A DNA stretch of 64,000 nucleotides from Thermoplasmatota archaeon. GTDB lineage: Archaea > Thermoplasmatota > SW-10-69-26 > JACQPN01 > JAJPHT01. How positions within the stretch are numbered: position 1 is the first letter of the stretch; each line of letters begins with the position of its first letter. The translations under genes and the position numbers were made by a program. Shown piece after piece: positions 1 through 64,000 of this stretch. The notes under the pieces are model-generated. The model saw nothing but the letters and a program-made list of their open reading frames with translations, did not search any database and was not told the origin of the DNA. The DNA is taken from NCBI GenBank assembly GCA_035526585.1, contig DATLCC010000087.1:80-64079 (forward strand), in the 5' to 3' direction.

Positions 1-1
1 C

Positions 2-895
2 CCACGCAACATCACCCACGTCGAACTCCAACTACGCCGCGACAACTACGCCTACAGCGGAAGCCGCGACCCCTGGCGCCAAACCACCGGCACCACCGAC
101 TGGCACACCCTCCTCGACACCCGCGCCTTCCCCGACGGAGACTACGACCTCGTCATCCGCGCGACCGACGACGCCCACGGCACAGGCCTCACCCACACCC
201 CCATCACCATCCAGAACGGACCCACACCCAACCAGATCACCATCCAACTCGCAGACCCCCCCACCCACATCGACACCGACACCACCCTCCGCGCCAGCGC
301 CTTCCACCCCGAAGGCGTCACCCACATCCGCTATCGCATCGACCACGACGACTGGACCACGGAGACGGAGAACCCCCTCGCCTTCACCATCGACATCCAC
401 CCCAACACCCTCACACCCGGCCCACACACCCTCGAGATCCAAGCCTACCACGGGATCACCGAAACCACCAACACCACACACACCTTCACCATCCCCGGCC
501 AAACCCCCACCCTCATCATCGACGAACCCCCCAACCAAGTCGCCCACGCCCTCATCCGCGCCACCGGCCGCATCCACCACGAAGGACGCGCCCAATACCG
601 CATCGACCAAACCCTCTGGCAAAACCTCCCCCCAGGACCCACCTGGAACCTCAGCACCGACACCCTCCCCTACCACGGCGGAAACCACACCCTCCAACTC
701 CGCGCCATCAGCCCCGACGGACGACTCACCAGCGAACCCAAGACCTACCGCATCGAGATCATCAACCCACCCTTCACCCACAGCGACCAGACCCAACCCA
801 ACGAACACGCCGACCACGACGTGCCCGCCCCGACCATACCCACACTCCTCGCCGCCCTGACCCTCCTCGCCGCCGCACGACGCAAGATGACGTGA
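2..895 (+). CDS. Cell-surface protein, C-terminal fragment (gene begins upstream of the window): Ig-like beta-sandwich repeats plus a C-terminal membrane anchor
   Basis: Frame 2 is open from the window edge to TGA 893-895. It is absent from the ORF track because no start lies in the window. The translation (..ITIQNGPTPNQITIQLADPPTHIDTDTTLRASAFHPEGVTHIRYRIDHDDW..HTLEIQAYHG..HTLQLRAISPDGRLTSEPKTYRIEI..) shows repeated beta-rich modules. It ends in PAPTIPTLLAALTLLAAARRKMT, a hydrophobic helix with a basic tail. ORF 32..1126(-) is its Gly/Val-rich antisense shadow. Confidence 0.6.
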   Translation, partial: PRNITHVELQLRRDNYAYSGSRDPWRQTTGTTDWHTLLDTRAFPDGDYDLVIRATDDAHGTGLTHTPITIQNGPTPNQITIQLADPPTHIDTDTTLRASAFHPEGVTHIRYRIDHDDWTTETENPLAFTIDIHPNTLTPGPHTLEIQAYHGITETTNTTHTFTIPGQTPTLIIDEPPNQVAHALIRATGRIHHEGRAQYRIDQTLWQNLPPGPTWNLSTDTLPYHGGNHTLQLRAISPDGRLTSEPKTYRIEIINPPFTHSDQTQPNEHADHDVPAPTIPTLLAALTLLAAARRKMT

Positions 896-1134
896 AGCCC
901 CGAAAGGATTGATATCCCCCAGACGCCTCGCCACACCGGTTCGGCCGGCAGTCGCGACGCTGGCACCCGACGCCGCGCGCATGAAGCGCGGCGCACACGC
1001 TGACGGGCCAGCGTCAGCTCCGGCGGCCGGACCGGTGGTGGTGGCGGGGGAGGGGCCCGCAGTTCGGTCAGCCCAGCGCGAGCTTTCGGCGCCCCCTCCG
1101 CAAGCGCTAACGGCGCATCCCGTCATCGTCGGCC

Positions 1135-3429
1135 GTGGACGCTCGTCTTGCGTCGTGGTTGGCGCGTGCGCATGGGGCGCCTACGGAGGCGCAGGCGCGG
1201 ACGGCGGGGCCCTTGGCCGCGGGGCGGCATCTTCTGCTTTCGAGTCCGACGGGGTCGGGGAAGACGTTGGCGGCGTTCTTGCCGATCTTGTCGGCGCTTG
1301 CGGCGGAGCCGCTGGAGGAGCGGACGTATTGCGTGTATGTGTCGCCGTTGAAGGCGCTCGTGAATGACATGGCGCGGAACCTGGCGGGGCCGATCGAGGG
1401 GGCGCAGCTCCCGATCCGGGTGGCGGTGCGGACGGGGGATACGTCGGCGTATCGGCGGTCGCGGCAGCTCCGGCAGCCGCCGCACATCCTGATCACGACG
1501 CCGGAGTCGTTGGCGCTCCTTCTCACGAGCCCGAAGGCGCGGGGGGCGCTCCTTGGCGTGCGTTTCGTCGTGGTGGATGAGATCCACAGCATCGCCGAGT
1601 CGAAGCGGGGGACGCAGCTCGCGTTGACGTTGGAGCGTCTCGCTGCGTATGCGGGGGAGTTCCAGCGCGTGGGTCTTTCGGCGACGGTGCGTCCGTTGGC
1701 CGAGGTGGCGGCGTTCCTCGGCGGGGATCGTCCCGTGTTGATCGTGGAGGTGCAGCCCCGGGGCGCGCCGGAGCTGGACGTCGTCATGCCGGCGGCGGAT
1801 CCGTTGCTGTATCCGAAGGCGGCGTTGGAGACGAGCGTGCTCGGTCTCGTGGAGCGGGAGATGGCGCGCAGCCGCACGCTCCTTGTGTTCACGAACACGC
1901 GTGCTTCGGCGGAGGGGCTCGCGCGCCAGCTGAAGGCGCGTCATTCGCGCGAGGATGCGCCGCCGGAGGAGATCGAGCTGGTCCTGCCGCATCATGGGAG
2001 CCTCAGCCGCGAGACGAGGCATGATGTCGAGGCGCGCCTCAAGACGGGGCGCGTGCGCTGCGTCGTGGCGTCCAGCAGCCTGGAGCTTGGGATCCACGTG
2101 GACACGGTGGATCGCGTGCTTCTCCTGGACAATCCGAAGGGGTCCGCGCGCACGCTGCAGCGCATCGGGCGCAGCGGGCACGTGCCGGGGGCGACGGCCC
2201 GCGCGACGCTCGTGGTCGAGGATCCCTGCGAGCTCCCCGAGGCGCATGCGTTGGCGCGTCTCGCGCGCGAACGGCGCGTCGAGGACGTGCGCATCCCGTA
2301 CGGGCCGTTGGACGTCCTCATGCAGCATCTCGTGGCGTCGCGCTTCGAGCTGCCCCTCGGCCCGGATGCGCTCTTTGCGTTGACGCGCCGGGCGCACAGC
2401 TACAGGTCGCTTTCGCGGCCCGAGTTCGATGCGGTGTATGGCGACCTTCCGCGGATGCCGCGGTTCGTCTACATGCAGAACGCGGGCACGATCCCCGAGA
2501 CGAGCCTCCTCAAGGTCTTCCACAAAGACACGTACGTGGGCGAGATCGAGGAGGACTTCGCCTCCCGTCTGGAGGAGGACAGCCTTTTTCTCCTGGCGGG
2601 TCGCGCGTGGCGTTACGTGAGCGCCGGGTTGGCCCGCATCCATGTGGTGCCGGCGCGGGGCGACCCTTCCGTCCCGATCTGGCGGGGAGAAGGCCTCGGC
2701 GCGACCACACTCCTCGCCGAGGAGCGATGTTCCGTACTCCGTCACGCAAAAGACGATTATCCGTGGATGGAGTTGCAGGAACGCTGGGCAGGGCACCCAT
2801 GCGAAGGGGCGCTCGTCGAAAGCTTCCCTGCCGGCACGTGGGGGCGCGCGGTCGTCTTCCATGCGCACCTCGGCCGTCGCGCGAACAGCGCCCTCGCCTG
2901 CGCGCTCGCGCTCCGCGCCGAGAGCGACTTCACCGCCACGGATTGGGGGTTCGCGCTCCTGCGCGAGCGCGGCTGGAAGCCGTCGCGCACCGCGCTGCGC
3001 GCGCTCTTCGCCGACCCTCTCGAGCCTTCCGTCCGGAAGGCGATCCAGGAGAGCGATCTCCTGCGGCGTCGCTTCCGCCACGTCGCGATGCGCGCGCTCG
3101 TCGTCCGCCGGCGACAGGGTGAGGGGCTCGGTCGTCGCCAGAAGTGGGCGGATCGCCTGCTTCGCGACCTTCCCGCGGAGCATCCGCTCGTGCGCGAAGC
3201 ATACGCGGAATGCCTGCGCGACGCGATGGACGTCGACGCCGCCGATGCGTGGCGTGCTTCCGTCGCGGATGGCCGTCTTACCATGAAGCTCGTCGATTCG
3301 CGACCGTGCGGCTCGCCGCTCGCGGCGCGCATCCTCGCGGCCCCGGGCGCGTGGCGCCACGACGACCTGCGCGAGCACGCGGACGCGATCGACATGTACG
3401 GCGCGATCAGCGCGCGATCACGACGATGA
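1135..3429 (+). CDS. lhr: Lhr-family ATP-dependent DEAD/DEAH-box helicase
   Basis: 764-aa ORF with a GTG start. Motif I is SSPTGSGKTLAAFLP, motif II is VVVDEIHS, and an SAT-like LSATV is present. A helicase C domain (HHGSLSRETR..VVASSSLELGIH) and an Lhr-type C-terminal extension follow. Confidence 0.85.
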   Translation: MDARLASWLARAHGAPTEAQARTAGPLAAGRHLLLSSPTGSGKTLAAFLPILSALAAEPLEERTYCVYVSPLKALVNDMARNLAGPIEGAQLPIRVAVRTGDTSAYRRSRQLRQPPHILITTPESLALLLTSPKARGALLGVRFVVVDEIHSIAESKRGTQLALTLERLAAYAGEFQRVGLSATVRPLAEVAAFLGGDRPVLIVEVQPRGAPELDVVMPAADPLLYPKAALETSVLGLVEREMARSRTLLVFTNTRASAEGLARQLKARHSREDAPPEEIELVLPHHGSLSRETRHDVEARLKTGRVRCVVASSSLELGIHVDTVDRVLLLDNPKGSARTLQRIGRSGHVPGATARATLVVEDPCELPEAHALARLARERRVEDVRIPYGPLDVLMQHLVASRFELPLGPDALFALTRRAHSYRSLSRPEFDAVYGDLPRMPRFVYMQNAGTIPETSLLKVFHKDTYVGEIEEDFASRLEEDSLFLLAGRAWRYVSAGLARIHVVPARGDPSVPIWRGEGLGATTLLAEERCSVLRHAKDDYPWMELQERWAGHPCEGALVESFPAGTWGRAVVFHAHLGRRANSALACALALRAESDFTATDWGFALLRERGWKPSRTALRALFADPLEPSVRKAIQESDLLRRRFRHVAMRALVVRRRQGEGLGRRQKWADRLLRDLPAEHPLVREAYAECLRDAMDVDAADAWRASVADGRLTMKLVDSRPCGSPLAARILAAPGAWRHDDLREHADAIDMYGAISARSRR

Positions 3430-4450
3430 GCTCGCCGTCGTGCTTGATGACCTGCACGGTCGGCCCGACGCTCGCGAGCGCCGTGGGACGCAGCACGCTC
3501 ACGGTCTCGTAGCTCCACGGGTCCAGGAGCTGCAGCTCCTTCTCGTCCGAGCTCACGACGACCGCCTCGCGCGCGTTCGCGGGCGAGAGCACCTGCGCGC
3601 GCTCGACCTCGGCGCGCTCGACGTGGCGCAGGCGGCCGCCGTGGAGCTCGAGGAGCTGCACCGTCTTCTGGCCGATGCTGGACACGGTGAAGATCTCGTC
3701 GTCCAGGACGATGATATCGTTCGCGCGGTACTCGGGGAGCTTCACCGCGAACGTCAGACGGATGAGATCGAGGCCGTCCTTCTGGCCGACGGTCTTGGGA
3801 TGCTCGGAGGTCTTGCCGCCGAACTCGTTCGCGATCTGCTTCGCGAGCATGCGACCGCCGTTCGTCGTGCCCATGTAGATGTCGAGGCCTCGATCCACCT
3901 CTTCGTCCTTGAGCACGAACGCCTGGCGATCGCCTCCCTCGACGACGCGCTCGATGAAGCGGCTCGCGAGCGCCTTGATCGCGCGCATCTCGTCGCGGGG
4001 CATGTCACGGCGCGTCGCCCGCACCTGCACGATCGCCTCGTAGTAGCCGCCCTGCACGCGGCTGCACCGGACGCACGTCGCGTTCTTGATGCGGCTGCGC
4101 GTCTTGAGCTCGCTCTCGAAGGGGACGCCTTCGGCGACTCCTCCCGCGCGCACGTTCACGGTGAAGTTGCGCTCGTCCTCGGCCACGATGTCCATCTTGA
4201 GGCGCGCCTTCTCGACCGGCTTTGCGAACTCGATCGCCTCGCGGACCGCATCCTCGACGATGGGCTCCATCGCGCCATGCCCTTCGAGCCACAGCTCGCC
4301 GCGCTTGCGCGAATGGCAGTGCACGCACACCTCGACGTCGACGTGGTCGCGCACCTTCGCGAGCACGTTCTTTTCGAGGTAGCAGGAGGAGCACTCGCCT
4401 CTTCGAAGCTCGTCGAAGGGCGTCTCCTTCCCGCAGACGACGCAGAACAC
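3407..4450 (-). CDS. NMD3-family protein (archaeal homologue of the pre-60S export adaptor)
   Basis: 347 aa. The N-terminal Cys clusters CVVCG..CSSCY, CVHCH and CVRCS match the layout of the NMD3 domain. Confidence 0.8.
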   Translation of the reverse strand: MFCVVCGKETPFDELRRGECSSCYLEKNVLAKVRDHVDVEVCVHCHSRKRGELWLEGHGAMEPIVEDAVREAIEFAKPVEKARLKMDIVAEDERNFTVNVRAGGVAEGVPFESELKTRSRIKNATCVRCSRVQGGYYEAIVQVRATRRDMPRDEMRAIKALASRFIERVVEGGDRQAFVLKDEEVDRGLDIYMGTTNGGRMLAKQIANEFGGKTSEHPKTVGQKDGLDLIRLTFAVKLPEYRANDIIVLDDEIFTVSSIGQKTVQLLELHGGRLRHVERAEVERAQVLSPANAREAVVVSSDEKELQLLDPWSYETVSVLRPTALASVGPTVQVIKHDGELIVVIAR

Positions 4451-4497
4451 GAAAACGCTGACCCCTGCCCCCCTGATAAGCGTTCGCCGGGGCGAGC

Positions 4498-4782
4498 TCA
4501 GGCCGTGACCATCTGGGCGTGCGGGACGCCTTGGATGTCGAGCACGTTGTCGGGGTGGACGAAGCCGTGCTGGATCGCGAGGGTCACGACGTCGACGCCG
4601 ACAAGGTTGGCGATCGTGCAGACCGCAAGCTGGCGCACCACCTCCTGCGCGTCGGCGCCGTCCGTCCCGTAGAAATCCGGAAGGACGTGCAAGCGCATGT
4701 TCCCCTCGCGGAAGAGCTTGCCCACGAGGCCCGCGTCGCTCACCGCCACGAGCACTTCACGCCCCTGACGGTGGATGCGCAT
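4498..4782 (-). CDS. DUF424-family protein
   Basis: The ORF track gives 4498..4878. I prefer the internal ATG at 4782, giving MRIHRQGREVLVAVSDAGLVGKLFREGNMRLHV.., which matches the usual DUF424 N-terminus. It is co-directional with NMD3, 47 nt downstream. Confidence 0.6.
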   Translation of the reverse strand: MRIHRQGREVLVAVSDAGLVGKLFREGNMRLHVLPDFYGTDGADAQEVVRQLAVCTIANLVGVDVVTLAIQHGFVHPDNVLDIQGVPHAQMVTA

Positions 4783-5024
4783 GCGGAACGGATGCGGGTC
4801 CACGCGGAGGATACGTCGCGCATTCCATGAAAAGGTGCCGGGCAACCGCAGATTCAAGCCGATGACGCGCCAACGCACCTCGAGGCGCGGGCCGCGTCAT
4901 GCGAGCCCGCCATCGCCGTCCCGCGGGTGCCTCCCCATTGTACAGCCTCCCAAGCCCGCGGGACGGGCCTCTTTGTCTCCTTCGCACCGCGTGACACGCC
5001 GCTCCGGCGTGTCCGTTCAAGGGT

Positions 5025-5756
5025 CTATTGCTGCTGCAAGACTTCCACGAGCCGGTCGCAGATCCATCGGTTCGCCGCGCGGCCCAGGGCGGCGCTTGCG
5101 AGGCTGGGGTCGCCCATGACGCCGCTCGGGAAACGCCGCTCGGGGTGTGCCTCCACGAGGAACTCGGGGAACTCCACCTTGTGCGCCGCGGACGTCCCCT
5201 GCACGAGCTCCGGGCGCAGCGCCATCATGCGGCTCGTCTCGATCGCGCCTGCGTGCCCATCCCATCGCGGCACGTCAACGCCGGCCGCGGCCTTCGCGTC
5301 GAAGCCTGGCAACAGTTCGTAGTCGCTGAGGACGAAGACGCGCATGTGCGGATGGCGCTCGACGACCTCCTCCGCCGCGAGCTTCAGCGCGCGCATGTGG
5401 GCGCCGCCTGCGTGGCCGGAGACGAATGCCACCGTTCGGATATCATGGCGCTGGCAGTCCAGCAGGATCTCCTTCGCGAGCGCGCGCACCGTGTCGAACG
5501 AGAGCGAGAAGGAGCCTGGGAAGTTCTTCGTGGAGCTGCAGTTGCCGTAGTTCAACGGAGGCGCGACGAGGCATCCGAGGCGTTCCGCAACCTCGTCGCA
5601 GGTCGCGACGGCCTGGATCGTGTCCGTGTCGAGGGGAAGGTGGGGCCCGTGCTCCTCCACGATGCCCACGGGGACAAGGAGCGGGGGCTTCGGGTCGAGC
5701 GCGGCGAACCCGGGGCTCGTGAGCTCTCCGAGGCGGAGGGGCATGGCGGGGCGCAC
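5025..5756 (-). CDS. Creatininase-family amidohydrolase
   Basis: 243 aa. It has the creatininase-fold metal-ligand pattern ([13 protein letters not shown] .. SGHAGG .. GHAGAIETS). Confidence 0.75.
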
Positions 5757-5767
5757 CCCTCCGAAAC

Positions 5768-5774
5768 GATAAGA
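5768..5774 (+). promoter_or_regulatory. TATA-like box (GATAAGA) about 30 nt upstream of the purE ATG
   Basis: It is the only AT-rich heptamer in the 44-bp divergent intergenic region. The spacing fits a leaderless transcript. Confidence 0.35.
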
Positions 5775-5800
5775 ACCCTGACCCGGTTCGCCGCGCCGGC

Positions 5801-6286
5801 ATGGCCGACCGTCCCCGCGTGGGCATCATCATGGGGAGCAAGAGCGACTGGGCGACCATGCGCGGGGCGAGCGAGCTCCTCGCGGAGCTGGGCGTCGCGC
5901 ACGAGACCCGCGTCGTCTCCGCGCACCGCACGCCCGACCTTCTCTTCGAGTACGCCTCGACGGCCGAGTCGCGAGGCATCCAGGTCATCATCGCCGGGGC
6001 CGGCGGCGCGGCGCACCTTCCCGGCATGGCCGCCGCGAAGACGACTCTCCCCGTGCTCGGCGTCCCCGTGCAGTCGAAGGCCCTGAACGGCATGGACTCG
6101 CTCCTCTCCATCGTGCAGATGCCGCGTGGCGTCCCGGTCGGCACGCTGGCCATCGGCGAGGCCGGCGCCGTGAACGCTGCGCTCCTTGCGTGCTCGATCC
6201 TTGCCCTCCACGACCCGGCCCTCGCGGACGCGCTCAAGAAGCGCCGCGAGGCCGAGGCGCAGCGCGTCGTCGGGGAGTCGCTGTGA
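5801..6286 (+). CDS. purE: N5-carboxyaminoimidazole ribonucleotide mutase
   Basis: 161 aa with [10 protein letters not shown] and [14 protein letters not shown] motifs. Confidence 0.95.
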
Positions 6287-7425
6287 CCCTCGCGCCCGGC
6301 GCGACCATCGGCATCCTGGGCGGCGGCCAGCTCGGGCGCATGATCGGCCTCGAGGCGAAGAAGATGGGCTACCGCATCGCGGTCCTGGACCCCGACCCCG
6401 ACGGCCCCGCCGCGCAGGTCGCCGACGCGTTCGTGAAGGGCGCGTGGACCGATGCACCCAAGATGGTCGAGCTCGCGCGCGCCTCCGACGTCGTCACCGT
6501 CGAGACGGAGCACCTGCCGTGGGAAGGCCTCGCGGAGGTCGAGAAGCTCGGCGTTCCGCTGCGCCCCGGCTCCGCCGTCCTGCGTGTCGTGCAGGACCGC
6601 GCGCGCCAGAAGGAGTTCCTCGCGCGCCACGGCTTCCCGCAGCCCGGCTTCGCGCTCGTCCACGACGCCGCCTCGCTCGCTCGCGCGGTCGCCGCCGTCG
6701 GCGCGCCCGCGGTCCTCAAGTCGCTCCTTGGCGGCTACGACGGCAAGGGCCAGTCGCGCGCGCGCACCGCCGCCGATGCCGAGGACGCCTGGGCGCGCAT
6801 AGGCCGCGCGGCGTGCATCTACGAGGCGTTCGTCCCGTTCGAGCGCGAGGTGAGCGTCGTCCTCGCGCGCGGCATCGATGGCGCCGTTGCGTACTACCCC
6901 CTCGCCGAGAACGTGCACGTGGACGGCATCCTGCACACGACGCTCGCGCCCGCGCGCGTGCCGCCCGCCGTCGAGGCGCGCGCGCAGGCGATCGCGCGCG
7001 GGATCGCCGACGCGTTGGGCCACGTCGGCGTGATGGCCGTGGAGATGTTCCTGCTCCCCGACGGCTCGCTCCAGGTGAACGAGATCGCGCCGCGCGTGCA
7101 CAACTCCGGCCACTTCACGCTGGGCGCGTGCGCCACGAGCCAGTTCGAGCAGCACGCGCGCGCCGTCTGCGGCCTTCCGCTTGGCGACCCGTCGCTCTTG
7201 CGCCCCGCGTGCATGCTGAACGTGCTGGGCGACGCGTGGATGCCCCACGAGCCCGACTGGGCCGACGTGCTCTCGATCCCCGGCGCGCGCCTTCACCTCT
7301 ACGGCAAGCGCGAGGCGCGCCGAGGACGCAAGATGGGGCATGTCACCATCCTCCACGAGCGCGCGGAGGAGGCGCTTCGCCTCGCGCACGACGCGCATGC
7401 GCGCATCGGCGGAGGCGCGCTGTGA
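6283..7425 (+). CDS. purK: N5-carboxyaminoimidazole ribonucleotide synthase (ATP-grasp)
   Basis: GTG 6283 overlaps the purE stop (GTGA). The N-terminus is [19 protein letters not shown], followed by an ATP-grasp body. The longer ORF-track start at 6190 would overlap purE by about 100 nt. Confidence 0.9.
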
Positions 7426-8264
7426 GCGAGATCGACCCGCGCCGCCTGCAGCGGCATGTGCGCGAGACCCTGCGCGCGCAATCGCAGCCGACGCGCGTCG
7501 GCCCGTTCACGTGCTTCTTCCATCCCGATGCGCCGTATGCGGAGCTCAACGTCGCCGTCCCGGACGATCCCGTCGAGGGGCGCCGCGTGCCCGTGCTCGG
7601 GCAGGAGGCCGCGGGCGTCGCGGCCGTGCCGGACGACGATCCCGAGTACGCCCTCATGATGGTCGAGGCGCAGTTCCGCGCGCGCAAGCGCGTCCCGCGC
7701 GTCGAGCTCGTGGCCGAATGCCACCCCTCCTGGCCGTCCATCCTCGAGAAGGCCGGGTTCCGCCAGGCGGCGAGCGTGCCGCTCCTCGTGAGCACGGAGG
7801 CGAGCTGGAGATCCGCGCCCGAGGTGCCCGGCATGCTCTTCGAGGCGGTCCTCCCGACGACGGCGTGGGGCACCGTGAAACGATATCTCGAGGTGCAGCG
7901 CGACGCCTTCGGCCTCGCGATGTCCATCCCGGACGAGGCGCCACACGATCCGTGGTCCGCGCTTGGCATCGGCGCGGGCGTCCTTGCGAGCATCGAGGGC
8001 GTCGCGGTGGGCGCGGGCGGCTTCACCGCGCCGCGCGAGGGGCTTTGCGAGATCCGCGGCCTCGCCGTCTCGCCGGACGCGCGACGCCGGGGCATCGGCA
8101 CCTTCCTCCTCTCCGCCCTCGCGCGCGTCGCGCACGATGGTGGCATCGAAGGGGTCGTCGCGACGCCCGACGGCCCGAGGACCGCGCGCATGGCGAAGCG
8201 CGCAGGCTACGTCCCTTCGGCGACGCTTCTCGCGTTCACAGCGGAAGACGCTGCTGCGCCGTGA
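7422..8264 (+). CDS. GNAT-family N-acetyltransferase
   Basis: This is the C-terminal part of track ORF 6186..8264. GTG 7422 overlaps the purK stop (GTGA). The acetyl-CoA motif is IRGLAVSPDARRRGIGTFLL. Confidence 0.7.
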   Translation: MSEIDPRRLQRHVRETLRAQSQPTRVGPFTCFFHPDAPYAELNVAVPDDPVEGRRVPVLGQEAAGVAAVPDDDPEYALMMVEAQFRARKRVPRVELVAECHPSWPSILEKAGFRQAASVPLLVSTEASWRSAPEVPGMLFEAVLPTTAWGTVKRYLEVQRDAFGLAMSIPDEAPHDPWSALGIGAGVLASIEGVAVGAGGFTAPREGLCEIRGLAVSPDARRRGIGTFLLSALARVAHDGGIEGVVATPDGPRTARMAKRAGYVPSATLLAFTAEDAAAP

Positions 8265-9117
8265 GCTTGGGCCGCGGCGCGGGCGCGGGGGCGCCGACGA
8301 GCTCGGCGAGGTCGATCGCGTTGGCGACGGCCTGCGCGCGCGGCGCGTTGTTGAAGTAGCATCGCACTTCGCGTCCCGCCCGCTGATGCTCGCGCACTCG
8401 CTCCGCGACGGGGGCGAGCTCCTCCCGGCGATACAGGTAGTCGTAGCGCGCGCCGTCGCGCAGCGCGCCCTCCTGCGCCCACGCGTCCGCGGCGCGCCCG
8501 TGGAAGCGCAGGTACGCGTGGCGCGCGCCAAGCGGGGCGCGCACGTCGGGCGCGCCGGGGACGTCGGCTTCCACGAGGCACACGTCGCCGGTCGTGAACA
8601 GCTTGTCGAGCATCGGGACGACGCAGCCGTTCTCTACCCAGGACGTGTGGCGCAGCTCGAGGGCGACGCGGCGCTCGGCGAGGGGCGTCAGGGCGTCGAG
8701 GAGCGCGGCCGCGTTCTCGGCCGAGGCGAGGAAGGTGGGCGGCAGCTGCACGAGGACGGCGCCCAGCAGCCCTTCGCCCGCGAGCGGGTCGAGGACTTCG
8801 CGATCGAAGCGCCCGACCCATTCCCGGGCGGCGTCGACGTCGCCCGTGGGGAGCGCTTCGTGCGTGATGGTGCGCGGGAGCTTCAGGCTGTACTCGAAGG
8901 GCGCGCGCTGCTGCAGGGCGACGCCGTCCCGCGACCAGTCGGCGACGAGCGCCTCGTCCGGGAAGCGGTCGAAGGAGGAGCTGAGCTCGACGCTGCGGAA
9001 GCGGGTCGCGTAATGGGCGAGCCACGCCTCGGGGCGGGCGCGCAGGTGGACCGGGTAGAACGGGCCGACCCAGTCGGGGTGGCTCCATCCTGTCGTGCCG
9101 ACGAGCGCCCGCGCCAT
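8236..9117 (-). CDS. DUF72-family protein
   Basis: The internal ATG at 9117 gives MARALVGTTGWSHPDWVGPFYP, the canonical DUF72 N-terminus. The upstream part of the track ORF is Arg/Gly-rich junk. Confidence 0.8.
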   Translation of the reverse strand: MARALVGTTGWSHPDWVGPFYPVHLRARPEAWLAHYATRFRSVELSSSFDRFPDEALVADWSRDGVALQQRAPFEYSLKLPRTITHEALPTGDVDAAREWVGRFDREVLDPLAGEGLLGAVLVQLPPTFLASAENAAALLDALTPLAERRVALELRHTSWVENGCVVPMLDKLFTTGDVCLVEADVPGAPDVRAPLGARHAYLRFHGRAADAWAQEGALRDGARYDYLYRREELAPVAERVREHQRAGREVRCYFNNAPRAQAVANAIDLAELVGAPAPAPRPKLTAQQRLPL

Positions 9118-9458
9118 GATGATACGACGAGGCAGGCGAGCCCACAAGATAAGGCTGGAGGCGCAGGTGCCCGGATGCCGGGCGCACCCCCTGTTCGGGT
9201 GGAGCGGGTGGAGCCGGGTCCCTCCTGGGGCCGCGGGCGGGTCGGACCCGACCCCCATGGTTTCGTGTCCGCCGGCGGGCGGGGCAGTGTTTCCACCGGC
9301 TCCACTTTCGGAGCCCCTCCTCGAATCTCTTTGCCCTGCGGGCGGATGGATGGGTTCCCGATGGTTCCGATGCAGGCCGCACCTGAACGCGCAGCGTTTC
9401 CGCTGGCATTCATGTGCTCGGCGTGCATTCGGCTCCTTCCCGCGACGCCCTGATCCCC

Positions 9459-11681
9459 ATGTCCCCCCCGCCACCGCCCGAAGCCGGATCCGCCGCCCTC
9501 GACCCAGGGTCGGAAGAGCCTCAGGTGAAAAGCTGGGAGCGCTTCTTCAAGACGTACTACCGCGAGGAGATCAACGAGACCGCGATGGGGTGGCCCAACC
9601 GCCGCAGCCTCGTCATCGACTACTTCGACCTCCACAACCACGACGCGAACCTCGCCGATTTCCTGCTGAACCGCCCGCGCGAGGCGCTCGCGCACGCGCA
9701 CGAGGCGTTGAAGCTCGTCGACGTCCCCGGCGCCGACCTCCTCCCTTCCATGCCCCTTGGGCGCGCCGCGCTCACGGTGCGCGTGACGCGGCTTCCCGCG
9801 ACGCACACGATCGACGTGCGCGACCTGCGCGCAGACCATCTCGGCAAGCTCATCGCCGTGAAGGGGCTCGTGAAGAAGGTCACCGAGGTGCGCCCGAAGA
9901 TCCAGGAAGCGTTCTTCGTCTGCTCCCGCTGCGGCAACCCCGTCGGCGTGGAGCAGGACGAGCACCTCGTGCTGCAAGAGCCCACGGAGTGCCATGAGGA
10001 CCAGGGCGGCTGCGGGCGCGAGGCCAAGTTCAAGCTCATCGTCGGCGCGCACCGCGGCAAGTCGAGCCGCTTCATCGATACGCAGAAGCTCGAGGTCCAG
10101 GAGGCGCCGGAGAACATGCGCGGCGGCGAGCAGCCGCAGCGCCTGTCGCTCTTCGCGGAGGACGATCTCTGCGGCATGGTGCGCCCCGGCGAGCGCGTGA
10201 CGATGAACGGCGTGCTGCGCTCCAGCGTTCGCAAGGACCACGGCGTGAAGAGCACGATCTTCGACATCTTCCTCGAGGTGAACTCGGTCGAGAAGCACGA
10301 GCAGGAGTTCGAGGAGATCATGACGAGCGAGGAGGAGGAGGCGGAGATCCGCCGCTTCGCTCGCGACCCCGTCATCTACGACAAGCTGCGCGACGCGATC
10401 GCGCCGGCGCTCTACGGCATGGAGACGGAGAAGTTCACGCTCCTGCTGCAACTCTTTGGCGGCGTCGAGAAGATCCTTCCTGACAAGACGAAGCTCAGGG
10501 GCGATCTCCACGTCCTCCTCGTGGGCGACCCGGGCGTCGCGAAGTCGCAATTGATCCGCTACATGGCGAACCTCGCCCCGCGCGGCATCTACACGTCGGG
10601 CAAGTCGTCGAGCGGCGCCGGTCTCACCGCGGCGGCCGTGAAAGACGAGTTCGGCGAAGGCCGCTGGACCCTGGAAGCCGGCGCGATGGTGCTCGCCGAC
10701 CGCGGCCTTCTGTGCGTCGACGAGATCGACAAGATGGACAAGAACGACCAGAGCTCGATGCACGAAGGCATGGAGCAGCAGTCGATCAGCGTCGCAAAGG
10801 CAGGCATCACGGCGACCCTGCAATCGCGCTGCAGCGTGCTGGGCGCCGCGAACCCCAAGAGCGGTCGCTTCGACGAGTTCACGCCCATCGCAGAGCAGGT
10901 CAACTTCCCGCCCGCGCTCCTTTCGCGATTCGACGTCATCTTCGTGATGCAGGACAAGCCGAAGGTCGAGCACGACGCGAAGCTCGCGAACTACATCCTC
11001 AACAACCATCGCGGCGGCGCCATCCTCATGCAGCTGCGCCACGAGGACTCGCTCTACACCGAGGAGCAGGCCGACGCGCTCCTCGCGCGCATGCAGCCCG
11101 TGATCGCGCGCGAGATCGAGGGCTCGAAGCTCTTCAAGGACACGAAGGAGTTCCTGCGCAAGTACGTCGCGTACGCGAAGCGCTCGTGCCACCCGGTCCT
11201 CAGCGACGAGGCGCGCGAGAAGCTCGCGGCCTACTACGTCGACCTGCGCCGCCAGGCGGCGAACGCGGAGAGCAAGGCGATCCCGCTCACCGCGCGTCAG
11301 CTGGAGGCGCTCATCCGCATCAGCGAGGCAAGCGCGCGCGTGCGCCTCTCGCAGGAGGTCGCGATCGACGACGCCGAGCGCGCGATCCAGATCTACGAGT
11401 ACTACATGCGGCGCCTGGGCTCGAGCGAGGGCGGCATCATGGACATCGACATGGTGGCCTCCGGCGTCTCGGCGAGCCAGCGCAACAACATCGGCACCGT
11501 GAAGCAGGTGATCCGCGACCTCGAGGCGGCCAACCCCGACGGCGCCGAGTGGCCCGAGGTCGTCCGCGAGGCCGAGCGGCGCGGCGTGCCCTTCGCGAAG
11601 CTCGACGAGATCGTGAAGCGCCTCAAGCAGCAGGGCGAGGTCTACCAGGGGCGCACGGACAACCACCTGAAGCTCGTGTAG
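9459..11681 (+). CDS. mcm: MCM replicative helicase
   Basis: The Zn motif is CSRCG..C..C, Walker A is GDPGVAKSQ, Walker B is CVDEIDKM, and the Arg finger is SRFDVIF. A C-terminal wHTH is present. No intein is seen. Confidence 0.95.
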   Translation: MSPPPPPEAGSAALDPGSEEPQVKSWERFFKTYYREEINETAMGWPNRRSLVIDYFDLHNHDANLADFLLNRPREALAHAHEALKLVDVPGADLLPSMPLGRAALTVRVTRLPATHTIDVRDLRADHLGKLIAVKGLVKKVTEVRPKIQEAFFVCSRCGNPVGVEQDEHLVLQEPTECHEDQGGCGREAKFKLIVGAHRGKSSRFIDTQKLEVQEAPENMRGGEQPQRLSLFAEDDLCGMVRPGERVTMNGVLRSSVRKDHGVKSTIFDIFLEVNSVEKHEQEFEEIMTSEEEEAEIRRFARDPVIYDKLRDAIAPALYGMETEKFTLLLQLFGGVEKILPDKTKLRGDLHVLLVGDPGVAKSQLIRYMANLAPRGIYTSGKSSSGAGLTAAAVKDEFGEGRWTLEAGAMVLADRGLLCVDEIDKMDKNDQSSMHEGMEQQSISVAKAGITATLQSRCSVLGAANPKSGRFDEFTPIAEQVNFPPALLSRFDVIFVMQDKPKVEHDAKLANYILNNHRGGAILMQLRHEDSLYTEEQADALLARMQPVIAREIEGSKLFKDTKEFLRKYVAYAKRSCHPVLSDEAREKLAAYYVDLRRQAANAESKAIPLTARQLEALIRISEASARVRLSQEVAIDDAERAIQIYEYYMRRLGSSEGGIMDIDMVASGVSASQRNNIGTVKQVIRDLEAANPDGAEWPEVVREAERRGVPFAKLDEIVKRLKQQGEVYQGRTDNHLKLV

Positions 11682-11740
11682 GCAAAGTCCGGCGGCTGCT
11701 GGCCGTCTCCTCGCTCAGATGCGCCTATGCAGCCGACACG

Positions 11741-11747
11741 CATATCC
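11741..11747 (+). promoter_or_regulatory. TATA-like box (CATATCC) about 28 nt upstream of ATG 11772
   Basis: Its position relative to the preferred start of the DUF892 gene supports the shorter, leaderless gene model. Confidence 0.3.
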
Positions 11748-11771
11748 CGCCTGGCGAAGAATGCGCGCCGC

Positions 11772-12308
11772 ATGACGATGGAAACGCTGCACGACCTGTT
11801 CGAGCACGAACTCAAGGACATCTACGACGCGGAGTCGCGCCTGGTGGATGCGCTGCGCCAGCAGGCATCCGAATCGACCGATGCGCAGATACGAGCCGCG
11901 TTCCAGGCTCACATGAAGGAGACCGAAGGGCAGAAGGAGCGCCTCGAGCAGGTCTTCGAGATCTGGGGCAAGGAGGCCACGCGGGGCGAGGGCTGCGCGG
12001 GGGTCCAGGGGCTCCTCGAGGAGCACAAGAACTTCAAGCGCGAGAAGCCCGCCGGCCCGATCCTCGACGTGTTCAACCTCGGCGCGGCGGCGAAGGTGGA
12101 GCGCTACGAGATCACGGCCTACGAGGGACTCATCCGTCTTGCGACACAGATGGGGCTCGACGATGCGGTGGAGCTCCTCGAGCAGAACCTCGAGGAGGAG
12201 GAGGCGACGCTCGAGAAGGTCACCGGCTTCCTCGACGACGAGAAGGTCGTCGCGAAGATGAAGACCGGCGAGAAGGTCGGCTCCAAGGGGCCGACCCGGT
12301 CGCGCTGA
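11772..12308 (+). CDS. DUF892 / YciE-like ferritin-like protein
   Basis: MTMETLHDLFEHELKDIYDAESRLVDAL..AHMKETEGQKERLEQVFE matches the DUF892 helical-bundle signature. The track start is 11727. Confidence 0.75.
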   Translation: MTMETLHDLFEHELKDIYDAESRLVDALRQQASESTDAQIRAAFQAHMKETEGQKERLEQVFEIWGKEATRGEGCAGVQGLLEEHKNFKREKPAGPILDVFNLGAAAKVERYEITAYEGLIRLATQMGLDDAVELLEQNLEEEEATLEKVTGFLDDEKVVAKMKTGEKVGSKGPTRSR

Positions 12309-12326
12309 AGGGAGTCCTCGCCATCG

Positions 12327-13274
12327 CTAGACGAGCTGCATCGCGAGGAAAGCGCCGACAGCCGCGACCGGAAGGATCCACGCCCCGCGCAGGTTGATCG
12401 TCCGTGAGCGGGCGGGATCCTTCCAACGGATGTCGGACAGCGCGACGAGCGCCGTGATCAGCACGCTCCCGAAGAGGAACACGTCGATCGAGAGCATGTA
12501 GCGATCGAGGAAGATCATGTGCGACAGGCTCGGCAGGCTTGCCGACTGGCCGGCGTGGAACATGACGCTGCTGATCGCCATGTTCGCCGTCAACGCGAAC
12601 CGCGTCGCGATCTTGTCCGCTCCCACAAGGAAGAAGGAGACGGCGGAGATGACCACGAACGCGAGCGGCGGCACGATCACCTTGAGGACTCCGGAGAGCA
12701 CGCTGCGCTCCAGCGTCACGACGAAGCGCGCCTGGCTGTACGGCTCGTCGAAGCTGTAGTCGTTCTGGATCGTCTCGAACGACCAGTTCCGCACCTCCCA
12801 GCCTGCGGCCTGGAAGTCGTCGTCGAGCCCGCTCTTCTCGGTGCGCGGCGCGTACACGAGCTGGCTCTGCGGGAATGCGGTGTCCTCCACGCGGACCTCG
12901 ATCGTCTGGCGGTCGAACGGGTACGCGTCGAAGCGCGGCTCGCTGTACAGGTTGGCCTGGATCCGGTACCAGAGCTCGCGCATGCCCGTGGTCTCGTTCA
13001 CGAGGTCCGCCTGGAGGTCGCGGCTCGTCGCCCGGCCATTCGCGAACTCGAACGCGCCCGGCGTGAAATCGGGGGGCGCGCGTTGCGGGTCCCACGTCAT
13101 GACGAGGTAGAAGTCCAGCACGTAGCTGCCCTGCTTCGCGTCGTAGTTGCCGAGGTTCACGACGACCACCGTGATGTCGACGCGCACGGGATCCTGCGCC
13201 TGCGCAACACCCGACGGAGTGACCACAAGCAGGAGAAGCCCGACGACGACAAGCCACCGCTCCACGAAGGGCAC
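12327..13274 (-). CDS. Pentameric ligand-gated ion channel (Cys-loop receptor / GLIC-ELIC family) homologue
   Basis: A signal peptide is followed by a beta-rich extracellular domain of about 190 aa with the hallmark loop YPFDRQTIEVRVE. Four C-terminal TM helices follow (VLKVIVPPLAFVVISAVSFFLV, ..FALTANMAISSVMF.., ..YMLSIDVFLFGSVLITALV.., ..AWILPVAAVGAFLAMQLV). The start is uncertain: ATG 13355 or 13322, or GTG 13274 or 13265. The GTG starts give a clean signal peptide and lie about 25-30 nt from the only AT-rich site (TTAA 13292-13295). Confidence 0.8.
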   Translation of the reverse strand: MPFVERWLVVVGLLLLVVTPSGVAQAQDPVRVDITVVVVNLGNYDAKQGSYVLDFYLVMTWDPQRAPPDFTPGAFEFANGRATSRDLQADLVNETTGMRELWYRIQANLYSEPRFDAYPFDRQTIEVRVEDTAFPQSQLVYAPRTEKSGLDDDFQAAGWEVRNWSFETIQNDYSFDEPYSQARFVVTLERSVLSGVLKVIVPPLAFVVISAVSFFLVGADKIATRFALTANMAISSVMFHAGQSASLPSLSHMIFLDRYMLSIDVFLFGSVLITALVALSDIRWKDPARSRTINLRGAWILPVAAVGAFLAMQLV

Positions 13275-13346
13275 AGGCAGGAGATCGCCCCTTAACGGTT
13301 TGGTGCGCACCGGAACACCCATCCGGCGCGGCCGCCTGCGAGCCAC

Positions 13347-14207
13347 GTGGCCCATCGCGCCGGGGATATCGTGGACCTCGTGCGCCTCACGCGCCCCGCG
13401 AATGCGTTCGTGGCAGCCGCGGGCGCGTACGTCGGCGCGCTCCTCTCCGGCGCGGCGTGGGTCCCGGAGCGCGCGGTCATCGCCTCAATGATCGCCGCGT
13501 TCACGTTCGCCGCCGCAGGCAACGTGCGCAACGACCTCGGCGACATCGCGATCGACCGCGTCGCGCACCCCGAGCGCCCGCTCGCGCGCGGCAGCATCCA
13601 CGCGGCGCAGGCCCGCCAGCTCGCTGTCGGGCTCTACCTCGTCTCGCTCGCAGCCGCGCTCCTCGTCTCCTGGTGGGGCGCGCTCCTCGTCCTCCTCGCG
13701 CTCCCCCTCATGGAAGCGTACGAACGCTGGGGGAAGGCGCGTGGCCTCCCGGGCAACCTCCTCGTCGCGCTCCTCACCGGCGCCCCCTTCGTCCTTGGCG
13801 CCCTCGCGGGCGGCGGACATGTCGGCCCGGCCGCGCTCGCGGTGGCCGCCCTCGCCGCGCTCGCCACCGCGGGGCGCGAGGTGCTCAAGGACGTGGAGGA
13901 CGTCGAAGCCGACGTCGGCTTCCGCCGCACGCTCCCGATGCGCATCGGCGCGCGCCGCGCAGCGCTCGTCGCGGGCGCGTTCCTCCTTGCCGCGGCCCTC
14001 CTCTCGCCGCTGCCCTTTCTCCTCGAAACCGTTTTAGGCGAATGGTATCTTCTTGGCGTCGTCGCCGCAGACGCCTGTTTCCTCGCCGCCGCGGCGATGG
14101 GCAGCCGCGCGCCAGGACGCGCGCAGCGCCTCGTGAAGCTGGGCATGGTCGCGGCGCTCCTCGCGCTCGTCCTGGGGCGCGCAAGCTTCGTGGAGATGAC
14201 CCTGTGA
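13347..14207 (+). CDS. UbiA-family prenyltransferase, probable digeranylgeranylglyceryl phosphate (DGGGP) synthase
   Basis: 286 aa and polytopic. The Asp-rich motifs are NVRNDLGDIAIDR and KDVEDVEAD. It is translationally coupled (GTGA) to the GGGP synthase. Confidence 0.8.
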   Translation: MAHRAGDIVDLVRLTRPANAFVAAAGAYVGALLSGAAWVPERAVIASMIAAFTFAAAGNVRNDLGDIAIDRVAHPERPLARGSIHAAQARQLAVGLYLVSLAAALLVSWWGALLVLLALPLMEAYERWGKARGLPGNLLVALLTGAPFVLGALAGGGHVGPAALAVAALAALATAGREVLKDVEDVEADVGFRRTLPMRIGARRAALVAGAFLLAAALLSPLPFLLETVLGEWYLLGVVAADACFLAAAAMGSRAPGRAQRLVKLGMVAALLALVLGRASFVEMTL

Positions 14208-14959
14208 CCGAGCGCGTGTGGGAGACCGTCCAGCGCCTGCTGCGCGACGGGCCCATCCACATGACGCTCCTGGACCCCGCCTCCTCGCCCGGACGCGCCG
14301 GCGAAGAGATCGCGACCATCGCCGCCTCGAAAGGCACGCACGCGATCATGGTCGGCGGCTCCACCGACGTCTCGAGCGACAACCTCGACACGCTCGTGCA
14401 GCACATCAAGGAGAAGACGCACCTCCCCGTCATCTACTTCCCGAGCACGTCGGGCGCCATGAGCTCGCACGTCGACGCGATCTACTTCCTCAGCGTCCTC
14501 AACAGCCGCGACCCGCGCTTCATCGTGCGCGAGCAGGCGCTGGGCGCGCCCCTCATCAAGGCGATCGGCATGGAAGCGATCCCGATGGGCTACATCCTCG
14601 TCGAGCCGGGGATGAAGGTCGGCGCGGTGAGCGACGCACACCTCATCGAGCGCACGAAACACGGCGCCGAGCGCGCGGCCGGCCTCGCCCTCGCCGCCCA
14701 ATACTTCGGCATGAAGCTCGTCTACCTCGAATGCGGCAGCGGCGCCCCCAGCCCCTGCCCGGTAGACATCGTGCGTGCCGTCCGCGAGGTCCTCGACATC
14801 CCGCTCGTCGTGGGGGGCGGCATCCGCAGCGGCGCCGAGGCGCGCGCCCTCCTCGAAGCGGGCGCCGACGTCCTCGTCACGGGGACGATCGCCGAGAACC
14901 GGCAGTTCGACCGGCTGGGCGAGGTCGTGGCGACGGTGCGCGAGCGGCGACGGGCGTGA
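14204..14959 (+). CDS. Geranylgeranylglyceryl phosphate (GGGP) synthase, PcrB family
   Basis: This is the C-terminal part of track ORF 13457..14959. GTG 14204 overlaps the upstream stop. Motifs are HMTLLDP, IMVGGST, YLECGSGA and VVGGGIRS. Confidence 0.9.
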   Translation: MTERVWETVQRLLRDGPIHMTLLDPASSPGRAGEEIATIAASKGTHAIMVGGSTDVSSDNLDTLVQHIKEKTHLPVIYFPSTSGAMSSHVDAIYFLSVLNSRDPRFIVREQALGAPLIKAIGMEAIPMGYILVEPGMKVGAVSDAHLIERTKHGAERAAGLALAAQYFGMKLVYLECGSGAPSPCPVDIVRAVREVLDIPLVVGGGIRSGAEARALLEAGADVLVTGTIAENRQFDRLGEVVATVRERRRA

Positions 14960-15092
14960 GATGCCAAGTGGCGCCACATGGCGCCATGTGGGGGACATTT
15001 CAACGCTTCAACGGTCAAAACCCCGGCCTGGCGCGGGCGCGCGTGCGCGAGCCAGCATGTTTCAACCACTGTTCAACGAGGGGTCCAATCCC

Positions 15093-15099
15093 TTTATAT
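15093..15099 (+). promoter_or_regulatory. TATA box (TTTATAT) 26-32 nt upstream of ATG 15125
   Basis: This is the best TATA match in the window. The earlier in-frame ATG at 15098 lies inside it, which argues for the 15125 start and a leaderless mRNA. Confidence 0.5.
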
Positions 15100-15124
15100 G
15101 TCCACCGCGGGCCTCGTTCGACCG

Positions 15125-16786
15125 ATGACAGCGAAGGCTTGGTTCGTCCTCGCGTGGCTCGCGGTGCTCCCCCTTGCGGCGGCCACCTACGGCGAGGGTA
15201 GCGCGCTCGAGGTCGCGGCGCCGGCGACGACCGATGGCCAGGCCGACACGCTCCTTCCCGCCGGGGTCGCGAGCTTCGTGAGCCCCAGCGCGAGCACGCC
15301 GATCCTCGTCCATCTCAATGCGGATGGGGCGCAGGTGGTGCTCCGGACCTACGATCCAAGCTGCGGCTTCCCCACCACGATCCCGGGCGCGCCCCCGGGC
15401 GCCTGCGGCGGGCAAGGACAGGCGCGCGACGAGGAGGTCGTCCTTTCCGACGTGAGCCTCGCGGTCGTGAAGCCCCTTTCCGCCTACAAGCTCGTCGTGT
15501 CGACCGACCGCCAGTATGCGGACTCGCCGAGCTTCGGCGCGGGCGGCGACCTCGTCGTCACGACGAGCGGCACGACCACGCTTGGCACGAACGACGCGCC
15601 CCAGTACCTCTCGGGGAGCGACACCGGGTGGAACTCGGACACGTCCAACAAGCCCTTCCAGCCGATCTACACGGCGGACGCGGACGGCGCGCAGTTCGGC
15701 GCGAGCGGCGCGATCTTCCGCGCGGTCGACAGCTTCGAGGTCTTCCTCCAGGGCGTCCAGATCACCGTCCTGGGCACGGACCCGGACGGGAGCGACTACA
15801 GCCAGACGTTCGACACCCGCGTCCCGAGCGACGCGAACGCGCCCATGAAAGTGCTGGTGGTCGAGGTGAACGGCGGCGACCTCCAGGCGACGTCGAGCGC
15901 GCCGTTCACCGGCTTCGCGCCGGCGGATCAGCATCCGATCACGGACGTGCACACGCGCGCGAAGTTCGACGGCGCGACCGGCACCGTGCACAAGGACGGC
16001 GACACGATCGACCATACATCGGAAGCGGTCTCGCTCGCCGGCCCCCTCTCGCTCCAGCTCACGCGGGCGGGCGACGGCCGCCTCGCGTACACGATCGTGG
16101 ACGGCCTCCAGCTCTCCGCGCTCGCGCAGCCGCCTGCGGACGACGACAAGCCCATCCCGCCCGCCGCGCTCGCCGCAGCGGGCGCCGCTGGCGCCGGCGG
16201 CGCGGGCGCGCTCGTGGCGCTCCTGTACTTCTGGCCTCGCCTCAAATACGCGTGGACGCTCGCGCTCCTCCCGATGTACACGCGCATCGAGCGCGACGCC
16301 GTGCTCGAGCACGAGAAGCGCGACGAGCTCTACGAGCTGATCCGCGTCACGCCCGGCATCCACGCGCACGAGATCGGGGAGAAGGCGCGCATCGGCTGGG
16401 GCACGACCGTCTACCACCTGAAGCTCCTCGAGAACCACGGGCTCATCGTATCCAAGAAGAGCGGACGCTACAAGCGCTTCTTCGTGAACACGGGCGAGTA
16501 CACCAAGAAGAAGGACGTCTATGGCGCGCTGCGCAACGAGACCGCGAAGGGCGTCGCCGACTACATCGTGAACCACCCGGGCACGACGCAGAAGGAGATG
16601 TGCGCCGCGCTTGGCATCCAGCCCTCCCTCGCGAGCTGGCACGTCGAGAAGCTCGAAGGCGTCGAGCTCGTGAAGCGCGTGAAGGACGGCCGCATGGTGC
16701 GCTACTTCGCCGGCCCCGCGTGGAGCGAGCTCAACGTCCGCATCGACCCGCTGGGCGGGGGAGCCGGATCGCCGGCGGAGACGTAG
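15125..16786 (+). CDS. Membrane-tethered transcription-regulator-like protein: signal/anchor, extracellular domain of about 390 aa, TM helix, two cytoplasmic winged-helix domains
   Basis: The N-terminus is MTAKAWFVLAWLAVLPLAAA. The central TM is AGAGGAGALVALLYFWP. The C-terminus holds tandem wHTH modules (ELYELIRVTPGIHAHEIGEKARIGWGTTVYHLKLLENHGLIV and VADYIVNHPGTTQKEMCAALGIQPSLASWHVEKLEGVELV). Confidence 0.7.
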   Translation: MTAKAWFVLAWLAVLPLAAATYGEGSALEVAAPATTDGQADTLLPAGVASFVSPSASTPILVHLNADGAQVVLRTYDPSCGFPTTIPGAPPGACGGQGQARDEEVVLSDVSLAVVKPLSAYKLVVSTDRQYADSPSFGAGGDLVVTTSGTTTLGTNDAPQYLSGSDTGWNSDTSNKPFQPIYTADADGAQFGASGAIFRAVDSFEVFLQGVQITVLGTDPDGSDYSQTFDTRVPSDANAPMKVLVVEVNGGDLQATSSAPFTGFAPADQHPITDVHTRAKFDGATGTVHKDGDTIDHTSEAVSLAGPLSLQLTRAGDGRLAYTIVDGLQLSALAQPPADDDKPIPPAALAAAGAAGAGGAGALVALLYFWPRLKYAWTLALLPMYTRIERDAVLEHEKRDELYELIRVTPGIHAHEIGEKARIGWGTTVYHLKLLENHGLIVSKKSGRYKRFFVNTGEYTKKKDVYGALRNETAKGVADYIVNHPGTTQKEMCAALGIQPSLASWHVEKLEGVELVKRVKDGRMVRYFAGPAWSELNVRIDPLGGGAGSPAET

Positions 16787-16900
16787 TCGCCGCCAAGATG
16801 CAGGAGCCCTCTCCCCTGCCTCCGTCCTCCCGCTTCCTCTTCCGCTTCCGCCACCTCTTGGCAGAGGAACCCTGAAGCGCGCCCCCCGCCTCGCGCGCGC

Positions 16901-17578
16901 ATGGCGCGCCACCCTGTCATCGAGGGGATGCTGCGCGCCCTCTCGCTCGCGCCCGGCATCATCCCGCTCGGCATGGTCTTCGGCGCCGCCGCGAGCGCCG
17001 CCGGCATGGGCGCGGCGGGCGCGACGCTCCTCTCTGCGCTCGTGTTCGCAGGCGGCGCGCAGTTCGCCTCGCTCGCATATCTGGGCGCCCCTTACGTCGC
17101 GATCGGCCTCGTCGCGATCGTGAACTCGCGCTATTTTCTGCTTTCCGCTGCGGCGCTGGACCTGGCCCGGAGGGCGGGCGCCACGCGCGCGCAGCGCGTG
17201 CTCATCGCTCTGGGCGTCGTGGATGAGAGCTACGCGCTCCAGGCCGCGTGGGCCAGAGAGACGATCCCGTCGATCGTGGGCCTCCTTGCGGTCCCGTTCA
17301 CGTTCTGGACCATGTGGGTGGGCGGGACGTTGGCGGGCGCGCTCATCGGGGATCGGTTGCCTTCGCTCGTCCCATTCGGCCTGGACTACGCGCTCCCCGG
17401 CATCTTCGTCGGCCTTCTGGGCATCTTCGCCGACACGCGCGCGCGCCTCGTGGCGGGACTCGTCGCGCTTGCGCTGGGTGGCGCGCTCGCCCTCGCGGGC
17501 TTCGGCACGATCGCGGTCTTGCTCGTGCCGCCCGCGCTCGCGTTCGCGCTCGGGAGGTGGGGGCCTGCTCAGCGCTGA
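16901..17578 (+). CDS. azlC: AzlC-family branched-chain amino acid exporter subunit
   Basis: 225 aa and polytopic, with LVFAGGAQF and an AzlC-like profile. Confidence 0.85.
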   Translation: MARHPVIEGMLRALSLAPGIIPLGMVFGAAASAAGMGAAGATLLSALVFAGGAQFASLAYLGAPYVAIGLVAIVNSRYFLLSAAALDLARRAGATRAQRVLIALGVVDESYALQAAWARETIPSIVGLLAVPFTFWTMWVGGTLAGALIGDRLPSLVPFGLDYALPGIFVGLLGIFADTRARLVAGLVALALGGALALAGFGTIAVLLVPPALAFALGRWGPAQR

Positions 17579-17588
17579 ATGGATCCTC

Positions 17589-17873
17589 GTGCTTGGCGCG
17601 GGCGCGGCGAGCGTCGCCATCCGCCTCGCGCCCGAGATGTGGCTGCGCGGCCGCGCGCCCCCCACCGCCCTCGCGCGAGCCCTCCCCTGGCTGCCCGTGG
17701 TGGTCGCGGGCGCGCTTGCCGGCATCCTCCACTTCGGAGCGCCTCCGGACGTGCGCTCGCAATACCTCATCGCGGCGATACCAGCGGGCTCCACCCTTCT
17801 ATGGCGCCGCTCCTTCTACCTGCCGCTCCTCGCAGGCGCGGCGACGCTGGCATTGCTGCGAGCGATGACCTAG
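17589..17873 (+). CDS. azlD: AzlD-family small membrane protein
   Basis: This is the C-terminal part of track ORF 17223..17873 (..WILVLGAGAASVAIRLAPE..). It lies directly after azlC. The first canonical in-frame start is GTG 17589; CTG 17565 would give a fuller N-terminus. Confidence 0.6.
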   Translation: MLGAGAASVAIRLAPEMWLRGRAPPTALARALPWLPVVVAGALAGILHFGAPPDVRSQYLIAAIPAGSTLLWRRSFYLPLLAGAATLALLRAMT

Positions 17874-17895
17874 CGACGTGCTGCGCGCCCGCGAC

Positions 17896-19434
17896 TCATG
17901 CGCGCCTGCGCGTGAGCGCGACCGCGCATCCCAGCGCCGCGAGCCCGATCCACGCGGGTGCGGGGATGCCGAGCCCTGCTAGAGGCCCTGCCTCGGCGTC
18001 CACGGCCGCCTGGAGCGCCGCTTCGTCCTTCACGAACGGCCTCACGCGCGCGTCGAAGCCCGCGGGGTCGCTCGTGCGCACGCTTTCCCAGGGGCGGAAG
18101 AGCGAATCGTCGTCGAGGATCTCCTCGATCCATCCATCCTTGCAGGGGCATCCGTCGCCTGTGGCGAATGCCTTGTCGATCGTGTCCCATGCGGAGCGGT
18201 AGCCCGGCTCGCCGCGCTGCGCGATCCATGCGCCGACGACGAGCTCGCTGTAGCCGTAGTAGAACGTGCGCGTGTCGTCGTCTTGTGGCGCGGAGGGTTC
18301 CCAGTCGCGGTCGAACGTGAAGTCGGATCGATAGCCGGCGGTCGCGTTCTCGATCGTGATGCGGTCGTCGAAGCTCCAGCAGGTGACGCGCGTCGCCTCC
18401 TTCTCGCAGTGGTTCGTCGCGTTCGGCATGGTCGCGTCCACCTGCCGCTCGGCGTGTCGCGCGGTCCCTTCGAGCCACCAGGCGATCGTCTCCTCGACGT
18501 CGCCCTGCCCGTATGGGAAGCTCGCGGCGTGGAACGCCTCGTGGACGAGGAGCTTCACGGGCACGTAGGGGTACCCCTTGGAGGCGTCCTCGTCGAGTGA
18601 GCTCTCCTTCACCTGGACGAAGCCGTGCCCGTTGTAGTGGCCCGCCTCCCACGGGAAGGGCGTCTCGCGCGCGTAGCGCACGCGCAACGTGTCGAACGGG
18701 CGCGTCAGGCCCGCCTCCGCGAGCGCGGCGTCGAAGGGCGCCGTCGCGAGGCGCGCGACCTCGCGCGCACGGTCCGCGAGCGCGGGCTGCGCGTAGATGC
18801 GGAAGGGCCCCTCGTCGAAGACGTCGAGGGCGCGCCCCGATCCCAGCGGCGCCTCGTACGTGTAGAAGACGTGCGTCGGTCCGTCCTTCGCGACGGTGCC
18901 GTGCCGCGCGTCGTCGGCGATGCGACCCCCGTCGCTGAGGAAGAAGAGCGTGTGGCCCTCGGGGACGCCGACCTCGACCTCGACGCGGCTGTCCTCCGGC
19001 ACGCAGAAATTGATATCCCCCGCGTACAGCGGGTGGTCGGCGCTCCCCGGTCCAGCGCGCGCCATCTCCACGGTGACCTTCTCGGTGCGGGCGACGAAGC
19101 TGATGGTCCGTCTTCCGCCCTCGTCCTTCGCGTCGTAGGGCATCGCGCCCAGCGCGTCGTACACCTTCGTCTCGCGCGCCCGCTCGGGAAGGCAGAGGCC
19201 GCGGTATTGGGTGAGCTTGTGGAGCCCCTCGAAGGCGAGGACCATCGTTTCTTCATGCTCGCTCCCCACGGCGAGCGCGAGGCGGGCGACGACGTCGGCG
19301 TCCTGCGCGGCCGCATGCGGCAACGTCACGCAGACGAGGAGGAGAAGCGCGAGGATGCGCACGGTCGGGCGACGGCGGCGTTCCGGCGTAAGGATTGCCG
19401 TGCGCAGGCCCATCGAGCGGCAACGCGAACGCAC
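17896..19434 (-). CDS. Secreted HExxH protein (putative zinc metalloprotease) with a C-terminal anchor
   Basis: 512 aa. The signal peptide is ILALLLLVCVTLPHAAAQ. An HEAFH motif lies within VKLLVHEAFHAASF. The C-terminus is PAPAWIGLAALGCAVALTRRRA. An alternative start is ATG 19413. Confidence 0.65.
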   Translation of the reverse strand: MRSRCRSMGLRTAILTPERRRRPTVRILALLLLVCVTLPHAAAQDADVVARLALAVGSEHEETMVLAFEGLHKLTQYRGLCLPERARETKVYDALGAMPYDAKDEGGRRTISFVARTEKVTVEMARAGPGSADHPLYAGDINFCVPEDSRVEVEVGVPEGHTLFFLSDGGRIADDARHGTVAKDGPTHVFYTYEAPLGSGRALDVFDEGPFRIYAQPALADRAREVARLATAPFDAALAEAGLTRPFDTLRVRYARETPFPWEAGHYNGHGFVQVKESSLDEDASKGYPYVPVKLLVHEAFHAASFPYGQGDVEETIAWWLEGTARHAERQVDATMPNATNHCEKEATRVTCWSFDDRITIENATAGYRSDFTFDRDWEPSAPQDDDTRTFYYGYSELVVGAWIAQRGEPGYRSAWDTIDKAFATGDGCPCKDGWIEEILDDDSLFRPWESVRTSDPAGFDARVRPFVKDEAALQAAVDAEAGPLAGLGIPAPAWIGLAALGCAVALTRRRA

Positions 19435-19453
19435 CCCCTGCCCTTGTCCTCCG

Positions 19454-19954
19454 TCAGGAGATCGTGACGCCCTTCACCCCGTGGCCGGCGCGGATCTCCT
19501 CGATGACGTCGCCCGGCACGCGCTGCTCGGTGATGACGTAGAGGCGCGGCTCCTCGACGAGCTCGGGGTCGTCGACGATGGCCTGGCGTATGCTGATGCC
19601 GCGCCTCGCGAGCACGCTGGCGAGGTGCGCGAGGATCCCCGGCTCTCGCGCGTCGCTCGGGATGATCTCGATCACGCCCCATCCCATGATGGGCGCAGCG
19701 TCCTTGAGATGGCACGTCGGCCCGAGGCGCGTGTAGAAGCGCATGAGCTCGGGCTCGCGGCGGATCGTCTCCACCGTCGCGCTGATGATCCGGCGATCGA
19801 CCTCGCACGCGCGCGCGAGCGCCGTGTCGCTGATGGCGACGTTGCCGGAGTAGACGCCGTCCTCCCGCACCGAGAACCCGTGGACGAGGAGCGTCTGCGC
19901 GACGCGGCTCTGGGCTGGGAAGCGCTGGAAGTAGCGCGTGAGAAGCTCCCACAT
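19454..19954 (-). CDS. ACT-domain putative regulator of amino-acid metabolism (COG2150-like)
   Basis: 166 aa from ATG 19954. A C-terminal ACT-like fold is present (GVIEIIPSDAREPGILAHLASVLARRGISIRQAIV). It is divergent from the aromatic operon. Confidence 0.6.
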   Translation of the reverse strand: MWELLTRYFQRFPAQSRVAQTLLVHGFSVREDGVYSGNVAISDTALARACEVDRRIISATVETIRREPELMRFYTRLGPTCHLKDAAPIMGWGVIEIIPSDAREPGILAHLASVLARRGISIRQAIVDDPELVEEPRLYVITEQRVPGDVIEEIRAGHGVKGVTIS

Positions 19955-20045
19955 GCCAAACCTCAAGCTTGTGCAGTGCAACATGAATCTTTGCATCATT
20001 GGACAAGAACCGACATTCCCAACGTCCGTTTGTGGCGAGGAATGT

Positions 20046-20052
20046 CTTTATC
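20046..20052 (+). promoter_or_regulatory. TATA-like box (CTTTATC) about 30 nt upstream of the aromatic-operon start, ATG 20082
   Basis: It is an AT-rich heptamer in a GC-rich spacer. A mirror candidate for the divergent ACT gene lies at 19984-19991 (AAAGATTC on the minus strand). Confidence 0.4.
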
Positions 20053-20081
20053 CGCGCTCCGCTCACTTGGACTCGACGACC

Positions 20082-20885
20082 ATGACAAGCCTTGGCAAGC
20101 GGCTGCGCCTCCGCCGCCTCCTCGGGGCCGACGGCAGGGGCGTCGTCGTGCCCATGGACCACGGCGTGAGCGACGGTCCGGTCGCGGGCCTCGAGCGCCC
20201 CGCGGAGACGCTCGCACGTGTGCGCGAGGGGGGCGCGGACAGCGTCATCGTCCACAAGGGGCTCGTGCGCACGCTCGTTCCGCAGCTGGGCGCGCTGGGC
20301 TTCTGGCTCCACGTTTCGGCGGGGACGGCGCTCAACCCCGATCCCAACGACAAGCGCCTCGTCGCGAGCGTCGAAGAGGCGCTGCGGCTGGGCGCGGACG
20401 GCATCAGCCTCCACGTGAACGTGGGCGCGAAGGAGGAGTCCCGCATGGTGGAGGACATGGGTCGGATCGTCACCGAATGCGACAAGGTCGGCCTCCCGGT
20501 CCTCGCCATGATGTACCCGCGCGGTCACTCCATCAGCGACCCGCACGACCTCGCGCTCGTGGCGAAGGTCGCGCGCCTGGGCTACGAGCTTGGCGCGGAC
20601 GTCCTGAAGGTCCCCTACACGGGATCTCCCGACACCTTCGCGCAGGTCGTGCGCGCGGTCGACGTCCCCGTCCTCATCAGCGGGGGCCCGAAGGCCGAGA
20701 GCGACCGCGCCTTCCTCGGCGCCGTGCACGGCTCCCTCGCGGCAGGCGGCGCGGGCGTGAGCGTCGGGCGCAACCTCTGGCAGCACAAGGACCCCGCCGC
20801 GATCACGCGCGCCGTCGCGCGCCTCGTCCACGACCGCGTGAGCCTCGACGACGCGCTGCACGAGCTGGGCAAGGCGCAGCGATGA
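20082..20885 (+). CDS. aroA': 2-amino-3,7-dideoxy-D-threo-hept-6-ulosonate (ADH) synthase, class I aldolase family
   Basis: The N-terminus is MTSLGKRLRLRRLLGADGRGVVVPMDHGVSDGP, followed by a DeoC/FbaB-type aldolase body. It sits directly upstream of DHQ synthase II. Confidence 0.8.
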   Translation: MTSLGKRLRLRRLLGADGRGVVVPMDHGVSDGPVAGLERPAETLARVREGGADSVIVHKGLVRTLVPQLGALGFWLHVSAGTALNPDPNDKRLVASVEEALRLGADGISLHVNVGAKEESRMVEDMGRIVTECDKVGLPVLAMMYPRGHSISDPHDLALVAKVARLGYELGADVLKVPYTGSPDTFAQVVRAVDVPVLISGGPKAESDRAFLGAVHGSLAAGGAGVSVGRNLWQHKDPAAITRAVARLVHDRVSLDDALHELGKAQR

Positions 20886-21907
20886 GCACCGACCGCGTGT
20901 GGATCCTCATCGACGCCAAGGGCGCCAAGCAGGCCAAGGGCGCCAACAACGACATGACGGCTGCCTTGGAAGCCGGCTTCCGTACGTTCGTCATCGACGG
21001 AGACGCCGCGCCGTTCCTCGGCCTCGCCCGCGCGCGCGTGCTCACGATCGACGAGCACGGGATCCGCGAAGGAGAAGAGATCGTCGCCCCGCGCGTCGTC
21101 ATCTCGAGCCCGAAGGACCAGGAGACCGCCCTTGCCCTCGCCGGCAAGCACGACGCCGTCCTCGTCGACGCCAAGGCGTGGAAGATCATCCCGCACGAGA
21201 ACCTCATCGCCGCCTACCGCGGCCGCGGCACGCGCCTCCTCGTCGAAGCCAAGGGCGTCGACGAGGCCGCCCTTCTCCTCTCCACGCTGGAACGCGGCGT
21301 GGATATCGTTCTCCTCCCCGCGGCCGCCGCGGCAGCGGCTGCCAAGCGGTTCTCCATGGCAGGAACAGAATCGCTGCGCGAAGCTGCTGTCACCAAGGTG
21401 AAGCCGGTGGGCGTCGGGGACCGCGCGTGCCTCGACACCGCGAGCCTCCTCGCCGAGGACGAAGGCGTCCTCACCGGCAGCGCGAGCGGCGGCCTCTTCC
21501 TCGTCGCGAGCGAAGCGCGTGAGTCCGGCTATGTCGCGAGCCGTCCCTTCCGCGTGAACGCGGGCGCCGTGCACGCGTACGTCTTGGTCCCGGGCGGCCG
21601 CACGCGTTACCTCAGCGAGCTCCACGCGGGCGACGAGGTGCTCGTCTGCGGCAAGGACGGGACCGCGCGCCCGGTCGTCCTTGGCCGCGTGAAGATCGAA
21701 CGCCGCCCGCTCCTTCTCGTCGAGGCGGAGCTCGACGGGCGCATCGTGAAGACGCTCCTCCAGAACGCCGAGACCATCCGCCTCGTGGGATCCCGCGGCA
21801 CGATCAGCGTCGTGGACCTTGCGCCCGGGGACAAGGTGCTCGTGCGCCTCGACGAGGGCGGGCGCCATTTCGGCATGGCGGTCGACGAGACCGTGGTGGA
21901 GCGATAG
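20882..21907 (+). CDS. aroB': 3-dehydroquinate synthase II (archaeal type)
   Basis: 341 aa. ATG 20882 overlaps the upstream stop (ATGA). The profile is DHQS-II-like (VWILIDAKG..MTAALEAGF..). Confidence 0.85.
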   Translation: MSTDRVWILIDAKGAKQAKGANNDMTAALEAGFRTFVIDGDAAPFLGLARARVLTIDEHGIREGEEIVAPRVVISSPKDQETALALAGKHDAVLVDAKAWKIIPHENLIAAYRGRGTRLLVEAKGVDEAALLLSTLERGVDIVLLPAAAAAAAAKRFSMAGTESLREAAVTKVKPVGVGDRACLDTASLLAEDEGVLTGSASGGLFLVASEARESGYVASRPFRVNAGAVHAYVLVPGGRTRYLSELHAGDEVLVCGKDGTARPVVLGRVKIERRPLLLVEAELDGRIVKTLLQNAETIRLVGSRGTISVVDLAPGDKVLVRLDEGGRHFGMAVDETVVER

Positions 21908-21908
21908 C

Positions 21909-23366
21909 ATGACCCGGATCGTCGTGACGGCCTTCGGCGACACGCCCGACGCGCTCTACGACGCGGCGCGCAAGGCCGAGCCCCACGCCGACTGGATCGA
22001 GATCCGCCTGGACGGCCCGAGCGGGCTCCCGTGGGACCTGCGCTCGTTCTTCTCCTTCGCGAAGCCCTGCATCGCGACCGTGCGCCACACGCTGGATGGT
22101 GGCCGCAGCGGCGCCGACGACGCCACGCGCGCGGCGCTCCTACGCCGCGCGGTGCTTGCGGGCGCGACGGCCATCGACGTGGAAGCGTGGAGCGACGAGG
22201 CTCCGCGCCTCGTCAAGGAAGCGCGCGGCCACGGCGTGACGACGATCGTGAGCGAGCACATGCCCGACACGCCCAGCGACAAGGCGCTCCTCGAAGCGCT
22301 CCGGGGCATGCGCGCGCTGGGCGCCGACGTCGCGAAGCTCGCGACGCGCGCGGGCGCGCCCCACGACGTCGCGACGCTCGCGCGCGCTGCGCAGCTCGCC
22401 CGCGACGAGGGGCTCCCGTTCGCCCTCATGGCGGTGGAGGATCCGTTCCTGCGCTACGCCGCGCCGGCATTCGGGATGCGCCTCGCGTACGCGCACGCGC
22501 CTGGCGCGCCTGCCGCCGCCCCCGGGCAGCCCGCGGCCGACGCCTTGCGCGCCGCGCACGCGCAGCTGGGGGACGCGCGGCGCTTCGCGTGCCTCCTTGG
22601 CCACCCGGTCTCTCATTCGAAGAGCCCGCCGATGCAGAACATGGCGTTCGTCGCCCTCGCCATGGACGAGCGATACGCGGCGTTCGACGTCGCTCCCGAG
22701 CAGCTCGCGGGCGCGCTGGCCGGCCTGCGCGAGAGCGGCGCGCTGGGCTGCAATCTCACGATCCCGCACAAGGAGGCCGCCGTGCCGCTCATGGATGCGC
22801 TGGACGAGGACGCGCGAGCCGCGGGCGCAGTGAACACGGTCGTCGTCCGCGCCGGCAAGCTCGTCGGGCACAACACGGACGGCGCCGGCGCGCTGGATGC
22901 CCTCGCGGAGGCGGGAGCGCCAGCCGAAGGGGCCGTGCTCCTCCTGGGCGCGGGCGGCACCGCGCGCGCCATCGCCGCCGCGCTCCGCCGCGCCGGCCGC
23001 CGCGTCACGGTCGCGAACCGCACGCACGCACGCGCGGAGAGGCTGGCGCGCGAGATCGGCGCGGCCGTGTTTCCGTGGAGCGAGGCCGTCGCGAGGTTGC
23101 CTACGTTCCCAGTCGTGATCCACGCCACGTCGGTCGGCCTCGTGGACGACGCGACGCCCTTCGACCACCGCCTGCTCGCACGCGACGCGACGCTCCTCGA
23201 CTGCGTGTACCGCGCGGGGGGGACCGCCCTCGTGCGCCGCGCGCACGCGCGCGGCGTCCGAGCCATCCCCGGCGAGGCGATGCTGCTGCACCAGGGCGCG
23301 CGCGCGTTCGCGCTATGGACCGGCCGCGAGGCACCGATCGACGACATGCGGGAGGCGCTCGCGTGA
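21909..23366 (+). CDS. aroD/aroE: Bifunctional 3-dehydroquinate dehydratase (type I) / shikimate 5-dehydrogenase fusion
   Basis: 485 aa. The N-terminal half is type I DHQase-like (WIEIRLD.., VSEHM.., ADVAKLA). The C-terminal half is AroE (GHPVSHSKSPPMQN, NLTIPHKE, NTDGAG, GAGGTARA). Confidence 0.85.
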   Translation: MTRIVVTAFGDTPDALYDAARKAEPHADWIEIRLDGPSGLPWDLRSFFSFAKPCIATVRHTLDGGRSGADDATRAALLRRAVLAGATAIDVEAWSDEAPRLVKEARGHGVTTIVSEHMPDTPSDKALLEALRGMRALGADVAKLATRAGAPHDVATLARAAQLARDEGLPFALMAVEDPFLRYAAPAFGMRLAYAHAPGAPAAAPGQPAADALRAAHAQLGDARRFACLLGHPVSHSKSPPMQNMAFVALAMDERYAAFDVAPEQLAGALAGLRESGALGCNLTIPHKEAAVPLMDALDEDARAAGAVNTVVVRAGKLVGHNTDGAGALDALAEAGAPAEGAVLLLGAGGTARAIAAALRRAGRRVTVANRTHARAERLAREIGAAVFPWSEAVARLPTFPVVIHATSVGLVDDATPFDHRLLARDATLLDCVYRAGGTALVRRAHARGVRAIPGEAMLLHQGARAFALWTGREAPIDDMREALA

Positions 23367-24253
23367 GCGTCGGCCGGGCGCGCGCGAACGGCGCGATCAG
23401 CATCGTGAACGCGATCGTGACCGGGCACGCCGGCGGCAGCGCGGCGATCGACCTGCACACGCAGGCGAAGGTCACGCTCCTCGAGGACGCGCCGGAGGTC
23501 GAGGTGCTGATCGATGGAAAGGAGGCCGGAGAGGAGGGGATCCTCGCACGCCTGTGCCTGAAGGCGGTCGTCGCGCGCCTGGGCGAGCCCGAGTGGGGCG
23601 GCCGCGTCGAGACGACAAGCGACATCCCGTCCTCCCGCGGCCTCAAGTCGTCGAGCGCGGCGGCGAACGCGGTGACGCTCGCGGCGAACCAGGCGTTCCA
23701 TCTCTACGAGGGGAAGGCGCTCTCGCGCGGCGAGTGCCTGGCAGCCGCGATCGAGGCCGCGCTCGACGCAGGTGTCACCATCACCGGCGCCTTCGACGAC
23801 GCGAGCGCGAGCCTCGACGGCGGCGTCGTCGTCACGGACAACCTCGCGCGCCTGGTCCTTCACCGCGAAGCCGTCGATGAAGCGCTCCGCGTCGTGCTCG
23901 TCGTTCCCGCCTCGAAGACGCCGACCGCGAGCGTGCGCGACCTCCCCTACGGCGCCTTCGCCACGCTCGCGCTCCACGCGCACGCCCTCGCCCGCAAGGG
24001 AGACTGGTACCGAGCCATGACCTTGAACGGCCTCTACGCCGCGGCCCTCTACGGCGCGCCCTCCTCGTGGACGCGCGACGCGCTGGGAGCCGGCGCGCTC
24101 GCCGCGGGCCTGAGCGGCACGGGCCCGGCGTTCGCCGCCGTGTGCCGCGCGGAGGACGCGGGCGCCGTGGGAAAGGCGCTGCGCGACGCGGCGCCCTCCA
24201 CCGAGATCCGCACCGTCTCGCTCACCAACCGACGCGCGGACGTGATCCCATGA
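23363..24253 (+). CDS. aroK: Shikimate kinase, GHMP-kinase type (archaeal)
   Basis: GTG 23363 overlaps the upstream stop (GTGA). Motifs are GAISIVNAIVTG and the GHMP motif PSSRGLKSSSAAANA. Confidence 0.85.
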   Translation: MSVGRARANGAISIVNAIVTGHAGGSAAIDLHTQAKVTLLEDAPEVEVLIDGKEAGEEGILARLCLKAVVARLGEPEWGGRVETTSDIPSSRGLKSSSAAANAVTLAANQAFHLYEGKALSRGECLAAAIEAALDAGVTITGAFDDASASLDGGVVVTDNLARLVLHREAVDEALRVVLVVPASKTPTASVRDLPYGAFATLALHAHALARKGDWYRAMTLNGLYAAALYGAPSSWTRDALGAGALAAGLSGTGPAFAAVCRAEDAGAVGKALRDAAPSTEIRTVSLTNRRADVIP

Positions 24254-25512
24254 GCCTCCGCATCCATCCTGGCACGGTGAAAGGCGCGGTCTCCGCGCCC
24301 CCCTCGAAATCCTACACGCACCGCGCGTACCTCCTCGGGCTCCTCGCCGAAGGCACGACGACGGTGCGAGACGGCCTCGCGAGCGAAGATCCACGCGCCA
24401 CCCTCCAGGGGATCGAGGAGCTCGGCGCGCTCGTCACGCGCGGCGCGCCCACGCTCATCGAGAGCGACGGCAGGCTCCGCCCCGCCAAGGCCACGATCGA
24501 CTGCCTCAACAGCGGCACGACGCTGCGCCTCCTCACCGCGATCGCGAGCCTCGCCTCCGGTACGACCACGCTCACCGGCGACGCAAGTCTCCGCAAGCGC
24601 CCCATGCGACCGCTCGCCGAGTCGCTGCGGCGGCTGGGGGTGGAGGTGTCGCTGACGGAGGGCAAGGCGCCCATCACCGTGAGCGGTCCGATGAATGGCG
24701 GGCGCACCGAGCTTCCCGGAGATATCAGCAGCCAGTTCGTCTCGGCGCTGCTCCTCGCGGGCGCGCGGACCAAGGACGGGGTGGAGGTCGCGATCCAGGG
24801 GACGCTCAAGAGCCGCCCCTATGTCGACATCACGATCGAGATGATGGAGGACTTCGGCGCGCGGGTGCAACGCCGCGGCGAAGGGTTCGTCGTCGCGGGC
24901 GGACAGAGCTACAGGGCGCGCGACTACCGCGTGCCGGGCGACTTCAGCACCGCGGCGTTCCCGCTCGTGGCCGCGGCGATCGCAGGCGACGTGCGCGTCG
25001 ACAACCTCCCCGCGAAGACCGCGCAGGGCGACAAGGCGATCCTCGACCACCTCGAGCTCTTCGGCGCGAAGGTCGTCCGCGACCCCCGCTCCGCCCGCGT
25101 CGCCGCAGCCCCGCTCCGAGGGGCTCAGATCGACCTCAGCGACACTCCCGACGCGTTCCCCGCGCTCTGCGCGCTCGCCGCGCACGCGCAAGGCGAGACG
25201 ATCCTCTCCGGCGCGGCGCACCTGCGCTTCAAGGAGAGCGATCGCATCCACGCCATGGTCTCGAACTTGCAGAAGATGGGCATCGACGCGACCGAGCGCG
25301 AGGATGGCGCCGTGATCCGCGGCGGCATCGTGCGACGCGCCAAGGGGCTCGTGACGGAGGGCGATCACCGGATCCTGATGGCGCTCGCCGTGTGCGCGCT
25401 CAGGGCGGAGGGGCCGATCGAGCTCGACGACCACGAGTGCTTCAGCGTCTCGTACCCCGGGTTCCTGGACGACATGCGGAAGCTTGGCGCGAAGATGGAG
25501 GTCGTCGCGTGA
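24250..25512 (+). CDS. aroA: 3-phosphoshikimate 1-carboxyvinyltransferase (EPSP synthase)
   Basis: 420 aa with an ATGA overlap. Motifs are PPSKSYTHRA and LNSGTTLRLL. Confidence 0.95.
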   Translation: MSLRIHPGTVKGAVSAPPSKSYTHRAYLLGLLAEGTTTVRDGLASEDPRATLQGIEELGALVTRGAPTLIESDGRLRPAKATIDCLNSGTTLRLLTAIASLASGTTTLTGDASLRKRPMRPLAESLRRLGVEVSLTEGKAPITVSGPMNGGRTELPGDISSQFVSALLLAGARTKDGVEVAIQGTLKSRPYVDITIEMMEDFGARVQRRGEGFVVAGGQSYRARDYRVPGDFSTAAFPLVAAAIAGDVRVDNLPAKTAQGDKAILDHLELFGAKVVRDPRSARVAAAPLRGAQIDLSDTPDAFPALCALAAHAQGETILSGAAHLRFKESDRIHAMVSNLQKMGIDATEREDGAVIRGGIVRRAKGLVTEGDHRILMALAVCALRAEGPIELDDHECFSVSYPGFLDDMRKLGAKMEVVA

Positions 25513-26618
25513 ACACGATCGGGCGCCGCTTCCGCCTGACCATCGTCGGCGAGAGCCATGGCGAGCTCGTGGGCGTCGTCCTCGACGGCGTACCACCTGG
25601 CGTCCCCTTCGGCGAGGCGGACGTGCAGCCCGCGCTGGATCGTCGCCGCCCCGGCCAGTCGCTCCTCACGACGCAGCGCGCCGAGGCCGATCGCGTGCGC
25701 ATCCGGAGCGGCGTGCACGAGGGCAGGACGACGGGCGCGCCGCTCCTCCTCGAGATCCTCAACGAGGACAAGCGCTCGCAGGACTACGCCGAGCTTCGTC
25801 ACAAGCCGCGCCCTGGCCACGCGGACCACACGGCGAGCGTGCATTACCTTGGGCACAACGACCCGCGCGGCTCGGGGCATTTCAGCGGCCGCATGACGGC
25901 CGCGTGGGTGATGGCGGGCGCGCTCGCGCAGAAGGTGCTCGCGGCGCACGGCATCCAGGGCGCAGCGCACGCCGTGCGCATCGGCGGCGTCGAGACGACG
26001 TCCCAGCTCGCGGTGCGCCCGATCCGCGAGGCCGTCGAGAAGACGCCCGTGCGCTGCGCCGACCTTGCGCAGGCCGACGCGATGATCGCCGCGATCGAGC
26101 AGGCCCGCAAGGCGGGCGACAGCGTGGGCGGGATCGTCGAGTGCGTCTACGAGGGCCTGCCCGAAGGGCTGGGCGACCCGATCCTCGACAGCGCCGAGGC
26201 GCTCCTCACGCACGCGCTCTTCGGCATCCCGGCCGTGAAGGGGGTCGAGTTCGGCAGCGGCTTCGCGCTCGCGGCGATGCGCGGCTCGGAGGCGCGCGAC
26301 GAGTTCGTGATGGAGGAGGGCGCGCTCCGCACGCGCGCGAACCACAACGGCGGCATCCTGGGGGGCATCACCACCGGGATGCCGGTGCGCTTCCGCGTCG
26401 CGTTCAAGCCCACGAGCAGCATCCCGCTCTCGCAGCAGACCGTCGACCTGCGCACCGGCGAGCCGGCGGAGCTGCGCGTCAAGGGGCGCCACGATCCGTG
26501 CATCGTGCCGCGCGCCGTCCCGGTCGTCGAGGCCGTCGCCGCGTGCGTGCTCCTCGACCTCCTGCTCGAGCGTCACGGAGTGCTTGGCGTGGCGGCGCCC
26601 TTCCAGGAGGCGCGATGA
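25509..26618 (+). CDS. aroC: Chorismate synthase
   Basis: 369 aa with a GTGA overlap. Motifs are FRLTIVGESHG and GRHDPCIVPRA. Confidence 0.95.
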   Translation: MNTIGRRFRLTIVGESHGELVGVVLDGVPPGVPFGEADVQPALDRRRPGQSLLTTQRAEADRVRIRSGVHEGRTTGAPLLLEILNEDKRSQDYAELRHKPRPGHADHTASVHYLGHNDPRGSGHFSGRMTAAWVMAGALAQKVLAAHGIQGAAHAVRIGGVETTSQLAVRPIREAVEKTPVRCADLAQADAMIAAIEQARKAGDSVGGIVECVYEGLPEGLGDPILDSAEALLTHALFGIPAVKGVEFGSGFALAAMRGSEARDEFVMEEGALRTRANHNGGILGGITTGMPVRFRVAFKPTSSIPLSQQTVDLRTGEPAELRVKGRHDPCIVPRAVPVVEAVAACVLLDLLLERHGVLGVAAPFQEAR

Positions 26619-27709
26619 CAGAGGAGGAGATCGCCCGCCTGCGCGACGAGATCCGCGCGGTCGATCGGCGACTGGTGGAGCTGACCGCTCTCCGGCTCCG
26701 ACTCGCGAAGCGGGTCGGGGAGCTGAAGCAGCATGCGCGTCAGCCGATCCGCAACTATGTGGTGGAGGCGGAGGCGATCCGGCTCGTGCGCGACGCGGCT
26801 CGTGAGCTGGGCGTGCGTCCGGAGATCGCTGAGGAGCTGCTGAAGCTCGAGATCCAGGAGAGCCTGCGCGTCCAGGAGAAGGACCGCGTGGGCCGCAGCC
26901 GTCCCCAGGGAACGGCGGGGAAGGCGCTCGTCGTGGGCGGCGCGGGCAACATGGGGCGCTGGTTCGTCGAGTTCCTGGAGAGCAAAGGATATCAGACGTC
27001 GATCCTCGACGTGCGAGGTCCCCCGCCGGGCCGGCCGCACGTCACCGACCTCGTGGCTGAGGCCGGGGCGTTCGATATCGTCCTTCTTGCGACGCCGCCA
27101 AGCGCGACGAGCGACGTGCTGCGCTCGCTCAAGGGGCGCACGTCTGCGCTCATCCTCGACATCGCGAGCCTCAAGGCGCCGGTGGCGGCGGCGCTGCGCG
27201 AGCTCGCGGCGAGCGGCGCGAACGTGGCGAGCATCCACCCGATGTGGGGCCCCGGCGCGGAGATCCTCGCGGGGCGCAACGTCGTGGTCTGCGACTTTGG
27301 AGCCCCCGACTCCGCGCTCGCCGCGAGGAAGCTCTTCGAGGACACGGCCGCGAACCTCGTCTCGATGGGGCTCGAAGAGCACGATCGCTTCATGGGGCTC
27401 GTCCTCGGGCTGCCGCACGCCGTGAGCCTCGTCTTTGGCGCGGCTCTCGCGGGGATGGGGACGCCTTTCGCGGAGGTGTCGAACCTGGGGGGCCCGACCT
27501 TCCAGAAGCAGGTCCGCGTGAGCGCCGAAGTCGCCGCGGAGAACAAGGACCTGTATTTCGAGATCCAGAAGCTCAATCCCCATACGGCGAACGTGCTGGC
27601 CAGGCTACGGCGAAGCCTTGATGAGCTGGAGGCAAGTCTCGCGAGCAACGAGGAGTTCCGCGCGTACATGTCCCGCTCGCAGCGCTGGTTCGAGGAGGGG
27701 TCCCGCTGA
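26615..27709 (+). CDS. tyrA: Chorismate mutase / prephenate dehydrogenase fusion
   Basis: 364 aa with an ATGA overlap. An N-terminal AroQ-type CM helix (IARLRDEIRAVDRRLVELTALRLRLAKRVGELK) is followed by a Rossmann fold (VVGGAGNMGRWF) and a PDH C-terminal domain. Confidence 0.85.
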   Translation: MTEEEIARLRDEIRAVDRRLVELTALRLRLAKRVGELKQHARQPIRNYVVEAEAIRLVRDAARELGVRPEIAEELLKLEIQESLRVQEKDRVGRSRPQGTAGKALVVGGAGNMGRWFVEFLESKGYQTSILDVRGPPPGRPHVTDLVAEAGAFDIVLLATPPSATSDVLRSLKGRTSALILDIASLKAPVAAALRELAASGANVASIHPMWGPGAEILAGRNVVVCDFGAPDSALAARKLFEDTAANLVSMGLEEHDRFMGLVLGLPHAVSLVFGAALAGMGTPFAEVSNLGGPTFQKQVRVSAEVAAENKDLYFEIQKLNPHTANVLARLRRSLDELEASLASNEEFRAYMSRSQRWFEEGSR

Positions 27710-27711
27710 TC

Positions 27712-29085
27712 GTGATGAAGTTCGGGGGGACGAGCGTCGGGAGCGGCCCCATGCTCCAGCGCGCGTGCGAGATCGTGGAGCGCGCGCCGCGCGAGCGCGT
27801 CGTCGTCATCAGCGCGATGAGCGGCGTCACGGACTCGATCATCGAGGCGCTGCCCCGCATCCAGCGCGACGAGGGGGCGATCGAGCCGTTCCTGCGCTCC
27901 CTCCTCGAGCGTCATCTCTCGACGCTGCGCGAGGCCGGCGTGAGCGACGCGGAGCTCACGCGCGTGACGCGGGAGATCGACACGCTCCTCCAACGCTTCG
28001 AGCGCCTCCTGTATGGGATCGCGTACACCGAGGAGCTCACGGCGAAGACGAAGGACATGGCCGTCTCGTTCGGCGAGCGCCTCTCGGTGCGCGTCCTCGC
28101 CGGCCTGCTGCGCTCGCGGCGCGTGGAGGCCGAGGCGGTGGACGCGGACGAGGCGGGCATGCTCACGGACGGCGTCTTCGGCAACGCGAGCCCCGTCATG
28201 CCGGCGATCGCGAAGAACCTCGAGCGCAGCATCGTCGGACGCATCCAAGGGGGCGTGACCCCCGTCATGACGGGCTTCTTCGGCTGCGACAACGTGGGTC
28301 GGGTGACGACGTTCGGCCGCGGCGGGAGCGACTACGCGGCGAGCATCGTCGCGGCGGCGCTGCGCGCGGAGCGGCTGGAGATCTGGAAGGACGTGGACGG
28401 CTTCCTCACCGCCGACCCTCGCATCATCAAGGACGCGCAACCGATCGATGCGATGACGTACGACGAGGCGGCGGAGCTCGCCTACACGGGGGCGAAGGTG
28501 CTGCACCCGCGGACGGTCGAGCCGTTGAAGGAGGTCGACATCCCGATCGTCGTGCGCAACACCGGCTCGCCGGAGCTGCAGGGGACGGTCATCACGAACA
28601 ACGCGCCCGTGTCCCGCCGCAACCTGCGCAGCGCGGCCGTCAAGGAGAACCTCGCGATCGTGCGCATCTCGGGCCCCGGCATGGGCTACACGCCGGGTGT
28701 CGGCGAGAAGGTCTTCACGGCATTGGGCCGCAGCAAGGTCAACGTGTACAACATGGCCGCCTCGCAGGCGAGCTTCGCGCTCCTCATCGACCAGGTGGAC
28801 CTCGATCGCGCGATGAAGTCCATCCAGGGCCTGAACGACCCGATCATCCAGAGCGTCGAAGGCATCACCGACCAGTGCCTCGTGTGCGTCGTCGGCGTCG
28901 GCATCGGCAGCACGCACGGGACGGCCGGCAAGATCTTCACCGCCGTCGGTCGGGCGGGCGTGAACGTCGAGATGATCTCGGTGGGCGCGAGCGACATCGC
29001 GCTCAACTTCGTCGTCACGCGCAAGGACCGCAACGCCTGCATCCAGGCGATCCATTCGGAGTTCCTCGTGGAGAAGTCACCATGA
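27712..29085 (+). CDS. lysC: Aspartate kinase
   Basis: 457 aa. Contains (M)MKFGGTSVG, and C-terminal ACT repeats are present. The GTG start lies 2 nt after the tyrA stop. Confidence 0.9.
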   Translation: MMKFGGTSVGSGPMLQRACEIVERAPRERVVVISAMSGVTDSIIEALPRIQRDEGAIEPFLRSLLERHLSTLREAGVSDAELTRVTREIDTLLQRFERLLYGIAYTEELTAKTKDMAVSFGERLSVRVLAGLLRSRRVEAEAVDADEAGMLTDGVFGNASPVMPAIAKNLERSIVGRIQGGVTPVMTGFFGCDNVGRVTTFGRGGSDYAASIVAAALRAERLEIWKDVDGFLTADPRIIKDAQPIDAMTYDEAAELAYTGAKVLHPRTVEPLKEVDIPIVVRNTGSPELQGTVITNNAPVSRRNLRSAAVKENLAIVRISGPGMGYTPGVGEKVFTALGRSKVNVYNMAASQASFALLIDQVDLDRAMKSIQGLNDPIIQSVEGITDQCLVCVVGVGIGSTHGTAGKIFTAVGRAGVNVEMISVGASDIALNFVVTRKDRNACIQAIHSEFLVEKSP

Positions 29086-30119
29086 CCCGCACGTACAAGG
29101 TCGGCATCCTCGGCGCCACCGGCATGGTCGGCCAGCGCTTCATGGCGCTCCTCGACGAGCACCCGTGGTTCAAGGTGACCGAGCTCGTCGCGAGCGAGCG
29201 CAGCGTCGGCAAGCGCTACGCCGAAGCCGCGCCGTGGGTGCTTGATGGCGACCCGCCCGCGTGGGCCGCGGACAAGGCGCTCAAGCTCCCGACGGACGAC
29301 CTCGACGTGGATCTTGTCTTCAGCGCGATCCCCGCGGGCCAGGCCGGCCCGATCGAGAGCGCGCTCGCGGCGCGCGGGATCCACGTCTTCACGAACGCGA
29401 GGGATCACCGCTGGGACCCGGACGTGCCGCTCCTGCTGCCCGAGGTGAACCCGGACCACCTCGCGCTCGTGGATCGGCAGAAGACGCCCGGCAAGATCGT
29501 GACGAACGGCAACTGCAGCACCATCGCGCTCATGATGTCCCTCGCGCCGCTCCACCGCGCGTTCGGCGCCAAGCGCGTGTTCGTCACGACCTACCAGGCG
29601 CTCTCGGGCGCGGGCTATCCGGGCGTCCCGTCGCTCCAGATCCACGGCAACATCGTCCCCTACATCGGCGGCGAGGAGGAGAAGATGGAGAAGGAGAGCA
29701 CCAAGTTCCTCGGCAAGCTCACGCCCGAAGGCGTGAGCCTCGCGGACCTCAAGGTCTCCGCGACGTGCGTCCGCGTCGCGGTCGCCGATGGCCACACGTG
29801 CGCCGTCGCGGCCGAGTTCGAGCGCCCTCCGAGCCCGGAGGACGCGGCGCGCGTGCTTGCCGATTGGCGCGGCGTCCCGCAGCAGCTCAAGCTCCCGAGC
29901 GCGCCGCTGCGCCCGGTGCACGTGCGCGGCGAGCCCGATCGCCCGCAGCCGCGCAAGGACGCGGGCGCGGAGCGGGGGATGGCCGCGAGCGTGGGTCGCA
30001 TCCGGCGGGACAATGCGTTCCACCTTCGGTGGATCTCGTTGGCGTCGAACACGATCCGCGGGGCGGCGGGCTCCAACGTGCTGGGAGCGGAGCTCTTCGT
30101 GGCGCAGAAGCGGCTCTGA
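29082..30119 (+). CDS. asd: Aspartate-semialdehyde dehydrogenase
   Basis: 345 aa with an ATGA overlap. Motifs are GILGATGMVGQ and the active-site segment TNGNCSTI. Confidence 0.9.
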   Translation: MTRTYKVGILGATGMVGQRFMALLDEHPWFKVTELVASERSVGKRYAEAAPWVLDGDPPAWAADKALKLPTDDLDVDLVFSAIPAGQAGPIESALAARGIHVFTNARDHRWDPDVPLLLPEVNPDHLALVDRQKTPGKIVTNGNCSTIALMMSLAPLHRAFGAKRVFVTTYQALSGAGYPGVPSLQIHGNIVPYIGGEEEKMEKESTKFLGKLTPEGVSLADLKVSATCVRVAVADGHTCAVAAEFERPPSPEDAARVLADWRGVPQQLKLPSAPLRPVHVRGEPDRPQPRKDAGAERGMAASVGRIRRDNAFHLRWISLASNTIRGAAGSNVLGAELFVAQKRL

Positions 30120-30139
30120 GCCCTTCCGGCTCGACCGTC

Positions 30140-30631
30140 TCAGCGCCAGAAGGAGTAGCGCTCGAGGAGCCTTCCGAGCGCATCGCGCTGGTCAGCCGTG
30201 ATGATCTTCCCTTCCGTCTCCTTCTCGTCGAGGAAGACCTGGGCGTCCTCGGTGCTCTGGCGCGCGCCGCGCGCGAAGAGGCCTTCGAGGAAGGCGCGGA
30301 CGTCCTTGTCGTCCATGCCGCCTTCGCGCATGCCGAGCGCTTCCTTCGCGTCGTACATGAAGTGGCCCTTGCGGCCCTGCGCCATCATGCGCTTCCTTGC
30401 GCCGGGCACGGGCACGCGCGCGGGGCGGTCCGCGTTGCTCGCGAAGCCCGACGAGCGGTTGCCCTGGAAACCGGTGCTGCCACCGGTGGGGCGGACGAAG
30501 CAGTCACGGCAGAAGACCGGGCGCCCGGGTGTCGGGGCGAAGGGGACGGAGGCGGCCTTGCCGCACTTCGTGCAGGTGATCTCGGTGCGGGTCTGGGGGG
30601 CGGGCGAATAGTGGGAGATGGGAGCGGACAT
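30140..30631 (-). CDS. Zinc-ribbon protein with a CxxC-x17-CxxC domain; C-terminal domain unknown
   Basis: 163 aa. TCTKCGKAASVPFAPTPGRPVFCRDCF has exactly 17 residues between the two CxxC pairs. A Gly/Ser/Arg-rich linker and an unknown helical C-terminus follow. Confidence 0.6.
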   Translation of the reverse strand: MSAPISHYSPAPQTRTEITCTKCGKAASVPFAPTPGRPVFCRDCFVRPTGGSTGFQGNRSSGFASNADRPARVPVPGARKRMMAQGRKGHFMYDAKEALGMREGGMDDKDVRAFLEGLFARGARQSTEDAQVFLDEKETEGKIITADQRDALGRLLERYSFWR

Positions 30632-30962
30632 GGGTATCAGGTGATGGGTCGTGGTGTTCGAGCGTAGGCGAGGAAAGGAGCGCGAGGCACGCGGGCGGTG
30701 GGGGACCGCTGCGGGCGTGGCGCTCGTCGGGCCGCCGAGGCAGCCCGGGACCCATCACGCACAGACGTCGAGGGGGGCGCGCGGGCCGTTGCAGGAAAAT
30801 GCGTCGTTCAGTGCGTCACCCAACCTATGCGACTTTTTGCGTCGGCTTCGGGTATAAGCGCGCCGATGCGAGTCGCATGGCCCAGCTCAAGAATGACCAC
30901 ATGTGGGCAATAGCGGCCAGTTTCCAACAATGCCGCGTGCCTGCCGGCGCGGCATTCCTGTC

Positions 30963-31242
30963 AGGCCGAAATGTCTCTGATGATCAAGTTCGGGATGCCT
31001 GACAAGCGAGGATGTGGGTGACGGAGGTTGCCCCTGCTCATGCCACGACACGGGGGGTCTCTTTGTTGCGCCCCCAGCGGACTTCCCTCCGGGCGTCACG
31101 CAGCGCGCGCGACATCACCGCCTTCACCGATGCGGGCCGCATCGAAGGCTCCGTTGTTCGCTTGGCGAGCCGGATCTCCCCGTCACTCCCCTCCTCGCTT
31201 CGTGGGGGACGCGAAACTTTTCATCAGAAAAATGTCGCCCCC
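30963..31242. mobile_element. ORF-less MITE-like unit of about 280 bp, bounded by an inverted pair of the 62-bp palindrome-tipped repeat
   Basis: The left copy is 30963-31024 (+): CCGAAATGTCTCTGATGATCAAGTTCGG + ..GCGAGGATGTGGGTGACGG. The right copy is 31177-31242 (-): reverse complement GCGACATTTTTCTGATGAAAAGTTTCGC + GTCCCCCACGAAGCGAGGAGGGGAGTGACGG. The palindromes face outward and the tails face inward. Confidence 0.45.
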
Positions 31243-31370
31243 GGCGACCTTGTCTCTGCTTAGGCCGTGCGCCATCGCGGTCGATGCGCGCGAGCGCCTC
31301 CGCTCGTCGCGTCGGAAGTAGAAGAAAAGGAGCGGGCCGCGAAGCGGCCCCGCCCACGGAAAGTTCGCCC

Positions 31371-32636
31371 TCAGGCCGACTTTCCGGTCGCGATGATCTT
31401 CATCGTGCCGTCGTCCTGGACCTGCCAGTACGAGTAGATGCCCGTGGTGGGCTCGCGCTTCGCGGGATCGAAGGCGAAGGCGTGGGCGTAGCCGTCGAAG
31501 TCGATGTCGTCGCCCTTCTTCACGGCCTCGGCCGCGTCCTTGAACCGGTCGGCCGTGTACTTCGTGCCCGGCGCGTTCAGGATGTCGGGGAGCTTCGCGG
31601 CGATGTCCTTGCCTTCGACGCTCTTCGCGGCGAGCGCGGCAAGGGCGAGGTACATGACGCCGTCGTAGCTCTCGGCGGCATAGAGCGCGGGCGTATGGCC
31701 GTAGCTCGCGTTGAAGACCGCGTTGAAGCGCGAGAGGTTCGCCGTCTCGGGGTTCGTGCCCTTGACGCCGGCGGCGAGGAACTTGTCGTCCGGGCCCTTG
31801 CCGGCCTTCGTGGCGAGCTGCTCGTTGTACACGCCTTCGGAGCCGTACACCTTCGTGCCCGCGAGGCAGCCCTGCGTCTGCATGGCCTTGAGGGCCGCGG
31901 CGCCGTCGTCGACGTACGCGACGAGGACGATCGCGTCGGGCTTGGGGGCCGCGCACACGGTCGTGACCTGGCTCGACATGTCGCCGGCCGCGTTCTCTTC
32001 GTACTTGGCCTCGTGGCCGGGGACGACCGCGACGGGCGGGACGCTCGTCGTGAGCGCCTGCTTCATGACGGCCGTGAGGCCGTTGCCGTACGCGTTGTTG
32101 ACGATGATGATGCCGACGGTCTTCACGCCGTCGTCCGCGATGAGCTTCGCGAGGACCTTGCCCTGGACGGCGTCCGAGGGCGAGATGCGCAGGAAGTAGC
32201 CGCCGTTGTCCTTCTCCGTGAGCGTGGGGCTCGTGGCGGAGGGGGAGGCGACGACGATCTGCTCCTGCTTCGCGAGGTCGAGGACCGCCGCCGTGACGCC
32301 GGAGCAGCAGGGGCCGACGATGCCGGTGACGCCGGCCGAGGCGAGCTGGTTGAACGTCCCCGTGATGGCGGCGCTGTCGGTCGTCTTGTCGTCCTTGTAG
32401 GTCGCGGTGATCTTGATGCCGACGTTGGCGTCGTTCACCTGCTCGACGGCGAGCTTCGCGCCGTTCTCCATGTCGGGGCCCAGCGAGTTGAGGGCACCGG
32501 TGAGCGGCATCATCGAGCCGAGCTTGAATTCCAGCGTCTTGTCGTTGCCAGTGTTGGTGCCGTTCTGCGCGCAGCCGGCCAGCATCGGGGCAGCAAGGAG
32601 CGAGACGGCGGCGAGAAGGAGCATCTTGTGCGTCAT
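31371..32636 (-). CDS. ABC-transporter substrate-binding lipoprotein, branched-chain amino acid (LivJ / Peripla_BP_6) type
   Basis: The internal ATG 32636 gives MTHKMLLLAAVSLLAAPMLAGC (lipobox LAGC). A type I periplasmic-binding fold follows. No permease or ATPase genes are adjacent. Confidence 0.85.
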   Translation of the reverse strand: MTHKMLLLAAVSLLAAPMLAGCAQNGTNTGNDKTLEFKLGSMMPLTGALNSLGPDMENGAKLAVEQVNDANVGIKITATYKDDKTTDSAAITGTFNQLASAGVTGIVGPCCSGVTAAVLDLAKQEQIVVASPSATSPTLTEKDNGGYFLRISPSDAVQGKVLAKLIADDGVKTVGIIIVNNAYGNGLTAVMKQALTTSVPPVAVVPGHEAKYEENAAGDMSSQVTTVCAAPKPDAIVLVAYVDDGAAALKAMQTQGCLAGTKVYGSEGVYNEQLATKAGKGPDDKFLAAGVKGTNPETANLSRFNAVFNASYGHTPALYAAESYDGVMYLALAALAAKSVEGKDIAAKLPDILNAPGTKYTADRFKDAAEAVKKGDDIDFDGYAHAFAFDPAKREPTTGIYSYWQVQDDGTMKIIATGKSA

Positions 32637-32706
32637 GGTCGTGGCTTCCCCCATTCGGAAGGTGATGCGAGACCCGGGATACGATGGATAAACCTTGCCT
32701 CTTTTG

Positions 32707-33591
32707 TTATCTCGCTCGCCACAGGAGCCGAGCTCCCTCGATATAGGCCTCGACGCGCCCCGCGCGCTCCAGCGCCGCGAGATAGCCGCGCACCGTCGCC
32801 GCCTGGAGCGCGTACAGCTCCACCGTGAGCTGCGCGGGCGGGAAACGGTCGAGGAGAGCCACGAGCACGTCCTCCGCGCTCGCCGGCGCCCGCCCCAGGA
32901 ACGCGAGCGCGGCCTCCTCCGCCGCGTGCATCGCGTCCGCGTTCGCGCGCACGGCGGCGTCCACGTCGCCGACCACGCCGCCGTGATAGCTGACGATCGT
33001 CCTGTCCGCAAGCGTCCGCAGCCGCTCGGTGCTCGCGCGGGCTGCCACCGGATCCACCGCGAACACGAGCCCGTACTTCGAGAGCGTCGCCTCCGGCAGC
33101 AGGGCGTCGCCCACGAAGATCGTGCCGTCGACCTCGATCCCCATCTGCCCGACGCTGTGGCCGCCGAGGGCATGCGCGCGGATCCGGAAGCCGGCGACGT
33201 CCTGCTCCCCCTCGTGCAGCTGCTGCCCCACGGTGGAGGGCTGCGCCTGCAGGAACTTGCCCTGCAGGGCCTTGGGCGCGCCTGCGCCAAAGAGCGTGTA
33301 CGGCTCGAGGTCGGGGTGCTCGACGAAATAGTGCTCGTAATGCGGCGCCGCGATCAGGCACCCCGTCCGCTTCGCGACCCATGCGTTCCCGCCTATGTGG
33401 TCGGCGTGCGCGTGGGTGTTCACGACCGCGGCCACGGACACGCCCTCGTTCTGCAGGGAGTTCGTCACCTTCCGGACGAGATTCTCGTCGAGGCCGCTGT
33501 CCACGAGCAGCGCACTTGCTCCATGCGTGACGACGCCAATGCCCGTCCCTGCCTTGGCCACGCGTACCGAGGGCGATATCTGCTCGAACAT
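32707..33591 (-). CDS. MBL-fold metallo-hydrolase with a C-terminal winged-helix-like extension
   Basis: The metal motif is NTHAHADHIGG, and downstream His/Asp ligands are present. I take the start at MFEQISPSV (ATG 33591); the track start is 33627. Confidence 0.8.
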   Translation of the reverse strand: MFEQISPSVRVAKAGTGIGVVTHGASALLVDSGLDENLVRKVTNSLQNEGVSVAAVVNTHAHADHIGGNAWVAKRTGCLIAAPHYEHYFVEHPDLEPYTLFGAGAPKALQGKFLQAQPSTVGQQLHEGEQDVAGFRIRAHALGGHSVGQMGIEVDGTIFVGDALLPEATLSKYGLVFAVDPVAARASTERLRTLADRTIVSYHGGVVGDVDAAVRANADAMHAAEEAALAFLGRAPASAEDVLVALLDRFPPAQLTVELYALQAATVRGYLAALERAGRVEAYIEGARLLWRAR

Positions 33592-33658
33592 CACGCGACA
33601 CCTCCCGCGCATAGGGCCACCGACCACATGGCGCCGACGGTCCAGAGGAACAGAGAGA

Positions 33659-34480
33659 TCACCCCGTGACGGGACACACAGGCAGATCGCACGAGCGCGC
33701 GACGAGGATATCGACCGTCACGACGCGGACGAGGAAGGTCAGGTCTTCGCCATACAGCACGTGATCCTCGTTCCCCGCGATCGTGTACGCCTTGTCTTTG
33801 GGCACACGGACGGCGAGCGTCTCTCCGGCGACCATGCCGGAGCCGTCGCCGGCATCCTGCAGGCGCGCGTCGAAGCCTTCGATGACGGGGTGATAGCCCG
33901 TGGAGTTGTAGGGCTCGGGCGGCGGCGTGCCACGCTCTCCGCCGACGTAGACCTTGAGGGGCACGTCGCCGGACGTGTCGTTGGCGTCATCGAGGATCGC
34001 GTTGCCCAGCGTCGCGCGGGCGCGCAGGGCAGGATCGTTCGTGGACGCGAGCGTGCCGTTCGCATACCAGAGGACGTAGTACACCTGCGTCCCGATGCCT
34101 GCGCGCAGCGGCTCGCGCCCGAGGTCGCGCACGTTCACGATGACGCGCGACTTCGTGTCGCCCACGTGCAGCGTCACCTCGCGCGGCTCGTGCGTCGCGT
34201 TCGCGTCGGGCGTCACGCGCACGACGAGGCTCGACGTGTCCTTCCCGCGCAGCTCGACGCTGTCGTTCTCCGCCTCGAAGGTCCAGCCATCGGGTCCGTC
34301 GAAGGAGACGTCCAGCGTCTGCTTGAAGGGGGAGGTGCTCCGCAGGAAGAAGGCGAACTCCGTCGCGCGCCCCGGCTGCGCGTCGTTGATCACATAATAG
34401 GGCTCGACGTCGACGGGCGACGTCTTCTCGACGCATCCTGCGAGAAGGAGGACGAGGCCCAGGACAAGGAGCCGGCGCAT
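33659..34480 (-). CDS. Lipoprotein with a C-terminal FKBP-like (PPIase-like) segment
   Basis: ATG 34480 gives MRRLLVLGLVLLLAGC (lipobox). The C-terminal YHPVIEGFDARLQ..GMVAGETLAVRVPKDKAY resembles the FKBP flap and active-site region. An alternative start is ATG 34537. Confidence 0.55.
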   Translation of the reverse strand: MRRLLVLGLVLLLAGCVEKTSPVDVEPYYVINDAQPGRATEFAFFLRSTSPFKQTLDVSFDGPDGWTFEAENDSVELRGKDTSSLVVRVTPDANATHEPREVTLHVGDTKSRVIVNVRDLGREPLRAGIGTQVYYVLWYANGTLASTNDPALRARATLGNAILDDANDTSGDVPLKVYVGGERGTPPPEPYNSTGYHPVIEGFDARLQDAGDGSGMVAGETLAVRVPKDKAYTIAGNEDHVLYGEDLTFLVRVVTVDILVARSCDLPVCPVTG

Positions 34481-34563
34481 GCAGCGCGCGCAGGCCGAGG
34501 GGCGCGCTTGAGGGTTGCGGGAGGGAACAACCTTCATGCTGCGTCCTCGCCGATCAGCGGTGC

Positions 34564-35385
34564 ATGTGCCGCATGGTGGCCGTCGTGGGCACCCGCGCTG
34601 CGGGCGTCGACATCGCGCGCCGCTTCCGCCGCGAGGCGCACGAGGGGCGGGTCGCGCGCGGGGCCGCTCCCGGCCACAGGGACGGCTGGGGGATCGCCTA
34701 CGCCGACGCGAACGGCGCGCTCCGATACGCGGGCCGATCGACCGCCGACGCCGCGACGGACCCGGCCTACACCGAGGCGCTCGACACGCTGGCCGCAGGG
34801 GCTGGCGCGCGCGGGGTCGCCGGAGCGAGCGAGGACCAAGCCGCGCGCAGCTCGCGCATCGTGATGCTGGCGCACGTGCGCAAGATGACGCTGGGCGCCA
34901 AAGCGATCGAGAACACGCACCCCTTCCTCGCAGAAGGGCTCGCGCTGGCCCACAACGGCACGGTGCACGGCTTCGCGGCTCCGGGCCAGAACGACACGCG
35001 CGCGCTGTTCGCGCGCCTCCTCGACGAGCGCCGCAGGGGCGCCAGCGTCGGGGACGCGCTCGTGGCACTGGCCCGCGACGTGGAGGCGCGCTCGACCTTC
35101 ACCTCGCTCACGCTCCTCGTCACCGACGGCGCAAGCCTCTGGGGGCTGCGCCTCGTCGGGAACGACCCCGTCGCCTGCGCGCCCGAGGCATGCGCCTCCG
35201 ACTACTACACGCTGGGCCACGCCACGCTCGCCGACGGAAGCGTCGTCCTGAGCCAGGAGCACGAGGTGCTCGGGCTTGCCGGCTGGACGCCCATCGCGGA
35301 CGGCGCGCTCGTCCACGTGGACCCACATGGGCGCATCCGGACGCGCCTGGCGCTCGAAAAGCCGAAAGGGTCATCCCCCGCGTGA
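34564..35385 (+). CDS. Class II (Ntn) glutamine amidotransferase-like protein, YafJ type
   Basis: 273 aa. It has an N-terminal MCR.. (catalytic Cys2) and a GATase_4-like profile (HVRKMTLG..NTHPF..HNG). Confidence 0.75.
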   Translation: MCRMVAVVGTRAAGVDIARRFRREAHEGRVARGAAPGHRDGWGIAYADANGALRYAGRSTADAATDPAYTEALDTLAAGAGARGVAGASEDQAARSSRIVMLAHVRKMTLGAKAIENTHPFLAEGLALAHNGTVHGFAAPGQNDTRALFARLLDERRRGASVGDALVALARDVEARSTFTSLTLLVTDGASLWGLRLVGNDPVACAPEACASDYYTLGHATLADGSVVLSQEHEVLGLAGWTPIADGALVHVDPHGRIRTRLALEKPKGSSPA

Positions 35386-36755
35386 CCCGCTCCAGACGCA
35401 TGCCCAGCCTCCCCGCGCCGCCCGCAAAGCTCCTCGACGAGCTGCGCGCCTCGAAGGACACGCGCGTCAAGGTCGCGGTCTCCGACGTCGACGGGATCCT
35501 ACGCGGCAAATACATGGACAAGGCGAAGTTCCTCTCCGCCGCCGAGTCCGGCTTCGGCTTCTGCAACGTCGTCTTCGGCTGGGACGCCGGCGACGTCTGC
35601 TACGACAACGCCACCTACACGGGCTGGCACTCCGGGTACCCCGACGACACCGCGCGCGTCGACCTCGCCACGATGCGCCGCGTGCCGTGGGAGAACGACG
35701 TCCCCTTCTTCCTCGCCGACTTCGCGAACGACGTGTGCCCGCGCACGCTCCTCAAGCGCACCGTCGACAGGGCGCGCGGCATGGGGTTCGCGCCCGTCTT
35801 CGGCATGGAGTTCGAATGGTTCAACTTCCGCGAGACGCCCCAATCGCTCGCCGCGAAAGGATATCGCCGACCCGAGCCCATCACCCCCGGCATGTTCGGC
35901 TACTCGATCCTGCGCGCCGGCCAGAACGAGCCCTTCTTCGCCGCGATCATGGACGAGATGGCGCGCTACGGCATCCCGATCGAAGGGCTCCACACCGAGA
36001 CGGGCCCAGGCGTCCTCGAAGTCGCCCTCGGCCCCGCGGACGCACTCGAAGCAGCCGACCGCGCGCTCCTCTTCAAGACCGGCGTCAAACACATCGCCCA
36101 ACGCTTCGGCATCATGCCGAGCTTCATGGCGAAATGGGACCAGAAGCTCCCCGGCTGCAGCGGCCACGTCCACCAGAGCCTCTCCGACATCGCGGGCAAG
36201 AAGAACCTCTTCCACGAGGAAGGCGACCCGCACAAGATGAGCGCGACCTACAAAAGCTATCTCGCAGGCCAGATGAGATGCCTCCCCGAGATCCTCCCCA
36301 TGTTCGCACCCACCATCAACTCCTACAAGCGCCTCGTCGACGGCTACTGGGCCCCCACGAAGGTCACCTGGGGCATCGACAACCGCACCACCGCCTTCCG
36401 CGCCATCCCCGCCTCCCCCAAGGCGACGAGGCTCGAGACGCGCGTCCCCGGCAGCGACGTCCACCCCCACCTCGCCATCGCCGCATGCCTCGCGAGCGGC
36501 CTCTACGGCATCGAGAAAAAACTCGAGCTCCACGAGAGACCTATCGAAGGCAGCGCCTACCTCGACAAGCACAGCGAACGCCTCCCCCGCAACCTCCAAG
36601 AAGCGACCGCACGCATGAAAGACAGCAAGCTCGCCCGCGAACTCTTCGGCCAAGGATTCGTCGACCACTTCGTCGCCACACGCGAATGGGAATGGCGCCA
36701 ATACCAAGACGCCGTCACCGACTGGGAGACCCAACGCTACTTCGAGATCATATGA
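35382..36755 (+). CDS. Glutamine synthetase-family ligase (GlnA3 / PuuA-like gamma-glutamyl-amine synthetase candidate)
   Basis: GS catalytic-domain motifs are GMEFEWF, HTETGPGVLE, NSYKRLV and RLETRVPGSD. GTG 35382 overlaps the upstream stop (GTGA); an alternative start is ATG 35400. Confidence 0.85.
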   Translation: MTRSRRMPSLPAPPAKLLDELRASKDTRVKVAVSDVDGILRGKYMDKAKFLSAAESGFGFCNVVFGWDAGDVCYDNATYTGWHSGYPDDTARVDLATMRRVPWENDVPFFLADFANDVCPRTLLKRTVDRARGMGFAPVFGMEFEWFNFRETPQSLAAKGYRRPEPITPGMFGYSILRAGQNEPFFAAIMDEMARYGIPIEGLHTETGPGVLEVALGPADALEAADRALLFKTGVKHIAQRFGIMPSFMAKWDQKLPGCSGHVHQSLSDIAGKKNLFHEEGDPHKMSATYKSYLAGQMRCLPEILPMFAPTINSYKRLVDGYWAPTKVTWGIDNRTTAFRAIPASPKATRLETRVPGSDVHPHLAIAACLASGLYGIEKKLELHERPIEGSAYLDKHSERLPRNLQEATARMKDSKLARELFGQGFVDHFVATREWEWRQYQDAVTDWETQRYFEII

Positions 36756-36813
36756 TCCTCACCGCTCGCGCTGCGGCGCTCGCTGTCGACCACAACCCTC
36801 TCCACGTGATATC

Positions 36814-37998
36814 ATGACCGTCGTGCAATTCAGCTTCCCAACGACCATCCGATTCGGCCCTGGCGCGTCGCGAGAGGTCGCCTCGCATCTCGCCGCGCAA
36901 GGCCTGCATCGCCCGCTCGTCGTCACCGATGCCGGGCTCGCGAAGCTCCCCCTCCTCACCGACTTCGCGAAGGCGCTCTCCGGCGCGGCCGTCTTCAGCG
37001 ACATCGCCGGCAACCCGGGCGAGGGCCACGTCGCGAGCGGCGTCGACGCGTACCGCGCGCACCGCGCCGACTGCATCGTCGGCATCGGGGGCGGCGCCGC
37101 GCTCGACGTCGCGAAGGCCATCGCCCTCATGGTCCACCATCCCGGCGCGATCCTCGACTACGAGGACGCGAGCAGCGCTCCGCAGAGCGCTGCGAGTCCG
37201 CCGTCCCCCGCAGGGGACGGCTGGAGAAAGCCGGACGCGCGCCCCGTCGACAAGGAGATCCCCTACTGGGTCGCGCTCCCCACGACCTCCGGCACTGGAA
37301 GCGAGGTCGGCCGCAGCACCGTCATCTCCGACGCGCATCACGTGAAGCGCATCATCTTCCACCCGCGGCTCCTCGCGCGCGCGGTCTTCGCCGACCCCGC
37401 GCTCACGCTCGACCTCCCGCCGAAGATCACCGCCGCCACCGGGATGGACGCGATCACGCACTGCGTAGAAAGCTATCTCGCCAAGGACCACCACCCGATC
37501 TGCGACGGCATCGCGCTCGAAGGCCTGCGTCTTGCGTCCAGGGCGCTTCCCCGAGCCGTGGCGCACGGAAGCGACATGGACGCGAGGCGGGACATGATGA
37601 TGGCGAGCATGATGGGCGCCATCGCCTTCCAAAAAGGGCTCGGCGTCGCCCACAGCTGCGCCCACGCCCTGAGCGCCGTCGCGGACCTCCACCACGGCCT
37701 CGCCTGCGCCATGATGATCGACCACGCCATCGCCATGAACGTCCCCGCGCGCGAGGAGCGCTTCCGGGAGATGGCCCGCGTCGTCGGCGCCAAGGAGCAG
37801 ACCGCGGCCAGCTTCCTGCGCTGGCTCGCCGACCTCAAGGCCGAGATCGGCATCCCCGCCAGGCTCACGCAAGCCGGCGTCACACCAGAGCACCTCATCC
37901 GACTGCCCGACGCAGCCTTCGCGGACAGCTGCCACCAAAACAACCCAGTGCCCGTGACGACGCAGGATCTCCAGCGCATCTTCCACGAGGCCGCCTGA
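36814..37998 (+). CDS. Iron-containing (group III) alcohol dehydrogenase
   Basis: 394 aa with GIGGGAALDVAKA, TTSGTGSE and the His cluster HSCAHALS..HH. Confidence 0.9.
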   Translation: MTVVQFSFPTTIRFGPGASREVASHLAAQGLHRPLVVTDAGLAKLPLLTDFAKALSGAAVFSDIAGNPGEGHVASGVDAYRAHRADCIVGIGGGAALDVAKAIALMVHHPGAILDYEDASSAPQSAASPPSPAGDGWRKPDARPVDKEIPYWVALPTTSGTGSEVGRSTVISDAHHVKRIIFHPRLLARAVFADPALTLDLPPKITAATGMDAITHCVESYLAKDHHPICDGIALEGLRLASRALPRAVAHGSDMDARRDMMMASMMGAIAFQKGLGVAHSCAHALSAVADLHHGLACAMMIDHAIAMNVPAREERFREMARVVGAKEQTAASFLRWLADLKAEIGIPARLTQAGVTPEHLIRLPDAAFADSCHQNNPVPVTTQDLQRIFHEAA

Positions 37999-37999
37999 G

Positions 38000-39370
38000 A
38001 TGCTCGACGTCCACAACCCCGCCACAGGCGAACGCATCGCCCGCATCGACGCCGACACGCGCAACGACGTCGCCCGCAAAGCGCGCGCCACCCGCGCCGC
38101 CCAGCCATCCTGGCAAGAGATCGGCCTCGCAGCACGAAGCGAGATCCTCCGCACGCTGGGCCAACAGCTCCGAGGCCGCAAAGAAGACCTCGCCCGCACC
38201 CTCACCACCGAGGTCGGCAAACCCATCACCCAAAGCCGCCGCGAGCTCGACGGCACCCTCACCCGCCTCGACCACTTCCTCGCAGACTCCGCCGCTGCTG
38301 CGGCGGAGTCTGTGGTGTACGAGGATGGCTCGATGAAAGAGCTCGTCGAGCGCGAACCGCTGGGCGTCATCGCCAACATCAGCGCGTGGAACTACCCCTA
38401 CTTCGTCGGATCGAACGTCTTCCTCCCCGCGCTCCTCATGGGGAATGCCGTCCTCTACAAGCCCAGCGAATACGCCACGCTCACCGGCCTCGCCATCGCC
38501 GAGATGATGCATGCCGCGGGTGTACCGCCGGACGTCTTCGCCCCGGTCGTCGGCGGCGGCGACGTCGGCGCCTCGCTCCTCGCCGAGGACATCGACGCGG
38601 TCTTCTTCACGGGCTCCAACGCCACGGGCCGCCGCATCGCCGCCGCCGCGGGGGAGCGCATGATCCGCGCGCAGCTCGAGCTGGGCGGCAAGGACCCCGC
38701 CTACGTCGCGGACGACGTCGACGTGGGCGCCGCCGCCGCCTCGCTCGCGGACGGCGCGTTCTACAACGCAGGCCAATCGTGCTGCAGCGTCGAGCGCATC
38801 TACGTGCACGAGCGCATCCACGACGCGTTCGTCGACGCGTTCCTCGCAGAGGTGAAGACGTTCCAGGTGGGCGACCCGATGGACGAGCGCACGTACATCG
38901 GCCCGCTCGCTCGCCGGCAGCAGCTCGACGTGCTCGATGCGCAGGTCTCCGACGCGAAGGCCAAGGGCGCCCGGCTGCGCTGCGACGGGGCGCGCATCGA
39001 TGGACCGGGCTGGTACTACGCGCCCACGGTCCTCACCGACGTCGACCACACGATGCTCGCCATGCGCGAGGAGAGCTTCGGTCCGATCATCGGCATCCAG
39101 CGCGTGCGCGACGACGCGGAGGCCCTGCGGCTGATGAACGACAACGAGTTCGGGCTCACCGCCGCCGTCTATTCGCGGGACGAGGCGCGCGCGGCGGCGA
39201 TCCTGCGCCGCGCGCGCGCGGGCTCGGCCTACTGGAACTGCTGCGACCGCGTCTCCCCGCGTCTTCCCTGGTCGGGGCGCGGCGCCTCGGGGTATGGCGC
39301 GACGCTCGGACGCGACGGCATCCTCGCGATGACGCAGCCCAAGGCCTGGCACCTCAGGAGCGGCCCTTGA
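38000..39370 (+). CDS. NAD(P)-dependent aldehyde dehydrogenase
   Basis: 456 aa with FTGSNATG, LELGGKDP and the catalytic segment GQSCCSVER. It starts 1 nt after the ADH stop. Confidence 0.9.
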   Translation: MLDVHNPATGERIARIDADTRNDVARKARATRAAQPSWQEIGLAARSEILRTLGQQLRGRKEDLARTLTTEVGKPITQSRRELDGTLTRLDHFLADSAAAAAESVVYEDGSMKELVEREPLGVIANISAWNYPYFVGSNVFLPALLMGNAVLYKPSEYATLTGLAIAEMMHAAGVPPDVFAPVVGGGDVGASLLAEDIDAVFFTGSNATGRRIAAAAGERMIRAQLELGGKDPAYVADDVDVGAAAASLADGAFYNAGQSCCSVERIYVHERIHDAFVDAFLAEVKTFQVGDPMDERTYIGPLARRQQLDVLDAQVSDAKAKGARLRCDGARIDGPGWYYAPTVLTDVDHTMLAMREESFGPIIGIQRVRDDAEALRLMNDNEFGLTAAVYSRDEARAAAILRRARAGSAYWNCCDRVSPRLPWSGRGASGYGATLGRDGILAMTQPKAWHLRSGP

Positions 39371-40136
39371 CGGCCCACGCGCGCGCCACGAGCGCGATCG
39401 AGCCGTCCCCGCGCGCCGGCACGCGGCGCCGCATCTCCTCGCGCAGCGCGTCGTGCGCCTTGGGCTCCAGCGACGCGAGGTAGCCCGGCGCGGGCCCCTG
39501 TCCTCCAAGGAACGGGCGCCAGAGATCCTCGAAGTCCGCGAAGACCGTCGGCACGTCGATGGCGCGCGTCTCCACGCCCGCGAAGCCCGCGTCGCAGAAG
39601 AGCGCGTGGAGGGCCTCCGGCTGGCAGAGCGGGAAGCGCGCGCCCTCATCCAGCGCCTTCGCGCGCGCGTCGAGGACGCCCGCGGCATCCCAGAAGCGGC
39701 GCAGCATCTCCATCTTCCCGGCGTAGTCCCACACGTAGAGCGCGACGACGCCGCCGGGCCGCACCACGCGGCGCATCTCGCGCGCCATGCGCAAGGGCTC
39801 CGGGAGGAAGTTCGCGACGAGCCCGGAGGCGGCGGCGTCGAAGGACGCGTCGGGGAACGGGAGCGCCTGGGCGTCCGCGACCTCGAAGCGGGCGCGCTCG
39901 CCGCCGAGTAGCGCGCGCGTGCTCTCCACGTAGGCGGGCGAGAGGTCGACCCCCGTCACGCGCGCGGCGCCCGCGGCGAGCGCGGCCTCCGAGAGGGCGC
40001 CGCTGCCGCACCCCACGTCGAGCACGCGCGCCCCCGTCGGGAGCTGCGCCCATGCGAGGAACGCGGGCGCGATCCGGCGCGACCACCGGCCGACATAGGC
40101 CTCATACGCATCCGCCTGGTTCCACGCGTCGGGCAT
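39354..40136 (-). CDS. Class I SAM-dependent methyltransferase
   Basis: Motif I is VLDVGCGSGAL and post-I is VTGVDLS. I take the start at MPDAWNQADAY (ATG 40136); the track start is 40163. Confidence 0.8.
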   Translation of the reverse strand: MPDAWNQADAYEAYVGRWSRRIAPAFLAWAQLPTGARVLDVGCGSGALSEAALAAGAARVTGVDLSPAYVESTRALLGGERARFEVADAQALPFPDASFDAAASGLVANFLPEPLRMAREMRRVVRPGGVVALYVWDYAGKMEMLRRFWDAAGVLDARAKALDEGARFPLCQPEALHALFCDAGFAGVETRAIDVPTVFADFEDLWRPFLGGQGPAPGYLASLEPKAHDALREEMRRRVPARGDGSIALVARAWAVKGRS

Positions 40137-40650
40137 GGCGGGGTCAGGCGCGCTGGGGCGCAAAAGGGAGACGGACTGGCGCGACCGCCTGCGCGCCGAG
40201 GCGATCCGCAGCGCGCACGACGACTTCGACCTCCTCTACCACGTCTCCCTCGCGCCCGCGTTCCCGCCCGGCTACGACATGCCCGGCATCGTCGCGATCA
40301 CGTTCCGCCTGCGCGAACGGGCTCGCGGCGGCCATCTGTTCGTCACCGCGCTCGACCCGGCCGCGGCGGTGCGCCTGGGCGGGCGGCTGGGCCTTGCGCC
40401 CGAGGAGGCGCTCGCGATGGTGGACTCGCACGAGCGGATGCACGTGGAGCTCCAGCTCGCCGGCGTGCCTGAGGAAGTGGAGGAGGCGCGCTCGCGGTTC
40501 CTCGATGCGGTGTGGCTCTCCCTGCGTCACCCGCGCGCCGAGGCGCTCGTGCGCACGGGAGCGTTCGGGCTCGTGAGCGAGGTGGGCGCGGACTTCTGGG
40601 AGCGCCTCCTCGACCCCGAGGCCAAGGCTGAAGCGCAGCGCCCGCGTTGA
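40135..40650 (+). CDS. Hypothetical protein with an HExxH motif (HERMH)
   Basis: 171 aa. GC3-rich codon periodicity supports this frame over antisense ORF 40144..40854. Contains MVDSHERMHVELQ. No family is recognised. The start is uncertain because the ATG shares CATG with the divergent methyltransferase start. Confidence 0.45.
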   Translation: MAGSGALGRKRETDWRDRLRAEAIRSAHDDFDLLYHVSLAPAFPPGYDMPGIVAITFRLRERARGGHLFVTALDPAAAVRLGGRLGLAPEEALAMVDSHERMHVELQLAGVPEEVEEARSRFLDAVWLSLRHPRAEALVRTGAFGLVSEVGADFWERLLDPEAKAEAQRPR

Positions 40651-40657
40651 CCCGTCC

Positions 40658-41716
40658 ATGCGCATCCGGCTGCTGCTGGTCCTTGCCCTCGTAGCCGGCT
40701 GCGTCACGCCCGACGCGCACTCGCCCACCCCCGAGACGAACGTCACGAGCCCCACGGGCGACGCGAGCATGCCGAACGGAACGATGTCGATGCCCCCGAT
40801 GGGGGAGCGCATGGCGGTCGCGACGGAGCCGTTCCTGCTCATGAGCGACCACACGATGACGGTCGTGCCGCGCGACGCGCAGCCGATCCCGGAGGCGACG
40901 GTCGCCGAGACGGCGCGCGCGACGGCCTTCTACGAATCGTTCGCGAGCGGGCTCGAGCTCACGCCGTGGACGGGTCCCCCCTCGCGCAGCGCGTGGGAGA
41001 CGACCGCGGACCTCGACATCACCGTGAAGTTCAAGACGAACGCTCCTGCCGTCGGAACGAACCCGAGCCCGGCGGGCTTTCCGGCCGTCGGCGGCTGGTT
41101 CGGCACGACCGAGCGCGCGGCGTTCTTCGTCCTTGCGACGGACGCGCCGCAGACGCTCGAAGCCAACAAGGTCTACACGGTGCATCTCGTCGCGACGCCG
41201 CCGAAGGGCGGATTCTTCCTGCGGGAGGGAGAGCATCTCGCGCTCACGACCTTCCTCTCCTACCAGGTCGCGGATGGGAGCGCGCCCATGTACGTCGTGG
41301 GCGGCGACGAGCCCGCGGGCTTCGCGCTCGTCCACGAGCACTTCAACCTCACGGCGCCCACCGCGACCGTGCTCTACGACAAGAGCGGCGAGGTGGGGCC
41401 CAACCCCGGCTTCACGGGCGACATGCAGCAGACCCCGGTCGACGTGCCGTTCAAGGTGCCGCCGGACGCGCTCTTCGTCGTGCTCGAGATCACGGGCGCG
41501 CCGAAGGCCGGGACGCGGGTCGACCTGGATGTGGGCGCGCGCACGGCAGGCGGCGACGTCATCGCCTCGGGCTCGAGCCCCGAGGCGACGGAGATGGTCG
41601 TGCTCGGCCCGGGGAACCTTGCGGCGTACGGGCGCGACCTCGTCGCGCGCGTCACGAGCTCGTCGAACCCGTCGGGCGCGACGTTCGCGCTGAAGATCAC
41701 GTCCTACGCACCCTAG
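40658..41716 (+). CDS. Lipoprotein of unknown function
   Basis: 352 aa. The N-terminus is MRIRLLLVLALVAGC (lipobox). A Thr/Pro-rich linker and a beta-rich body follow. It lies 8 nt after the preceding ORF. Confidence 0.65.
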   Translation: MRIRLLLVLALVAGCVTPDAHSPTPETNVTSPTGDASMPNGTMSMPPMGERMAVATEPFLLMSDHTMTVVPRDAQPIPEATVAETARATAFYESFASGLELTPWTGPPSRSAWETTADLDITVKFKTNAPAVGTNPSPAGFPAVGGWFGTTERAAFFVLATDAPQTLEANKVYTVHLVATPPKGGFFLREGEHLALTTFLSYQVADGSAPMYVVGGDEPAGFALVHEHFNLTAPTATVLYDKSGEVGPNPGFTGDMQQTPVDVPFKVPPDALFVVLEITGAPKAGTRVDLDVGARTAGGDVIASGSSPEATEMVVLGPGNLAAYGRDLVARVTSSSNPSGATFALKITSYAP

Positions 41717-42657
41717 AATCCTGGGAGCGCGCGCGTGGTCCCGCGTCGGAACGCGACGGCCTGGAACGCGCTTCCGAGGCGCGCGGGGCTCGTGAGCTCG
41801 TGGTCGTCCACGTCGAGCGCGGTGAGGAGATCCTCCTGCGTCACGAGCCCCAGCTCCTCCAAGCCGGCGTCGGTGGCGGCGCGCGCGACCGCGCTCCAAT
41901 CGACGTCGGCCGTCATGTCCTGCTCGCCCACGCTCGCGTACCAGTCGTGGTTCTGGCCGTGCGCGCGGTACGCGGCGAGCGTACCGTTGGGACGCGTCTG
42001 CGCGTAGAGCGCGGGAGCGGGGTCGCCGTAGTCGATGAAGAGGAGGAACCCAGGGTCCGCGAGGCGCGCGGCGGCTCGCACGAACGCGGGGAGGTCGGGC
42101 GCGACGTCGCAGATCTGTCCGCGGGCGGGCGCGACGCCAGGGAACCGGTCGTCGCACGGGAGCAGCCGGTCGCGCAGGTGGCCCGACGCATCGAGGTCGA
42201 CGTACACCTCGAAGTCCGAGCGCGGCCCGCCGACGATGCGCCGGACCGGCAGCGCATCGAGGACCTCGTTGCCGAACACGAGCGTCGGCGCGCCCGTTGG
42301 GATCTCCTCGATGCGCGCCACCGCGCGCGCGCCCGCGCTCGCCTGCTGCGCGCGCAGCCCCGCGCTCGCGTCGACCGTCCAATATTCGACGTCGGGGAGA
42401 GCCTCGATCACGTGGCGCGCGAGCGCGCCGGTGCCGGCCCCGATCTCGACCACGCGCGGCATGCCCGAGGCGGCCACGAGGCGCGCGATGGCATCGCGGA
42501 ACGCAGGGTACCGCACGCTCGTGGAGAAGTCGCCGTCGGGCCCGATGGCGGGGCCGCGTCCGTAGTACGCGTCCAGGCAGCGCGCCATGTAGCGGTCGAA
42601 ACGCATGGGGCCCTCGCGGCGGATCTCGGCCTTGATCTCCTCCACGAGCCCGGTCAA
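41713..42657 (-). CDS. MidA / NDUFAF7-like (DUF185) SAM-dependent methyltransferase, paralogue 2
   Basis: This is the C-terminal part of track ORF 41713..43944. TTG 42657 overlaps the upstream stop (TTGA), and GTG 42645 is an alternative start. LTGLVEEIKAEIRREGPMRFDRYMARCLDAYYGRGPAIGPDGDFSTS aligns with the N-terminus of paralogue 1. Motif I is VVEIGAGTGALA. Confidence 0.7.
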   Translation of the reverse strand: MTGLVEEIKAEIRREGPMRFDRYMARCLDAYYGRGPAIGPDGDFSTSVRYPAFRDAIARLVAASGMPRVVEIGAGTGALARHVIEALPDVEYWTVDASAGLRAQQASAGARAVARIEEIPTGAPTLVFGNEVLDALPVRRIVGGPRSDFEVYVDLDASGHLRDRLLPCDDRFPGVAPARGQICDVAPDLPAFVRAAARLADPGFLLFIDYGDPAPALYAQTRPNGTLAAYRAHGQNHDWYASVGEQDMTADVDWSAVARAATDAGLEELGLVTQEDLLTALDVDDHELTSPARLGSAFQAVAFRRGTTRALPGF

Positions 42658-43664
42658 CGACGGCTCGCCCCGGGATAGAGATCGGCACGGAACCCTGGCA
42701 GGGGCGGTTCCTTCGCGACGCCGCGTCCGAGGCAGAGCACGCGGAAGCGCTCGCCCATCGCGGTGGGCATGAGAAGGCTCTTGCCCGCGGCGTACGCGTC
42801 GTGGTCGCCTCGCCCCATCGCGCTCATCATGTCCTCGACGAGGCCGAGGTCCGCGAGGAACTCGCCTTGGCTGCGGGCGCCCAGGACCTCGAAGCCGCGG
42901 GCGAGCGCGAGCCGTTCGATCGCGGCGAAGTCCACGTCGGCCGTGATGTCCTGCTCTCCGGGCGCCCGAAGCGGCGAGGTCACCTGGTGCTTCGAGAAGC
43001 CGCGCAGCGTGCCGCCGGGGCGAGGCGGGCCGGCCGCGTAGTCGAGGAAGAGCGCGATGCAGCGCGGCGCGGCGACCGCCATCGCGTCGAGGAGCGCGCC
43101 CGCCTCGACGCACACCTCGGCGACGTCGCCCTCCTGCAGGTCCGAAGGGACGCTGGCGGGTCCCAGCGTGAGGGGCCCGGTCGTCTCGACGAACTCTTCG
43201 TCCCGCCACACGACGTAGCCTTCGCGCGCGCCCTCGGGGGTCATGTGGATCCGGTGGACGGGCAGCGCGTCGAGGAGCTCGTTCGCGACGAAGATCGTGG
43301 GCCGGGGGCGCAGCTCCCCGAGCGATGACGCGACCTGGAGGCCGCGCGCCTCCTGCTTCTTCGCAAGGCCCACCGAGGGCTCGACCACCGTGATGTCGAC
43401 TCCCAGCTGCGAGGCGAGGTCGCCGCGGCCGCCTCCGAGCTCGACGACGCGCGCGATGCCGTCCATGCGCGCGAGTGCGCCTTTCACGAAGCGCGACAAG
43501 GCGAGCGGGAAGAGCGAGACGTTCGAGGCGGTGTAGAAGTCGCCCTCCGCGCCGATGTCGGGCCCCCTCGCGTAGTACGCCTGCGCCGCGGCGGCCATGA
43601 AGTCGCGCACCGTCATCGGCCCGTCCTTCTCGATGCGCGCGCGCAGCTCGTCCGCGAGGGGCAC
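42654..43664 (-). CDS. MidA / NDUFAF7-like (DUF185) SAM-dependent methyltransferase, paralogue 1
   Basis: 336 aa with ..GPMTVRDFMAAAAQAYYARGPDIGAEGDFYTASNVS.., VVELGGGRGDLA and ANELLDALPVHR. Confidence 0.75.
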   Translation of the reverse strand: MPLADELRARIEKDGPMTVRDFMAAAAQAYYARGPDIGAEGDFYTASNVSLFPLALSRFVKGALARMDGIARVVELGGGRGDLASQLGVDITVVEPSVGLAKKQEARGLQVASSLGELRPRPTIFVANELLDALPVHRIHMTPEGAREGYVVWRDEEFVETTGPLTLGPASVPSDLQEGDVAEVCVEAGALLDAMAVAAPRCIALFLDYAAGPPRPGGTLRGFSKHQVTSPLRAPGEQDITADVDFAAIERLALARGFEVLGARSQGEFLADLGLVEDMMSAMGRGDHDAYAAGKSLLMPTAMGERFRVLCLGRGVAKEPPLPGFRADLYPGASRR

Positions 43665-43691
43665 GCGCCGCGCATGCGGGGGGCGGCATTT

Positions 43692-44264
43692 CTATTCGAC
43701 GGGCTCGTCCAGCTCCCCGGCTTCCAGCGCGCCCGTGTCCCACTCGTCGAGGAGCCGGTTGGGCTCGGCCAGGATCGTGGGGTCGAGGAGCATCTCGAGG
43801 CGCTGCGCCCCGCGGCGCTCCTCCGCCTCGAGCCCGGCGAGCGTCTCGCGCAGCAGGAGGATCAGCTTGCGACGCGCGGTGGGCTCGTGTCCGTACTCGC
43901 TCGACCACTTGCGCCAGGCCGGGCGCCGGTGCGCGAGCTTCCACTTCGTTCCTTCCATCACGGTCTGATAGCTGTTCGAGTCGAGCTTGCGCACGCGCTG
44001 GTGGGCGAGGACGTACCAGTGGAACATCGTCCCTTCGGGCGCACCGCTGCCGGCGGGAGCGCTCGTGCGGCGGCGCTTGGTCGCGCGGAAGCTGAAGTCC
44101 CAGCGGTCGGGGGCGACCTTGCGCTCGCGCCAGCGGCCCTCGGGATAGCCCCAGTCGTGGGCGCCGCCGACGGGCATGCCCGTGTAGGTCCGACCGTCGA
44201 AGACTTTCGTCGCGTCGTAGCCCACGAGCACTCTTCGCGCGTCCTCGCCTTCAAAGCGCGCCAA
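43692..44264 (-). CDS. Hypothetical protein (Trp/Arg-rich, acidic C-terminal tail)
   Basis: 190 aa. The frame has a good GC3 pattern. It overlaps the upstream SMUG1-like gene by 14 nt. No recognisable motif. Confidence 0.5.
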   Translation of the reverse strand: MARFEGEDARRVLVGYDATKVFDGRTYTGMPVGGAHDWGYPEGRWRERKVAPDRWDFSFRATKRRRTSAPAGSGAPEGTMFHWYVLAHQRVRKLDSNSYQTVMEGTKWKLAHRRPAWRKWSSEYGHEPTARRKLILLLRETLAGLEAEERRGAQRLEMLLDPTILAEPNRLLDEWDTGALEAGELDEPVE

Positions 44265-44949
44265 GGCCCCCGAGCTGCTCCTCTGCCTGCCTGGCCCACC
44301 CCTTGTTGGCGACGGGGGACGCGGGGCTCGGATGGAGCACGCGGCCGATCCTCGCGCGGTCCCCGACCACGCGGCGTGCCCGCTCCTCGGCGAACCGGCC
44401 GACGCCCACGACGATCTCCGGCGCGAGCGCGCGCACGACGGCGTCGAGGTGCGCGTCGCACGCGGTCTCGAGCGCTTCGACCGCTTTCGCGCCCAGCTGC
44501 GGCGGCGTCAGGTTCTTGCCGGCCTCGTCGAAGAAAAGGAGCGGGCAGTAGTTGACGATGAAGAAGCGCTCGAAGAACGCGGGCGCGGCGCCGTAGCGCC
44601 CTTGCGCCCAGCCATAGAGGCGCGAACCGGAGGGCTCGCGGCGCGCGCAGGCGAAGCCGGTGACGGGGCGCTTGGGGTGCGCTCGGGCGGGCTGCGCGTG
44701 CTCGCCGGAGATCCCCATCCAGTCGCGCACGTAGACGACGTCGCCGAAGGGGACTCCCGTCTGGCCCATGCCCCACGGACCCGGGTTCATGCCGACGAGG
44801 AGCGCGCGGCGCTTCCCCTTCCCGAACGTCTCGGCATACTTCGCGTGCGCGCCCCAGGCGTAGCGCAGCGGGTTGTAGACGTAGGGCGCGAGATGGTCGA
44901 GCGCGTCGCAACGGTCGCGAAGCGTCTTCGCCGCCTCGAGCACGGACAT
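44251..44949 (-). CDS. SMUG1-family (family 3) uracil-DNA glycosylase, copy A
   Basis: 232 aa. GMNPGPWGMGQTGVPFG and HPSPASPVANKGW match the two SMUG1 signature motifs (GMNPGPFGMAQTGVPFG / HPSPRNPQANKGW). Confidence 0.8.
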   Translation of the reverse strand: MSVLEAAKTLRDRCDALDHLAPYVYNPLRYAWGAHAKYAETFGKGKRRALLVGMNPGPWGMGQTGVPFGDVVYVRDWMGISGEHAQPARAHPKRPVTGFACARREPSGSRLYGWAQGRYGAAPAFFERFFIVNYCPLLFFDEAGKNLTPPQLGAKAVEALETACDAHLDAVVRALAPEIVVGVGRFAEERARRVVGDRARIGRVLHPSPASPVANKGWARQAEEQLGGLGAL

Positions 44950-44973
44950 GCGACGGGCAAGCGCCTGACCGCT

Positions 44974-45654
44974 CTAAAGGATGGCGTCGAGATCCTCGCC
45001 CCATCCGGCGTTGTTGGCCGGGTTCGCGGGCGACGGGTGACGGACGGCATGGATCGCGGCAGAGGGCGCGATGCGCCGCACCTGCGCCTCGACGAACTGG
45101 CCCATCGGGACGAGGACGCAGGGCGCGAGCGCGTCCAACGCATCCTCGAGCCAGGCGTCGCACGCCGGCTGCAGGCGCGCGAGCGCGTGCTTCGCGAGCG
45201 ACGGCAGCGGAATGTTGCGCCCCTGTGCATCGAGGAGAAGGAGCGGGCAATAATTGGTCACGAAGCAGCGCTCGAAGAACGCCTTCGCGGTGCCGAATCG
45301 CCGCTTGGCCCAGCCGTAGAATTTGCCGCCGCTGGGATCGCTGCGGGTGGAATCGAAGCCGAGGATCGGCCGCTTCGGATGCGTCCTCAGAGGTGGCGCC
45401 ACGTGGCCCCCGATGCCCATCCACCCGTGCGCCCACGCGACGTCCGCGAAGGGGACGCCCGTCTGCGCCATGCCCCACGGACCCGGGTTCATGCCGACGA
45501 ACAAGGCGCGCCCGCGGGCGTCGCCGTAGGCGCGGAGGTACTTCTCGTGCGGATCCCAGGCGTAGCGGAGCGGGTGGTAGGCGTGCGCGACGCCGGGGAG
45601 CTCCACCTCGTCCAGCGCGTCCCTCAGGCGCGCTGCTGCCTCCACGAGCCGCAT
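44974..45654 (-). CDS. SMUG1-family (family 3) uracil-DNA glycosylase, copy B
   Basis: 226 aa with GMNPGPWGMAQTGVPFA and HPSPANPANNAGW. It is a tandem paralogue of copy A. Confidence 0.8.
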   Translation of the reverse strand: MRLVEAAARLRDALDEVELPGVAHAYHPLRYAWDPHEKYLRAYGDARGRALFVGMNPGPWGMAQTGVPFADVAWAHGWMGIGGHVAPPLRTHPKRPILGFDSTRSDPSGGKFYGWAKRRFGTAKAFFERCFVTNYCPLLLLDAQGRNIPLPSLAKHALARLQPACDAWLEDALDALAPCVLVPMGQFVEAQVRRIAPSAAIHAVRHPSPANPANNAGWGEDLDAIL

Positions 45655-45699
45655 GGCTTGCGGTGGGCCCCTCGTGCCAAGAGGTTGGCGGCTGCCTCT

Positions 45700-48600
45700 T
45701 CACCGAGCCCGGGCCGTGGGCGCCTTCTTTCCGCTCGAAGTCGGCGCGGCAGCGCCGACTTCGCGAGCGAGGAGCGGTTTGAGGAACTGGCCGGTGTAGC
45801 TTTCTGGGACCGCGGCGACTTGTTCGGGCGTGCCTTCGGCGACGATGCGGCCCCCTTTTTCGCCGCCTTCGGGACCGAGGTCGACGAGCCAGTCGGCGTG
45901 TTTGATGACGTCGAGGTTGTGCTCGATGACGAGGACCGTGTTGCCGGTGTCCGCAAGGCGGTCGAGGACGCCGAGGAGGCGCTCGATGTCGGCGAAGTGC
46001 AGCCCTGTCGTGGGCTCGTCGAGGATGTAGAGCGTCTTTCCGGTGGCGCGCTTCTGGAGCTCGGTCGCGAGCTTCACGCGCTGGGCTTCGCCGCCGGAAA
46101 GGGTGGTGCTGCTCTGCCCCAGGCGCATGTAGCCGAGGCCGACGTCGAGAAGCGTCTGGAGGGCGCGCTTCATCGCGGGCACGGCCTCGAAGAACGTGTG
46201 CGCTTCCTCGACCGTCATGTCGAGGACCTCCTTGATCGTCTTGCCCTTGTAGCGCACCTGGAGGGTCTCGCGGTTGTAGCGCGCGCCTTTGCATTCTTCG
46301 CAGGGGACGTACACGTCGGCGAGGAAGTGCATCTCGATCTTCACGGTGCCGTCGCCCTCGCACGCCTCGCAGCGGCCGCCTTTCACGTTGAAGCTGAACC
46401 TCCCCGGCTGGTAGCCGCGCGACTTCGCGTCGGGCGTCTGGGCGTAGAGGTCGCGGATGTTCGTGAAGAGGCCCGTGTAGGTCGCCGGGTTCGAGCGCGG
46501 CGTGCGGCCGATGGGCGACTGGTCGATGATGATGACCTTGTCGATCTGCTCGATCCCCTCGAGCTTCGCGTGCTTCCCGGGCTGCTCCATCGCGCCGTTG
46601 AGCTTGCGAGCGAGCGCCTTGTAGAGCACGTCGTTGATGAGCGTGGACTTTCCGGATCCCGACACGCCGGTGACGCAGACGAACTTGCCGAGCGGAAAGC
46701 GCGCGTCGACGTTCTTGAGGTTGTTCTCGCGAGCGTTCTTCACGACGAGCGCCTTGCCGGTGCCTTCGCGCCGAACCGAGGGGATCGAGATCTGGCGCTT
46801 GCCGCTCATGAACTGCCCCGTGATGCTCTTCGGGTTGCGCAGGATCTGCGCGGGCGTCCCTTCGGCGATGATCTGCCCGCCGTGCTCCCCGGCACCGGGC
46901 CCCAGGTCCACGACCCAGTCCGCCGCGCGGATCATCTCCTCGTCGTGCTCGACGACAAGGAGCGTGTTGCCAAGCTCGCGCAGCCCCTTCAGCGACTCGA
47001 TGAGACGCTGGTTGTCGCGCTGGTGAAGGCCGATCGAGGGCTCGTCCAGGATGTAGAGCACGCCGACGAGCCCGGAGCCTATCTGCGTGGCGAGGCGGAT
47101 GCGCTGCCCTTCGCCGCCCGAGAGCGTCGCGCTGCTGCGATCCAGCGTCAGGTAGTCCAGCCCGACGTCGATCATGAACTTGAGCCGCTCGCGGATCTCC
47201 TTCACGACCTCGTGCGCGATGTGCTTCGAGCGGTCGTCGAGCGACTGCTCGTACTCGAGGAACCACCCGTAGAGACGCCCGACGGGCATGGACGAGACGT
47301 CGGCGATGCTCTTCCCGGCCACGAGGACATGCAGGATCTCAGGCTTCAACCGCTGCCCCTTGCACGCCTTGCAAGGCTTCGATGCCATGAGCCCCTGGAT
47401 CGACTCGCGCTTCGACTCGCTCTCCGTCTCCTTGAAGTAGCGCTGGAGGCGAGGCACGATGCCTTCGAACATGTCGTACCCCTCCCAGATGCGGCCGCTC
47501 GACATCTCGTACTTCACCTTGATGCGGCGATCCGTCCCGTAGAGGATGACCTCCTTCGCGCTGTCGCTGAGCGACTTCCACGGCGTGGCCATGCTGAACT
47601 TGAACGCGCGCGCCAGCTGCTCCAGCTCGTAGAGTACCCACGGCATCGAGCGCTTCACCGTCCCATGCAGGCAGCCATCGTGGAGCGACGCCTCCGCGTC
47701 GGCGATGATCACGTCGGGATCGACCTCGAGCGAGAAGCCCAGGCCCACGCAATCCGGACACGCCCCGTGCGGCGCGTTGAACGAGAACGATCGCGGAGCG
47801 AGCTCAGCCATCGAGAATCCGCATTTCGTGCACGCGAACTTCTCGCTGTAGACGTCCAGCTGCGGCTCGACGTCCTTCAAGACCCGCATCTCGCCCTCGC
47901 CCAGCTTCAGGCACTGCTCGACGGAATCGGTGAGGCGCTGGCGCGCGTCCGCCGACCGGTCCGCCTTGCGGACCACGATGCGGTCGACGACGATCTCGAT
48001 CGTGTGCTTCTCGTAGCGCGCGAGCTTCCAGTCGTCGTCCACGGTGCCCAGCGCGCCGTTCACCCGCACGCGCTCGAACCCTTGCGACTTGTACTCGGCG
48101 AAATTCTTCTTGTACTCGCCCTTGCGGTCCTTCACGACCGGCGCGAGGAGATGCAGCTTCGTCCCCTCGGGGTAGGCGAGCAGCCGCTCGACGATCCCGT
48201 CGGGCGTCTGCCCCTTGATCGGCGTGCCATCCTTCGGACAGTGCGGCTGGCCGAGGTTCGCGTAGAGGACGCGAAGGTAGTCGAAGATCTCCGTGATCGT
48301 GCCGACGGTGGAGCGAGGATTCTTCGACGTCGTCTTCTGGTCGATCGAGATCGCGGGGGAGAGGCCTTCGATGCTGTCGCAGTCGGGCTTCTCCATCTGG
48401 CCGAGGAACTGGCGCGCGTAGGCAGAGAGCGACTCGACGTAACGCCGCTGGCCTTCCGCGTAGAGCGTATCGAAGGCCAGGCTCGACTTGCCCGACCCCG
48501 AGAGGCCGGTGATGACCACGAGCTTGTCTCGGGGGAGCGTCACGTCCACGTTCTTGAGGTTGTGCTCGCGCGCACCCCTTACGATGATCTCGTCTCTCAC
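45700..48600 (-). CDS. uvrA: Excinuclease ABC subunit A
   Basis: 966 aa with a GTG start. It has two ABC ATPase modules ([14 protein letters not shown]; [10 protein letters not shown]) and Zn-finger cysteines. Confidence 0.97.
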
Positions 48601-48796
48601 CTAGAATCGGCCGCCCATCCCTCCGTATCGTATTTAGCGGTTTGTCGGTGGCGACCGAATGGACGGGACTCGCCTCGGGGAAGGGGCCCATCCGGACCCG
48701 TCCGGATCGAGGGCCGAAGGCCCGAGAGAGGACGAATCGCAGCGAGAGACCAGTTCTTCGTCCGACCCCAGATCCGGCGGCGGCGGTGGGGCGGCT

Positions 48797-48850
48797 GGAT
48801 CCACCGGGCGCCAGGTGGATCCAGGTGGATCCAGGTGGATCCAGGTGGCT
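48797..48850. repeat. Phased 10-bp tandem array: GGATCCACC-gggcg-(CCAGGTGGAT)x3-CCAGGTGGCT
   Basis: Read directly from the sequence. It uses the same 10-mer as the array at 63366-63415 but in reverse orientation. It abuts the stop of the asparaginase-II-like gene and lies about 200-250 nt upstream of the uvrA start. Confidence 0.9.
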
Positions 48851-49853
48851 AAGGGCCCAGCGTCAGGACCGGCTTCACGCGCCCCACGACGCGCCCGCTC
48901 CAGTTCGTGAGCGTCGGCATCCACCAGGTGCCCAGCACCTCGAACGCGCGACCTTCCAACCAGGCGAGCTGGCGGAGCGCCTCGATCGTGGCGGGCGGGA
49001 CCGGTCGACCTGCGCCGTCCTCCGCCTTGAGGAAGAGGCCCATGCCGGTCCGCAGGTCGCCGACGCCTTCGCACCCTTCCGCGCCGGCTTTGGCGACGAG
49101 CCGATCGTCGCTCGCGCCCATGAGGTCCGTGTCGAAGCTTTCCCCGCCGCCCACCATCTCGGGATGGTGCACCATCGCGTCGCGCAGGCGCGCGAGCGCG
49201 GCGGCGGACGGCGGCGCGACGCCCTGCGGCATGGCGAGCCGCGCGAAGAGGAGCGCCGCGTTCGACAGCGGGAGCGCGAAGTTGGGCGCGCTGCATCCGT
49301 CCGTGCCGACGCGCACGTCGCCCTGCGGCATGCCGGCGACCTCGGCCACGCTGCGAAGGATCGCTTGCTGCGCAGCCGAGTCGCGTTGCCAGTAGTCCGC
49401 GGGGTCGCCCCCCAGATGCTTCTGCAGGAGCATCATGCCCGCGTGCTTCCCGCTGCAGTTGTGGTGCAGGGGCGTCGTGCGGCCGCCCTTCAGCGCATCT
49501 TTCGCGAGCTTCGAGCGCGGCGCGTGCGTCCCGCACTGGAGGAGTGCCGCCGATACGCCGCCCTTCTCGAGCATGCGGGCCGCGGTCTCGACGTGCAGGG
49601 GCTCGCCGCTGTGGCTTCCGCAGCAGAGCGCGAGCTCCTGCTTGGTGAGCCCGAAGGCATCCGCGGCCCCCGACGTCACGAGCGGGACGGCCTGGAAGGG
49701 CTTCGCCGCGCTGCGCAGATACGTGACGAACGATGCGTCGCCCGCCTCGTGCACGACGCTGCCTGCCCCGTCCACGACGACCACGTGGACGCGATGCACG
49801 CTTTCCACGACGTCGCCACGCACGATCTCGACACCCACGGGGGCCGGCTTCAC
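48849..49853 (-). CDS. Asparaginase-II family protein (Rhizobium-type L-asparaginase)
   Basis: 334 aa. VRGDVVESVHRVHVVVVD..YLRSAAKPFQA..NCSGKHAGM match the Asparaginase_II profile. Confidence 0.8.
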   Translation of the reverse strand: MKPAPVGVEIVRGDVVESVHRVHVVVVDGAGSVVHEAGDASFVTYLRSAAKPFQAVPLVTSGAADAFGLTKQELALCCGSHSGEPLHVETAARMLEKGGVSAALLQCGTHAPRSKLAKDALKGGRTTPLHHNCSGKHAGMMLLQKHLGGDPADYWQRDSAAQQAILRSVAEVAGMPQGDVRVGTDGCSAPNFALPLSNAALLFARLAMPQGVAPPSAAALARLRDAMVHHPEMVGGGESFDTDLMGASDDRLVAKAGAEGCEGVGDLRTGMGLFLKAEDGAGRPVPPATIEALRQLAWLEGRAFEVLGTWWMPTLTNWSGRVVGRVKPVLTLGP

Positions 49854-49889
49854 GCGGGAGCCAAGCCCCTCCGACGAAAGAGCCTTTCC

Positions 49890-50243
49890 TCACCCGCCGC
49901 CCACGGCGCCCGGCTGCCGGCGGAGCGCATCCGGGGCCGCGCCTGCTTCGAGCTGCGCGACGAAGGCCGTGACGGCGGCAAGCGGGGCGAGCTCGAGCGC
50001 GTACACGCGGCCGCGGCCGGCGGCGCGATCGGCGACGAGGCCGGCTTCGCGCAGGAGAGCGAGGTGCTTCGACACGGCGGGGCGGCTGATGCGGGAGAAT
50101 TCGGACGCGATCTCGCCCGCGGGTCGGGAGCCGCGCGCGAGGAGCGCGAGGATCTGGCGGCGCGTGTCGTCGGCGAGCGCGCGGTAGACGAGCTCCTGCT
50201 GGGCGGGGGCCTTGCGGCGCGCGCGGGTCTTGGGGGCGGCCAT
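49890..50243 (-). CDS. ArsR/SmtB-family transcriptional regulator
   Basis: 117 aa. YRALADDTRRQILALLARGSRPAGEIASEFSRISRPAVSKHLALLREAGLV is a canonical ArsR wHTH. Confidence 0.85.
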   Translation of the reverse strand: MAAPKTRARRKAPAQQELVYRALADDTRRQILALLARGSRPAGEIASEFSRISRPAVSKHLALLREAGLVADRAAGRGRVYALELAPLAAVTAFVAQLEAGAAPDALRRQPGAVGGG

Positions 50244-50270
50244 CGCATTGTGTAACCGTTCGGTTACGCA

Positions 50271-51473
50271 TCAAGCTTGCGTTGCGCGCCGCAGCGTGAC
50301 GATCGCGACCTCGGGCCAGGCGCCCACGCGCAGCGGGACCGCCCAGTAGTTCGTGCCCGGATGGATGTAGAGCGAGGACGCGTCGCGCTGATAGCTTCCC
50401 ATGGCAAGCTCGAGGAACGGGCTCGCGAGGCTCCACTTCAGCCATGGGACCGAGAGCTGTCCGTGGTGCGTGTGCCCGGAGAGCGTGAGGTGCACTCCGC
50501 GCGCCTGGAGCGCGGGCCAGAGGGCGGGGTTGTGCGCGAGGGCGAGGACGAAGGCGCCCGGCGGCACGTCGGCGAGCGTCTTCGGGATGTCGGGCGCCAC
50601 CTCGGGCTGCGCGTCGCCGAACGTGCGCAGCCCAGCCGGGTCGCCCGTGCCGGCGATCCAAAGCCGCGCGCCTTGGCGCTCGATGGGCGTCGCTTCGTTC
50701 ACGAGGACGCGCATCCCGGCCGCCTGCATCCCGTCGCGCACGCCCGGCCAACCCGCATACACGTCGTGGTTGCCGGCGATCGCATAGACGCCCAACGGCG
50801 CGCGAAGCGGCCCGAAGAACGCGGCGAAGCGCGCGACGTCCACGTCGTAGTCGTCCACCTGGTCGCCGGTGTGCGCGACGAGGTCGGGCTTCTCGCGCTC
50901 GACCGCGCGCACGATGCGGCGGAGGAAGCGGGCGCTCGTGTGCGGCCCCACGTGGAGGTCGGAGAGCTGCGCGATGCGCACGCCATCGAACGCCTCGGGA
51001 AGATCGGCGAACGTGAACGTGAGCCGTCGGACGACGAGCGCCTTGGAGCCGACGTAGCCCACGACGATGAGGAGGAGCGCCGCCGCGCCCGCGAGGAGCG
51101 CGCCCGTGCGTCCCGCCGCGAGCGGCGCGTGGAAAGGGAGGCCCAGCACGAAGCCGAACGCGCCGGCAAGACTTGCAGGAAGAAGCACGATCTGCGCGTA
51201 CCAGAAGGGGCGCATCACGAAGAGTCGTGTGGCTTTCGTGGGGTATGCGTCCGGACGGAAGCTGCGGATGAGGAGGACGATCGCAAGGAGGAGGTAGGCG
51301 TAGATGGCGACGAAAGGCCACCAGCCGCCGGGCGCAAGGCCGTGCAGGAGTGCCGCCACGACCGCGAGGTGGAGCGTGGTCCAACCGGTGAAGACGAGGG
51401 CGACGCGCGGGAGGAAGCTGGATGTCGTGGGCTTCTCCCGTGTGGGTGCTGCGGTGGCCGTCGCGTCCGTCAC
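50271..51473 (-). CDS. Membrane-anchored metallophosphoesterase
   Basis: N-terminal TM helices are followed by the calcineurin-like motifs QLSDLHVG, TGDQVD, GNHD and SGHTHHG. The track ORF extends to 51617 across the palindromic repeat. The first plausible start inside it is GTG 51473. Confidence 0.75.
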   Translation of the reverse strand: MTDATATAAPTREKPTTSSFLPRVALVFTGWTTLHLAVVAALLHGLAPGGWWPFVAIYAYLLLAIVLLIRSFRPDAYPTKATRLFVMRPFWYAQIVLLPASLAGAFGFVLGLPFHAPLAAGRTGALLAGAAALLLIVVGYVGSKALVVRRLTFTFADLPEAFDGVRIAQLSDLHVGPHTSARFLRRIVRAVEREKPDLVAHTGDQVDDYDVDVARFAAFFGPLRAPLGVYAIAGNHDVYAGWPGVRDGMQAAGMRVLVNEATPIERQGARLWIAGTGDPAGLRTFGDAQPEVAPDIPKTLADVPPGAFVLALAHNPALWPALQARGVHLTLSGHTHHGQLSVPWLKWSLASPFLELAMGSYQRDASSLYIHPGTNYWAVPLRVGAWPEVAIVTLRRATQA

Positions 51474-51536
51474 AGTGCCAGTGTCGCTGCGCTTCCTCTT
51501 GGCGCTTTCTGCGACGCTCCGAGCACATCCTTGCCT

Positions 51537-52104
51537 GGGCCGAAATTTTTCTGCGGAAAAATTTCGGGTCCCCCATTCGGCAAGGACGGGAGTGGCGGTG
51601 TAGCCTGATCTCGGCAAAGCCTACCATCGGCTTCCACTTGTCACCGAGGACTGCCACCCCCTGCTTCCCACAAGATCGGACTATCGTTGTCGACGGGCGC
51701 CGGATCGGACGATGAAAGACTAATGATAGCATCGCGCATCATACTACACAGGGATCGCACATGCCGGTCAACGTGAAAGTCATTGCTGCGAGCGCAATTG
51801 CCATCTTGGCCCTACTTTTGGGATGGGCGGCCGTGATGGCTATCAAAGAGTGGATCACGACGAACCCCACATACGCCCTGGCGACGCTAGTGGTCGTCGG
51901 AGGCGTTGTTGTTACCGTTGCCGGTCCACGGCGCGGAGGCCGGTTCACGCCGCTCATCGGAGCGGGTATGATCATTGCGGACGTGGTGCTCTTCTATTTC
52001 GCCTAAGCCTGCACCATGAGGGGCCGGCGTCAAGAGCAAGATAGCACCTCACACCCATCCCCGCCAGCCGTCGTGCGAAATTTTCCGCAGAAGAATTTCG
52101 CTCC
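51537..52104. mobile_element. MITE-like 568-bp cassette bounded by an inverted pair of the 62-bp palindrome-tipped repeat
   Basis: The left end is 51537-51598 (+), with core CCGAAATTTTTCTGCGGAAAAATTTCGG at 51540-51567. The right end is 52047-52104 (-), with core at 52075-52101. The interior is visibly lower in GC and carries a single atypical ORF. Confidence 0.5.
51761..52006 (+). CDS. Small hydrophobic protein (2-3 TM) encoded inside the cassette
   Basis: 81 aa: MPVNVKVIAASAIAILALLLGWAAVMAI..LATLVVVGGVVVTVAG..LIGAGMIIADVVLFYFA. Its codon usage (att, gct, cta, ctt, gtt, ggt, tat, and a TAA stop) is unlike the neighbouring genes. Confidence 0.45.
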   Translation: MPVNVKVIAASAIAILALLLGWAAVMAIKEWITTNPTYALATLVVVGGVVVTVAGPRRGGRFTPLIGAGMIIADVVLFYFA

Positions 52105-52121
52105 CTCGCGTGAGCGCGGGC

Positions 52122-54122
52122 TCACGCGGGTGGCTTCTCCGCTTCCAGACGCATCCGTATCTCCCGGAGCTTGTCCCTGTACATCGCGGCCGTCTCGAAG
52201 TCGAGCCGCTTGGCCGCGGCACGCATCTTCGCCTCCAGCTCGTCGGCGAGGACGAGCAGGGAATCCGTGTCCGCCTCGGCGAGCTTGATCTCCACTTCCT
52301 GCTCCTTCCTCTCCCGCATCTTGCGGAGCGCCTTCACGATCGTCTGCGGCGTGATGCCGCGAAGCTCATTGTGCTCCTCCTGCTTCGCGCGGCGGCGTCG
52401 CGTCTCGTCGATCGCGCGCTGCATGGAGCCCGTGATCTGATCCGCATAGCAGAGCACCTTGCCGTTCACGTTGCGCGCCGCGCGACCGAACGTCTGGATC
52501 AGGGAGGTCTCGCTCCTGAGGAAGCCTTCCTTGTCCGCGTCGAAGATCGCGACGAGGGAGACCTCGGGAAGATCGAGGCCTTCGCGCAGGAGATTGATGC
52601 CCACGAGCACGTCGAACTGGCCACTGCGCAGATCCTCGAGCAGGTCCACGCGGTCGAGCGTCGTCACGTCGCTGTGCAGGTAGCGCACGCGGACGCCGTG
52701 GCTCGCGTAGTAGTCGGTGAGGTCCTCCGCCATGCGCTTCGTGAGCGTCGTCACGAGGACGCGCTCGTTCTTCGCGGCGCGAGCGCGGATCTCGCCCAGG
52801 AGATCGTCGACCTGGCCCGAGGACGGGCGGATCTCGATCACGGGATCCAGGAGGCCGGTCGGGCGGACGACCTGCTCGGCGATCGTCTCGCTCACCTCGA
52901 GCTCGTACGGGCCCGGAGTCGCGCTCACGTGCACGGTCTCGGTGGTGCGGCCGCGGAACTCGTCGAAGGTGAGGGGACGATTGTCGACCGCGCTCGGCAG
53001 GCGGAAGCCGAAGTCGACGAGGACCTGCTTGCGGCTGCGATCGCCATGGTACATGCCGCGCACCTGCGGCACGGTGACGTGCGACTCGTCGATGATCGTG
53101 AGGAAACCCTCTGGGAAGTAGTCGAGGAGCGTGTAGGGCGGCTCGCCGGCCTTCTTGCCGGTGAAGTGGCGTGAGTAGTTCTCGATGCCGTTCATGTAGC
53201 CGATCTCGCGCAGCATCTCGAGGTCGTACTTCGTGCGCTGCTCCAGCCGCTGAGCTTCGAGGAGCTTCCCCTGCCGCTGGAACTCGGCGAGCCGCGCCTC
53301 CAGCTCGACGGTGATGCTCTTCGCGACCCGCTCGATCTCGCTTGGAGAGGAGACGAAATGCTCCGCGGGGTGGATGACGGCTTCGTTCAGCTTCCTCCGC
53401 ACGACGCCCGTGATCGGATCCACGAGCGAGATGCTCTCCAGCTCGTCGCCGAAAAGCTCGATCCGGTGCACGTTCTCGCCGTCGGGCGAGCGCACCTCGA
53501 CGACGTCGCCGCGGGCGCGGAACTGGCCCCAGTCGGGCGCCTGGTCGTTGCGCTTGTAGTAGATGTCGATGAGCCGGCGGAGCAGGACCTCCCGGTCGAG
53601 CTTGTCACCGACCTTCAGCACAAGGTGCTGGTCGTGGTACTCCTTGGGGTCGCCCAGGCCATAGATGCAGGAGACGGACGCGACGACGATGACGTCGGGC
53701 CGCGTCATGAGCGCCGCGGTCGTGGCGTGGCGCATCTTCTCGATCTCCTCGTTCCTGTCCGACTCCTTCGCGATGTAGAGGTCCTTCGACGGGACGTACG
53801 CCTCGGGCTGGTAGTAGTCGAAGTAGCTGACCCAGTAGGAGACCGCGTTGTCGGGGAAGAACTCCTTCATCTCCTCGTAGAGTTGCGCGGCGAGTGTCTT
53901 GTTGTGCGACACGATGAGCGTCGGCCGGCCGATCTGCTGGATGACGTTCGCCATCGTGTACGTCTTGCCCGAGCCCGTGACGCCCAGGAGCGTCTGGTCG
54001 CGCTGCCCCTTCCGGATCCCCTCCACGAGCGTCTTGATCGCCTCGGGCTGGTCGCCCGCCGGCGCGTAGGGCGCCCGCAGGTCGAAGGGGGACTTCGCGA
54101 CGGACGCGGATCTCGGGGCCAC
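52122..54122 (-). CDS. uvrB: Excinuclease ABC subunit B
   Basis: The track ORF runs to 54998, antisense through a tRNA. GTG 54122 gives (M)[28 protein letters not shown].., aligned with the canonical UvrB N-terminus. It has [10 protein letters not shown] and a C-terminal UVR domain, and is 666 aa. Confidence 0.93.
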
Positions 54123-54206
54123 TGCCCCGAACGAGGCCGCGCTCCGGGATGAAGCTTCGCGGAGGGCGGCCGAAAGCGGGAAAAGCCACGAGGGCCCTCG
54201 AAGCGC

Positions 54207-54812
54207 GTGGGCCGCCTCCTGCTCGCCATCCTCCTTCTCGCGCCGGCGGCAGCGGCCGCCCCGGTCGCGATCGAACCCACGGGCGACGCGGAAGCCGACG
54301 CCGTCGCCGTGAGCGGCACGAAAGACGCGCACAGCAGCTGCAGCGCCTTCGGCACGATCCCCTGCGCTGCCGTGAGCGGCACGGGGAACGCAAGCGGCTC
54401 CTCGCGCGTGGAGGGAGCGCATCTCCTCGTCTGCCCGACGAACGGCTTCGGCACGCCGCACTGCCTCGTGAACGGCGACGACGACCAGGAGGTCGCGAGC
54501 GCGAGCCTCGAGGGCCACGCGGAAGGAGGCGCGGCAAGCCTCGCCCCCACGGGCCGCGCCAACGGCTCCCTCGTCGCCGTCGGACGCGATGGCGCCCGCG
54601 GGAGCCTCCTCGCCGTCGGAGGCGACGCCGATGGGACGATCGCGGTGTCGACGGGCCAGGCGCATGGGATCGTCGCCGTCGGGGCGGGCGAGGCGAGGGG
54701 GTTCATCGCCGCCTCGGCGGCCGGGGACGCGGAAGCCGAGGGGTGCCTGGCGACGCCTCTTGACCCATGCCATGAGGGCGTGGCTGTGGATCTCGAGCCC
54801 GAGCAACGATGA
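54207..54812 (+). CDS. Small secreted Gly/Ala-rich repeat protein with three Cys-x7/9-Cys loops
   Basis: 201 aa with a GTG start. The signal peptide is [18 protein letters not shown]. It has repeats of the type G-x-[AD]-x-G-x-[LIV]-[LIV]-A-V ([30 protein letters not shown]). The frame is opposite the shadow of uvrB. Confidence 0.5.
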
Positions 54813-54815
54813 CCA

Positions 54816-54878
54816 GGGCCGAAATTTTTCTGCGGAAAAATTTCGGGTCCCCGCAGCGGCAAGGATGGGGGTGACGGG
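54816..54878 (+). repeat. Solo copy of the 62-bp palindrome-tipped repeat
   Basis: Its core at 54819-54846 is identical to the one at 51540-51567. The tail is GTCCCCGCAGCGGCAAGGATGGGGGTGACGG. The core starts 6 nt after the stop of ORF 54207..54812, so it may act as that gene's oligo-T terminator. Confidence 0.85.
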
Positions 54879-54945
54879 AATGTCTCTCGCCCGCCCCGGA
54901 GCCGAGCCTTTTTCAGCGGGGACCCTTTGCCAAGGATATCCCATT

Positions 54946-55029
54946 GCCGAGGTGGCAGAGCGGCCCAATGCGCCAGTCTTGAAAACTGGTGGGCGCAAGT
55001 CCTCGCAGGTTCAAATCCTGTCCTCGGCG
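54946..55029 (+). tRNA. tRNA-Ser (anticodon UGA), class II with a long variable arm
   Basis: Hand-folded. The acceptor is GCCGAGG/CCTCGGC and the anticodon stem is CCAGT/ACTGG with loop CTTGAAA. The T arm is GCAGG-TTCAAAT-CCTGT and the discriminator is G. Confidence 0.9.
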
Positions 55030-55053
55030 CTAGCAAGGATCGTTGACGCCCCT

Positions 55054-55173
55054 GCCGGTGGGGCGGCCCAATGCGCCCGTCCCGCAGCTTGCTGCGGCGT
55101 GCGGCGCGCCCGCGGGTACGCCGCGTTGAAAACTGGTGGCAAGTCCTCGCAGGGTCACGTCCTGTCCTCGGCG
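55054..55173 (+). pseudogene. Aberrant tRNA-Ser paralogue with a 44-nt GC-rich insertion in the anticodon loop and a degenerate T-loop
   Basis: It aligns to the intact gene 25 nt upstream (GGCGGCCCAATGCGCC..TTGAAAACTGGTGG..CAAGTCCTCGCAGG..CCTGTCCTCGGCGC). There is a 2-nt deletion in the 5' acceptor and an A-to-C change in the anticodon stem. The insertion is CCGCAGCTTGCTGCGGCGTGCGGCGCGCCCGCGGGTACGCCGCG, and the T-loop is GTCACGT instead of TTCAAAT. Confidence 0.55.
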
Positions 55174-55190
55174 CTTCCACGATCGCGGGT

Positions 55191-55211
55191 GCTAGGTGAC
55201 GGGTACCTAGC
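55191..55211. repeat. Hairpin repeat GCTAGGT-GACGGGT-ACCTAGC (copy 1 of 3)
   Basis: Read directly from the sequence. It is nested inside an outer palindrome GATCGCG..CGCGATC (55181-55227). Confidence 0.85.
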
Positions 55212-55255
55212 CCTCGCGGTACGCGATCAGGCGCTTTCCTCGTGGGCGCGGTTCC

Positions 55256-55278
55256 GGCTAGGTGAGGGGTACCTAGCC
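55256..55278. repeat. Hairpin repeat GGCTAGGT-GAGGGGT-ACCTAGCC (copy 2 of 3)
   Basis: Read directly from the sequence. It lies about 100 nt upstream of the transketolase TATA box. Confidence 0.85.
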
Positions 55279-55377
55279 ACATGTCACCCCCCGGTTACGC
55301 ATCCCGCGCTCCGGTCGCATCGGAAGCCCCCGATGCGGTCTCGCGAAGCGGAGCTCGCCGTCCACGCGCGGGGACAC

Positions 55378-55385
55378 CTTTTATC
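55378..55385 (+). promoter_or_regulatory. TATA-like box (CTTTTATC) about 28 nt upstream of ATG 55410
   Basis: The spacing supports the shorter, leaderless model for the transketolase N-terminal subunit gene. Confidence 0.45.
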
Positions 55386-55409
55386 TGGAAGACCCGCCTC
55401 GGCGACACC

Positions 55410-56357
55410 ATGTTCCCGCTCGCGCTGGCTCCGGCGAGGCCCGACCTCGCGGATCTCAAGGAGGCCGCCCGCCAGGTGCGCCTCGACGTCCTCCGCATGA
55501 CGCACAAGGCGCAGAGCGGCCACCCTGGCGGCAGCTTCAGCATGGCCGAGCTCGTCGTCGCCCTGTACGCGACGCGCCTCCGCGTGGACCCGAAGGCGCC
55601 CAAGGCCCCCGCGCGCGACCGCTTCATCCTCAGCAAGGGGCACACGTGCCCCGCGCTCTACGCCGTCCTTGCCGAGCGCGGATTCTTCTCGCGCGACGAG
55701 TTCAAGGGGCTCCGCCGCGCGGGCCACCTCCTCCAGGGGCACTCGGACCACAAGATCCCCGGCGTCGACATGAGCGCGGGATCGCTTGGCATGGGCCTCG
55801 GATTCGCGAACGGGGTCGCGCTGGGCCAGAAGCTCCAGGGGCACGCCGACACCCGCGTCTGGGTCATGATGGGCGATGGCGAATGCCAGGAGGGCAGCGT
55901 CTGGGAGAGCGCGATGACGACTCCCTTCCGCAAGCTGGACAGGGTCACCGCGATCGTGGACGTGAACCAGATCCAGATCGACGGCTTCACGAAGGACGTG
56001 AAGGACGTCGAGCCGCTCGCCGACAAATGGCGCGCCTTCGGCTGGGACGTCGTGGACATCGACGGGCACGACTTCCGCCAGATCCTTTCGGCATACGAGT
56101 ACGCCGACTCGCGCGTCGGCAGCGGCAAGCCCGTGTGCATCCTCGCGCGCACGAAGAAGGGCGCCGGCGTCTCCTTCATGGAGCTCAAGTCCGACTACCA
56201 CGGCCGCGCCCTCACCGACGACGAGATGAGGCGCGCGTTCGCCGAGCTCGGCGAGAGCGCGTGGGAAGGGCCCACGGCGCCGCAGGCGACGCGGGAGGGC
56301 CCTACGCGCGCGGCCGGATCCGCAGGATCCGGCCAGAGCTTCACGGGGGCGATCTGA
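55410..56357 (+). CDS. tkt: Transketolase, N-terminal (TPP-binding) subunit
   Basis: Contains SGHPGGSFS and GDGECQEGSVWE. I take the start at MFPLALAPAR (ATG 55410); the track start is 55281. Confidence 0.9.
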   Translation: MFPLALAPARPDLADLKEAARQVRLDVLRMTHKAQSGHPGGSFSMAELVVALYATRLRVDPKAPKAPARDRFILSKGHTCPALYAVLAERGFFSRDEFKGLRRAGHLLQGHSDHKIPGVDMSAGSLGMGLGFANGVALGQKLQGHADTRVWVMMGDGECQEGSVWESAMTTPFRKLDRVTAIVDVNQIQIDGFTKDVKDVEPLADKWRAFGWDVVDIDGHDFRQILSAYEYADSRVGSGKPVCILARTKKGAGVSFMELKSDYHGRALTDDEMRRAFAELGESAWEGPTAPQATREGPTRAAGSAGSGQSFTGAI

Positions 56358-57313
56358 TGTCCGTCCCCACGAAGTTCGAGAAGCCCACCGCCACGCGCGA
56401 CGGCTACGGCGCGGGCCTCCACAAGCTGGGCGCGATGGACGCGCGCGTGGTCGCGCTCGACGCCGACCTCGCCGAGAGCACGCGCAGCAAGTGGTTCCAG
56501 GAGAGCTGGCCGGACCGCTTCTTCCAGATGGGCATCGCCGAGCAGGACATGGTCCTCACCGCCGCGGGCCTCGCGTCGACCGGGCTGCGTCCGTACGCGA
56601 GCACGTTCGCCATCTTCACGGAGCGCGCGTTCGAGATCACCCGCAACGCCGTCGCGCGCCCGAACCTCAACGTCAAGATCGTGGGCTCCCACGGCGGCAT
56701 CATGACCGGCGAGGACGGCGCCTCCGCGCACGCTATCGAGGACGTCGCCATCTACCGCGCGCTCCCGAACTTCCGCGTCGTCGTCCCCGGCGACGCGAAC
56801 GAGGCGATGAACGCCACGATCGCGCTCAACGAGACGGACGGTCCCGCGTACCTCAAGCTCACGCGCCAGAAGGTCCCCGTGCTCACGGCGCCCGACGCGA
56901 CGTTCCGCGTCGGCCAATGGACGACCCTGCGCGACGGCGCCGACGTCACGCTGCTCGCGAACGGCGCCCTCGTCTCGGAGGCGCTCGTGGCCGCGGACCT
57001 GCTGAAGGCGATCGGCGTCTCCGCGCGCGTCGTGAACGCGCACACGGTGAAGCCGGTCGACATGGTGACGCTCGAGCGCGCGGCGCGCGACACGGGCGCG
57101 CTCGTCACGGCCGAGGACCACAGCGTGATCGGCGGTCTCGGAAGCGCCGTCGCCGAGGGCGCCGCCGACACGTACCCCGTGCCCATCGCGCGCGTGGGCG
57201 TTCCCGATCGCTACGTGGAAAGCGGGCTCCCGACCGAGCTCTACGAGAGGACCGGGTTCACGGGCAAGGCGCTCGCCGAGGCGGCGCTGGCCGTCATGAA
57301 GCGCAAGCGGTAA
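56357..57313 (+). CDS. tkt: Transketolase, C-terminal (pyrimidine-binding) subunit
   Basis: 318 aa. The ATG overlaps the upstream TGA by 1 nt (TGATG). Contains FQMGIAEQDMV. Confidence 0.9.
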   Translation: MSVPTKFEKPTATRDGYGAGLHKLGAMDARVVALDADLAESTRSKWFQESWPDRFFQMGIAEQDMVLTAAGLASTGLRPYASTFAIFTERAFEITRNAVARPNLNVKIVGSHGGIMTGEDGASAHAIEDVAIYRALPNFRVVVPGDANEAMNATIALNETDGPAYLKLTRQKVPVLTAPDATFRVGQWTTLRDGADVTLLANGALVSEALVAADLLKAIGVSARVVNAHTVKPVDMVTLERAARDTGALVTAEDHSVIGGLGSAVAEGAADTYPVPIARVGVPDRYVESGLPTELYERTGFTGKALAEAALAVMKRKR

Positions 57314-57327
57314 CGGAGACCGCCTGC

Positions 57328-57350
57328 GGCTAGGTGACGGGTACCTAGCC
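57328..57350. repeat. Hairpin repeat GGCTAGGT-GACGGGT-ACCTAGCC (copy 3 of 3)
   Basis: Read directly from the sequence. It lies 15 nt after the transketolase C-subunit stop. Confidence 0.85.
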
Positions 57351-57373
57351 CCAGGGCTGGCGCTGGTGGATCA

Positions 57374-57409
57374 AGAAAGAAAAAATGACGCCGCCCGAAG
57401 GCGGCGTCG
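57374..57409 (-). terminator. Hairpin plus T-tract terminator downstream of the thermosome gene
   Basis: On the minus strand, GACGCCGCC-TTCG-GGCGGCGTC (a 9-bp perfect stem) is followed by ATTTTTTCTTTCTT. It lies about 85 nt after the stop at 57494. Confidence 0.55.
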
Positions 57410-57493
57410 TTCGCAGTCCCGGACGTCGTCCCCGCCGGCACTGGATGGCCTCGCGTCCGTGCCGGCGGCTGCGGCTTCTTCGCGCTTACGCGC

Positions 57494-59110
57494 TCAGAAG
57501 TCCTCGCCGCCGGGCGCGCCGCCCTTCGGGGCTTCGAACTCCTTGGCGGCGATGACGTCGTCGATGCGCAGGATCATCGTGGCGACCTCGGTCGCGCTCT
57601 GGATGGCCTGCGTCTTCACGCGGAGGGGCTCGACGACGTTGTTGGCGAAGCTGTCCTCGACCTTGCCGGTGTCGAGGTTGATTCCGTAGGTCGTGTGGCC
57701 TTTCTCGTGCGCGCTGCGCAGGTCGACGAGCACGTTGATCGCGTCAAGGCCCGCGTTCTCGGCGAGGGTGCGGGGGATGATCTCGACCGCGTCCGCGAAC
57801 GCCTCGATGGCGAGCTGCTCGCGGCCGCCCACGGACGCCGCGTACTTGCGGAGGTGGAGCGCGACCTCGATCTCGGGCGCGCCGCCGCCGGCGACGAGCT
57901 GGCCGTCCTTGAGGGCGGTGCCGACCACGCCGATCGCGTCGTCGAGCGTGCGCTCGACCTCGTCGATCACGTGCTCGGTGCCGCCGCGGACCATGATGCT
58001 CACGGCCTTCGCGGAGGGGCACTCGGTGACGAACGTGAGCTCGTCGTTGCCGATCTTGCGCTGCTCGACGCTGCCGGCGTTGCCGAGGTCGTCCTTCGTG
58101 AGCTCCTTGAGGTTCGAGACGATCTTGGCGCCCGTGGCGCGCGCGAGCTTCTTCATGTCCTTCTCGGAGACGCTCTTCACGGCGAAGACGTTCTCCTTGG
58201 CGAGGAAGTGCTGGGCGAGGTCGTCGATGCCCTTCTGCGTGAAGAGCACGGTCGCGCCGCTGTTCTTCACGGTCTCGACCATGCGGCGGAGCGTCTTCTC
58301 TTCCTCGTCGAGGAAGGCCTGGAACTGGTCCGGGGCCGTGATCTCGATGTTCGCGTCGACCTCGGTCTTCTTGATCTCGAGGGCGGCGTTCACGAGCGCG
58401 ATCTTCGCGTTGCGGACGTTCTTGGGCATGCGGCTGTGGGCGCGCTCCTTGTCGAGGATGACGCCGAGGACGAGCTCGCTGTCCTGGACGCTGCCGCCGG
58501 TCTTCTTCTCGATCTTGATGTTGTCCTTCTCGACGCTCCACTTGCCGTTCGCGTCCTTCTCGGAAACGGCGGCGACGGCGCGGACGGTGATGTCGGCGAG
58601 GATGTCGCTGTAGGCCGAGGCGCCCTTGGACGCCATGGAGGTGCGGGCGATGCGGAGCATCGTCTCGCGGTCCTCGGGGCGGACGGGCTTCGCGATGCTG
58701 CGGAGCACTTCGAGCGCCTTCTCGACGGCCATGCGGTAGCCCTGGGTGATGATGGTCGGGTGGAGGTCCTCGACGAGGTCCTCGGCCTGGCGGAGGAGCT
58801 CGCCCGCGAGGACGACGCTGGAGGTCGTGCCGTCGCCGACCTCGGCTTCCTGCGTCTTTGCGACCTCGATGATCATCTTCGCCGCGGGGTGCGCGACGTC
58901 GATCTCCTTGAGGATGGTCGCGCCGTCGTTCGTGATGACGACGTCGCCCATGCTGTCGACGAGCATCTTGTCCATGCCCTTCGGTCCGAGCGTCGAGCGC
59001 ACCGCTTCCGCGACGGCCTTGGCCGCGAGGATGTTGTTCGACTGGGCGTTGCGGCCCTTGGTGCGCGACGTGCCTTCCTTCATGATGATGATCGGCTGGT
59101 TGCCCTGCAT
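57494..59110 (-). CDS. ths: Thermosome subunit (group II chaperonin)
   Basis: 538 aa with [19 protein letters not shown] and VGDGTTS. It has a full-length CCT/thermosome profile. Confidence 0.97.
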
Positions 59111-59128
59111 GGTTTCACCTGGTGGAAT

Positions 59129-59716
59129 TCAATCGATGGACACGGAGTGTCCGGGATCCGCGGGGGTGGCCCGCTGGAGAGTGACGTCGAGGATGCCGTT
59201 CTTGAAGGTCGCCTTCGCGCTCTGCGGCACGACCTTCGACGGGAGCCTGACCTGCTTGTGGTAGCGGCGCGCGCCCTTCTCGACGCGCACCGTGAGGGAT
59301 TCCTCCGCGACCTTGAGGCTCAGGTCGCCCTTCTCGACGCCCGGGAGCTCGACCGTGACGGCGATGTCCTTCTCCCCCTCGATGACGTCGGAGAGGGGCT
59401 CGCGGACGAGGTCGTCGACGGCGGCCGCGCCCGCGTCGATGGTGGGCGCGGAGGGGTCGCCCGTGAAGCCGGGGGCCGAGGACCCGAAGGGGGTCAGATG
59501 GGGCTGGCCGTCCTTCCCGACGCGCATGGAGAAGCCATAGACGAAGGGCTGCTCGCGCTGGGGGGATTCGGCGTGCCGCATGGCATCCTCCATGATCTTG
59601 GAGATCATGCCCTGCATGCGGGCGAACTCCTTCTCGAAGTCCGCGAAGAATTCGGGGGGGATGCCTGCGCCAAAGCCGCGCTTCCGCCACAGATCGAAGG
59701 GGTCTTCGGGTGCCAT
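59129..59716 (-). CDS. hsp20: Hsp20 / alpha-crystallin small heat-shock protein
   Basis: An alpha-crystallin domain is present ([34 protein letters not shown]). ATG 59716 is preceded by GGAGG; the track start is TTG 59731. It lies 18 nt upstream of the thermosome gene, so an operon is probable. A TATA-like box (TTATAGAA on the minus strand) is at 59750-59759. Confidence 0.85.
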
Positions 59717-59842
59717 GTGCGGTTCCTCCAAGCGCCCCTAAACGAGGACTTCTATAAGGAGCTATCGCCCTCCCGGGTCAAGTCCATGAGACGCATCGGC
59801 AGCCGTGCGAAGGACGGTCATGCCCCGCGCGGGGAGCCGACG

Positions 59843-59851
59843 CTTTTATAT
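59843..59851 (+). promoter_or_regulatory. TATA box (CTTTTATAT) about 33-40 nt upstream of the purF GTG at 59884
   Basis: This is the strongest AT-rich element in the hsp20-purF divergent spacer. Confidence 0.45.
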
Positions 59852-59883
59852 GAGAGGCCTGATGGGCGAAGCAGTCGGAGGAC

Positions 59884-61317
59884 GTGCCCTTGGACCCCGA
59901 TGTCGCCGATGAAGAGGAGGTCTTCCGGGACAAATGCGGCGTCGTGGGCATCGCGGGGACCGTTGAAGTCGCGCCGCTCCTCTATTACGGCCTCCACGCC
60001 CTCCAGCATCGCGGCCAGGAGTCGGGCGGCATTTCTGTGTTCAACACAGGCGCCACCCGGACCCACAAGGCCATGGGGCTCGTGGACACGGTGTTCACGC
60101 CTGAGACGCTCGCCCAGATGCCCGGCCACGTCGGCATCGGGCACGTCCGGTACGCCACGACCGGCGGCAGCCACATCGAGAACGCGCAGCCTGTGGTCAT
60201 CGAGGCACAGCAGGGCACGCTCGCCCTCGCGCACAACGGCGACGTCGTGAACAGCGCGACGCTCCGTGACGAGCTCATGGCGAAGGGCTGGGGCTTCCTC
60301 ACCACGAACGACACCGAGGTCGCGGTCCGGCTCCTTGCGACCGAGCTCGCGACGCAGGACAACCGCATCAAGGCGATCCGCAGCGTCATGAAGCGCCTCA
60401 CGGGATCGTACTGCTTCGTCCTCCTCCTCGGAGAGACGATCTACGCCATCCGCGATCCCCTCGGCATCAAGCCGCTCTGCTACGGCGAGCTCAAGGACGG
60501 CAAGGGATGGGTCGTCGCGTCCGAATCCACGGCGCTCAACATCCTCGACGCGCGCCTCGTGCGCGACGTGTCCCCGGGCGAGATCCTCGAGCTCACGAAG
60601 GACGGCGTGAAGAGCTACCCCGCGCTCCAGGTGAGCGAGGTCGCGCACTGCATGTTCGAGTACGTGTACTTCGCGCGCGCGGACAGCGTCATCGACACGC
60701 GCCCCGTGCACGACGTGCGCACCAAGATCGGCGAGCGGCTCGCGAAGGAAGCGCCCGTGCAGGCCGACGGCGTGATCCCCGTGCCCGACAGCGGGCGCAC
60801 GCACGCGCTCGGATTTGCGGCCGCGAGCGGCATCCCCTTCGCGGAAGGCCTGATGAAGAACCGCTACGTGCACCGCACGTTCATCATGCCCAGCCAAAGC
60901 GCGCGGGACCTGGGCGTGCGCATGAAGCTCAATCCTGTCGAGGCGGTCGTGAAAGGCAAGCGTGTCGTCCTCGTCGATGATAGCATCGTGCGCGGCACGA
61001 CGATGAAACGCATCGTGCACATGCTGCGCGACGCTGGCGCCGTCGAAGTGCACGTGCGCATCGGCTCGCCGCCCATCACGAGCCCGTGCTACCTGGGCAT
61101 CGACATGAACACGCGCACGCAGCTCGTCGCCGCCAACCACACTGTCGACGAGATCGGCACGATGATCGGCGCCGACTCGCTCGCCTACATCTCGCTCGAA
61201 GGGCTGCAGACGAGCATCGGGCACGACCCGCGGTCGCTCTGCACCGGGTGTCTCACGGGCCAGTACCCCGTGGACATCCCGGGCGAGATCCGCCGCAAGC
61301 AGTCGACGCTGTTCTAA
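59884..61317 (+). CDS. purF: Amidophosphoribosyltransferase
   Basis: 477 aa. A propeptide precedes the catalytic Cys (..DKCGVVGI). The Ntn GATase domain is followed by a PRTase motif (VVLVDDSIVRGTT). It has a GTG start. Confidence 0.95.
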   Translation: MPLDPDVADEEEVFRDKCGVVGIAGTVEVAPLLYYGLHALQHRGQESGGISVFNTGATRTHKAMGLVDTVFTPETLAQMPGHVGIGHVRYATTGGSHIENAQPVVIEAQQGTLALAHNGDVVNSATLRDELMAKGWGFLTTNDTEVAVRLLATELATQDNRIKAIRSVMKRLTGSYCFVLLLGETIYAIRDPLGIKPLCYGELKDGKGWVVASESTALNILDARLVRDVSPGEILELTKDGVKSYPALQVSEVAHCMFEYVYFARADSVIDTRPVHDVRTKIGERLAKEAPVQADGVIPVPDSGRTHALGFAAASGIPFAEGLMKNRYVHRTFIMPSQSARDLGVRMKLNPVEAVVKGKRVVLVDDSIVRGTTMKRIVHMLRDAGAVEVHVRIGSPPITSPCYLGIDMNTRTQLVAANHTVDEIGTMIGADSLAYISLEGLQTSIGHDPRSLCTGCLTGQYPVDIPGEIRRKQSTLF

Positions 61318-61321
61318 TGTT

Positions 61322-61492
61322 GAGGCCGAGGCTTAGGCCGAGGACGAGGAAGGGACGAGAACGAGGCCGAGGTCTCGCGCCACGCGTCGTACCGCCTGGC
61401 TTCCACGTGGGGTCCACGTGGCAGCACCTGCGCCTCCTCTTCGTCCGCGTCCTCGTCCTCGTCCTCCCTCGGCCTAAGCCTGGGCCTCGGCC
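61322..61492. repeat. Long imperfect inverted repeat: purine-rich arm 61322-61372 and pyrimidine-rich arm 61433-61492, enclosing twin CCACGTGG palindromes
   Basis: The left arm is GAGGCCGAGGCTTAGGCCGAGGACGAGGAAGGGACGAGAACGAGGCCGAGG. The right arm read in reverse complement is GGCCGAGGCCCAGGCTTAGGCCGAGGGAGGACGAGGACGAGGACGCGGACGAAGAGGAGG. CCACGTGG occurs at 61403-61410 and 61414-61421. Confidence 0.8.
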
Positions 61493-61521
61493 TTATGCGG
61501 CGGGAGCCGCATGCCTCCCGC

Positions 61522-61779
61522 ATGGGCATCGCCACCTGGCTCAAGGAACGCCGTCTCGAGCGCACGCACCGGAAGCTCAAGCACCTGCGCGCGTTCCAGT
61601 CGCGCCTGCGTGACCAGGAGGCCGACGTCGTGAACCAGCGCAAGGCCGGCGCGCCCTCGACCGAGCTCGAGGCCAAGGAGCGCAAGCTCCACGAGGAGCG
61701 CGAGAAGCTCACGCGCGAGATCAAGACGCTCCAGGCCGAGGAAGAGAAGCTCAAGGCCGAGCTGAAGCTGGCGGCTTGA
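61522..61779 (+). CDS. Small coiled-coil protein (hypothetical)
   Basis: MGIATWLKERRLERTHRKLKHLRAFQSRLRDQEADVV..EAKERKLHEEREKLTREIKTLQAEEEKLKAELKLAA shows a heptad-like charged pattern. The track start 61495 lies inside the inverted repeat. Coding status is uncertain. Confidence 0.4.
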   Translation: MGIATWLKERRLERTHRKLKHLRAFQSRLRDQEADVVNQRKAGAPSTELEAKERKLHEEREKLTREIKTLQAEEEKLKAELKLAA

Positions 61780-61894
61780 GCGCCTGACGGAATACCTCTT
61801 CTGGACCAACCCGCGCGCGAAGACGGCTCTCGCGACCGTCACGGGCCACGCGGCGGGCGGCTTCACCCTCGACCGCTCGGTCTTCCACGCCTCC

Positions 61895-62506
61895 GTGGAA
61901 GGATATCACCATCGCCAGCCGTGCGACCTCGGGCACGTGCTCGCGGCCGGCCACAAGCTGAAGATCGTCAAGGTGTTCTGGGACCAGCGCGGCCGCCTCG
62001 TGCATCGCACCTCGGGGCCGTTGCCGCCGATCGGAGAAAAGGCGCAGCTCCACGTGGACCAAGACAAGCGCGAGCTGCGGGCCCGGGCGCACGCGGCGCT
62101 TCACCTCACGATCACCGCCGCGAGCGAAAACTATGCGACGTTCACGGAGCCTCCTTTCCTCGTGGGCGGTGGCGAGGCGCGCCTCACGTGCCGCTTCCGC
62201 GACGACCCGCGCGTCATCCTCCCGAAGGTCATCGCGCGCGCGCAGCAGCTCGCCGACGCGCGCGAGGACATCGCGGTGAAATGGGCGCCGCGCGACGACG
62301 CGGTGAAGCTCGCAAGCCACGCGCCGGTGCCCTTCGAACAGGTGATGCCAGGTGAGCCCACGTTGCGCCTGGTGCAATGCGGGAAGCGGAGCCTTCTGCC
62401 ATGCGACGCGCCCTTGTGCGATCACACGTGGCAGATCGGGCAGCTGAAGCTGGGCCTCGTGCAGATCAAGGCCGAGGGCGTGCGCTTCGGCGTGAAGGTC
62501 GTGTAG
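61895..62506 (+). CDS. AlaX-like (COG2872-type) putative aminoacyl-tRNA editing / metal-dependent hydrolase, divergent
   Basis: Contains HxxxH (AHAALHL) and C-terminal LCDHTWQIGQLKL, which resembles the CGGTHV..EIG segment. The same frame is open upstream to 61766. That upstream stretch encodes TEYLFWTNP..FTLDRSVFHA..QPCDLGHV, resembling the conserved N-terminal barrel. The true start is therefore probably near 61784, where only CTG is available. Confidence 0.55.
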   Translation: MEGYHHRQPCDLGHVLAAGHKLKIVKVFWDQRGRLVHRTSGPLPPIGEKAQLHVDQDKRELRARAHAALHLTITAASENYATFTEPPFLVGGGEARLTCRFRDDPRVILPKVIARAQQLADAREDIAVKWAPRDDAVKLASHAPVPFEQVMPGEPTLRLVQCGKRSLLPCDAPLCDHTWQIGQLKLGLVQIKAEGVRFGVKVV

Positions 62507-62552
62507 AGATCATCAGCGAGCGCGGCCCGCAGGCCACGCGAGCGGAGAGTGT

Positions 62553-62681
62553 TCACTTCTGGGTGAGCTTGGCGAGGGCTGCGACGCGGATCTTTTCGCG
62601 GGTGAGTTTGGTGGGGTCGCAGAGGTGGCTGGGGCCGCGCATCTTGTGGCCACAGTTGGGGCAGGTCGCCTTGGCGGGCAT
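62553..62681 (-). CDS. 42-aa CPxCG zinc-finger micro-protein
   Basis: It falls below the ORF-track size cutoff. The sequence is MPAKATCPNCGHKMRGPSHLCDPTKLTREKIRVAALAKLTQK. A TATA-like box (CGCTTATCT on the minus strand, 62705-62713) lies about 28 nt upstream of the ATG. Codons are GC3-rich. Confidence 0.45.
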   Translation of the reverse strand: MPAKATCPNCGHKMRGPSHLCDPTKLTREKIRVAALAKLTQK

Positions 62682-62822
62682 GGGCGCGCGAAGGAGGGTC
62701 CCCCAGATAAGCGTTGGCCGCGTGGTCCAGCTGTGACGCGTCTTCGGCGCTGGCTGAGAATCGTCTTATAGGGGGACGGGGTTCATCGGCGCGTTCCAGG
62801 GGTCGTTCCTTGGGGCGAGAAA

Positions 62823-62896
62823 GGGCTCATGGTCTAGTTGGTTATGACATCCCCTTGACATGGGGAAGATCCCCAGTTCGAATCTGGGTGAGCCCA
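62823..62896 (+). tRNA. tRNA-Val (anticodon GAC)
   Basis: Hand-folded. The acceptor is GGGCTCA/TGAGCCC. The anticodon stem is TCCCC/GGGGA with loop TTGACAT. The T arm is CCCAG-TTCGAAT-CTGGG. Confidence 0.9.
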
Positions 62897-62956
62897 CTCG
62901 CCCGCCCTTCGGGCGGGCTCGTGAAGGAGGGCCCTGCGGGGCCCATCATACGCACC

Positions 62957-63077
62957 GGGCGCTTAGATCAGTTGGTAGATCACTCCCTTGGCATCGGCAG
63001 TCGACGCGTGCTGCGGCACGCGTCTCTGCCGCACTGCTGTGCGGAGAGGCCGCGAGTTCGAATCTCGCGAGAGCCCA
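62957..63077 (+). tRNA. tRNA-Ala(GGC)-like gene with a 48-nt intron-like insertion after the anticodon; aberrant acceptor (possible pseudogene)
   Basis: The 5' half, through the anticodon loop (GGGCGCTTAGATCAGTTGGTAGATCACTCCCTTGGCAT), is identical to the intact tRNA-Ala 156 nt downstream. An insertion lies at 62995-63042 (CGGCAG-TC-GACGCGTGC-TGCG-GCACGCGTC-T-CTGCCG..). The T arm is intact. The 3' acceptor is AGAGCCC, giving G3:C70 instead of G3:U70, one G-A mismatch and one extra nucleotide. Confidence 0.5.
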
Positions 63078-63112
63078 CCGGAGATCGGCCGGACGGAACC
63101 GATCGACACACC

Positions 63113-63185
63113 GGGCGCTTAGATCAGTTGGTAGATCACTCCCTTGGCATGGGAGAGGCCGCGAGTTCGAATCTCGCAGCGTCCA
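63113..63185 (+). tRNA. tRNA-Ala (anticodon GGC)
   Basis: Hand-folded. The acceptor GGGCGCT/AGCGTCC contains the G3:U70 identity pair. The anticodon stem is CTCCC/GGGAG with loop TTGGCAT. The T arm is GCGAG-TTCGAAT-CTCGC. Confidence 0.9.
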
Positions 63186-63365
63186 TTCAAGAAGGGTCGT
63201 CCGCGCTGTCGCGCGCCCGTGTGGCGAGCGCGGCGTCGTGACTGCAGCGGCGTACTGTCTTTTCTGAGCCTCATGGTGAAGGGCCGAAGCGCGGCGTTTG
63301 CCGCGCACGAGGGGGGAGCACCGCGGATCGGGCGGTTCGTGCCCGTGCGGCACCTGGAGTCAGTT

Positions 63366-63415
63366 GGATCCACCTGGATCCACCTGGATCCACCTGGCAC
63401 CACCTGGATCCACCT
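63366..63415. repeat. Phased 10-bp tandem array: (GGATCCACCT)x3-GGCACCACCT-GGATCCACCT
   Basis: Read directly from the sequence. It has five head-to-tail units with no spacers and is flanked on both sides by CACCTGGAG. Confidence 0.95.
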
Positions 63416-63455
63416 GGAGGCCGCTGACCCCGATCGATCGCCAATGGCCCCGCGC

Positions 63456-63737
63456 TCACCCCGGCATCTGCAATTCGCGCCCGAACCATGTCGGTTCGAA
63501 GTATTCGCCGATCGGGTCTCTTCCTTCGCGGACAAGACCTTGGCCTGCAAGCGAGAGCTCGATCGAGTAGTCGGGTGGGTCCCCTCGTACCATGCCTCTG
63601 ATCCGAGTGGGACGGATCCCGGTCGCGTCGGCGAGCTCGCCTACGCGTGCGCGCCCTCGTGCGCGGATCTCGTCGTACAGGATCTCACGGTCGTCGCTTC
63701 GTCGGAAGGAGCGTGCGATGTCGCCGCCAGCATGCAT
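63456..63737 (-). CDS. Small winged-helix DNA-binding protein (hypothetical)
   Basis: 93 aa. ILYDEIRARGRARVGELADATGIRPTRIRGMVRG is an HTH-like segment. It sits between the two inverted 10-bp arrays. Confidence 0.5.
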   Translation of the reverse strand: MHAGGDIARSFRRSDDREILYDEIRARGRARVGELADATGIRPTRIRGMVRGDPPDYSIELSLAGQGLVREGRDPIGEYFEPTWFGRELQMPG

Positions 63738-63813
63738 CGGCGGTAGAGAGTGGTCGGTGGGATATCATGGTTCTCGGCGCGTCACGTCATGGGGGGGTCG
63801 CCGAATGTATCGT

Positions 63814-63853
63814 CCAGATGGATCCAGCTGGATCCTGATGGCGCCTGCTGGTC
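63814..63853. repeat. Degenerate 10-bp array in inverse orientation: CCAGATGGAT-CCAGCTGGAT-CCTGATGGCG-CCTGCTGGTC
   Basis: The reverse complement gives GGATCCAGCT and GGATCCATCT, each differing by 1 nt from GGATCCACCT. The outer two units are eroded. Confidence 0.7.
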
Positions 63854-63905
63854 GCAAGGACCGATCGTGCTCACGCTGGCCCAAGAAAAGGTGAGAAGAA
63901 GGGTC

Positions 63906-63928
63906 GGGCCGCGCGTCATGCGCGGCCC
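63906..63928 (-). terminator. GC hairpin (GGGCCGCGC-GTCAT-GCGCGGCCC) followed on the minus strand by a T-rich run
   Basis: It lies 18 nt after the stop of the partial minus-strand CDS at the window edge. The downstream minus-strand sequence is ..CTTCTTCTCACCTTTTCTTGG. Confidence 0.4.
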
Positions 63929-63945
63929 GATTGGCTCGACGCGCC

Positions 63946-64000
63946 TCAGGCGCCCACGTGGTAGTTCGTCGCGGCGTCGCCGTTGTTGCCAAGCTTCGCG
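63946..64000 (-). CDS. 3' end of an unidentified gene running in from beyond the window
   Basis: Reverse-frame reading ends ..AKLGNNGDAATNYHVGA-stop (TGA at 63946-63948), followed by a hairpin and T-tract. The fragment is too short to classify. Confidence 0.3.
   Translation of the reverse strand, partial: AKLGNNGDAATNYHVGA

Follow-up and report, generated by a model that had tools for sequence, protein, structure and literature searches.

Among known systems, the locus reported here comes closest to EarA of Methanococcus maripaludis, Pyrococcus and Thermococcus. EarA-family members are small archaeal winged-helix proteins (PF07381). Those characterised have short binding sites arranged in tandem ahead of promoters (PMC5512572, PMC10665913) and activate transcription by occupying several such neighbouring sites directly before the BRE (PMC5512572, PMC10665913, PMC13286277). 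In Thermococcales, one to three adjacent 8-bp motifs are located ~9 nt upstream of the BRE (PMC10665913). Upstream sites are also used by Ptr2 and Lrp-type archaeal activators, where they promote the recruitment of TBP or TFB at suboptimal core promoters (PMC5512572). The latter differ from the locus described here in protein family, in their palindromic paired sites, and in having no long phased arrays.

Winged helices of the OmpR/PhoB type are known to bind head-to-tail to direct repeats (pho boxes) that precede the core promoter and are spaced by roughly one helical turn. These proteins are bacterial response regulators with receiver domains and occupy two to a few 11-bp repeats; direct repeats about one turn apart are a feature they share with the system reported below, while there is no sequence relationship. 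The winged-helix protein AspA, the centromere binder of the Sulfolobus plasmid pNOB8, binds a site beside its own gene and spreads along the DNA. Plasmid iterons, finally, are typically ~17–22 bp long and lie beside a rep gene and an AT-rich unwinding element.

Here, we describe a 93-aa EarA-like winged-helix gene and its surroundings. The likeness to EarA lies in the type of protein; EarA is known to act via short repeated sites, several side by side, close upstream of BRE/TATA (PMC5512572, PMC10665913), and the tandem sites ahead of the present gene may be bound in a comparable way. There are also differences: instead of one to four TACATA-type sites, CCAnnTGG units are repeated at a strict 10-bp period in 4–12 units, and the sites flank the very gene that encodes the putative factor and are accompanied by another conserved box. 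Domain scans of genes throughout the 64-kb window detected no archaellin, ArlI or ArlJ, and archaellum genes are absent from it. To our knowledge, the only role described for EarA-family proteins is that of archaellum activators, and transcription control in uncultured Thermoplasmatota is essentially uncharted. An EarA-family winged-helix factor with tandem upstream sites is already known; the new element, on our best reading, would be an autoregulatory member of the family with long phased arrays and a second box, unlinked to archaellum genes in the window.

Results

Architecture of the locus

The window (the whole stretch of 64,000 nt analysed) is chromosomal DNA of a Candidatus Thermoplasmatota MAG with 70% GC and carries genes for the thermosome, MCM, PurF, the shikimate pathway, UvrA, UvrB, two UDG-family proteins and an Lhr helicase. 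Close to its right end, the EarA-like gene and its arrays (Table 1) are found in the company of tRNA genes, an AlaX-like gene and purF, at a local GC content of 0.63–0.68 with no AT-rich stretch. The gene is monocistronic and convergent with tRNA-Ala, whose end is separated by 181 nt from the first perfect repeat unit, in agreement with the ~180 nt given in the first-pass annotation. Read on the strand of the gene, the order of elements is the stop codon and hairpin/T-rich terminator of the preceding gene, an array, a box, TGATATC, the ATG (63737), the stop codon (63456) and another array. The hairpin and T-rich end set the module apart from its upstream neighbour gene. Counted back from the ATG, the end of the upstream array is 77 nt away and the first T of the box's TTCGGCG 68 nt; the downstream array starts 28 nt past the stop codon, in the interval between the winged-helix gene and tRNA-Ala. 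Judged by the position of GATATC, the mRNA is probably leaderless or near-leaderless.

Table 1 Coordinates of the EarA-like locus and of related arrays and boxes in the window
Feature	Position	Strand	Description
tRNA-Ala(GGC)	63113..63185	+	convergent with winged-helix gene
Downstream array	63350..63428	.	~8 units of 10 bp, CCACCTGG + AT/CA/AG on + strand
93-aa EarA-like (PF07381) winged-helix gene	63456..63737	-	ORF list, Pfam, AlphaFold2 model
TATA-like TGATATC	63761..63767	-	G of GATATC 29 nt upstream of ATG
Conserved box	~63791..63810	-	ATACATTCGGCGACCCCCCC / ATACATTCGGCGACCCCC; family consensus ACTTTCGGCGCCCCCT
Upstream array	63814..63851	-	4 units, CCAGCAGGCG CCATCAGGAT CCAGCTGGAT CCATCTGG on the gene's strand
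3' end of preceding gene	63880..63947	-	TGA, hairpin GGGCCGCGCATGACGCGCGGCCC, T-rich run (read from sequence)
Third array	48791..48849	.	4 perfect TGGATCCA cores
Weaker array	14954..14992	.	CCAAGTGGCG CCACATGGCG CCATGTGG
Borderline array	35313..35351	.	20/24 positions; inside 3' end of GATase_4 gene
Inverted CTTTCGGC box	35361-35368	inverted	follows 35313..35351 array; region ~35 nt upstream of glutamine-synthetase-family gene
lhr box	1083..1097	+	exact 15-mer CTTTCGGCGCCCCCT; 50 nt (from T of TTCGG) before GTG of Lhr-type helicase
uvrB box	54161..54176	-	CTTTCGGCCGCCCTCC (continuing GCGAAGC); 52 nt before GTG of uvrB
uvrA box variant	48645..48660	-	ATTCGGTCGCCACCGA / ATTCGGTCGCCACC; weaker, post-hoc match

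That inverted 10-bp arrays flank the ORF, as had been proposed from the letters of the sequence, was confirmed by Tandem Repeats Finder, shuffling, complementarity and the ORF call. Period-10 arrays were reported at 63365–63418 (5.4 copies, 90% matches, score 94) and at 63813–63841 (2.9 copies, score 44). The unit GGATCCACCT, with at most one mismatch, is present in 19 copies in the window as compared to 3.3 expected, a number reached in 0 of 100 shuffles, and the 8-bp palindrome TGGATCCA in nine copies as compared to 0.45, all nine of them inside three arrays. The flanking arrays are mutually complementary by 74–78% over 37–39 nt, i.e. they have inverted orientation. An array does exist where the first-pass annotation had placed the left one (63366–63415), albeit its true span is longer. 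The repeat is best written as CCAnnTGG recurring every 10 bp, the dinucleotide that separates successive cores being variable, and the units are overlapping palindromes (TGGATCCA, GTGGCGCCAC). Of the proposal that all sites face the same side of the helix, the 10-bp period holds but the single face does not: relative to a helical turn of ~10.5 bp, a period of 10.0 bp is calculated to drift by ~17 degrees per unit, so that a common face is kept over 3–4 units only. Readings of the locus as a G-quadruplex, as restriction sites (BamHI, Dcm) or as an ORB-like origin were dropped as no feature supported them.

The EarA-like protein

The small winged-helix ORF annotated between the arrays is real and is classed as a divergent EarA-family protein. 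The PF07381 match reaches 26.3 bits at a cut-off of 22 (E 6.4e-6, residues 7–83), and homologs of the protein carry the same domain. Unlike in EarA itself, the match to the Pfam model amounts to only ~26 bits and there is none to the NCBIfam EarA model: a scan with NCBIfam returned 0 families, including the 'archaellum operon transcriptional activator EarA family', a name borne at NCBI by the more distant relatives P0062 and P0063. The AlphaFold2 model (25-sequence alignment) is a confidently predicted winged helix (pLDDT 88.9) with four helices and a beta-hairpin wing. Searches of the PDB with Foldseek and HMMs gave generic winged-helix relatives only (MarR family, TFE-alpha, AspA; E ~1e-2 to 5e-4), the best matches being winged-helix regulators. 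AspA (PDB 5K5Q, 4RS8), among the better matches, resembles the protein in size (84–98 aa) and fold; still, MarR and TFE match at least equally well, and the AspA match has little strength (E ~1e-3, confined to the HTH; Foldseek E ~2e-2). Moreover, AspA differs in its setting, as no parA/parB partners are found here and the locus is chromosomal with no plasmid homologs.

A word-indexed search retrieved one close homolog of 73% identity, and an exhaustive search yielded 59 representatives at E ≤1e-3; the EarA-like family around the protein is small. A protein-guided metagenome scan returned no relatives. In comparison with the 73%-identical homolog, 31 codons differ synonymously only and 29 nonsynonymously, and 48 differences fall on third codon positions as compared to 19 and 22 on the others. 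This pattern, with its excess of third-position changes, identifies the ORF as a real coding gene under purifying selection. Its GC3 of 0.69 is lower than that of its neighbours (~0.9, range 0.85–0.97). The exact 93-aa sequence is missing from a collection of 15 billion proteins that does contain four of its neighbours from the same MAG contig, and the gene thus appears to have gone unannotated.

Conservation in homologous loci

Homologs were found on environmental contigs, retrieved by exact-protein look-up. Down to ~35% identity, 10-bp arrays are located upstream of the gene in the same layout where the locus is high in GC and includes upstream sequence. In the locus of the 73%-identical homolog (L001), arrays are present on both sides of the gene, the upstream one ending at the identical distance from the start codon as in the window; here, cores TGGCGCCA or CCAGCTGG replace TGGATCCA, and the dinucleotide between cores is CG rather than the AT of the window. 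L012 (P0004) features ~110 bp of 10-bp repeats in which CCAGGTGCGG occurs about nine times before the sequence flips to ACCTGGCCGN; this array sits between divergent genes and therefore at the 3' end of none. A similar flip, from CCAGG to CCTGG, is seen in the ~12 units of L136 (P0060), and in L011 (34% identity) related palindromes occur on both sides of the gene, namely ACAGGTGGACCGTCCAGGTGG upstream and the perfect palindrome ACAGGTGGACCGTCCACCTGT downstream. L044 shows an array, the box and then a truncated EarA-like start (VIPRDLEH...). L013 and L135 are short contigs, cut off at or within the stretch where an array would be expected, L135 just 5' of the box. Arrays are absent at the homologs in L014, from a low-GC organism, and in L137, a distant relative named EarA by NCBI. 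Across the loci, the copy number varies between 3 and 12 units and the common core is CCA-SS-TGG (ACCTGG/CCAGGT). A downstream inverted array was found in the window, L001 and L011 only, in the latter two at 13–17 nt past the stop codon. The neighbourhoods of the homologs are varied and chromosomal, with CoxM-type dehydrogenase, FMN reductase and LEA-like genes among them.

Alignment of seven upstream regions revealed a proximal unit CACCTGGC, the box ACTTTCGGCGCCCCCT, a segment containing CGTG, and an element of the GATATC type. The TTCGGCG of the box precedes the start codon by 67–69 nt in all seven loci, and no high-GC EarA-like gene examined lacks the box CTTTCGGCG in its promoter. The GATATC-type element aligns upstream of the start in five of the seven; its distance is 29 nt in both the window and L001, GATATC or GATATG aligns in L013, L044 and L136, whereas L012 has CTATC and L135 none. 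Recurrence of upstream arrays in the same layout lends support to the suggestion, already made in the first-pass annotation, that the locus may be an operator array or autoregulatory module.

Independent test of the array and box

A position weight matrix (PWM) of the box was built solely from promoters of EarA-like genes and scanned over 636 kb of fetched loci. Five matches of at least 13 bits were obtained, three of which (L027, L044 and L054) are located exactly 1 nt past the end of an array and on the same strand. All three loci had been fetched by their array pattern alone. The fixed 1-nt distance in three loci identifies the succession of array and box as a genuine composite element. L054 carries it ahead of a different ORF, and L027 has two tandem array and box modules with no recognisable gene. 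The L054 ORF has a CxxxCxxC motif that suggested a COG1533/SplB-like radical-SAM enzyme; Pfam, NCBIfam, the PDB and a homolog search at an overly strict 1e-10 gave no match, and the ORF is given no weight here.

Arrays were also searched for at large. Metagenomes scanned for CCASSTGG in three units spaced 10 bp apart yielded, among the matches listed, mostly unrelated repeat families of low or intermediate GC, which are probably termini of eukaryote-type elements; only L027, L044, L054 and L132 were informative among these. A 10-bp CCASSTGG array alone is therefore not diagnostic. Among 185,579 genomes scanned for TGGATCCANNTGGATCCANNTGG, a set that does not include the source genome, nine scattered bacterial intergenic arrays were found (Streptomyces, Phycisphaerae and others) and are read as background minisatellites. 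It should be noted that array and box are two different motifs, at least one of which may be read by another protein.

Further arrays and boxes in the window

Scanning the window for four CCANNTGG units at 10-bp spacing with at least 20 of 24 matching positions gave five groups as compared to 0 in 30 shuffles. A search for other arrays, which the first-pass annotation had proposed for the genome and which was run here within the window, thus uncovered a third strong array and two weaker ones, so the arrays are not private to the winged-helix locus. The third array abuts the TAG stop codon of an asparaginase-II gene and lies ~160–210 nt upstream of the TATA box of uvrA (uvrA-udg-udg operon). 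The weaker array at 14954 begins 4 nt past the preceding stop codon, ~105 nt upstream of the TATA box of a gene for an ArsR-domain membrane protein. The first-pass annotation had also named, as grounds for its own refutation, that the 10-mers might prove to be simple sequence scattered in the genome. This applies in part: other intergenic arrays do exist, but their units are not random simple sequence but a specific recurring element. Arrays without an EarA-like gene nearby were seen at 14954, 35313 and 48791 and in L132, L054 and L027, and the winged-helix gene may be a target rather than the source of the binder.

A second PWM of the box, built from loci outside the window, returned exactly two window matches of at least 12 bits, i.e. 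the gene's own promoter (17.8 bits) and 1083–1097 ahead of lhr (22 bits). The uvrB promoter (CTTTCGGCCGCCCTCCGCGAAGC) is close to that of lhr (CTTTCGGCGCCCCCTCCGCAAGC), both being nearly identical over ~24 nt. The uvrA variant ends ~8–10 nt before the uvrA TATA box (TAAATA, 48636–48631). Tandem sites are found upstream of the winged-helix promoter, and the box just upstream of weak TATA elements at lhr, uvrB and uvrA. Raw counts of the box core are not significant, with five copies of CTTTCGGC in the window as compared to 2.7 expected, and the same holds for looser patterns; two of these five copies are located 50–52 nt before the starts of DNA-repair genes, which was noticed post hoc. Accordingly, the placement of the box at repair genes is treated as a lead rather than a result, its weight resting on position and on the PWM test. 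A box-like sequence upstream of MCM (9293–9320) was discarded because its PWM score is under threshold and it is too distant from the start.

Discussion

We hold with high confidence that the arrays are functional cis-elements tied to the winged-helix gene. The locus as a whole is read, with moderate confidence, as the composite control region of an autoregulated EarA-like factor that would have further chromosomal targets. The characterised EarA-family members act via short adjacent sites, and binding of the protein to its own arrays and/or box, with autoregulation, is the most economical reading; that the 93-aa protein binds the arrays is somewhat favoured. The control region consists of a run of CCAnnTGG units, the box directly after it, GATATC as a weak TATA element and a probably leaderless start, with an extra inverted array just beyond the stop codon in this sub-lineage. 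This anatomy, its conservation and its recurrence in the genome are shown, as are the fold and family of the protein, whereas the identity of the binder and the sign of regulation are inferred. In the proposed mechanism, the protein would occupy one unit after another, more or less along a single helical face, and polymerise cooperatively. Because the period is 10.0 bp as compared to ~10.5 bp per turn, a long filament would wind slowly round the helix instead of keeping one face. Protein bound at the box-proximal unit may help or hinder TFB/TBP at its own promoter, which would amount to autoregulation, and the downstream array may either loop to the upstream array or serve as a roadblock that guards the convergent tRNA gene. 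With the same two motifs at uvrA, uvrB, lhr and other promoters, further chromosomal genes would be regulated by the factor itself or by a partner protein recognising the box.

Alternatively, the arrays and/or the box may be bound by another factor, for instance a transcription factor or a chromatin protein that takes its position from the 10-bp phasing, with the EarA-like gene as one target among several (uvrA, uvrB, lhr and others). This is possible, albeit rather unlikely. It would account for the fact that array and box are distinct motifs, for the boxes without arrays at lhr and uvrB, for the arrays distant from any EarA-like gene, and for the two modules of L027 that accompany no recognisable gene. 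Conversely, array and box are kept beside the EarA-like gene in every high-GC homolog locus with upstream sequence, the gene is bracketed on both sides in three loci, a pattern typical of autoregulated DNA-binding proteins, and binding of tandem short repeats is a property of the EarA family (PMC5512572, PMC10665913). We consider it clearly less probable that the arrays are REP-like extragenic palindromes at gene 3' ends which, as hairpin clusters in RNA or DNA or as protein roadblocks, terminate or insulate transcription in this GC-rich genome and are not promoter operators. Three arrays in the window do start 0–28 nt past a stop codon (48849, 14964, 63428), those of L001 and L011 are similarly placed past theirs, and the units are overlapping palindromes (TGGATCCA, GTGGCGCCAC). 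However, the 110-bp array of L012 lies between divergent genes and is 3' of nothing, the upstream arrays keep a constant distance both to the box, which follows after 1 nt in three loci, and to the start codon, 77 nt away in two loci, and T-rich terminators do exist in this genome.

The first-pass annotation had raised the possibility of the edge of an integrated plasmid or virus at tRNA-Ala, with iterons or a partition site. That the module is such a border, or a maintenance region made of iterons or of a centromere with an AspA-like binder, now appears very improbable. Several features had pointed in this direction: tRNA genes are close by, a second, degenerate tRNA-Ala-like copy (not called by ARAGORN in intron mode) adjoins tRNA-Ala on its upstream side, the ORF has a lower GC3, and the protein weakly resembles AspA in fold and sequence. 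Still, the two tRNA-Ala copies are adjacent, separated by a 36-nt spacer, and flank nothing; the T-arm/3' sequence of tRNA-Ala recurs only in this upstream pseudo-copy (63052–63068), with no copy to the right of the module within the window. There is no integrase ORF in 63186–64000 and no rep or par gene, ParA-type NTPase or adaptor operon partner near the arrays; the source contig extends at most 1.38 kb outside the window. A terminated, host-like gene stands directly upstream of the module. A tblastn search with the 93-aa protein found no match in 72,556 plasmids (PLSDB) or 50,697 phages (INPHARED), and a search of viral sequences in IMG/VR retrieved no homologs. The homologs that do exist have varied chromosomal contexts, the same arrays occur at housekeeping loci 15–49 kb away, and the resemblance to AspA (E ~1e-2 to 1e-3) is common to MarR and TFE. 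Short direct repeats beside the gene of a small DNA-binding protein are a likeness to plasmid iterons, but the 10-bp GC-rich units in their housekeeping setting are unlike these, with no ~17–22-bp units, rep gene or AT-rich unwinding element at this locus. Least credible of all, in our judgement, is that the arrays are functionless, neutral minisatellites born of replication slippage. Their copy number is variable between loci (3–12 units) and arrays of identical units occur sporadically in unrelated bacteria, but three to five arrays of one motif class per 64 kb were found where shuffles gave 0, and loci whose proteins share no more than 35–73% identity still agree in the position, register and orientation of their arrays.

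Returning to the preferred reading of an autoregulated EarA-like factor, the locus offers a conserved and precisely registered cis-architecture of phased array, box and TATA element on a divergent EarA-like gene that was apparently missed by annotation. It also provides a short list of further promoters with the same motifs, nucleotide-excision-repair genes included, and bears on a possible recruitment of EarA-type factors to regulons that are autoregulated and serve functions other than motility, DNA repair perhaps among them. More speculatively, the array, the C-rich box CTTTCGGCG and the EarA-like protein might together form the control system of uvrA-udg-udg, uvrB and lhr in high-GC soil Thermoplasmatota, a proposal which we regard as doubtful. 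If true, it would represent a DNA-damage regulon of Archaea under the control of an EarA-family factor; we know of no such DNA-damage regulator in that lineage. Should the modest reading alone hold, the locus would still illustrate cleanly, for Archaea, an operator array with helical phasing. As a minor point, direct repeats one turn apart would suit head-to-tail binding of winged helices, by analogy with the OmpR/PhoB precedent.

Promoter box of the EarA-like gene at repair genes

The box in the promoter of the EarA-like gene consists of CTTTCGGCG followed by a C-rich run, and it is also present 50–52 nt before the start codons of lhr and uvrB, whose promoters share a stretch of near-identity of about 24 nt. 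Together with a variant at uvrA (see the table), this distribution suggests that the box may mark a DNA-repair regulon.

Positions of the box copies, the tRNA-Ala-like copy and arrays in other genomes
Feature	Sequence	Position (strand)	Remark
Box copy	window	1083-1097 (+)	lhr
Box copy	window	54161-54176 (-)	uvrB
Box variant	window	48645-48660 (-)	precedes uvrA TATA box
Second tRNA-Ala(GGC)-like copy	window	62958-63076	36 nt upstream of intact tRNA-Ala
Bacterial array of GGATCCACCT / TGGATCCAGG	L005	1811-1870	example
Bacterial array of GGATCCACCT / TGGATCCAGG	L008	3471-3530	example
11-unit array	L132	926-1025	10-bp period
Array and box module, two in tandem	L027	2200-2347	downstream of convergent gene

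Arrays outside the window

Among the matches listed for the metagenome scan for three CCASSTGG units at 10-bp spacing is an archaeal contig with a ribosomal protein L10e gene (L132). After the L10e stop and ahead of the start codon of an XRE-type HTH gene, it carries an array flipping from CCAGGTGG to CCACCTGG. As this array adjoins a gene of that type, arrays of the 10-bp class also flank other small regulators. In a second contig (L027), the gene convergent to the tandem modules is predicted from its sequence to be UbiB/ABC1-kinase-like, and no protein gene was recognised between or after the two modules; the locus could encode a small non-coding transcript or be the decayed remnant of an EarA-like one. 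Two abundant repeat families of mid or low GC were found among the metagenome matches listed (L016–L134; e.g. L020, L056, L033 and L069). The conserved termini of both carry 3–6 units of CCAGCTGG or CCACCTGG at 10-bp spacing, as exemplified by GTTTTGACGGGTTGCTTGACCCACCTTGGA-[CCAGCTGGNN]n-TACAACACCCTAAAGTTAGCAAGTTGCCAT, and these families are probably the ends of eukaryote-type mobile elements.

The window's own unit (GGATCCACCT / TGGATCCAGG) recurs in 3–6 copies in intergenic arrays of unrelated bacteria, including Phycisphaerae, Streptomyces, Kitasatospora, Planctomycetota and Acidobacteriota. Their occurrence is sporadic (nine loci, L002–L010, across 185,579 genomes), and they are consistent with background minisatellites.

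Codon usage and the tRNA-Ala-like copy

The EarA-like ORF (63456–63737) shows a GC3 of 0.69, compared to 0.85–0.97 in the other genes of the window; its closest homolog, on an environmental contig, has a GC3 of 0.88. The low value could reflect relaxed codon adaptation or recent acquisition.

The first 38 nt and the T-arm of the second tRNA-Ala-like copy match the intact gene at 100%; its anticodon loop carries a 52-nt insertion and its acceptor stem contains G3:C70 and one mismatch. The copy reaches 30.0 bits with Rfam tRNA, whose gathering score is 29, and its computed fold is a cloverleaf in which the anticodon arm is extended (z = -4.1); ARAGORN, intron mode included, made no call for it. 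The copy is a decaying duplicate or else a tRNA with an intron and a relaxed bulge–helix–bulge motif.

Additional features of the window

Between the weaker array at 14954 and a canonical TATA box (CTTTATATG), the hexamer TTCAAC occurs four times at 14995–15085, grouped into two pairs (TTTCAACGCTTCAACGG and GTTTCAACCACTGTTCAACGAGG). This TATA box belongs to a gene whose 553-aa product has a signal peptide and, at its C-terminus, two ArsR-type HTH domains; the hexamer pairs could constitute a separate operator.

The small ORF at 61324–61779 (+) contains many hexamer and 21-bp tandem repeats (TRF 61335–61493 and 61703–61761); its product is coiled-coil-like and highly charged, and had no family match. 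The ORF at 12327–13484 (-) matches Neur_chan_LBD and Neur_chan_memb (E about 3e-6), the ligand-binding and the transmembrane domain of pentameric ligand-gated ion channels, which is uncommon in Archaea.
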